DNA of 34,849 nt from Bdellovibrionales bacterium (GCA_050246815.1 JBFWVI010000035.1:1-34849); one strand, 5' to 3'. Positions 1-34,849 are shown, numbered from the stretch's first letter. Translations and numbers: made by a program. Notes: generated by a model from the sequence alone, not told the origin.

Positions 1-3000
1 TTTTTATATTCATCGACAAATTTATCGCGAATTTCACGGTCTGGTTGCGGATTCAGTGTCATGAATAAATTCAAATTGCGCACAGGAATGTCCACAATTT
101 CTTTGCGTTCGTTCATCCGATGCACACGCAGCATCCCGCCCGGGGCTTCAAAAAAGCCCTGCATGAACTGCAGAAACCGCTTGCGGACTTCGGGTGAGCC
201 TTTGTGTGCATCATCAATCAACACAAAACCGCGTAGGCCCTGAGGCAACGCTAAAAAGTTCTCCAGGTGCTGCAAGGCCTTGTCGACGCTCAGGCGTCCC
301 GGATTGGCAGGATCTTCTTTTTCTAAAAGTGTGCCCAAATTGATGATGAACGCGGACGCCTGGTCATCGTTGGGTTTGCTGAAGTCGTAAAGTTTTAGTC
401 CCATGTATTCGATCAATTTTTTGAACAGGAAGGTTTTACCTGTGGAGGTGCTGCCATACAAAATCGTCGAGCTTGGCACGGGACGGCCGTCATCAGCCCC
501 TTTGGTTTGTGAGGTGACGGTTTCGAGCACTTGACGTTTCAATTCGGTGGGGCCTTCGTAACCACGTTCCTGCAGGCCGATCGCGGCGCGCTCGGGGTCT
601 TTGAGTTTGAGCAAAGGATCATCTTTGGTCAAAATTTCAAAGCTCAGAGGCATGTTGAACACCCGTCGATACAAGCGCTCAAAAAAGAAGCTGTCAATAC
701 GGCGCTCTTGCCGTAAGCGCGAGTCTTCGGTCAACTGGCGGCGAAGCTCCAGGTAAGCTTTCAAGAAGGCGTTGGTCGGCTCTTGATTTAAACCGCGGGC
801 AATATGTTCCACCCGGTTGACCATCATGCCTACCAATTGGCGGCGGGCTTCGGCGTCGTTGTAGTTCTTGTGGTCGAAGGTGTAGCCAAGGCCTGCAATT
901 TTGCTATTGTTGAACAGCTCATCGATTAATTTTTGACGGGTTTCTTCTGAAGGAACTTCTAAATGTTCGATCGCGAATTGCTTTTCAATGTCGACAAAGC
1001 GTTGTTCGAACTCAGTGTCGGTGCGCATTTGAGCCAGCTCTTGTTCCGAAGCAAAGATCATCATCGGGATTTGTTCTGGTGCATCTTGCTTGATATCCCA
1101 AGACTTGGTTTTTTGCGGCTGTACTTTTCGTCCTTCGGTGGTCAGCCACCACATTAAGTGGGGAACTTGCCGCGAAGTGATGCTGGAATTGGCTTGGTCA
1201 TCGTCCGCCAAGCCACTGCTTGCGGTTTTTCCCATGGCGGGGTCGCGAACTGAAAAGCTGCCGGTCGGGCCAGACACGGACAAAGGCCGGCCCGCTTTAA
1301 GTATATCAGACATGTCGCCCATCAAAACGGGGCGGCGACTGCGCAGAGCTCCGCGCATGGCCTCGAAGTTTTCGGCGATTAATTCTTGGCTGAGATTGGT
1401 CTGATTGACTTGAAACAGGGCCAAATCAAAGTTTGCGTGATTCCATGGGCCTAGAACGGCTTTGGTGTCCGTGGCCCAACGTGCCAGGACCAGGCGACGA
1501 ACCAGGGGTTTTAGCTCTTCCGGCACCACAACCAAACGATGTTTTGCGGGCACATTTTTATTAGCAGCTTCCAAGAGGATCTTTTCAAGATTCGGAAACA
1601 CATGGTACTCATCCGCCGAAATAGGAGCCTGCGAGGCTTTGACCACTTCTTCTGTGGCTTTGCCGGAATCTGGGTTCCAAACACTCCACGTTGAGGTCAA
1701 GAACTGCGAGTTCACTTCAAATGAGTTGAAAACACCCGCATTGGTTTCATCTTCGTAATTGTTTTGTAGCGCGCGCCATTCTGCGGGAGTGGCAATGATC
1801 AACATCGGGACACGGTTGCCGGTTTTGGTTTTTGAACGAAAGTGTTTCAGGGGCAAGTGGTCACCTTCACTCGCCAGCACCATCATCATCGAAGTTTTAA
1901 ACGAGACGTCGTCGCCGTCCTCTTCGCCTTCGCCGTCTGCGTCTGACTCGGTCGCGGTCTCGCCGTTTTCGATGACGACTGCAGTTTTACCACGACGCCC
2001 GCTTGTTGCTTCGCTTTCATCGGCCTTGTCATCGTCTTTGTCGTTGCCGTTTTCGTTATTCTCGTTGTTTTCTTCACTGTCCTCGGTGTCATTGGACTTT
2101 TGCGTGGCCAGCCGCTCAACTTCGATATTCTGGGCTTGAAGCATATCGCCTAAGTTGGCGTAAAGAAGGTTGCGGCCAGCTCCGTGCTTGGCGATTTTGT
2201 CGATCTCGTCGCGCATTTCTTTATCGCCGACTTTCGGATCAAGAGCGAAGAGAGTGAAATTTTGGTTGTTCAATGACCAAAAGCCCTGTTTGCGAAGCAG
2301 TTGTTTCACGATGGTGCGCAGGAAGGTCTGCTTGTGAGCCTCTTCCACCAAAACAACCTCGTGGAACGAGGGGCCACGCTCTTGCGCACGCTGTTCCAGG
2401 AAGGTTTCAAATTGTGGGAACAGAATCTTTTCTTTGCCTTTTTTTACTTTTTCATCCGTGCTTTTTTCGCCTGCGGTCCAAAGACTCTTTTGTTGAGGGA
2501 ATGAGTCCTCTAAATCACTCGTGTCCACGACGATCCAGCGGCTCATGGAGCGATAAAGGCTTTCATAGTTGTCATCATCGGCCGGCTCACCGTGTCGTAA
2601 CATAATCCTGCGGCCAGGTTGGTTGGGATACAAAGCCTCTGCTCCGCCTAAAGAAAAGCGAGCCACTTTGAAATTGCGGTCATGACGTTCTTTGCCGGGA
2701 GTCAAAATCCAATAGGATTCTCCTGGAGTATCCCACACCAGACGATGGCGAATTTGATCAGGGCGAACTTCTTCGCGCTCGATCCAACTTTGCGAAACAA
2801 GCTGTATGCGATTGTTTGCCGTGATGTTTTGACCTGTGGTCAAATCAAAGTTGACGGCGTAAACCCCGCCGCTTTTTTCTTTGGCCCGGCTTTCTTTACC
2901 TTTGGCGGCCTTGAAGAATAGCAGCAAAGTGGCGTTCAGGCTTCGGGACTTGCGGCCTGTGATAATCTTAGCGCCAACAAGACGTTCAATTGGCCCCGGA

Positions 3001-5027
3001 ATATCAACTCTAGTCACGCCAGCCGTCATTTCAAGCGTGCCTCCGGTTCCGGCGTAAAGCAGAATAGAAAATTTATTTTCCGGCAGTTTTTTCCCGGGCT
3101 CGGGGTTGTAAGCATAAGCGGAAACCACAAACATAGGTGGTTTATCCGGCCCGGCTTTGTCGCGAATTGTTTTTGAGTCCAGGGTTGCCTTGGCTCGTTT
3201 GTCGTTTTCGGGTTTCAGGATTTCGGCTGGAACAAAATTGATCTCGATCTTGGGGTCATTGTGCGGGTTGGGGATGCGGTGGTAATAAAAACCTGTCTGA
3301 GATTGTTTAACGCCGGTCGGATTGTAGCGACGGTGTTCAAGTTGCCCCTCGATCAAATCAAGGGTCTGAAGGGCGTTCAAATAGGTTTGTCGCACAGTTT
3401 CTGAGCTTCTGGTCGCATTGATATCGAGCAAAGGCGTGGTGAGATTTTCCATTTTGGTGCGGCGGCGCTGGACTTTTTCCGAAGACGAGACGTCGTCAAA
3501 CAAAACGGCACCCGTCGGGATGCCATCATCGGCATCCGTTTTCACCACGATACGGGCATTGAGCTCTTTGGTGCTCATCAGGCGTCTGTTGAGGGCCAAT
3601 CGGCGTTCGAACTTCACGACGCCATCGCGTTCTTCGCACAGGATCACATCCGTTTGTGCGCCGGAATCTCGCGTCGTGTGTGAGATGAAAAAGTAATGTC
3701 GGATAATTCGCGTTCCTTCAAGCGGTGCTTTTGTATGCACGGCTTGGATTTGTCGGAAGTCTGCCGGCAAGAGGGTTGAGATGTCGACCACGGAAATATA
3801 CTTATCGCTGTAATCGCCCTGAAATAAAATTTTTGAACGTCCATCGACCACCGCGATCATCGCCGGGTTTTCCTCAACATCAGACACAATGGGGTAAACG
3901 CGGTAGGCCTTAGTGTGTTCATCGTAATCCACCCGGCCTTGGGTTGTGGCTTGGGTGTTCGGTTTGATGGTGTCGTCCGGGTCGACTTGGGGGTTTCGAA
4001 TCACTAGGCTTGAGCCTATGCCGCCCGAAGTGCTGATGGGATTGGTCAGTTGAAATATACCCAACGGATTTCGCGACAACATAGCATGGGGCAATTGATC
4101 GAACACCACGCGATTTTGGATCATGGAGTAATAGGGAATGGTGGCTTGGCGCTGCGCCTCGGCTTCTCGCTGGGCGGCAGTTTTTTTGCTGCCGGCGACT
4201 TCTTTGCGGTCTTTTTTGACTCTTTTGTAAACACTTTCGATGTTGCTACGCCATTCACGCAAAATGCGGTCATCATCAGGCAGGCGCTGCATGTAGTGAA
4301 GTAAGTGCGCCGGGGACAAAACTTTGTCCCTCGCTTCATCATGCATCAACTGCAGTAATTCTTTGTTGGTGTAGAAGTCGTAGTCGACAACGACCGGCTG
4401 GCCGATTGTTTCAAGAACTCCCGCTGCATCTTGGCTGGTCGGTCTTTTGAGCATCAAAGCGATGGTGATACCGGGGCCAAACGGGTTGGCCTGCCTCAGC
4501 GAAATTAAGAACAGCTCTCCTTGCGGGGCCAAGTTGTGCTGGGCCATGGACACGTCGTTCACATTGGTGATCAGCGCAAGCGGTACGTTGCGGCGGTTTA
4601 AAATATCGACGACCGGGTTTTGCTTGGAGCCAAGAACAATTTTGCTGTCTTGCCGGTTCGACTTGGTTTTATTCGAAAAAACAATCATCTTGCCATCAAC
4701 AACAGCAAAGGATTCCGCGCGGCCGGTGTAGCGGTGCAGGTCCGCTAGGGCAAAAACACCATTAAAACCGCGGCTGGCGCCCAGAACCTGTCCCTTAATT
4801 AATAACGTTGCTTTATCCTGACCTCGGACCAAAGCGTGAATGCCGGGTTCAAGGCTAGAGCTTGCGTTGCCCGAGGACGTTTTGTAGGCGACCACATAAA
4901 GATCGACAGCGTTGTGTCCGCCACGCACTGTCAGCTCGGCGACACCTTCTGCATAGACCAAATGACACGCCGCACAGGCAAAGAGCGCAAGAGTCCCGAG
5001 CCACTTTTTTAAAAGGTTCACAGCCAT
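1..5027 (-). CDS. Giant signal-peptide-bearing AAA+ ATPase (Clp/Hsp100-like C-terminal region), >1675 aa, 3' end outside the window
   Basis: Translated by hand: open from ATG 5027 (RBS AGGAG at 5040-5036) to the window edge with no stop. N-terminus MAVNLLKKWLGTLALFACAACHLVYA-E looks like a Sec signal. Walker A GSTSTGKT (455-432), Walker B FVLIDDAH (~230-205), sensor-1-like LFMTLN (~70-52). Absent from the ORF track. Confidence 0.9.
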   Translation of the reverse strand, partial: MAVNLLKKWLGTLALFACAACHLVYAEGVAELTVRGGHNAVDLYVVAYKTSSGNASSSLEPGIHALVRGQDKATLLIKGQVLGASRGFNGVFALADLHRYTGRAESFAVVDGKMIVFSNKTKSNRQDSKIVLGSKQNPVVDILNRRNVPLALITNVNDVSMAQHNLAPQGELFLISLRQANPFGPGITIALMLKRPTSQDAAGVLETIGQPVVVDYDFYTNKELLQLMHDEARDKVLSPAHLLHYMQRLPDDDRILREWRSNIESVYKRVKKDRKEVAGSKKTAAQREAEAQRQATIPYYSMIQNRVVFDQLPHAMLSRNPLGIFQLTNPISTSGGIGSSLVIRNPQVDPDDTIKPNTQATTQGRVDYDEHTKAYRVYPIVSDVEENPAMIAVVDGRSKILFQGDYSDKYISVVDISTLLPADFRQIQAVHTKAPLEGTRIIRHYFFISHTTRDSGAQTDVILCEERDGVVKFERRLALNRRLMSTKELNARIVVKTDADDGIPTGAVLFDDVSSSEKVQRRRTKMENLTTPLLDINATRSSETVRQTYLNALQTLDLIEGQLEHRRYNPTGVKQSQTGFYYHRIPNPHNDPKIEINFVPAEILKPENDKRAKATLDSKTIRDKAGPDKPPMFVVSAYAYNPEPGKKLPENKFSILLYAGTGGTLEMTAGVTRVDIPGPIERLVGAKIITGRKSRSLNATLLLFFKAAKGKESRAKEKSGGVYAVNFDLTTGQNITANNRIQLVSQSWIEREEVRPDQIRHRLVWDTPGESYWILTPGKERHDRNFKVARFSLGGAEALYPNQPGRRIMLRHGEPADDDNYESLYRSMSRWIVVDTSDLEDSFPQQKSLWTAGEKSTDEKVKKGKEKILFPQFETFLEQRAQERGPSFHEVVLVEEAHKQTFLRTIVKQLLRKQGFWSLNNQNFTLFALDPKVGDKEMRDEIDKIAKHGAGRNLLYANLGDMLQAQNIEVERLATQKSNDTEDSEENNENNENGNDKDDDKADESEATSGRRGKTAVVIENGETATESDADGEGEEDGDDVSFKTSMMMVLASEGDHLPLKHFRSKTKTGNRVPMLIIATPAEWRALQNNYEDETNAGVFNSFEVNSQFLTSTWSVWNPDSGKATEEVVKASQAPISADEYHVFPNLEKILLEAANKNVPAKHRLVVVPEELKPLVRRLVLARWATDTKAVLGPWNHANFDLALFQVNQTNLSQELIAENFEAMRGALRSRRPVLMGDMSDILKAGRPLSVSGPTGSFSVRDPAMGKTASSGLADDDQANSSITSRQVPHLMWWLTTEGRKVQPQKTKSWDIKQDAPEQIPMMIFASEQELAQMRTDTEFEQRFVDIEKQFAIEHLEVPSEETRQKLIDELFNNSKIAGLGYTFDHKNYNDAEARRQLVGMMVNRVEHIARGLNQEPTNAFLKAYLELRRQLTEDSRLRQERRIDSFFFERLYRRVFNMPLSFEILTKDDPLLKLKDPERAAIGLQERGYEGPTELKRQVLETVTSQTKGADDGRPVPSSTILYGSTSTGKTFLFKKLIEYMGLKLYDFSKPNDDQASAFIINLGTLLEKEDPANPGRLSVDKALQHLENFLALPQGLRGFVLIDDAHKGSPEVRKRFLQFMQGFFEAPGGMLRVHRMNERKEIVDIPVRNLNLFMTLNPQPDREIRDKFVDEYK

Positions 5028-5046
5028 TTTGGTCACTCCTCAGTCA

Positions 5047-5083
5047 ACTTTGGATGGGGTGGAGGGGCCACCTCATCCAAAGT
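5047..5083 (-). other. Intergenic 16-bp hairpin between the two AAA genes
   Basis: ACTTTGGATGGGGTGG (5047-5062) / CCACCTCATCCAAAGT (5068-5083), one mismatch, 5-nt loop. No U-tract downstream on the minus strand. Confidence 0.65.
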
Positions 5084-5101
5084 GAATCACAAACAAAAAA
5101 C

Positions 5102-7606
5102 TTACTGTTGAACGCGTCTCTGCGATTTGCGCAGCTCGTTTTGAATTGCTCGCACAAAGCCCAGCGCTTGGCGGAAGGCATCTTTGTTGTAGCCAAAACG
5201 TTCCATGCTGGATTCGGCTTGCTGGGCGCGGGTACGGGTGGCGTCGGTGACGCTTTTGCCCTCAAAATAATCCAGCAGCTCGCTCATGGCCGACGTGCTC
5301 AGCTCTTTTTGCAGCAAGAAGTTTTCAACCGCATGACGCAGTGGCAAGAAGTCTTCGCCACCGCGACGATTTTGCATAAAGCTTTGGATGCGGCCCAAAT
5401 TGAAGGGCTCGTTGTTCAGCTTTTCATAGATGCGGCCGATTTCTTTAAGACGTTCATGATCGATCATGCGGCGTTCGCCGCCTTCATCTGACCATTCCTG
5501 GCCTTCAGGGTCTGAAGCCAGCACACGAATTTCTTCGACGATTTCATTGTACAGTTTGTCGACCAAGCCCGAGTCGCCGCCGACGATAGCTTGAATGTCC
5601 TGGGTCAAGAAGGGCAAGATGAAATCCACTTTGATTTTGTTGTGAATCAACATCCAGCGGGCGGCGATATCATTTTTTAAACCGTCGAATTCGCCCTTGG
5701 TCACCATTTCGGCCAACATGCGGTCGATGGTCACCGGTGTCACGGCGCTCAAGCCATGGGTTTCGGCGTATTCAAGAGCTTTAAGTAACCAGCGTTTCGC
5801 ATCGCGAGCGGTGATGCCGTTTTCACCTTCACGCAACAAAAACATGATATCACGCAAGTCGCGCAGCACGCCGGCTTGCGGAACGATTTCGCGGCGGATG
5901 ACTTTCAGGCGCATGGTGACATCTTGGAAGACATTCATGTTGCCGACGATGTCAGCGAACTTGTTGGGGAAAGCCTGCAGTTTTTTAACATCGGTTTCAA
6001 TGCGGGTTCCCGCGGTCGTCAATCCCAACAGCTCCAAAGCACGAGGCGCGATCAGGATACGTGTGCCTTTTTTGGGTGTGTAATAGATGGCGAAGCGTTT
6101 TTCAGGGCTCAACAAGTTGCCACGCTCGTCTGGCTCGGGAAATAGCTCCGAGAGTTTTGCGGGCTGCAATTGAGCATCGGGCTCAGTCAATGAGCGCATG
6201 TGGAAGGTGCCGCCCAACTTGCGATCCGCGGCCATATAGAGCGCGGTTTCGGCCGTCAATGTTGGGTGAATCGGCTGGCGCATAGGTTCTTTCATGAAGC
6301 GGTTCAAAAGGGCTTTTGTGCCGCCCTCTTCGCGCGCGGCGGCCACACTTTCGTCGTTGCTCACGGCGACGGGCAGGGTGTTCAAGCGCATTGCGGGCGC
6401 GCCGTTGGCTTCAACCACACCACTTTGGATGATTTTAAGTGAGAAGTTTTGCATTTCTGCTTTGTTACGGAAAAATTCGTCAAACGCGCCCAGTCGGCCG
6501 TGCAGTTGCATCACTTTGCCGTCAAAAGCGAAGGACAAGGGATTTGATTTACCCAAGACGATGCTCAACATCGGGTTTTCGCTGCCGTAAAGCATGGCGG
6601 GATCTGGGTGATCACCTTGGTAATCGACGGTGATCGGATCACGATTCGGATCGATGTAGTTTCGCACGATCACGACGTGTTTCTTCAAGATATCGATGTA
6701 TTCTTGTTCGGTGATATCGCTTTTTTTCTTTTGGCGTTGATAGTGCTGGACCAGCTCCAGCACGATGCGCTCGACTTGCGGGTGCATATGGGTCCAGGGG
6801 CGGGGTGAATAGCCGATAAGGTCTTCGACTCTGGATGCGGCCATTTCAACGACGCGATCACGCACATCGGGCGCAAGATCAAGCAAAGTCAGTGGAGAAT
6901 CCGCAGGCGTGTTGACCAGATAGGTTCCGGTGTCGGGGTTAACGATCGGCGAAAGTGCCGGAATGTGCTCAAGTCCAACAAATTTAAAAGTGTATTGGTA
7001 ACTATCCTGGGCGTGAGCGGATTGGTGGGCAATCATGCGGTCGGTGATGGTCAAAAATTCAGTTTTGCCGGTACCTGCGGGGCCAGTTAACAGTAATGAG
7101 TTGTCCTTTGCCTGTCCACTCGCGCGAAGCTTGGCGTAACCAACGAAACGCTGAATCGCCTCGTACTGGCCGATGATCGCCGCGCCGCCGGCTTCATCTA
7201 CACCGGACGAGAAGATCGGGTAGTAATCATGCTCGACGATCGGATAGGTGGGATCTTTGATTTTTCGTGATTTGTACTTCAAGATCGCTTGATAAGCGAT
7301 TTGGTTCAGGTCCATGACGATGGTCGGAAACCGAACCGCCAGATTATTTTCTGGATTGGGATCAACCAAGACGTCAAAGGGCATTTCTTCGAAGCGGGCG
7401 CTTAAATTGCTGAGTTTGGCATTGCTGACCAACTTGCCGCTGGGCTGGGACTCGAGCATGGCGTCGCACGCGCCCTCACTTGTCGTTGTCGAGCCCTTTT
7501 TCTCGCCGGCTTTTCCCCTCGATGACACTGCACCGGCCAACGCCGGATTGATCAAAGCCAAAGTCGCAACGAAGGCGACCGTTCGGCTAAAAATGCGTGC
7601 TCCCAT
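5102..7606 (-). CDS. PrkA/YeaG-family AAA+ protein with N-terminal signal peptide
   Basis: IIGQYEAIQRFVGY...LLLTGPAGTGKT (Walker A), GAFDEFF (Walker B), VAVSND (sensor 1), ALLNR (Arg finger) and EGENGITAR occur in the PrkA motif order. N-terminus MGARIFSRTVAFVATLALINPALA-G. RBS GAGGGAGAG upstream. Confidence 0.8.
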   Translation of the reverse strand: MGARIFSRTVAFVATLALINPALAGAVSSRGKAGEKKGSTTTSEGACDAMLESQPSGKLVSNAKLSNLSARFEEMPFDVLVDPNPENNLAVRFPTIVMDLNQIAYQAILKYKSRKIKDPTYPIVEHDYYPIFSSGVDEAGGAAIIGQYEAIQRFVGYAKLRASGQAKDNSLLLTGPAGTGKTEFLTITDRMIAHQSAHAQDSYQYTFKFVGLEHIPALSPIVNPDTGTYLVNTPADSPLTLLDLAPDVRDRVVEMAASRVEDLIGYSPRPWTHMHPQVERIVLELVQHYQRQKKKSDITEQEYIDILKKHVVIVRNYIDPNRDPITVDYQGDHPDPAMLYGSENPMLSIVLGKSNPLSFAFDGKVMQLHGRLGAFDEFFRNKAEMQNFSLKIIQSGVVEANGAPAMRLNTLPVAVSNDESVAAAREEGGTKALLNRFMKEPMRQPIHPTLTAETALYMAADRKLGGTFHMRSLTEPDAQLQPAKLSELFPEPDERGNLLSPEKRFAIYYTPKKGTRILIAPRALELLGLTTAGTRIETDVKKLQAFPNKFADIVGNMNVFQDVTMRLKVIRREIVPQAGVLRDLRDIMFLLREGENGITARDAKRWLLKALEYAETHGLSAVTPVTIDRMLAEMVTKGEFDGLKNDIAARWMLIHNKIKVDFILPFLTQDIQAIVGGDSGLVDKLYNEIVEEIRVLASDPEGQEWSDEGGERRMIDHERLKEIGRIYEKLNNEPFNLGRIQSFMQNRRGGEDFLPLRHAVENFLLQKELSTSAMSELLDYFEGKSVTDATRTRAQQAESSMERFGYNKDAFRQALGFVRAIQNELRKSQRRVQQ

Positions 7607-7721
7607 TTTGCTCTCCCTCTTCCGCAGAAGTATGTTTACTTTTTAGTCACAGTCTTCCCCCTCTTTCATGTTGCGATCTCCCCAGACCGCTTCATCCCCA
7701 TTTATATTGAACAGGTGGCAA

Positions 7722-7750
7722 AAGTAGGGCTGGTGCCAAATTGAGTCAAT
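7722..7750 (-). promoter_or_regulatory. Possible imperfect sigma54-like promoter and adjacent palindrome upstream of the AAA operon
   Basis: Minus strand TTTGGCACCAGCCCTACT has a good -24 TGGCAC but AC instead of GC at -12. ATTGA-G-TCAAT palindrome at 7740-7750. Confidence 0.25.
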
Positions 7751-7872
7751 GCACGTAACTTCAATCAATCGTAAAAAAATTACAGGAATGACTAATGTGC
7801 GGCGTGTAAATAAATTAGACAAATGGGAGCGAGAACTTTTGCTTATCGAAGCGGGTTGATTTTTTCAACAAA

Positions 7873-8268
7873 TCAAGGGGTTGAGTAACCGCATTGAATT
7901 CCGGCGACCACCGTTCGTCCGTCGGGAATGCGGTCATAGAATTTCAAGTCGGACTCACGAACTTTGCTGTTGCCGATGCGGCGAAAGCCCGGCGTAGATT
8001 CGCTAAAGCGCTTTGATTTGTTGTCGAAAACGATTAAGCCGATGCCACCATTCGATAGATAACTATAGTCGGCACCGAATGAATAATGACCGATTTCGCC
8101 GTGGTAATATTGGGGATCAAAATCTGATTTTTTAAGAAAAATTCGGATGGCCGAATCTGGCTGTGATTGATCATGGGTCCAAGCGGTGCATTCCACTTGC
8201 GATGCTTCGATGGCAGAACTGCTGCAAGGGGCAAGCAATAAACAGACAAGCGCAAAGAGAAGTTTCAT
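7873..8268 (-). CDS. Small secreted hypothetical protein (~131 aa)
   Basis: Start moved to ATG 8268, giving MKLLFALVCLLLAPCSSSA-I (signal peptide). The mature part has Cys near both ends. Confidence 0.7.
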   Translation of the reverse strand: MKLLFALVCLLLAPCSSSAIEASQVECTAWTHDQSQPDSAIRIFLKKSDFDPQYYHGEIGHYSFGADYSYLSNGGIGLIVFDNKSKRFSESTPGFRRIGNSKVRESDLKFYDRIPDGRTVVAGIQCGYSTP

Positions 8269-8340
8269 CTGCCTAAATTGTTTCAACCACGAGTGAAATC
8301 TGCAAATTTCAAAAGGTCCAGTCCAGTGCAAAGCAGCAGA

Positions 8341-9048
8341 TCAGGCTTGACGAATGGCGAAGGTGCTTTCTTTTTTGCCGCCGAATCCGGTTTTGCTTTC
8401 AACCAGAAAGCCATTTTGTTTTAGCGCTCGTTTCAGGTTTCCGGTGGCGGCATAGGTGGCCAAGGCACATGACGGTGTGGTGTTTTGCGCCAGAAAGCCG
8501 GTTAGAAATTCTTGGCTCCATAAGTGCTCATCCATTTTGCGGCTGAATGCATCGTATAGAATAGCACTGTAGCGATCTTGGCAGGGCAAGTTGTCTGGAA
8601 ATGCCGCACGAACTTGCCATCGGCCTGAACTTCGCCATTCATTCAAGGTTTCGCGAACCTGGGGCAAGTTGAAGTGCTGGCAGGCGCGCGTTTCAATGTC
8701 TTGATAAGCCATCCGCCAAAGGCCCTCTTGGCCTTGCAGCCAAGCGGTGAACGGGGCGACTAAAGTTTGGTCAATTTCATAGGTGGTCATCCAAACTTTA
8801 GACTCTAAACCGGCCCGCAAAGCCAGGGCGGCAGTGATCAATTCGTTATAGCCAAGACCCAAACCAAGCGACATCACATGGGAGCCGGGCACATTCTGAA
8901 AGCTCCAGGTGATGGCCGGCTGATAAATATAGAGCGACTCGGCCATGGCGCCGCGAAAATGGTGCATTCGTTCGGTGACCCCATTCTCATAGGTGGTGAC
9001 AAGGGTGGGGGAGCCATCTTCGGTGGTATCGAGTTGGTGCTGAATCAT
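8341..9048 (-). CDS. Stand-alone MnmC-type (MnmD/MnmC2) tRNA mnm5s2U34 methyltransferase domain
   Basis: TEDGSPTL, HHFRGAMAESLYIY, SLGLGLGYN (SAM motif), LYDAFS, LATYAATG, GFGGKKE. Start ATG 9048 avoids overlap with the divergent gene. Confidence 0.8.
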   Translation of the reverse strand: MIQHQLDTTEDGSPTLVTTYENGVTERMHHFRGAMAESLYIYQPAITWSFQNVPGSHVMSLGLGLGYNELITAALALRAGLESKVWMTTYEIDQTLVAPFTAWLQGQEGLWRMAYQDIETRACQHFNLPQVRETLNEWRSSGRWQVRAAFPDNLPCQDRYSAILYDAFSRKMDEHLWSQEFLTGFLAQNTTPSCALATYAATGNLKRALKQNGFLVESKTGFGGKKESTFAIRQA

Positions 9049-9090
9049 ACGCTTGCCATCAGTGTTTAAAGTAGCTATCCAAGAAAGGCA

Positions 9091-10065
9091 ATGAACACCG
9101 GTACCACCGACTGGCAGGGACTGCCTTATTTTCCGATCAGCCAATTTTACAAAGAGCGCTTTGGCGAACGGGTGCGCAAAATTTCTGTCAGCGTGGCTGA
9201 AACCTGCCCCAATCGCGAAGGTTTAAGGGGCATGAAGACCTGCAACTTTTGCGATGCTTGGGGCTCGGCGGCCCATCCCGAAAAGAGCGACTTGGACGTG
9301 GCCGAGCAGATTCGCCAAGTGCGGGATCTGATGCGCCAACATTATCCGGCTAAGAAATTTTTGGTTTATTTTCAGGCCTACACCACCACCTTCGCCAAAA
9401 CGGCTGAGCTTCGCCGCCAGTTTGAAATCGCTTTTTCATTCACGGATGTGATTGGTGCCGTGGTGGGCACGCGTCCGGACTGCATTTCAGATGCGGTGTT
9501 GGATTTGTGGCGCGAGTATTCTGAGCGCTATTATTTATCGGTCGAAATGGGCGTGCAGTCGTTTTCTGAGGAACAATTGATTTGGATGCGGCGCGGGCAC
9601 ACGGCAAAACGCTCTATCGACGCCATCCACTGGATCAAGCGCGTGGTGCCCAAGGTGGACTTGAGCATTCATCTGATGTTCGGATTGCCGGGTGAAAGTG
9701 AGCAAGATGTTTTGGCGGCTGCCGAACAGTGCAATCAACTGCCGATCGACAGCGTGAAATTGCATAACCTGCATGTGTTGCGCAATACTCCCTTGGCGGA
9801 TGATTACGCCGCGGGTTTGTTTCAACCTGTTGGTAAGGAAGCGTATTTTCACCGTTGCAAATTGTTTCTGCAGCATTTGGATCCGCGTATCGCCGTTCAC
9901 CGTTTAGCGGCACTGTCGAATAAGCCTGGTGAACTGGTGGCTCCCGTATGGACCTCCTATAAAATGAGAACCTATCAAGAGTTTTTATCTTACATGCGTG
10001 AACAGAAGGCGCACCAGGGACAGCTGTGGGTGCCCGCAACGAATTCGCAGGTTCTGCCACTGTGA
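9091..10065 (+). CDS. TIGR01212 (YhcC/YtqA-like) radical SAM protein
   Basis: CPNREG...CNFC extended cysteine motif, YFQAYTTT, GTRPDC, VEMGVQS, RGHT, HLMFGLPGE, VKLHNLHVLRNT. Confidence 0.9.
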   Translation: MNTGTTDWQGLPYFPISQFYKERFGERVRKISVSVAETCPNREGLRGMKTCNFCDAWGSAAHPEKSDLDVAEQIRQVRDLMRQHYPAKKFLVYFQAYTTTFAKTAELRRQFEIAFSFTDVIGAVVGTRPDCISDAVLDLWREYSERYYLSVEMGVQSFSEEQLIWMRRGHTAKRSIDAIHWIKRVVPKVDLSIHLMFGLPGESEQDVLAAAEQCNQLPIDSVKLHNLHVLRNTPLADDYAAGLFQPVGKEAYFHRCKLFLQHLDPRIAVHRLAALSNKPGELVAPVWTSYKMRTYQEFLSYMREQKAHQGQLWVPATNSQVLPL

Positions 10066-10856
10066 AAAAAGTCTTATTTGTAATTTCGCTGATGCTAATT
10101 TGCAGTTTGGCTTGCACATCAAAAGAAAAGCGATTGGCCCAAAAGGTCGAGCAAGCGTCCGGACGATTGCAACATCTGTCGGCCTATAAACAAATCGACT
10201 GCCAAATTCGCGTCAAGTTAAGCGAGCCCACCAAAACGGCTTGGTTGAATCAGCTGACAAAAGATCAAAAATCATCAATGGCGAAGAGTTTAAAAAGCGT
10301 TCAAGGGAAGAAAAAACTTTTTTTAACCGTCGAATCTCAAGTTTTCAATTGGCGATCAACCCCTTACCGATGTCGACTGCTCAGTGAGCAGACCACCAAG
10401 CTTTCCACAGCTCAAGAACTGCTTTTGCGCGACACCGAAAAGAAGTTGGAGTCCGTGATGTGCGTTTGGATGCAGAGCTTTTACGCGGACTCGCCTTTAA
10501 GGGGGTGGCGTCAAAGCCGGGCTGTTTTGGAAGAAGTTGGCGAGCATGGCGTCCGTTTAGACCGTGGTTCAGATCGGGCGCTAGAGATTTTGAGCGGCGG
10601 AGAAAAAGTGACGGCCTACTTAGGAGTGACCGGCGGACAATTGACGGGTTTTTATCAAACCCTCAGCGATAAACTTTACCCGGTGCAGATCGAACAGCAA
10701 AAGGGGCAGACTTTAAATCGGTTACAGGAACTCAATTACATCGAGGATTTGGGCCGCCAAGTGCCGGCTAGCTTTTGGCTGAGCTTGCAGCAAGAGGGGC
10801 TAGCGCCGCCGTCGGCCTATATGTACGCACAATTTCACGATTGCAAATCTCGCTGA
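10062..10856 (+). CDS. Putative lipoprotein, unknown function
   Basis: GTG 10062 overlaps the upstream TGA (GTGA coupling). MKKVLFVISLMLICSLA-C has a lipobox. Confidence 0.7.
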   Translation: MKKVLFVISLMLICSLACTSKEKRLAQKVEQASGRLQHLSAYKQIDCQIRVKLSEPTKTAWLNQLTKDQKSSMAKSLKSVQGKKKLFLTVESQVFNWRSTPYRCRLLSEQTTKLSTAQELLLRDTEKKLESVMCVWMQSFYADSPLRGWRQSRAVLEEVGEHGVRLDRGSDRALEILSGGEKVTAYLGVTGGQLTGFYQTLSDKLYPVQIEQQKGQTLNRLQELNYIEDLGRQVPASFWLSLQQEGLAPPSAYMYAQFHDCKSR

Positions 10857-11891
10857 TTAGAGATGTGGTTTCACTCTGAGTTCATTGCCGCGCTTTTCAA
10901 TATCTAAAGGGAGCTCAATCAATTGGCCGTGGGGGATAGGTGCGGCCTCGCCGTCGCGTTTGAGCCAGGATAAAAATTCTCGGTGGGGCCCGCGGCAAAC
11001 AGCTTGGCGGGTTTTGCCCTTTTCATGAAGTGTGTCACCGATCACACGGGCGAGTATGGCGCCGTCAGAGTGAGCCAATTGAGGCGGTGTGCGTGAGGCG
11101 ATCAGGTAAGAGAAGGTCAACGTTTGATTGCGCATCGGCAGATGCGCTTCAAGCTCAGTCCACCATGAGGGGGGATCAAAGTGGATGCGGTCATGGCACC
11201 AATCGCGTTTGGATTCATTGAGCAAGGGGCATCCCTGCGGATGAGTGCAGGGCGCCCAGATGTGAAAACCATGATCGATCAAGTGTTGGCGGTACTCCAT
11301 CAGGCGTCGCCCCGCTTCTTGGGTCGAGGGTTCGACAATCACCAACTGCTCGGTCTGCTCCAATGCTTGGGGCCACACTTTCCACTCATTGAGGGCATAA
11401 GACGCGACCACCGAGGTTTTTTGTAAAGTCGGGTGCTGTTGAGTCCAATGGGTTGGAGCGTGCGCCGCACTTTTGGGCAGATGATTTAGAATTTGTTGAT
11501 GCAGCTCACACGGGACCGGAGACGTCTCCCAATTGGTCCATGGCGTTGGCGGCAAATGGGCCAACGCCGCTAAATGGGCTGTGCCGGGACCTGAGCCGAT
11601 ATCGACCACAGGCGCCTTCCAGGGCAATTGAAGTCGCTTGATTTCAGTGAAGACAGCGCACAAACGGGCGTAGTTCAGTGGCAAGAAATAACATAAATAC
11701 GCGGCTTGGCCCTGCGGGGTGCCCCAAGGCGTTGGCCCGGACTGCTGAATAAAGTGATCCGACATCTGCTGGACATAAGAAGCGAGTTCGCGCCAATTGC
11801 CCCAGAATTTCATCTGCAACAAAGTTTGTTGTAGCGCTTTTTGTAGGGGCTCCGGCACGCCGAACCGACGTTCGCGAATCAAGGATTTCAC
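10857..11891 (-). CDS. Rsm22/METTL17-family SAM-dependent methyltransferase
   Basis: AYLCYFLP, VDIGSGPGT, SYALNE, VIVEPST, WAPCTHPQGCPL...WCH, FSYL. Confidence 0.8.
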   Translation of the reverse strand: MKSLIRERRFGVPEPLQKALQQTLLQMKFWGNWRELASYVQQMSDHFIQQSGPTPWGTPQGQAAYLCYFLPLNYARLCAVFTEIKRLQLPWKAPVVDIGSGPGTAHLAALAHLPPTPWTNWETSPVPCELHQQILNHLPKSAAHAPTHWTQQHPTLQKTSVVASYALNEWKVWPQALEQTEQLVIVEPSTQEAGRRLMEYRQHLIDHGFHIWAPCTHPQGCPLLNESKRDWCHDRIHFDPPSWWTELEAHLPMRNQTLTFSYLIASRTPPQLAHSDGAILARVIGDTLHEKGKTRQAVCRGPHREFLSWLKRDGEAAPIPHGQLIELPLDIEKRGNELRVKPHL

Positions 11892-12943
11892 GGCGAAAGT
11901 TCCGAGCTTGTTCCGACCTTGAATTGGTTCAGAGCCTGAAGAACATCTTGGACCCGTATGCGGCCCATGGCGCGGGTTGGATCAACCAAGGCCTCGGCCT
12001 CAGTCGCAGGGGAAACCAAGGTGACGACCTGCTGGCCACGTGGTCCCCAGCGGGTCGGACGTTGCACGGGCAGTGGGCTGTAGAGACCGACGACGGGGGT
12101 TCCCAACGCTGCAGCCAAGTGCAAGACGCCGGTGCTGGGTGCGATCACGGCCTGTGCCGTCATCAGAATGGTCAGAAGTTGCGCTGAATTTAATTTTTCA
12201 TTGAGCCATATAACTTCAGATGAGGCGTGTGCCGCCAGGTTTTCTTGTAAGGGCTTTAGATGAGCGGCATCGGTCTTAGTACCGGTGATCACCACCGGCT
12301 TTATTTTGATCAGCTCTCGAATCAATTCAGCATAGCATGAGGTAGGCCAGTTCAAAGCTGACCCAGCCATGCCGGGATGAACCACATAGTACCCTTGCGC
12401 TGTTAAGGACCAATCCTGCAACAAGGCGGACGGTGCTTTTAAACGCAAAGGTTCCACCGCGGTCACAGAGGCCTGATGCACCTGTTCGGCGCGATTGAGG
12501 GTGGGGCGCATCAACCCTGTTTGTAGCAGGGTCAAATTGTCATCAGTTTCGTGTCGTTGGCCGCCTTTACGGCTTTGGCGTACGCCCCGATTGAAGAACA
12601 AAAAAGAGTGCCATTGGCTCACTCGACCCACACGGGTTGGCACTTGTGCGATCCAAAGCGCAAGTCCAATCCACCAAGGGGCATACAAAACCACTGCCGC
12701 ATAAAAATTCTGTGCGCGCAACCAGCGTACCAAGGTGAACAAATTGCGCCATGAAAAACCCTTTGGCATTTCAAAAAAACGGCGCGGTGGAACGGCCGCC
12801 GCTGCGATGAATCCGGTTCCTTGACTCACCAGCCAGGTGACGTCGGCCATGGTGGCGATCGGGGCCTGGTCGACGGGTAAGCTCAAGACCAAGTCGCCCA
12901 GCTTATCCATTCGCACCAAAAGCAGTTTTTGCTGTCGAGTCAT
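11888..12943 (-). CDS. Glycosyltransferase family 9 (heptosyltransferase-like)
   Basis: LLVRMDKLGDLVLSLP, VVHPG, NWP, STGVLHLAAALGTPVVGLY, RWGP. Start is ATG 12943 or TTG 12952. Confidence 0.88.
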   Translation of the reverse strand: MTRQQKLLLVRMDKLGDLVLSLPVDQAPIATMADVTWLVSQGTGFIAAAAVPPRRFFEMPKGFSWRNLFTLVRWLRAQNFYAAVVLYAPWWIGLALWIAQVPTRVGRVSQWHSFLFFNRGVRQSRKGGQRHETDDNLTLLQTGLMRPTLNRAEQVHQASVTAVEPLRLKAPSALLQDWSLTAQGYYVVHPGMAGSALNWPTSCYAELIRELIKIKPVVITGTKTDAAHLKPLQENLAAHASSEVIWLNEKLNSAQLLTILMTAQAVIAPSTGVLHLAAALGTPVVGLYSPLPVQRPTRWGPRGQQVVTLVSPATEAEALVDPTRAMGRIRVQDVLQALNQFKVGTSSELSP

Positions 12944-12999
12944 AGGGTTCAATATGGCATGGGTTGCCTATCCCCACAATCCTGTTTATAGTTCCCTGC

Positions 13000-13650
13000 A
13001 TGAATCCCAGCGATGTGAAGGCCGCGATGGTCGCTTCTTGCCGACGACTTTATGACCGCAATTGTTTGGCGGCTGCGGATGGCAATATTTCTGTGCGTTT
13101 AAGTGATGAACAGATATTGATCACACCTTCGGGCGTGGCCAAGGCTTTTATGAATCCCGGGCAGATGGCTGTTATGACTTTGAGCGGTCAGGTGCTGCAA
13201 GGTGAGCCCTCGGGTGAGCGACAAATGCATCTGGCCGTGTACCGAAATTGTCCCAATGCCAGGGCTGTGGTGCATGCCCATCCCCCGCACGCGATCGCCT
13301 GGTCTGTGATTGAACCTCGTCATAGCGAACTGCCCAATGATATTTTATCTGAAGTTGTTTTGGCGGCAGGGCGCATTCCGATCGTGCCTTATGCACGTCC
13401 CACGACTGTTGATATGGGGACGCAGCTTGAACCTTTTTTACCGAACCATCGTCTGATGATTCTGGAGCGCCATGGCGCTTTGGCTTGGGGTGAGTCACTT
13501 GAGGAAGCCACCAATGGTTTGGAGCGCTTGGAGCATTCGGCGCAAATTCTGTGGTTGGCAAGTTGTTTGGGGCCAATGCGCCCATTGCCCGCGGCTGAGT
13601 TCGAAGGGTTGCAAAAAATGCGCGCGAAAATCGGGGAGCGCTTACTGTGA
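13000..13650 (+). CDS. Class II aldolase/adducin family; probable methylthio-/5-deoxy-ribulose-1-phosphate aldolase (Ald2-like)
   Basis: DGNISVR, ITPSG, PSGERQMH, VVHAHP, RHGALAWG. Coupled to mtnA. Start ATG 13000. Confidence 0.75.
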   Translation: MNPSDVKAAMVASCRRLYDRNCLAAADGNISVRLSDEQILITPSGVAKAFMNPGQMAVMTLSGQVLQGEPSGERQMHLAVYRNCPNARAVVHAHPPHAIAWSVIEPRHSELPNDILSEVVLAAGRIPIVPYARPTTVDMGTQLEPFLPNHRLMILERHGALAWGESLEEATNGLERLEHSAQILWLASCLGPMRPLPAAEFEGLQKMRAKIGERLL

Positions 13651-14657
13651 AGCCTCTGATTTCGATGGCGCTTAAGTCTTCATCTGAAGGCTTATTTATT
13701 TTAGATCAAAGTCTGCTGCCCAAAGCAGAAAAATGGCTCAAGATTCAAGGTCCGGATGAAATGATTGAGGCAATCAAAGCTTTGCGCGTGCGTGGCGCTC
13801 CTTTGATCGGCGTTGCGGCGGCCTTGACTGTGGCCCATTATTCTTTAACAGAAGCTCGGCCCGAGCGCTGGTTAGACGCCATCAAGGCACTACGTGAAGC
13901 TCGGCCGACTGCGGTCAATTTGATGAAGGCGATGGACCGTCTGCGCCATTTGGTTGAAGCGCGCTTGTCAGGTGAAGAGATTCGCGCAGAGGCTGAAGAA
14001 ATTTATCTCGAAGATCAAAAATTGTGTGATCGTATCGCCGAACAGGGCGTCCAAGTTTTGCAAGACGGCGACGCGGTTTTAACCCATTGTAACACCGGCG
14101 GGTTGGCCACTGCGGGTGTCGGTACCGCTTTAGGTGTCATTCAAAAAGCCCATCAAATGGGGCGTCAGATTCAAGTTTGGGTCGATGAAACTAGGCCCTT
14201 ATTGCAAGGGGCGCGCTTGACCGCCTGGGAATTGGAAAAGCTCGAAATTCCCTACACTTTGATTTGCGACAATATGGCCGCAATGTTGATGGCACAAGGT
14301 CGGGTTCACAAAATTATCGTAGGCTCGGACCGAATTGCGGCCAACGGAGACTTCGCCAATAAGATCGGAACTTACAGTCTTGCGGTGAATGCGCAATATC
14401 ACCGTGTGCCCTTTTATGTGGCCGCTCCGCGCACAACGGTGGACCCAGACTGTCTAACCGGGGCGCAAATTCCGATCGAGGAGCGAGACGGACAAGAAGT
14501 GCGCGGTTTTGATCAAACTCAGTGGGCGCCGAACAGCTCGGTTTTCAATCCTGCTTTCGATGTAACACCTGCGCTGTTGGTGCACGGCTGGATTCTGGAC
14601 GATGGCTTTTTTAAACCTGTCGATGTCAAAGCGGGTGTCTTTCAAAGGAGCACATAA
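13647..14657 (+). CDS. mtnA: S-methyl-5-thioribose-1-phosphate isomerase
   Basis: LRVRGAPLIG, RPTAVNL, LTHCNTGGLAT, DETRPLLQGARLTAWEL, NKIGTY, NPAFDVTP. Confidence 0.95.
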   Translation: MKPLISMALKSSSEGLFILDQSLLPKAEKWLKIQGPDEMIEAIKALRVRGAPLIGVAAALTVAHYSLTEARPERWLDAIKALREARPTAVNLMKAMDRLRHLVEARLSGEEIRAEAEEIYLEDQKLCDRIAEQGVQVLQDGDAVLTHCNTGGLATAGVGTALGVIQKAHQMGRQIQVWVDETRPLLQGARLTAWELEKLEIPYTLICDNMAAMLMAQGRVHKIIVGSDRIAANGDFANKIGTYSLAVNAQYHRVPFYVAAPRTTVDPDCLTGAQIPIEERDGQEVRGFDQTQWAPNSSVFNPAFDVTPALLVHGWILDDGFFKPVDVKAGVFQRST

Positions 14658-14658
14658 T

Positions 14659-15507
14659 ATGTGGGCGATTATCGGCGGTTCCGGCTTTGAAAAGTTTGAT
14701 AGTTTTGAAACGGTTGCAGCACTAGAAAGACAAACTCCTTTTGGTCAGGCTTCAACAGGGCTGAAAAAGGTCAGGGTCGGTCAAGAAGAGTGTTTGTTTT
14801 TGTCCCGTCACGGTGAAAACCACGAGCGGCTGCCCAGTGAAGTGAATTACCGAGCGAATATTTTCGCGCTGAAGCAGCATGGGGCCAAAGCCATTCTCTC
14901 GTTTTCGGCGGTCGGAAGCTTGCGCCAGGAGTTAAGACCCGGAGATATGGTGATTCCTACTCAATACATTGACCGCACAAAGGGTGTCCGTCGCCCCAGT
15001 TTCTGCGGCGATGGTGTTGTAGGGCATGTGAGTTTGGCCAAACCGGTGTGTGAAACCATGGCCGCGCGGACTTTGCAGCTGGCCGAAAGCCAGGATTGGC
15101 AGAGCCATTTGGGGCAAACTTATGTTTGCATCGAAGGCCCGTATTTTTCGACAATGGCTGAAAGCCACCATTATCGCGAGATCAAAGCAGATATTATCGG
15201 CATGACTAACTTTCCCGAATTTGCGTTGGCTCGTGAGGCCGGTTTAAGTTATTTGCCCTGCTGTTTTGTCACGGATTATGACTGTTGGGACACTTCGCGT
15301 CCCCATGTCACTTTGGATGAGGTGCTGACCGTCATGCGCCAGAACAATCGCAAGGCATTCGCTATGGCACAATCCGTATTGTCTCAATCCGAGACGCTGC
15401 TTAAAGATTGTGATTGCGGGACGCAAGGTTTGGCGGCGGGACTGATGACGCCGTTTGAATCTTTGTCGCCCGAGACAAAAGCATGGCTTGAAGTGTTGAT
15501 GCGTTAG
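14659..15507 (+). CDS. mtnP: MTA/5'-deoxyadenosine phosphorylase (MTAP family)
   Basis: AIIGGSG, TPFG, FLSRHG, VNYRANIFALK, IEGPYFST, IGMTNFPE, VTDYDCW. RBS AAGGAG before ATG 14659. Confidence 0.92.
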   Translation: MWAIIGGSGFEKFDSFETVAALERQTPFGQASTGLKKVRVGQEECLFLSRHGENHERLPSEVNYRANIFALKQHGAKAILSFSAVGSLRQELRPGDMVIPTQYIDRTKGVRRPSFCGDGVVGHVSLAKPVCETMAARTLQLAESQDWQSHLGQTYVCIEGPYFSTMAESHHYREIKADIIGMTNFPEFALAREAGLSYLPCCFVTDYDCWDTSRPHVTLDEVLTVMRQNNRKAFAMAQSVLSQSETLLKDCDCGTQGLAAGLMTPFESLSPETKAWLEVLMR

Positions 15508-15580
15508 ACACTTTTTGCAGATTCTCTCATTTCTCGCCTTGATTCTGCAGCCTGATCAAGGTCCAGCCGAAGAGTCCTAT

Positions 15581-15754
15581 GTGAATAAACGAAGGACGTT
15601 GGCCGTGAAAAATAGCGAAGAAAAAACCCATAAGATTTTTCCCCTTAAAAAAAGCATGGACAAAAAAAGCTGGAAGTTCAACTTGCAGCGTCCGCATCAC
15701 GACCTGGCGTCCGTGGTTACAGCAGGGACGCCCCGACGTAAACCGGCGGCCTAG
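15581..15754 (+). CDS. Possible small basic protein (57 aa, or 49 aa from GTG 15605)
   Basis: Fills the mtnP-gcvP gap. GCCGAAGA (15566-15573) resembles a sigma28 -10 box. AAGGA precedes GTG 15605. Confidence 0.35.
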   Translation: MNKRRTLAVKNSEEKTHKIFPLKKSMDKKSWKFNLQRPHHDLASVVTAGTPRRKPAA

Positions 15755-15775
15755 AGTAAGTGGGGCTTTAATAAT

Positions 15776-18640
15776 TTATTGGTAAGCTTCTAGCGGCAAA
15801 CAACTACACACCAGATTTTTGTCGCCATAGGCATTGTCAACTCGACTGACCGCGGGCCAAAACTTTCTGGTTTTCAACCAGTTCAATGGATAAGCCGCTT
15901 TCTCTCGAGTGTACTTGTGATTCCAGTTGTCACTAAGCAAATGGGTCACGGTGTGGGGTGCATTTTTGAGCACGTTGTCTTCGCGATCAGCATGGCCTTT
16001 TTCAATCTCGCCTATTTCGAGGCGAATTTGGATCATGGCTTCAATAAAACGATCCAGCTCAGCTTTGCTTTCGCTTTCGGTGGGTTCCACCATGAGAGTT
16101 CCCGGCACAGGCCATGACATGGTCGGAGCGTGAAAGCCATAGTCCATCAAGCGCTTGGCCACATCATCCACGCCGATACCTGAAGAATTTTTTAGCGGTC
16201 GCAGATCCAAAATGCATTCATGGGCCACACGGCCATTGTGATTGGCATAAAGAGTGGGGAAGTGAGGCTCTAATTTTTTGGCAATGTAGTTGGCGTTTAA
16301 GATGGCCACTTCTGAGGCGGTCTTTAAGCCGTCGGCCCCCATCATCGCAATGTAGGCCCACGAAATCGGCAAAATACTGGCGCTACCCCAAGGTGCCGCA
16401 CTCACTGCGCTGATACCTTCGCTGGGTCCGCAAGCAGGGACTAAAGAATGTTTGGGCAGGAAGGGCGCCAAGTGTTCGGCCACCCCGATCGGGCCGACCC
16501 CTGGGCCACCACCCCCGTGGGGGATGCAGAACGTCTTATGCAGATTCATGTGTGAAACATCCGCGCCAAAGCGCGCGGGTTGGCACAAGCCCACCATCGC
16601 ATTTAAGTTGGCACCGTCCATATAGACTTGGCCACCATGTTCATGGACGATTTTGCAAATTTCGGTGATCGACTCTTCAAACACACCATGGGTTGAGGGA
16701 TAGGTGACCATCAGCGCGCCCAATTGGTCGCGGTTTTGCCCGGCTTTTGCTTTCAGATCGGTTAAATCAATATTGCCAAGGTCGTCACATTGAACAACCA
16801 CAACTTTGAAACCCGCCATGACCGCGCTCGCGGGGTTGGTGCCGTGGGCTGAGCTTGGAATCAGGCAGACATTTCGACCAGTCTGGCCTTTGTTTTCCAA
16901 ATAGCGACGAATCACCAAAAGGCCAGCGTATTCCCCTTGCGAGCCTGCATTGGGCTGTAGGGAGACCGCGCTAAAACCGGTCAGTTCACAAAGCCAATGT
17001 TCTAGTTGTGAGATCAGCTCCAGATAGCCTTGGGCTTGCTCAAGCGGAGCAAACGGATGAATTTGACCGATTTCAGGCCAAGTCACAGGAATCATTTCAG
17101 CCGTGGCGTTTAATTTCATTGTGCAAGACCCAAGCGGGATCATGGCTTGGTTCAAAGCTAGATCTTTCATCTCAAGGCGATGAATGTAACGTAGCATTTC
17201 AGTTTCTGAATGGTACAGGTTGAAGACAGCGGCAGTTAAGCAAGGGCTTTGTCGATCCAATGTGGAGTCCCAAGTGGCATCGCGTGCAGACAAAGAGTCC
17301 AAACTCAAATTCTGGTTGGCCTTAATGGATCCAGAGACGACTTGCGAGAAGAGTTGCAGTAAATCTTCCAGGTCGGCCTCGGTTTTAGTTTCATCCCACG
17401 CCACACTGATGACTTCGGGGCTTGGGCGTCCGACATTCATTTCGCGGGCCCAGGTTTTCGCTTGCAAACTGTCGGCCATCGCTTTGGGCATTTGTACTTG
17501 AACGGTGTCGAAGAAGTTTTCGCTCACTAAACGGAGACCCAGGCGTTTAAGCCCGGTTGCAAAAAGGCGGGCCAAGTTGTTCACGCGTGCGGCGATTTGG
17601 CGTAATCCTTCTGGACCGTGATAAATGGCGTACATTGAAGCCATCACGGCTAACAAAACCTGGGCCGTGCAGATATTGCTGGTCGCCTTTTCGCGCCGAA
17701 TATGTTGCTCACGAGTTTGTAAGGCCAAGCGAAGCGCTGGGTGGCCCTCACTGTCTTTGGAAACCCCGATGATTCGGCCGGGCATCAAACGTTTGAATTC
17801 TTCTTTTGTCGCCAAAAAGGCAGCATGCGGGCCACCAAATCCCATCGGCACGCCAAAACGCTGGCTGCTGCCAACCACGACGTCCGCACCCATTTCGCCC
17901 GGGGCCTTGAGCAGGCACAGGCTTAAAAGATCGGTGGCCACAATCGACAAAACTCCTGCGGCTTGAGCCTTTTTTAAGATGGGGGTGGGGTCGGTTACCG
18001 CACCGTTGGCGCCCGGATACTGTAACAAAAGAGCAAAGGTTTGCTCGGTGAAATGCGCGGCGGATAAGGTGCCAACTTCCAACTTTATGCCCAAGGGTTC
18101 GGCGCGAGTGCGTAGCACTTCCAGCGTTTGCGGAAAGACATTCTCATCGACAAACAAGACGTCGGCATTTTTCTTTTTGGTCGCCGCATGACACAGTACC
18201 ATGGCCTCGGCCGCAGCGGTCCCTTCATCAAGCAAAGAGGCATTGGCGATCGGCATGGAGGTCATTTCCATGATCATCGTTTGGAAATTCAAAAGAGCTT
18301 CCATGCGGCCTTGAGAGATTTCCGCCTGATAGGGGGTATAGGCTGTGTACCAACCAGGATTTTCAAGAACGTTTCGTAAAATCACCGGCGGAGTGTGGCA
18401 GTCGTAGTAACCCATGCCGATGAAGGACTTGAACACCCGGTTTTTATTCGCAACGGTACGGGCATAACCTAAGAATTCAGATTCAGACAGGGCCGCCGGC
18501 AAGTCCACCTTCGGCCGGTGCAAGATAGCTTTGGGCACAGTTTCTTCGATCAGTTGATTTAAGGAATTCAGTCCCAGATCCTTCAACATCATTTGTTGAT
18601 CTTGAAGGTTTGGGCCAACGTGGCGGCGAACGAAATTCAT
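15776..18640 (-). CDS. gcvP: Glycine dehydrogenase (decarboxylating), P protein
   Basis: [60 protein letters not shown]. Start ATG 18640. Confidence 0.97.
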
Positions 18641-18665
18641 GCCGTGCCCCTGCTGTGATTGAAAT

Positions 18666-19094
18666 TTATTCGGCTGCGTGTGCTGTCTTAGTTGATTTTT
18701 TTCTGCTTCCACTTTTACGCTTCTTTTTGTTTTTGCCCATCATTTTGGCTTTGATTTCAGCACTGGCCTTTTCAAGCTTGCGGCGTTGTTCAATCGCGGC
18801 CGCCTTGACCACATTCAAACCTTTTTCGGCACGAGCGCGCTGAGTTCTTAAGTTGCGCAGCACACGATTAACCTCGCGGTCCACTTGGCGCTGGGTTCGG
18901 TTTAAAGTTTTGCTGATCTCGTGGTATTTGGTTTCAACGGTTTTTAAACGCTCTTTGGCCGTCGGACTTAAGTGCGCATTGATGTCGAATTTGCGCAGCT
19001 CCCGGCTCAAACGATGCACTTCACCTTTTAGGCGCTCAAGATCAGCGTACTTGTTCAATTCAGCTTTTACTTTTCCCCAATTGACCTGTGCCAC
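18666..19094 (-). CDS. Basic coiled-coil hypothetical protein with Lys/Arg-rich tail
   Basis: Strong RBS AAGGAG before GTG 19094. Helical heptad pattern; C-terminus [13 protein letters not shown]. Confidence 0.8.
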
Positions 19095-19171
19095 GCTTTT
19101 CTCCTTTATTTAGATGTCGAAATTCGCCCTACAATCGGAATAAACACCAGTGTTGTCAAGCTAGTAAGCCG

Positions 19172-19498
19172 TTAAGCAGGCGCGTGGATTTTTTGCTCAC
19201 TCAGGAGCACGCGACGGGTGGCCTGAAAGCGCTCACCGAAGCGTTGTTTGCCCTCGGCTCGCATCCGGGCGGCATGGGTCTTCAGGTAATGCTTCAGGGC
19301 GGCTTCATCCTTCAAAAAGTACTGAACGGTAAAGTTCACCGTACCCGATTTGGCGCTAGGTTCGATGACTTTAAAGATTTCAGCCTGAATAAAGCCATCC
19401 AAAGCCACCATTTCTTGTACATGATGGGTCAACCATTGGTGGTATTCGCTGAAAATGGAATCTTCAATCTGTAAATTCACTTCATAAAGGCACATCAC
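19172..19498 (-). CDS. DUF4286-like (dimeric alpha/beta barrel) protein
   Basis: LYEVNL...YHQWLTHHVQEMVALDGF...TVQY...LKHYL..HAARMRAEG..RFG.RF.ATRRVL pattern. Confidence 0.75.
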   Translation of the reverse strand: MMCLYEVNLQIEDSIFSEYHQWLTHHVQEMVALDGFIQAEIFKVIEPSAKSGTVNFTVQYFLKDEAALKHYLKTHAARMRAEGKQRFGERFQATRRVLLSEQKIHAPA

Positions 19499-19536
19499 TT
19501 GTCCTTTGACGCGATCTGGCGCATATTCCGTTGAGT

Positions 19537-20841
19537 ATGAATAGCATGAACAAACGCGAAGAATATCTCAACCAAATTTGGCCGGGTTACCCACCGGCGC
19601 CGCGTGGGGCGCAGTCGTTGGCTTGGGCCCAAAAAGCCGGTTCGTCCAAGGACTTTGCTTGGGTTGGAGGTGAAGTCTTGCAGTTGTCGAAGGGCGAATT
19701 ATGGCTGGTGGCACAAGGGGTGACACGCTGTTTTCAAGCTTCTGAGATGATTTTTTTCAAGACATCGCCTGATTGGGTGGTCGAAGAGGTTCTTCGGTCG
19801 GGGGATAAAGTCGTTGTACGGTTAGACGAAGACCGGCTTGAGGTGATGCTGCTTGCGCCGGCATGGCGCGAGGGCCGCAAAAGCCCTTTGAGCACGGAAG
19901 TTGCTCAGCTATGGCCACGTTTTTTGACCACTCTTCGTGCCCACTTCAACGAGCTGGGTTTTATCGAGGTCAACACGCCGACTCTTGTGCCGAATCCAGG
20001 CTATGAACCCACACTTGAGCCCTTCGCGGTTGAGCTGAGGCAGGGCCGAGAAAAACGAAAATTGTTTTTGCCGACTAGCCCTGAATTACACTTAAAAAAA
20101 ATGCTTTGTGAGGGCTGGAGCGAGATTTTCGAAATCCGATCTTGCTTTCGAAATGATGAATTTTCAGAGCAGCATCAGCCCGAATTCACCATGCTTGAAT
20201 GGTATCGAAGCTATTGTGGTTTGGGGCAGTTAGCGGACGATCTTGAGCAATTGGTACGGGCCGCGGTTGAGCCCGCCAACGCAGCGGCATTACAATTTAA
20301 GAAAATCAGCGTCGCGGATCTTTTTCAGACGGTACTGAATTTTAAACTAACACCGCAAACCACGGGGCATGATTTACACCAACTTTGGCGCAGTCGGCAA
20401 AATGAAAACTTGCAAAATGTCGCTCCTGCCGAAACGTGGAATGATTTGTATCATCGCTTATGGGTGGAGTATTTGGACCCATGGTTGGCGCAGCAAAAAG
20501 ATCCGGTGATCGTCACTGGTTTTCCGCCCTCGCAGGCGGCCCTGTCACGAATTGGTGAAGACGGTTGGGCTGAGCGTTTGGAACTTTACTGGAGTGGTTT
20601 AGAAATCGCCAATGGCTTTCACGAGCTAAACAATCCTTTTGAGCAAAGAAAACGGGCAGAGGCGGATTTGGCCGAACGACAGCGTTTAGGCCTAACTAAA
20701 ATCGAAAACGACGAACAATTTCTACTGGCTTTGGAGAGTGGGATGGCTCCCGGAGTCGGCATCGCAGTTGGACTTGAACGATTGTTTATGGCGATTTATG
20801 GCGAACGCGATATCAAAAAATTAAAAGCATTTCCGTATTAG
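19537..20841 (+). CDS. epmA: EF-P lysine aminoacylase EpmA (GenX/PoxA) with N-terminal extension
   Basis: LPTSPELHLKKML, FRNDE...HQPEFTMLEWY, FPPSQAALSR, ERLELY..GLEIANGFHEL, GIAVGLERL. Start uncertain (19531/19537/19546). Confidence 0.85.
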   Translation: MNSMNKREEYLNQIWPGYPPAPRGAQSLAWAQKAGSSKDFAWVGGEVLQLSKGELWLVAQGVTRCFQASEMIFFKTSPDWVVEEVLRSGDKVVVRLDEDRLEVMLLAPAWREGRKSPLSTEVAQLWPRFLTTLRAHFNELGFIEVNTPTLVPNPGYEPTLEPFAVELRQGREKRKLFLPTSPELHLKKMLCEGWSEIFEIRSCFRNDEFSEQHQPEFTMLEWYRSYCGLGQLADDLEQLVRAAVEPANAAALQFKKISVADLFQTVLNFKLTPQTTGHDLHQLWRSRQNENLQNVAPAETWNDLYHRLWVEYLDPWLAQQKDPVIVTGFPPSQAALSRIGEDGWAERLELYWSGLEIANGFHELNNPFEQRKRAEADLAERQRLGLTKIENDEQFLLALESGMAPGVGIAVGLERLFMAIYGERDIKKLKAFPY

Positions 20842-20881
20842 GAAAGATTTTGCAAACATAAGGTTTTCAGCCCAAATCTTT

Positions 20882-20946
20882 CGGCTACCGGCTACCGGCT
20901 ACCGGCTACCGGCTACCGGCTACCGGCTACCGGCTACCGGCTACCG
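20882..20946. repeat. Perfect heptamer tandem repeat (CGGCTAC)x9 + CG
   Basis: Counted directly; no spacers between units. Confidence 0.98.
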
Positions 20947-21035
20947 TTATGAGCCGGCAAGTGTCGGGGCGATATTGTTACGGCGACAGCTGCTGTTCAG
21001 CTCGCCGACCTCATCTTGTGTTCACTCACATACAC

Positions 21036-21164
21036 ATACTCTCTCCAAAGTTTCCGGCTGGTGAAATTCGGCCTTCGAACTTGTTTAAACTCCAGATCAT
21101 CTTAAATTAAATGAGTGGGGAATCTTGTTTTGCACCAGTTGGAAACTCGCGCTTGAGAGGGTAT
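21036..21164 (+). ncRNA. Candidate structured RNA / long leader stem-loop upstream of the XRE gene
   Basis: 21036-21045 pairs with 21155-21164 (10 bp) and 21049-21063 pairs with 21133-21147 (15 bp). All three non-Watson-Crick positions are G-U on the + strand. Confidence 0.45.
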
Positions 21165-21189
21165 TCATCGGAACAAAAAAGAGGTGTAA

Positions 21190-21453
21190 ATGGGACGGGT
21201 TACTTTAACTCGGCAGCCGGATCTGGTTCAGCTTGAACGGGAGCATGAAATCAAAGTTCAAGTTTGTCGCGCAATTGATCGAGTCGCCGGGCGCTATGGA
21301 ATGACTCAAAAAGAATTGGCCATGATTCTTGGAACATCGCGCAGTTGTGTCAGTCGAATGATGAACCGAAAAGTGGAAGACTTGAGTTTTAATCAACTAT
21401 TTCGCTTTGCGATTCGGCTGGCGCCCTATTTTAAAATTTTGATTGCGGTTTAA
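21190..21453 (+). CDS. XRE-family helix-turn-helix protein
   Basis: GMTQKELAMILGTSRSCVSRMMN. RBS GAGGTG. Confidence 0.85.
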   Translation: MGRVTLTRQPDLVQLEREHEIKVQVCRAIDRVAGRYGMTQKELAMILGTSRSCVSRMMNRKVEDLSFNQLFRFAIRLAPYFKILIAV

Positions 21454-21458
21454 GCCTT

Positions 21459-21488
21459 GAAAAATGCGGCCAAGACCGGGTGCTTGGC
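21459..21488 (-). terminator. Probable intrinsic terminator of ihfB
   Basis: Minus strand GCCAAG-8nt-CTTGGC followed by CGCATTTTT, immediately after the stop. Confidence 0.45.
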
Positions 21489-21773
21489 TTAACCTTTGCC
21501 TTTGTTGATTTCTTCTTTCAGTTCTTTGCCAACTTTGAAAAAGGGCAATTTCTTTTCTTGGACGTTGATGACCTCGCCGGTACGCGGGTTTCGGCCTTTG
21601 TAAGCTTCGTATTCGCGATTCACGAAAGAACCAAAGCCGCGGATTTCGATACGGTCGTTGCGCATGAGCGCTTCAACCATCGAGTCGAAAATCGTGTTGA
21701 CGACAGTTTCCGCTTTCACGCGGGTGATGCTGGCCTTCTCTGCGATCAGATTGATCAAATCAGCTTTTGTCAT
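21489..21773 (-). CDS. ihfB: Integration host factor beta / HU-family DNA-binding protein
   Basis: MTKADLI...RIEIRGFGSF...GRNPRTGE...PFFKVGKELKE. Start ATG 21773. Confidence 0.88.
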   Translation of the reverse strand: MTKADLINLIAEKASITRVKAETVVNTIFDSMVEALMRNDRIEIRGFGSFVNREYEAYKGRNPRTGEVINVQEKKLPFFKVGKELKEEINKGKG

Positions 21774-21859
21774 GGTTCCCTCTGATAGACCTATTGTAGA
21801 CATAGTTAACCCGTCCTTCACAAGCTAAATGACGAGAATCAGGGTGCTTTGGCGGGTAT

Positions 21860-23146
21860 TTAAAGATTTATCTGCGCCGCATCAGGCGCTGAGGGGCGGG
21901 CAAAGTAGCCCGACACGACCATAGCCTGGCGATAAGCCTTTAAAGTCTGTTGAACCATTCGTTCAAGGTCGAAAAGTTTGACCACCTTTTCCCGGGCTCG
22001 TTCACCGATAGCATGATGGTCGATTTCGCCGCTGAAAACCTGTTGGATCAGGTCGGACAAAGTGGCCACATCTGCCGGGCGGATTAAAAAACCGTCCAAC
22101 CCATCTTCAACCAAGGCACTCATAGGCGAAACTTCTGAGCCAATGACCACCTTTCTTTGGGCCATGGCTTCAAGCAAACTGGGCTCAAATCCAGATGCGC
22201 GTGCGCTTAAAGAGACAAAGACGTCGGCCAACGAGATATAGTCCGACAGCGCTGTGGCCGCCACGGCACCGGTAAAGATCACGCGGCCGCCCAAGGCCAA
22301 GCACAGTGTTTCAAACTCAATTTGTTTGAATAAAGGCCCATTGCCCACCACCAAAAGGCGCGAGCTTGGTCGCTTGACCGCCACGATTTCAAAAGCACGA
22401 AGCAAATTGATGGTTTCTGCAAGCTCGGTCATATCAGTGGCGGTCACCACAACTTGACCGTTTTCGGGCAGCTTGAGTTTTTGTCTAAGTTCAGCTGACT
22501 TTTCACGCGGCGACAAATCACCAAGTTCGATCCCATATGGAATCAAGTGCGTCTTTAACTCAGGGTACAAGTAGTAGCGCTCAAGCGCGGTTCTTTGCGG
22601 CGGCGAGGTCACAAAGACGGCGTCCGCCTGGGCCAGAAGTCGTCGGTCATGCCCGAGGTAGGTGGTCATGTACTTGTAGGCCACATTGATGGTGGTGCTG
22701 AGCAGGCTTGGTAAAGTTTCTTGTGCCATGCCCAGAATTGAAAAAATTTGTGACAACTGGGTGGCTTCGACGTCGTAGGCAACGGCCACTTTGAAGTCGC
22801 GTTTCAACGCGGCGATTTCAAGCGCCCCGCTGTCCAGTGAGTGCACTAGGTGGAACTGCTTTTGCGCGTGCAATTGCGAAAATTTTTGCAACGCCAGTTG
22901 AGCAAAGGAGCCAAAGCTGGCGCCGCGTCCTTGGCCGACAAAATAAATATGGATGCCGTCCTGGGTCAGCTCATTCGTTTTTTCATTGGCCCCCCAACTT
23001 AAGACAGTGACGTCATGGCCATGTTTGGCCAAGGCACGCGCCACCGGCCACAAAAAGCCATTTTCTGTGGTGCGCCCCACCACCGGGAAATTGGCGGCAA
23101 TCAGGCAAAGATTCAATCGGCTGGGAAATTCGCGGCGTTGGAACAT
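21860..23146 (-). CDS. Glycosyltransferase family 4
   Basis: ALAKHGHDVTVL, LIPYGIE, LLVVGNGP, ADVFV, LLEAMA, VEDGLDGFL. Confidence 0.88.
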   Translation of the reverse strand: MFQRREFPSRLNLCLIAANFPVVGRTTENGFLWPVARALAKHGHDVTVLSWGANEKTNELTQDGIHIYFVGQGRGASFGSFAQLALQKFSQLHAQKQFHLVHSLDSGALEIAALKRDFKVAVAYDVEATQLSQIFSILGMAQETLPSLLSTTINVAYKYMTTYLGHDRRLLAQADAVFVTSPPQRTALERYYLYPELKTHLIPYGIELGDLSPREKSAELRQKLKLPENGQVVVTATDMTELAETINLLRAFEIVAVKRPSSRLLVVGNGPLFKQIEFETLCLALGGRVIFTGAVAATALSDYISLADVFVSLSARASGFEPSLLEAMAQRKVVIGSEVSPMSALVEDGLDGFLIRPADVATLSDLIQQVFSGEIDHHAIGERAREKVVKLFDLERMVQQTLKAYRQAMVVSGYFARPSAPDAAQINL

Positions 23147-23173
23147 CCGCCCAATATGCCACGGGCTGGATTC

Positions 23174-24031
23174 TTAGAGCAAGGCCCGATAAGATCGCGA
23201 CAATTGGTTGATTGCCGTATCCATCGGCAAAGGAGTGGTGGCGGCTATTTTCAGCTGGTCAAAGCAGGCCTTGGCCCAACTAGGATCGCGCAAAAATTCA
23301 CTCATCACGTGTCCGCTGGCGCGGGCGTGGGTCAGTTGGTCATGTAGTGACAAGGGCCCCAAATAGTTCAATTGAGCACCCAGTGTTTGGCTCTGCCATC
23401 TCGTTCGCCAAGACAAACGCTCCGCGATCGGAATTTCGCTCCAATCCCAAGCCAGATCGAAGGTTTTTTCGGGGTTTTGGGCGATGAAGGACATCAATTT
23501 ATTCAAGGTTTGGCGCCAGTCACTGTGGGCATAAAGTGGGCCGGGCACGAACACGCGATTGGCGGCCATATCCGAAGCTGCTGAAAAATTTTGTGGCAAA
23601 AGCAAAGGAACGGCCCAATCTGCCGTGTAAGGCGGTGCGATCAATTGGTCGTGAAAACGCCATGCTGGCGGCCACGCGCAATGATCACCTGGTGAAATGA
23701 CCAAAGGGATACCCAGACTTTTTAGCACACTTAGTGCAGGCCAAAGGCCGGTACGACTGATCGGGCGACCCACGCTCAAATGCACCACTTGGGGAGCGTA
23801 GGCCAGGAGCAAAGAAAAAAGCTGAGGGAACTCCCAAAGCCCCCAACTGCGCATAGGCTCAGTCCATTCGACATTGGCGTGTGGCAGTGGAAATTTTTTG
23901 GCGGTGTCACGTCGCGTGATCACTTTGACTTGGTGTTGGCTTTCAGCCAGGCCGCGCAGCCAAGTCTGTGAAATGGTGTTGAAACAGTCTAAAGGGTTGG
24001 CTGCCGGTTCAAAGAGAAAGGCTATCCGCAT
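23174..24031 (-). CDS. Divergent GT-B/GT4-like protein
   Basis: MRIAFL...LRGLAESQHQVKVIT...PQVVHL resembles a GT4 N-terminal domain. The C-terminal E-x7-E motif was not seen. Confidence 0.55.
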   Translation of the reverse strand: MRIAFLFEPAANPLDCFNTISQTWLRGLAESQHQVKVITRRDTAKKFPLPHANVEWTEPMRSWGLWEFPQLFSLLLAYAPQVVHLSVGRPISRTGLWPALSVLKSLGIPLVISPGDHCAWPPAWRFHDQLIAPPYTADWAVPLLLPQNFSAASDMAANRVFVPGPLYAHSDWRQTLNKLMSFIAQNPEKTFDLAWDWSEIPIAERLSWRTRWQSQTLGAQLNYLGPLSLHDQLTHARASGHVMSEFLRDPSWAKACFDQLKIAATTPLPMDTAINQLSRSYRALL

Positions 24032-24446
24032 CGGGCTCACCTACGGCGTTCAGGATGCGCGGTAAAATCTTGCGATTGGCTTCGGGCAAAGTCCATTTGG
24101 TTAAGTCGCGGGGCTCGAGCCATTTCAAGTTGGTATGATGCACTGAGCGCAGTTCGCCCTTCCAAAAATGCACGCGGTAGAACAACAAGATGATTCCGGT
24201 GGCCCCATAGCTATGAGTGGAAGCCAAAGCCAGCTCGCCGATTTCGGCGTCGATGCCCAGCTCCTCTTGCAATTCACGCTTGAGGGCCTCTTCGGGCGTT
24301 TCACCCAGTTCAATTTTTCCGCCGGGGAATTCCCAAACACCCGCCAGACTTTGCCCTTCAGGGCGTTGGCCCACCAGGATTTTGCCTTCACGCTGAATAA
24401 GTGCAGTGACGACGGGAATCCAGTTGTTGCGGCGAGGCGTGCTCAT
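24009..24446 (-). CDS. mutT: 8-oxo-dGTP diphosphatase MutT/NudG-like NUDIX hydrolase
   Basis: WEFPGGKIELGETPEEALKRELQEELG Nudix box. Confidence 0.88.
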   Translation of the reverse strand: MSTPRRNNWIPVVTALIQREGKILVGQRPEGQSLAGVWEFPGGKIELGETPEEALKRELQEELGIDAEIGELALASTHSYGATGIILLFYRVHFWKGELRSVHHTNLKWLEPRDLTKWTLPEANRKILPRILNAVGEPDADSLSL

Positions 24447-25447
24447 GATTTTACCTTGATGGCCGCATGATCGGCGACCTCGCGAAAAAATTTGGGGCCG
24501 CTCATCACCAGCGCTGAGTACACCTGCACCAAGTCCGCCCCCATATCCAGCCGTTCAAAAACATCATCCGGGGTCATCACACCACCCACCGAGATCAAGA
24601 GGCGGTCACCGCGGCGCTCTCCCAAGTGTGCCACGGTTTGGCCCAAAAAGCGTTTGGCTGTGGCAGACAAGGGTTTGCCCGAAACCCCCCCCTCTTTGGG
24701 GAAGTTAAGACCCTGGCGCAAATCGATCGAGGAGTTGGTCAGCACCCAGCCGTCCAAGCCCACCTTTAACGAGGTGTCCAACACCTGCGCCAAATCATCT
24801 TCGGACATGTCGGGACTGACCTTCAGCAAAATGGGAGTGTGAGATTGGCCGCGGGTGTATTGGCGGTTGTCTTCTATGATCGAGCTTAAAAAAGGCTGCA
24901 AGTTTTCTGGCTTCAGAAGATCGCGTAAACCTTGAGTGTTGGGCGAGCTGATATTGATGATGAACGCGTCAACAAGGCCGCGCAGTTTGCGCATGCAGGC
25001 CATATAGTCTTCATGGGCGCGCTCGAGTGGCGTTGTGGCATTTTTGCCGACATTGGCGAAAATGGGGGTGAAGCGCGGCTGATAGAGTTGTTTGAGTCGC
25101 GAGGCCACGAACTCCACTCCGCGAGAGGGGAATCCCAGACGGTTCCACACCGCGCTGTTTTTCACGTCGCGATCGATTCGTTTGCCCGAGTTGCCTGGTT
25201 GGGGTTGTGGTGTAATGGTGCCGATTTCCAGAAAGCCCGGACCAAAAGTCCACCACGCTTGAACATTGACGCCATCTTTGTCGGCGCCCCCGGCCAATCC
25301 CAAACGATTGGTGAATTCGAGGTCGCGCCAAACGAAGGGCGACCAAGTCAGGGTTTGCAGGGGTTTGATCTGACTGTAGACTTGCAGGGCCCATGGACTT
25401 AAGCGATGAGCTAAACCCGCAGGCAGCCAGAGCCACGGGCGCATCAT
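24443..25447 (-). CDS. pyrD: Dihydroorotate dehydrogenase (quinone), class 2
   Basis: GLAGGADK, EIGTITPQPQPGN, NRLGFPS, NISSPNTQGLR, LLKVSPD, GGVSGKPL, LVQVYS. Start is 25447 or GTG 25453. Confidence 0.93.
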   Translation of the reverse strand: MMRPWLWLPAGLAHRLSPWALQVYSQIKPLQTLTWSPFVWRDLEFTNRLGLAGGADKDGVNVQAWWTFGPGFLEIGTITPQPQPGNSGKRIDRDVKNSAVWNRLGFPSRGVEFVASRLKQLYQPRFTPIFANVGKNATTPLERAHEDYMACMRKLRGLVDAFIINISSPNTQGLRDLLKPENLQPFLSSIIEDNRQYTRGQSHTPILLKVSPDMSEDDLAQVLDTSLKVGLDGWVLTNSSIDLRQGLNFPKEGGVSGKPLSATAKRFLGQTVAHLGERRGDRLLISVGGVMTPDDVFERLDMGADLVQVYSALVMSGPKFFREVADHAAIKVKS

Positions 25448-25449
25448 GC

Positions 25450-26721
25450 TCACCAAGCCTGTCCGCGCAGAAGCATGGCTCGCTCAAGGCGCCTCATCGA
25501 AACCGCCGTGGCGGCCAGGCGCATGTCCACATTGTACTCTTTCGAGAAGTTCCAAACTTTATCGAACGATTGGAACATGATTTGTTTGAGTTTGTTGCGC
25601 ACTTCCTCTTCATTCCAGAACAGCCACACCAAGTCTTGTACCCATTCGAAGTAGCTGACCACAACGCCGCCGCCGTTGGCCAGAATGTCGGGCACCACCA
25701 AGTGGCCTTTTTGTGACAAATAAGTGTTGGCGTCGGCGGTCGTCGGGCCGTTGGCGCCTTCGACAATAATTTGTGCTTTGATTTTGGCGCAGTTCTTTTC
25801 GTGAATCACGCCGTCCAGCGCGCAAGGCGCCAAGACGTCCGCGTCGACCGCCAGCAGTTCTTCGTTGTCGATGGCCTTGGCTTCGGGGAAACCTTTCACG
25901 ACTTTATTTTCTTTGATGTAGCGGATCAGATCGGGGACGTTGATACCACGTTCGTTGTAAAGTCCGCCGCTGATATCACTGACAGCCAAAACGCGCGCGC
26001 CTAAGGCGTAGGCCTCGATCGCCGCATGCATGCCCACCTTGCCGAAACCTTGAACGGCCATAGTGGCTTCTGAAATCTTTTTTTGTTTGGTCTCAAGAGC
26101 CCGCTGCGCGATATAGACAACTCCAAGACCAGTGGCGGATTCACGACCGGCCGAGCCGCCGATTTCAACGGGCTTTCCTGTCACCACACCCGTCTGTGAA
26201 AAACCTGTTTCAAGCGAAAAGGTGTCCAGCATCCACGCCATGGTTTGCGCGTCGGTGCCGACGTCAGGTGCGGGGATGTCTTTGTCGTGCCCGATGAAGG
26301 GGCTTAGTTCCGAGGCAAAACGGCGGGTCAAAGATTCCAGCTCAGCTTTGGAAAGTAAGCCCGGATCCACTTGCACGCCGCCCTTGGCGCCGCCAAGGGG
26401 CAAGTTCAGCAGAGAACATTTAAATGTCATCAGGGCCGCCAGAGCCGCGACCTCAGAAAGGTCGACGGCGGGGTGATAGCGAAGACCCCCTTTAAAGGGG
26501 CCAAGGGATTGGTTGTGCTGCACCCGGAATCCTGTAAACACTTTTACTTTACCGGAATCCATTTTTACCGGCAGTGAAACCACCAGGGCGCGCCGTGGGC
26601 GCTTCAGGCGCTCCATCACGTTTGAATTTACGTTTATGACTTTTCCGGCTGCTTCTAAAGTTTGAAGAGTGTTTTGGTAAAGGGGGCCGGACCCGATTAC
26701 GTCCATCATACTGCCGCTCAT
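25450..26721 (-). CDS. gdhA: Glu/Leu/Phe/Val dehydrogenase, probably glutamate dehydrogenase
   Basis: GPFKGGLRY, GGAKGG, DIPAPDVGT, QGFGKVG, EGANGP, VPDILANGGGVVVSYFEW. Confidence 0.9.
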   Translation of the reverse strand: MSGSMMDVIGSGPLYQNTLQTLEAAGKVINVNSNVMERLKRPRRALVVSLPVKMDSGKVKVFTGFRVQHNQSLGPFKGGLRYHPAVDLSEVAALAALMTFKCSLLNLPLGGAKGGVQVDPGLLSKAELESLTRRFASELSPFIGHDKDIPAPDVGTDAQTMAWMLDTFSLETGFSQTGVVTGKPVEIGGSAGRESATGLGVVYIAQRALETKQKKISEATMAVQGFGKVGMHAAIEAYALGARVLAVSDISGGLYNERGINVPDLIRYIKENKVVKGFPEAKAIDNEELLAVDADVLAPCALDGVIHEKNCAKIKAQIIVEGANGPTTADANTYLSQKGHLVVPDILANGGGVVVSYFEWVQDLVWLFWNEEEVRNKLKQIMFQSFDKVWNFSKEYNVDMRLAATAVSMRRLERAMLLRGQAW

Positions 26722-26893
26722 TTTGAATGCTCCTTAGGCATGAGATTCATTTAATCGCATGGTTCAAGGGGGTGGTCAAAGCCCAAGGACTGTGTCGTTT
26801 CCGCCACTTGGCAATTTAACGCAAAGAGTCTTTAGTGCCCAAAGTTGAACCACTTCTTTTGCCGCCTCTTTGGAGTCGTGTTACCACCGTTTT

Positions 26894-27928
26894 ATGGCTC
26901 AAGAAGTGCAAATTTCAGCAGACGAACTTAACGCAATCAAAACTAAAATCCGCCGCCAAATCAGCCAACTAACAGGGCGCCGCATCGTGGTTGTCGGGGA
27001 TATTGGTCTAGACGAATATGTGATGGGCGAAGTTCGTCGCATCAGTCCCGAAGCCCCTGTGCCGGTGGTTGAGGTCAAAAGCGAAGATTCGCGTTTGGGC
27101 CTGGCCGCCAATGTGGCGCAAAATGTGGCCAGCCTTGGTGGCAATGCCATGTTGGTATCGGTGATCGGCGCCGACAGTGCGGGCGAGCAGCTGAAACAAA
27201 AATTGAAAAGCTCCGGCGTAAACCCCGAACATTTGCTGGTGGATCAGGGGCGACCCACGATCCGTAAACTTCGCGTGATGGCCGAACACCATCATTTGGT
27301 TCGCGTTGATTATGAACTGAAGCGCTATTTGGATCCGGCGGTCGAGAAAAAATTATTGGAGCGTCTTGGTGACTTGATCCCAAAGTCCGATGGCGTGGTG
27401 ATCGAAGATTACGCCAAAGGATTGTTGTCCGAAAGCGCTATGCAGTCGGTGATCAAACTGGGGCAAAAGCACGGCAAAAAAGTAGTGGTCGATCCGCACC
27501 GCACGACGCCTGTGCATTTTTATGCGGGCGTGGATTTGATGACGCCCAATCGCGACGAAGCCATCGCTTTGGCGGGTGTGGACGCCGATGATTTGCGCGG
27601 CTCAGAAAATCTGATTTTGGAGTTAGGCCGTGAGCTGCGCAAAAAAGCCAAAGCCGAACACATGGTCATCACTCGCGGTAAAGAGGGCATGACCTTGTTT
27701 GATCAAGAGAAGGTGGTTCATCTTCCCACTTACGCCCGCCAGGTTTTTGATGTGACGGGTGCCGGCGACACCGTGATCGCGGCATTGTCGTTGGCATGGG
27801 CGGCTGGTTGGCCGCTGGCGGAAGCCTGCGTGCTTGCAAACTTCGCCGCCGGCGTGGTCGTGGGCAAGGTGGGCTGCGTGCCCTGTCGCACCGACGAGCT
27901 GCTGGCGTATATCGATAGTCTCAGTTAA
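26894..27928 (+). CDS. rfaE1: D-glycero-beta-D-manno-heptose-7-phosphate kinase (stand-alone HldE kinase domain)
   Basis: VVGDIGLDEY..G.V.RISPEAPVPVV, DYAKG, TPNRDEA, DVTGAGDTV, NFAAGVVVGKVG. Start ATG 26894. Confidence 0.92.
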   Translation: MAQEVQISADELNAIKTKIRRQISQLTGRRIVVVGDIGLDEYVMGEVRRISPEAPVPVVEVKSEDSRLGLAANVAQNVASLGGNAMLVSVIGADSAGEQLKQKLKSSGVNPEHLLVDQGRPTIRKLRVMAEHHHLVRVDYELKRYLDPAVEKKLLERLGDLIPKSDGVVIEDYAKGLLSESAMQSVIKLGQKHGKKVVVDPHRTTPVHFYAGVDLMTPNRDEAIALAGVDADDLRGSENLILELGRELRKKAKAEHMVITRGKEGMTLFDQEKVVHLPTYARQVFDVTGAGDTVIAALSLAWAAGWPLAEACVLANFAAGVVVGKVGCVPCRTDELLAYIDSLS

Positions 27929-28000
27929 AAAGTAGCAATCCAGTGAAGAGGTGTGACGGCTTCCCACAACGAACCTGCAGCCGTCTGCTGCACTTTTCAA

Positions 28001-28017
28001 TTGGTATAGAAAATGCT
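28001..28017 (+). promoter_or_regulatory. Putative sigma54 (-24/-12) promoter
   Basis: TTGGTATAGAAAATGCT is GG-N10-GC, upstream of the 28074 gene. Confidence 0.5.
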
Positions 28018-28073
28018 CAAGACCAGATCCACCAAGACTTTCGGCAGGCCCTCGCGGCCGTCAGGAGATAAAA

Positions 28074-28487
28074 ATGAAATGGCTGGCTATTGTTTGGTCA
28101 TGGGGTCTATTTTTAAATTTGGCGCACGCTGATATCCGGTTAAATGCTCCGGCGGGCCAAGATTTGTTTAAAGTCGGGCAAATTCGAAATATTTATATCA
28201 ATCACACGCAGGACGGTGGTCGCCGTCTTGGCGTCTATATTCGCCTAGTGAGTGAGGGCATGGTCGGCGGTCAACGTGTGGCCGTAGGCGATTCCACCGA
28301 AGTGTATATACCCCTTATGCTACTCAAACAGCGTGGCATGGACGCGATTCAGTTTGGTCAAAGCTTAGCTCAAAACGAAATTGACGTCGGCCTTTATGTC
28401 AAAGCTGACCCGATCTTCAGCCGTCAGGGGCGGCACACTCTAGAAGTCCAGGACTTTGCTGTCGCATTCAAACTGCCCAACCCTTAG
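28074..28487 (+). CDS. Secreted hypothetical protein
   Basis: RBS AGGAG. MKWLAIVWSWGLFLNLAHA-D signal peptide. Confidence 0.8.
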   Translation: MKWLAIVWSWGLFLNLAHADIRLNAPAGQDLFKVGQIRNIYINHTQDGGRRLGVYIRLVSEGMVGGQRVAVGDSTEVYIPLMLLKQRGMDAIQFGQSLAQNEIDVGLYVKADPIFSRQGRHTLEVQDFAVAFKLPNP

Positions 28488-28569
28488 CCGAATTTTTCAA
28501 GACGACGACAAATTGCGCATAATTTACCCAACTTGCGAATTGCTGACGAACCAACAGAAGCTGCGATAA

Positions 28570-29382
28570 TTAAAGGCTTATGCTTAATAAACTAGGTTTG
28601 CCTTTGTAGTTATTCGAGAATACGACAAAACTTTTTTGAGTTGTTTCAATTAAGATAGGAATTCCTAGGTTTTTGATCTGACTTTTTGTCGTTCCATCGA
28701 AAGACACTTTGATCAATTCTCCAAGTTCTGTATCAAGAACCCATAAATTGCCGCCCTGATAGATTAAGCCTTCTGGATTTCTCCATTTAAAGGCTGAATC
28801 AAAAGATCTTACAAATTTATTTTTGTCGAACTGCCAAAGCGATACTCTGCCATCGGCCTGACCTTGTTCAGAAATCCAAACATGGCCATTCTCCGTGAAA
28901 GCAAAATCAAAGGGAGCATCTAAGCCCGAAATAAGTGTTGTAAGGCGGCCTGTTGGAGTGACTCGAACAAAATTTCCCGCATACGTAATGATATAGACTT
29001 GACCATCAGGTCCGGCTTTTGCTTGCCAAGGATTTGTAACTGCCCACTGGTTTAAAACTTTTAAGTTCTTATCGGTCTCGTAAACAATGGAGCCCTGAAG
29101 GTCGCTGATAAGGTAACCTGTTTGAGTTTTAGATATTCCCGCTAACCCACTGCCGCTGAATTTTCCTTTCGCTATTTCGTTCTTTGAAAAAATAAAGAGA
29201 GAACTTTCACAGGGATCTTGGGATCTAAATGTATCCGTGAGAATAAGCTCATTTTTGTGGGAAAATACCATTCCATGAGCCCCGACAATGGGAACTGTCT
29301 GAACGGAACCTAACGTCACAGACTCTGCGTGTGCCGATAAAGAGAACATTAAAACCAATAAACTTTTCAACTGAGGCCCCAT
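28570..29382 (-). CDS. Secreted beta-propeller protein (NHL/SMP-30-like)
   Basis: MGPQLKSLLVLMFSLSAHA-E signal peptide. Repeats NPWQAKAGPDGQVYI, APFDFAFTENGHVWISE, NPEGLIYQGGNLWVLD. Confidence 0.75.
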   Translation of the reverse strand: MGPQLKSLLVLMFSLSAHAESVTLGSVQTVPIVGAHGMVFSHKNELILTDTFRSQDPCESSLFIFSKNEIAKGKFSGSGLAGISKTQTGYLISDLQGSIVYETDKNLKVLNQWAVTNPWQAKAGPDGQVYIITYAGNFVRVTPTGRLTTLISGLDAPFDFAFTENGHVWISEQGQADGRVSLWQFDKNKFVRSFDSAFKWRNPEGLIYQGGNLWVLDTELGELIKVSFDGTTKSQIKNLGIPILIETTQKSFVVFSNNYKGKPSLLSISL

Positions 29383-29500
29383 ACGATACGTAAGATAAAT
29401 ACGAATTACCGTAACAAAAATTATTTGTAAAGTGGGCAATCTTCACCGGCCGGGGCTTGTCCTATCCATTTACGAATCAACCCCATCGGTCCGGCAGCAA

Positions 29501-29517
29501 CTGGCGCATTATTTGCT
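29501..29517 (+). promoter_or_regulatory. Sigma54-like promoter with no full-length downstream + strand gene
   Basis: CTGGCGCATTATTTGCT closely matches TGGCAC-N5-TTGC. Confidence 0.45.
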
Positions 29518-29558
29518 AACTATCGACGTATGCGAGCCATAGCACCTATATTCAAAAA

Positions 29559-30068
29559 TTAACGTGGGCGCAGCTGACAAAGCTCCGCATAAAAAGTCAG
29601 CGGCAAAAAATACGTATTAGAGTCGGTACCGACAGCCAGCTGAATGGTCCATGATTTAAATTCACCATTTGCGCCTGTCGCGGTTTTTTGCCAGGTTGAC
29701 ATCAAACTGTTGGTATAGGGAAACGCGGTGACGGGCATGCCCACGCCACAGGTCATCAGGCCTGGCGCGGTCGAAGCGCAAGTGCCTTTGTCCCAGCGAA
29801 GCTCGCCGGTTTGCGGGAAATCTTTTAAATCTTCGATTTGATATTTCAGCATCGGCAATTGCCAGGCGCTGACCGGGGAGTCCGTCAGCGGAATATTGTG
29901 GATGCCACCTTCGACCGCCCACTGAAGTCGGGTTCCACTTTCAGGCTCGTGAATCAAAACAACTCGGCTGGCCGGGCGTTTTTGCACACAGTGAAGAATA
30001 AAGCCGCGGTCATCGGCATATGCGGTACGGATCAGCAGCAAACTTAAAACAAAAATGAACACTTTCAT
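29559..30068 (-). CDS. Secreted hypothetical protein with four Cys
   Basis: RBS GAGGGGG before ATG 30068. MKVFIFVLSLLLIRTAYA-D signal peptide. Confidence 0.8.
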   Translation of the reverse strand: MKVFIFVLSLLLIRTAYADDRGFILHCVQKRPASRVVLIHEPESGTRLQWAVEGGIHNIPLTDSPVSAWQLPMLKYQIEDLKDFPQTGELRWDKGTCASTAPGLMTCGVGMPVTAFPYTNSLMSTWQKTATGANGEFKSWTIQLAVGTDSNTYFLPLTFYAELCQLRPR

Positions 30069-30275
30069 GGGTCCCCCTCGGCTGTTTGGCAACATAAGCA
30101 AACACGGGGGTCGTGGATAGCGGCGGTGCCCCTTTGAAAAAGCTTCAAGGTCGACCAAGTCGAGGGCGCTCAGAGGCCTGCGTAAATCACTAAAATAACG
30201 GCCTTTTACCCGATCTCTGGGCTTCTTTGCCGCTTTGTGGTAGACACTGGCGTTTTGGTGAATCAGGTGACCCGA

Positions 30276-31328
30276 ATGCTCGAAAAAATTCGTTTCTATA
30301 ATTTAAATATGGCGGAGCTGGCCGACGTGCTTAAGGGCTTGGGCAAAGAGGGCTTTCGTGCCCAACAACTGTTTCGTTGGGTCTATGGCGAGCGCCAAAC
30401 CGACCCGGAAAAAATGCTGAATCTGGCTAAAGACTTCCGCAAAGAATTGCCAGCACGTTTTGATTTTTCATTGCCTGAGATTGTCACTGAACACGTCAGT
30501 AAAGACGGCACCAAAAAGTATCTGTTCAACGTCGGTGCCGGTAAAACCGTGGAAGCGGTGGTGATTCCTTCTGAAGACCGGCTGACACTTTGTCTGTCGT
30601 CGGAAGTGGGTTGCAATATGGCGTGTAAATTCTGTTTCACCGCCAAACAAAAGCTGCAACGCCGACTGGAAACTTGGGAAATCGTGGGTCAATACTTAGT
30701 CGTCAACGATCGCTTGGCGCTTGAAGGCCAAAAGCTGACCAACATCGTCTTTATGGGGATGGGCGAACCCCTGGACAACCCCGACAACGTGTTTAAATCC
30801 ATCGAAATTTTTCATTCGCCGTGGGGCCTGAATTTGTCGCGAAAAAAAATCACGGTGTCGACCTCAGGGATTGTGCCGATGATCCCCCTGGTGGCCAAAT
30901 CGGGGGCCCGTTTAGCGGTCAGCCTGAACGCGGTTAACGATCAGGTGCGCAGCGAAGTTATGCCGATCAATAAACGTTGGCCGCTCAAAGACCTTTTGGC
31001 CGCCTGCCAGCAACATTACGAAGATTCGGGGGATAAGATCACCTTTGAATACGTGTTGCTAAAAGGCGTCACCGATTCTTTGGCGGACGCCAAAGCTCTT
31101 TATGAGTTGACGAAACCTATTCCGTGCAAGATCAATATCATACCCTTCAATGAGCACCCCAACTCGGGGTATGAGCGCCCGGAAGAGTCGCGCATCGTGG
31201 CCTTTCATAACGAGTTGATGCGTTTGGGGGCCCATGTGTTACGTCGTCGCACCATGGGGCGGGATATTTACGCGGCCTGCGGTCAATTGACCACAGTGGC
31301 GAATAAGCCCACGGAATTGTCGGTTTAA
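30276..31328 (+). CDS. rlmN: 23S rRNA m2A2503/tRNA m2A37 methyltransferase RlmN
   Basis: CNMACKFC, FMGMGEP, TVSTSG, EYVLL, AACGQL. Start ATG 30276. Confidence 0.95.
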   Translation: MLEKIRFYNLNMAELADVLKGLGKEGFRAQQLFRWVYGERQTDPEKMLNLAKDFRKELPARFDFSLPEIVTEHVSKDGTKKYLFNVGAGKTVEAVVIPSEDRLTLCLSSEVGCNMACKFCFTAKQKLQRRLETWEIVGQYLVVNDRLALEGQKLTNIVFMGMGEPLDNPDNVFKSIEIFHSPWGLNLSRKKITVSTSGIVPMIPLVAKSGARLAVSLNAVNDQVRSEVMPINKRWPLKDLLAACQQHYEDSGDKITFEYVLLKGVTDSLADAKALYELTKPIPCKINIIPFNEHPNSGYERPEESRIVAFHNELMRLGAHVLRRRTMGRDIYAACGQLTTVANKPTELSV

Positions 31329-31368
31329 CAAACCATTCGATTAAGCTAGATGGCGGGGAAGAAGAGTT

Positions 31369-32280
31369 ATGTCCGAGATCTTGGTTGTTGGTAGCGTCGC
31401 TTACGATTCCATTGGAACTCCGGCGGGAAAAGTGGAAAGCACCCTGGGTGGATCGGCCAATTACTTCGCCACCGCAGCTTCGCTTTATGCCCAAGTGAAT
31501 GTGGTGGGCGTGGTCGGCGAAGACTATAGGTCAGAAGATTTGCAGATCTTGCGCGACCGTAAAGTGAATTTGGATGGACTTAAACAAGTGCCCGGCAAAA
31601 CCTTTCGTTGGACCGGCCGCTATGAGGGCGGCATGAATGAAGCCATCACCATGGACACGCAGTTGAACGTGTTCGCCAATTTTTCACCGCAGTTGCCGTC
31701 GGCCTACAAACATTCGCCCTACGTCTTCTTGGCCAACATCGATCCTGAATTGCAATTGAATGTGCTCGAGCAAATCGAACGCCCGAAGCTTGTGGGCGCC
31801 GACACCATGAATTATTGGATCGACAGCAAGCTTGAAGGTTTGAAACGTTTATTGAAACGTATCGATTTTCTTTTGATCAATGAGGGCGAGTTGCGCCGAT
31901 TGACCGGCGATTGGAACACCATTGCGGCCGTCAAAAAAGTGGTGAATATGGGCCCCAAGGCCGTGGTCATCAAGCGCGGCGAGTACGGTTTTGTGATGTA
32001 CACCGAAAATCGGTTTTTCATTCTGCCCGCATTCCCGGTTGAAAATGTCATCGACCCTACGGGGGCCGGTGATACTTTTGCCGGCGGCGTTTTTGGTTAC
32101 CTGGCAAAGACCGGTGAGTCGCTATCGTACGCCAATCTGCGCCAAGCTTGTGTGCACGGCTGTTTGATGGCCAGCTTCACAGTTCAAGACTTTGGTCTGA
32201 TGGCTCTTCGAAATGTGAACTGGGCCGACGTCGAGAAACGCCAAAGCCAATATCTCGAAATCATCTCTTACTCGATCTAA
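31369..32280 (+). CDS. PfkB/ribokinase-family kinase
   Basis: VVGSVAYD, LGGSANY, INEGE, KRGEYG, DPTGAGDTFAGG. Confidence 0.9.
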   Translation: MSEILVVGSVAYDSIGTPAGKVESTLGGSANYFATAASLYAQVNVVGVVGEDYRSEDLQILRDRKVNLDGLKQVPGKTFRWTGRYEGGMNEAITMDTQLNVFANFSPQLPSAYKHSPYVFLANIDPELQLNVLEQIERPKLVGADTMNYWIDSKLEGLKRLLKRIDFLLINEGELRRLTGDWNTIAAVKKVVNMGPKAVVIKRGEYGFVMYTENRFFILPAFPVENVIDPTGAGDTFAGGVFGYLAKTGESLSYANLRQACVHGCLMASFTVQDFGLMALRNVNWADVEKRQSQYLEIISYSI

Positions 32281-32348
32281 GTCTTAATTCGGACTTACTT
32301 AGGGCCTGGCATTAGGTCTGGTTCGGGCAAATTGCACCCCCCAGTTCT

Positions 32349-32375
32349 TAATGGATTTACAAGGATTTCCGATAG
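32349..32375 (+). promoter_or_regulatory. Putative sigma28 (FliA) promoter
   Basis: TAAT-N15-TCCGATAG versus consensus TAAA-N15-GCCGATAA; ends 9 nt before ATG 32385. Confidence 0.55.
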
Positions 32376-32384
32376 CTTAACTGG

Positions 32385-33380
32385 ATGAGTGGCAAAAAAT
32401 CAAAGTCACTGGCCATGAAGCTGATCGACGATTTGCTCGACGATGAGAGCGAAACGACGCCAACAGGTGCTGGCCAGAAAAAAATGAAGAAGCCCGAAGT
32501 GATAGATCCCGAGGGGGAAGAGCCCACGGGTGCGTCTCATCCTATTGCCAAGAATGACCAAACCGAACATCTTGATCTGGAGCTTTCGGACATTGTCGCA
32601 TTGCCTGAAGATCCTCCTCCGAAGCCGCCTGAAGACGCCACTCTTCGTTTGCAAGAATCGAAGCTGCACATCAATTCAGTGAAATTGACCGAAAAGATTC
32701 CTTCAGGCCCACCGCCCAGATCTGAGCCTGAAGTCAAACAGGTGGTCGGGCGCTATGCACCTTTACGTGCGGGCGGGTTCAGTTCGGCCACAGAGGCTTC
32801 GCTGGCCACTTCGGAAAATTTGCGAATCGCGCAAAATCGTATCCTGGAGTTGGAGCAAGAGCTTGGCCGTTTGCGTACTAGCAACGAACAATTGGCCGCC
32901 GCCGGCGAAACTTTGCGCCGCCGCGCCGACGAACTTTTTGTGCAGACCTCGACTTTGCAAGAGCGCTTAACCCGCACCATGGAAACCAAAGAGCAAGAGG
33001 TGGAAATCCTGCGTCACGCCCAGCTGCAAAAAGACAAAGATGTGGGTGCTATGCGTCTGAAGATTGAAGAATTGGAGATGCGGCTTTCGACCAACATTCA
33101 AAAAATTCGGGTGCGTGAACGTGAATTAGAAAATCGCCTGGAGTTGATCAAAATGGAAAGCTCGGCACTGGTGCGCAACAAAGACGAGATCATCTTGGAT
33201 TTGAAACGCCAACTTGATCAAATCAACTTGGAGCTTGAAAACTATCGCAATAAAGGCCATGAGCTGAACAAGCAGATCAACGACAAACAAGAGATGCTTC
33301 GCCGCACTGTCAAAGCCCTGCGCATCGCCCTTTCGATGCTGGAAGGCGATGACGAGAGCGCACAAAAGAAGGCGAAGTAA
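32385..33380 (+). CDS. Hypothetical protein: disordered Pro/acidic N-half plus long coiled coil
   Basis: Continuous heptad-rich helix from ENLRIAQNRILELEQEL to the C-terminus. Confidence 0.85.
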   Translation: MSGKKSKSLAMKLIDDLLDDESETTPTGAGQKKMKKPEVIDPEGEEPTGASHPIAKNDQTEHLDLELSDIVALPEDPPPKPPEDATLRLQESKLHINSVKLTEKIPSGPPPRSEPEVKQVVGRYAPLRAGGFSSATEASLATSENLRIAQNRILELEQELGRLRTSNEQLAAAGETLRRRADELFVQTSTLQERLTRTMETKEQEVEILRHAQLQKDKDVGAMRLKIEELEMRLSTNIQKIRVRERELENRLELIKMESSALVRNKDEIILDLKRQLDQINLELENYRNKGHELNKQINDKQEMLRRTVKALRIALSMLEGDDESAQKKAK

Positions 33381-33381
33381 A

Positions 33382-34758
33382 GTGGCTGAGCGGGTGGTTT
33401 TTCTTATTGATGAACGGGAAAATCGTGAGCCGACTTCTAGCTTGCTGCGTTTAAAAGGCTACGATGTCATCGAAACCGACAAGTTGACTGTGGTGGAAAC
33501 CGAACTTGATCATCCCAGTTTTTCGCTTTTGGTTTATGCCGGCGACGGTGGTGAATCCCTGGAGATCTGCCAAAAGCTGGCTGCGCGAAGCACCCAAGTT
33601 CCCATTCTTTATATTCTGGACAAAAAGCAAAATACGGTGGCGATCGAGGACCATCGTCAATGTCTTGGATCGACTTGCTCTGAGCGGGAATTGCTCGAAA
33701 ATGTGCATATATTGACCCGAATGGGTCGGCTTCATCGTCGGATTCATCAGCTGTCACAGTTGGCCTCGGGCTCTACAGCCGTGGATCAAATGTTCACCAA
33801 GCTCGATATCCATCATATCTTGGATCGCGTACTTTCTTATTTCGGTGCTCGGGTGGAAGTTGAAAATTTGCATTGGATCCGTTGGACGGATTTGCCACAC
33901 ATGTTGCAGACCGAAAGGAAGGTCTTGTCGCTTGAGATGGAGGTCTTCGAAGCCCGCAGCCCAAGGGTGATGTCGCTTCATCAAATGGAAATGAATCATT
34001 TGTTTAAGTTGCTGTCTTCCTCTTTGTACACGCACGAGCTATCAGAAAAAGCCCAGCTTTCGCATTGGACGGCCAAGGTGGACGGACAGGGTTTACTCTA
34101 CGTGCCGGTGCAGAGCTTAAATGGTGGCGTCCCACTGGGACTTTTATTGTTCGAAGGCACGGAACTGACGGAACAAGAAAATTTAGGCCCGCATATTACG
34201 GAAAGCCTGCGTTTAATGGCCCGCTACATCGAGTTTGGGTTGAGTCATTGGGATTCCAAAACCCTTGCCATGACAGATGATTTAACCGATTTGTACAATC
34301 AGCGCTATTTGCCGGTTGTTTTGGACAATGAAATCAATCGGGCGCAGCGCCGTCGATCTGAATTTTCAGTGCTATTTATGGATCTTGACTACTTTAAGGC
34401 GGTCAATGACACCAAGGGTCACTGGATCGGCTCCAAATTGCTGAAAGAAGTGAGCGAGATTCTGAAGCGCTGTATTCGAAGCTGCGATTTTGGCTTCCGT
34501 TACGGCGGCGATGAGTTCGTAGTGATTTTGCCCGATACGAACATTCAAGGTGGACAGATCGTGGCCGAGCGCATTAGACATGCTATCGAAACGACGCATT
34601 TTCTGATCGATGGCCACGACATGCGATTGACGGTCAGCGTGGGTTTGGCGGGATATCCGCATCATGCCCTAACTCGCGAAGACATCATTCAATTGGCTGA
34701 CCAGGCCATGTATTACGGAAAACGCAAGAGTCGAAACATTGTTTACGTCGCGAGCTAA
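33382..34758 (+). CDS. Hypr-type GGDEF dinucleotide cyclase (probable 3',3'-cGAMP synthase) with pseudo-receiver N-terminus
   Basis: TDDLTDLYN, DLDYFKAVND, GHWIGSKLL (Ser at the usual Asp position), RSCD I-site, RYGGDEF. Start GTG 33382. Confidence 0.85.
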   Translation: MAERVVFLIDERENREPTSSLLRLKGYDVIETDKLTVVETELDHPSFSLLVYAGDGGESLEICQKLAARSTQVPILYILDKKQNTVAIEDHRQCLGSTCSERELLENVHILTRMGRLHRRIHQLSQLASGSTAVDQMFTKLDIHHILDRVLSYFGARVEVENLHWIRWTDLPHMLQTERKVLSLEMEVFEARSPRVMSLHQMEMNHLFKLLSSSLYTHELSEKAQLSHWTAKVDGQGLLYVPVQSLNGGVPLGLLLFEGTELTEQENLGPHITESLRLMARYIEFGLSHWDSKTLAMTDDLTDLYNQRYLPVVLDNEINRAQRRRSEFSVLFMDLDYFKAVNDTKGHWIGSKLLKEVSEILKRCIRSCDFGFRYGGDEFVVILPDTNIQGGQIVAERIRHAIETTHFLIDGHDMRLTVSVGLAGYPHHALTREDIIQLADQAMYYGKRKSRNIVYVAS

Positions 34759-34849
34759 TGAAAAAGAAACGTATCAAATTAGTAGTCAGCGATTTGCATC
34801 TTGGGTGCGGCATTGTTTTGGAAAACGGCCAACTCAATTCGCTGGAGGA
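34758..34849 (+). CDS. Calcineurin-like metallophosphoesterase, 5' fragment
   Basis: ATG overlaps the upstream TAA (TAATG). MKKKRIKLVVSDLHLG carries the first DxH metal motif. Truncated by the window edge. Confidence 0.7.
   Translation, partial: MKKKRIKLVVSDLHLGCGIVLENGQLNSLE

Follow-up and report, generated by a model that had tools for sequence, protein, structure and literature searches.

An apparently exported operon of PrkA/YeaG-like, giant AAA+ and SpoVR-YeaH proteins in Bdellovibrionota, with a candidate terminal sorting tag

The 34,849 nt of Bdellovibrionales DNA analysed here (the window) carry at their left end two genes of a three-gene operon that encodes a PrkA/YeaG-like ATPase, a giant AAA+ protein and a SpoVR-YeaH (DUF444) fusion protein. 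An ATP-driven machine is unexpected outside the inner membrane. Important is that both the catalytic residues and the export signals of these proteins are conserved across 13 families of one phylum, which points either to a new route into the cytoplasm of other cells or to ATP that is usable outside the cytoplasm of these bacteria. Tentatively, and at a little under an even chance, the module is taken to be delivered into prey and to drive ATP-dependent bulk protein breakdown there. New here are the phylum count with its co-occurrence, the tandem copy, the tag statistics with controls, the low cysteine content and the connection made with YeaG-dependent degradation.

Gene layout and contig context

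The window opens contig C35 and covers its first 34,849 bases; the source genome (G000) has a size of 3.4 Mb and is 99.1% complete. The genes and intergenic features are as follows.

7611..7619, minus strand: Shine-Dalgarno-like stretch of gene 1 (from the sequence)
5102..7606, minus strand: gene 1, 834 aa, signal-peptide PrkA/YeaG-like AAA+ ATPase, protein P0001 (profile matches to PrkA)
5047..5083, minus strand: stem-loop in the 74-nt intergenic gap (-26.9 kcal/mol, z -3.45; none of 200 shuffles reaches this stability; this sequence only)
5036-5041, minus strand: GAGGAG Shine-Dalgarno of gene 2, after the stem-loop (from the sequence)
3..5027, minus strand: gene 2, giant AAA+ protein with a signal peptide, 1675 aa visible (ORF and homologues)

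The original prediction described two adjacent, co-oriented genes 74 bp apart with a shared CAAA-ATG-G start, and this is confirmed on the sequence. The 74-nt gap leads from gene 1 to gene 2, and a purine-rich Shine-Dalgarno precedes both starts. The start of gene 2 is likely the ATG at 5027, since the alternative GTG at 5036 overlaps the Shine-Dalgarno; from there the frame stays open to position 3, where the contig end cuts it after 1675 visible residues. No sigma-70 promoter was found for the operon, and terminator-like sites are at chance level. Recent gene transfer was considered and rejected, as the GC3 of six operon genes (0.555-0.629) lies around that of the genome (0.566 +/- 0.049). 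Phage records gave no match to P0001.

The left edge is a contig end at a probable strain bubble and not a broken gene: two 133-nt variants branch across position 1 in both metagenome runs examined, which are possibly the source data. No other contig end of the source genome overlaps the left end of the window, and thus the remainder of gene 2 is absent from the assembly. Landfill metagenomes from a single study contain the DNA of the window, and no RNA dataset with it was found.

Both genes occur a second time in the source genome, on contigs C143 and C73, followed by a signal-peptide SpoVR-DUF444 fusion gene. Another such fusion gene lies on C131, and the last 127 nt of this contig recur at the start of C143. 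In a genome of the same genus (G002), a giant that is 62% identical to gene 2 over residues 780-1674 has the fusion gene directly after it, and this fusion is 65% identical to that on C131. From this adjacency and orthology, the window operon most likely runs on into C131, so that two operons would stand in tandem with an unassembled gap between them. That the operon continues past the left edge had been proposed, together with a YeaH/SpoVR-like signal-peptide gene; the proposal is supported, the gene being the fusion. An ordinary prkA-yeaH-spoVR operon without signal peptides is also present, on C39.

Gene 1, a divergent PrkA/YeaG-like ATPase

The features of gene 1 are given below, with conservation in the aligned family.

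7535..7606, minus strand: predicted Sec signal peptide, residues 1-24, A-L-A site (heuristic)
7454..7468, minus strand: cysteine tag C-D-x-x-L, C47-L51 (family conservation and genome-wide enrichment)
7061..7084, minus strand: Walker A, GPAGTGKT, G175-T182 (K181 in 120/120)
6476..6481, minus strand: Walker B, AFDE, D376-E377 (each in 115/120)
6356-6358, minus strand: sensor-1 N417 (120/120, mapped on canonical PrkA)
6299-6301, minus strand: arginine finger R436 (120/120, mapped on canonical PrkA)
5804-5806, minus strand: sensor-2-like R601 (120/120, mapped on canonical PrkA)

A search of 1.84 billion representatives returned P0001 homologues in 195 clusters at E<=0.001 and in 139 at 1e-30. The 150 best of the 195 clusters were considered; 122 have sequences of at least 760 aa, and 120 of these were aligned after exclusion of two that are apparently cut at the N-terminus. 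The relationship to PrkA emerges at the level of the family. With P0001 alone, the Pfam models AAA_PrkA and PrkA score 15.9 and 19.2 bits, below the curated cut-off of 25, and a PDB profile search gives no match. The family profile matches the canonical PrkA of the source genome with E 2.8e-60 in two stretches, the AAA+ and C-terminal domains, and matches PDB 9xip, annotated as ‘serine protein kinase’, with E 2.7e-45; the next family follows at 3e-13, with Clp proteins far behind. P0001 and canonical PrkA share 114 of 661 aligned residues (17%).

K181, N417, R436 and R601 are invariant although mean column identity among the 120 sequences is 20%, which speaks for a need for ATP. The Walker B is a plain DE, where canonical PrkA has F-V-E-V. 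By these comparisons gene 1 belongs to a divergent PrkA subfamily in which ATP binding and cleavage are under selection. The 195 homologue clusters and the conserved gene order described below also show that the two-gene observation is not due to chance.

Gene 2, a giant AAA+ protein

The visible part of gene 2 has the following regions.

4950..5027, minus strand: predicted Sec signal peptide, residues 1-26 (heuristic)
2448..4949, minus strand: N-terminal region, residues 27-860 (family-conserved; no Pfam, PDB or Atlas match)
1623..2420, minus strand: repeat A, residues 870-1135, no P-loop, long Asp/Glu-rich insert (homology to repeat B)
828..1610, minus strand: repeat B, residues 1140-1400, no P-loop (homology to repeat A)
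3..590, minus strand: Clp-D2-like AAA+ module, cut by the contig end (hhalign; Pfam AAA_22 over cut-off)
432-455, minus strand: Walker A, GSTSTGKT (K and T in 16/16)
210-215, minus strand: DD-type Walker B (D and D in 16/16)
residue N1659 of the D2-like module: sensor-1 (16/16 in the alignment)

Complete homologues of the giant have about 1780-2330 aa and end with the cysteine tag. The N-terminal region has a best ESM Atlas score of 0.79, within chance, and no match in the PDB profile search. Repeats A and B are homologous to each other (hhalign probability 99.8; 16 aligned members). A resemblance of both to Clp D1, seen by eye only, is not significant, the hhalign probability against Clp D1 being under 1. 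The last module aligns with ClpA/ClpB D2 at a probability of 95.6 (E 1.1e-8, from a two-sequence profile), and PDB profile matches of the giant are weak and mixed with dynein. No GYVG aromatic pore loop, IGF/IGL ClpP-docking loop or M-domain is found in the giant, and the NCBIfam ClpA model scores gene 2 at 12.1 bits against a cut-off of 993.

The assignment of gene 2 to Clp/Hsp100 therefore stands for the last module, and fails for the two upstream repeats, which have no P-loop. Likewise, the claim that Walker A and B are intact in both proteins holds for gene 1 and for the Walker A of gene 2, whose Walker B is DD. On sequence grounds the giant is a Clp-type module at most and not a Clp, with one intact ATPase module. 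Further partial giant matches occur in G098 and G126, and the sequences suggest that repeat number varies between genomes. The two cysteines in the gene 2 signal peptide are not kept in the G002 orthologue.

Gene 3, the SpoVR-YeaH fusion

Both domains of the fusion protein, SpoVR first and DUF444 second, are over the Pfam cut-off. In the SpoVR domain, an upstream Glu, two His and the Glu of an N/H-E-G motif are invariant (19 and 18 sequences). The resulting pattern, E / HxxxH / NEG, is metal-site-like and is without the catalytic Glu of HExxH. The SpoVR domain may be a metallopeptidase. A search of the fusion against PDB matched no peptidase and gave only weak vWA matches, and canonical SpoVR against the ESM Atlas gave matches limited to SpoVR clusters. 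The YeaH part retains the D-x-S-x-S motif.

Distribution in the phylum

Counts cover the phylum Bdellovibrionota only, with presence of the gene 1 family defined as a family profile match of E<1e-90 and three candidates scored per genome. The gene 1 family is found in 35 of 301 sampled genomes (the source genome included), distributed over 13 families, and is not found in the other 266; most of these display canonical PrkA alone, near 1e-42. The giant is found in 32 of the 301, all within the 35; 12 of the carrier relatives were in the query alignment and 19 outside of it. Since every giant carrier also has the PrkA-like gene (32/32), the genes are regarded as one unit. Family f10, probably that of cultured Bdellovibrio, has the gene 1 family in 0 of 35 genomes. 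This argues against the operon as a core predation tool.

Ten near-relative loci were read. Six have all three genes in order, two end at a contig edge inside the giant, one is a broken copy, and one has gene 1 alone; the last is from G009, a 1.6 Mb single-contig genome in which only the PrkA-like gene is kept. Nine of 13 further loci have all three genes (the giant is split into two frames in G250), two are cut inside the giant, and in G315 and G100 gene 1 stands directly before the fusion. The linkage of the two genes anticipated in the original prediction is therefore borne out, with the same gene order in relatives.

Export evidence

Signal peptides were called with a home-made heuristic, not SignalP, and the calls are liberal (902 of 3069 genes of the source genome). 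By this heuristic, a basic n-region leads into an uncharged h-region and then an A-x-A-like site at both N-termini in the window. The feature is conserved: a signal peptide is called from the annotated start in 93 of 122 gene 1 homologues, and in 112 of the 120 aligned when a later start is allowed, as was expected of a conserved pairing of signal peptide and AAA+ domain. In these 112 the h-region lies ahead of the conserved cysteine, with an A-x-A-like site in 110. All three operon genes have signal-like N-termini in the loci read, and the canonical PrkA copy of the source genome has no signal-like segment.

It should be noted that the heuristic alone cannot tell a signal from an anchor, as P0001 scores near anchored controls. 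Its best 19-residue hydrophobicity is 1.85, against 1.78-2.29 in four anchored controls, with a net charge of +2 after the h-region. The N-termini could then be membrane anchors of cytoplasmic ATPases, or translation could start downstream, with no export in either case; a 19-residue window above 1.9 in 26 of 112 homologues, the borderline N-terminus of P0001 and a methionine, M98, kept in 88 of 120 are consistent with this. However M98 comes after the conserved tag, within the part homologous to PrkA, and 77 of the 112 homologues have no Met from the h-region to 25 residues past the tag. Median hydrophobicity is 1.68 in the homologues and 1.65 in 21 envelope controls (p 0.60). Net charge is +1 or more before the h-region in 99 of 112, and its median after the h-region is -1, a layout wrong for an N-out anchor. 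This layout is common to three different proteins and to bona fide secreted hydrolases. Cysteine depletion also argues for export, and we give the absence of export only a very slight probability, the lowest of the readings discussed.

Outside the tag, cysteine accounts for 0.139% of residues in the PrkA-like family (counted past residue 60) and for 0.225% in tagged proteins; the values are 0.97% for cytoplasmic and 0.82% for untagged signal-peptide proteins. The canonical PrkA, YeaH and SpoVR frames have 4, 2 and 6 cysteines. We infer that the depletion fits cytosol-type folds that pass an oxidising space. Sec export of the operon proteins is thus well supported by sequence comparison, and none of the outcomes named beforehand as speaking against it (no signal peptide predicted, homologues starting downstream of the hydrophobic segment, N-terminal anchors, lack of linkage) turned up.

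The terminal cysteine tag

The original prediction did not include the terminal tag that the operon proteins share. C47 is the sole cysteine of P0001. It is kept in 113 of 120 gene 1 homologues, and L51 in 88 of 120. The fusion proteins display an invariant cysteine at the same place as gene 1, and the giants have theirs at the C-terminus. A lipoprotein (SPII) reading was rejected: the tag cysteine of P0001 comes 23 residues after its A-L-A site, and that of the giants is C-terminal. The N-terminal tag is found in 0 of 115 lipoprotein-like proteins of the source genome.

The motif C-[D/E]-x-x-L was then counted at the ends of all 714 signal-peptide proteins of the source genome, with the expectation derived from interior density. 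It occurs at either end of 56, with about 3 expected: in the first 45 mature residues of 41 (1.7 expected) and in the last 30 residues of 15 (1.0 expected). It is never at both ends of one protein, and 1135 cytoplasmic proteins show no excess. The pattern was picked after examples had been seen; two looser patterns and a second gene model give the same trend. An odd number of cysteines is found in 44 of 53 tagged proteins against 133 of 498 untagged ones, and thus the tag cysteine is mostly unpaired.

The set of 64 tagged proteins was made from 57 signal-peptide calls, less 2 operon proteins and 2 false calls, with 11 more added by eye from other classes. As controls served 90 of 93 neighbours without the tag. 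Pfam matches 20 of the 64, all enzymes or chaperones, and 44 have no match; NCBIfam on 47 of them adds nothing over cut-off. Some are of cytosol type: an AAA+ protein with an M41 peptidase, a Clp-like ATPase, P450, GT2, DnaJ and a haem N-demethylase. Others are common hydrolases with no dependence on a cytosol (S41, trypsin, S9, M16, trehalase, alpha/beta hydrolases). Envelope housekeeping proteins, by our own classification, number 0 of 64 among the tagged and 15 of 90 among the controls (p 0.0002). Cytosol-type domains are not enriched at face value, with 6 of 64 against 8 of 90. Most of these 8 controls look anchored or start-miscalled, as judged afterwards.

A second family of signal-peptide Clp-like ATPases has the tag at the C-terminus in all 7 sequences read, and 5 of the 7 show, by eye, a G-F/G-Y loop at the ClpP-docking position. 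The sole ClpP of the source genome is without a signal peptide. In family f10, a 398-kb sample of one genome (G132) has the strict tag in 0 of 85 proteins; the looser C-x-x-x-[L/F] is at 9 N-termini against 2.5 expected, and 3 of these are clearly alike. This is a lineage variant of the tag, in a small sample.

Proposed role and alternatives

In the favoured reading, that of bulk protein breakdown in prey, all three proteins would cross the inner membrane by Sec, the step with good support. The tag, common to about 60 unrelated exported proteins, would probably sort them to a second export or hand-over step. The end point would most likely be the cytoplasm of a prey bacterium, or a prey cell with a breached inner membrane, where ATP is present. 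There the PrkA-like ring would unfold or remodel proteins with the YeaH vWA domain as a putative adaptor, the SpoVR domain may be the peptidase, and the giant, as a second ATPase module, probably selects substrates or scaffolds other parts. The net effect would be a YeaG-type starvation proteolysis turned on the prey, with release of amino acids.

To our knowledge there is no known route for Sec-exported cargo into prey cytoplasm in this group. The source genome has four secretins, eight pilus/T2SS-type ATPases and one TrbI-type gene; no T6SS sheath gene was found in it. A model for B. exovorus includes a breached prey inner membrane and direct access to the prey cytoplasm (PMC12428579). Evidence on prey-digesting enzymes and secretion systems is described as limited there, and so is that on the way digestion proceeds in two further reviews (PMC13689555, PMC12546842). 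On the side of the enzymes, PMC13684143 reports a YeaG-dependent, largely non-specific and widespread loss of cytoplasmic proteins in carbon-starved E. coli, and PMC9512850 an ATP-dependent breakdown of casein by B. subtilis PrkA. The genes yeaG, yeaH and ycgB are cofit in six bacteria, according to 10.1101/072470 (see also 10.64898/2026.07.20.739708).

A bolder form of the same reading, possible but doubtful, is a two-step route in Bdellovibrionota, in which Sec export is followed by a hand-over of dozens of cytosol-type enzymes to the prey cytoplasm by a terminal C-x-x-x-L/F tag. The operon would be the best example of such cargo, a starvation-proteolysis machine (PrkA as unfoldase, YeaH as adaptor, SpoVR as metallopeptidase and the giant as helper) that has been transplanted and digests the prey proteome from within, with prey ATP, and SpoVR/YcgB would be the missing peptidase of YeaG-dependent degradation.

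Several observations were counted against bulk breakdown: the absence of the operon from 35/35 f10 and 266/301 genomes; the presence of the tag on ordinary hydrolases, with no enrichment of cytosol-type domains; and the lack of pore and ClpP-docking loops in the giant and of the HExxH Glu in SpoVR. The same export and tag evidence also fits a more selective activity in prey, as a decoy or specific remodeller: the module would, for example, disable or rewire the YeaG-YeaH-YcgB starvation response of the prey, or dismantle chosen complexes. A giant without pore or ClpP-docking loop agrees with this, as does the pairing of an AAA+ protein with a vWA partner, a MoxR pattern that PMC9976466 associates with specific remodelling. 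However all three parts keep catalytic or metal-site residues, and a decoy that forms mixed rings with the prey protein is improbable at 17% identity to canonical PrkA; selective action is considered unlikely. We give a similarly low standing to work in the periplasm or at the surface of the bacterium itself, where leaked or exported ATP would serve envelope turnover or the digestion of imported proteins, and where the lone cysteine would form a disulfide to a carrier or partners. A Sec signal alone leads to the periplasm, the tag cysteine is unpaired and the usual periplasmic hydrolases are within the tagged set. An ATP transport system has been reported for Bdellovibrio, as cited in PMC13689555.

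The reading of work in the own periplasm has to contend with the wide description of that compartment as devoid of ATP, and with tagged P450, GT2 and DnaJ proteins, which require NAD(P)H and a redox partner, nucleotide sugars and DnaK, respectively. The sole ClpP is not exported, yet tagged Clp-like ATPases keep the G-F/G-Y loop at the docking position in 5 of 7. A single cysteine on about 60 unrelated proteins also fits a common handling step better than disulfide pairing with partners. Delivery into a eukaryotic host or prey, a protist or animal cell, with the small-genome carriers perhaps symbionts, is regarded as very unlikely, although only the PrkA-like gene is kept in the 1.6 Mb single contig of G009, and 44 of the 64 tagged proteins lack a Pfam match, a usual trait of host effectors. 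No eukaryote-like domain was found in the operon, whose module is bacterial in type, and the source genome is 3.4 Mb in size with four secretins and eight pilus/T2SS-type ATPases.

If delivery into prey directed by the tag is true, it would be categorically new. The tag offers a simple handle, since a single residue could be changed in a reporter, in a genus with a seemingly related tag. The fusion of SpoVR and YeaH in one gene, with its invariant residues, also gives a lead on the chemistry of the widespread YeaG-YeaH-YcgB module.

Comparison with known systems

In the literature searched, which held few subscription papers, no account was found of the tag, nor of a PrkA-YeaH-SpoVR operon with exported products. 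The closest known system is the PrkA/YeaG(SpdA)-YeaH (DUF444)-YcgB/SpoVR module, which has all three domains in one operon, as does the exported operon. The latter is an extra copy beside the housekeeping operon, and differs by a signal peptide and cysteine tag on every part, by the fusion of SpoVR and YeaH in that order, by the inserted giant gene, and by a PrkA identity of 17%.

The giant is comparable to the class I Clp/Hsp100 proteins (ClpA, ClpB, ClpC, Hsp104) in its last, D2-like module, which follows one to three repeats in the place of D1. Unlike these it has one P-loop and not two, the repeats being without it, and a DD in place of the DE Walker B; it is about twice as long, with a signal peptide and an 830-residue N-terminal region without a recognised fold. 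In MoxR AAA+/vWA pairs and MoxR-vWA conflict systems (Kaur et al., PMC7159879) an AAA+ ATPase is likewise encoded with a vWA partner, which here keeps D-x-S-x-S. The known pairs, such as NorQ-NorD and RavA-ViaA, are cytoplasmic, whereas here a PrkA-type ATPase is paired with a SpoVR-YeaH fusion and every part displays an export signal.

Torsins, the AAA+ ATPases of the ER lumen, also have a signal sequence that takes them through the Sec pathway; they are eukaryotic, of an unrelated family, and reside in an ER lumen that holds ATP. A Sec signal combined with a second terminal label is known from the lipobox, the T9SS C-terminal domain and MYXO-CTERM. In contrast to these, the tag cysteine is not at position +1 of the mature protein, there is no lipobox and no membrane segment follows, and the C-[D/E]-x-x-L label is found at either end of the protein.

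Tagged ATPases and an apparent protease with export signals

The cysteine tag, C-[D/E]-x-x-L near either end of many signal-peptide proteins of the window's genome (G000), is also found at the C-terminus of a protein of that genome in which a heuristically called signal peptide is joined to ATPase and peptidase modules.

G000:C20:20931-24278 (L063:7132-10479), plus strand: signal-peptide protein with two P-loops and an M41 (FtsH-type) peptidase

The peptidase has HExxH, and no membrane segments were found in this protein. From its sequence, the product is apparently an exported ATP-dependent protease.

The same tag is present at the C-terminus in all seven sequences read from a family of two-module Clp-like ATPases, most of which display a signal-like N-terminus.

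G000:C43:19969-22695 (L152), L153-L157 and L111:563-3196: two-module Clp-like ATPases

The D1 pore loop is present in this family, and at the ClpP-docking position a G-F/G-Y loop was read by eye in 5 of the 7. A further Clp-like ATPase with a signal peptide, G000:C34:19272-21656, retains a GYVG loop and has no tag. In a relative, G034, the frame immediately upstream of the operon (L024:5917-7200) encodes a further protein that carries the tag, a signal peptide and a single Clp-D2-like domain.

Other tagged proteins

Four more tagged proteins with signal peptides are listed here; they are enzymes of cytosol type that bear export signals.

L079:9230-10672: cytochrome P450
L080:1940-3634: GT2 glycosyltransferase
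L106:15496-16398: DnaJ with HPD
L065:13110-14243: haem N-demethylase-like protein

A frame of 1007 aa (G000:C39:745-3765) carries the tag and a signal-like segment, and its body may be similar to a PEP-synthase/PPDK nucleotide-binding domain. In G132, a genome of family f10, where the operon is absent, a variant tag, C-[E/R]-x-[V/I]-F, is found downstream of the signal peptide (L123:12690, L126:1254 and L133:11894).

The operon and its surroundings

Between the PrkA-like gene 1 and the giant gene 2 of the window, directly upstream of the gene 2 Shine-Dalgarno, is a stable stem-loop that may increase the stability of the gene 1 transcript or modulate read-through.

5047-5083, minus strand: stem-loop
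12964-15507, plus strand: consecutive class II aldolase, IF-2B-family and phosphorylase genes

The latter row is an ordinary set of genes, of the kind typical for methionine salvage. Among the PrkA-like homologues, 13-19 form a subgroup with six additional cysteines, including two CxxC pairs (positions 232, 275/278, 621 and 807/810 of alignment A1), for which a metal site or disulfides are candidate readings. A second operon copy in G006 (L028, G006:C2) is broken, and in G250 (L119) two frames make up the giant gene.

Comparison with canonical SpoVR

The E / HxxxH / NEG set of the SpoVR-YeaH fusion is also found in the canonical SpoVR of the same genome (G000:C39:9603-12287, L006). Thus these residues may form a metal site common to the whole SpoVR family.
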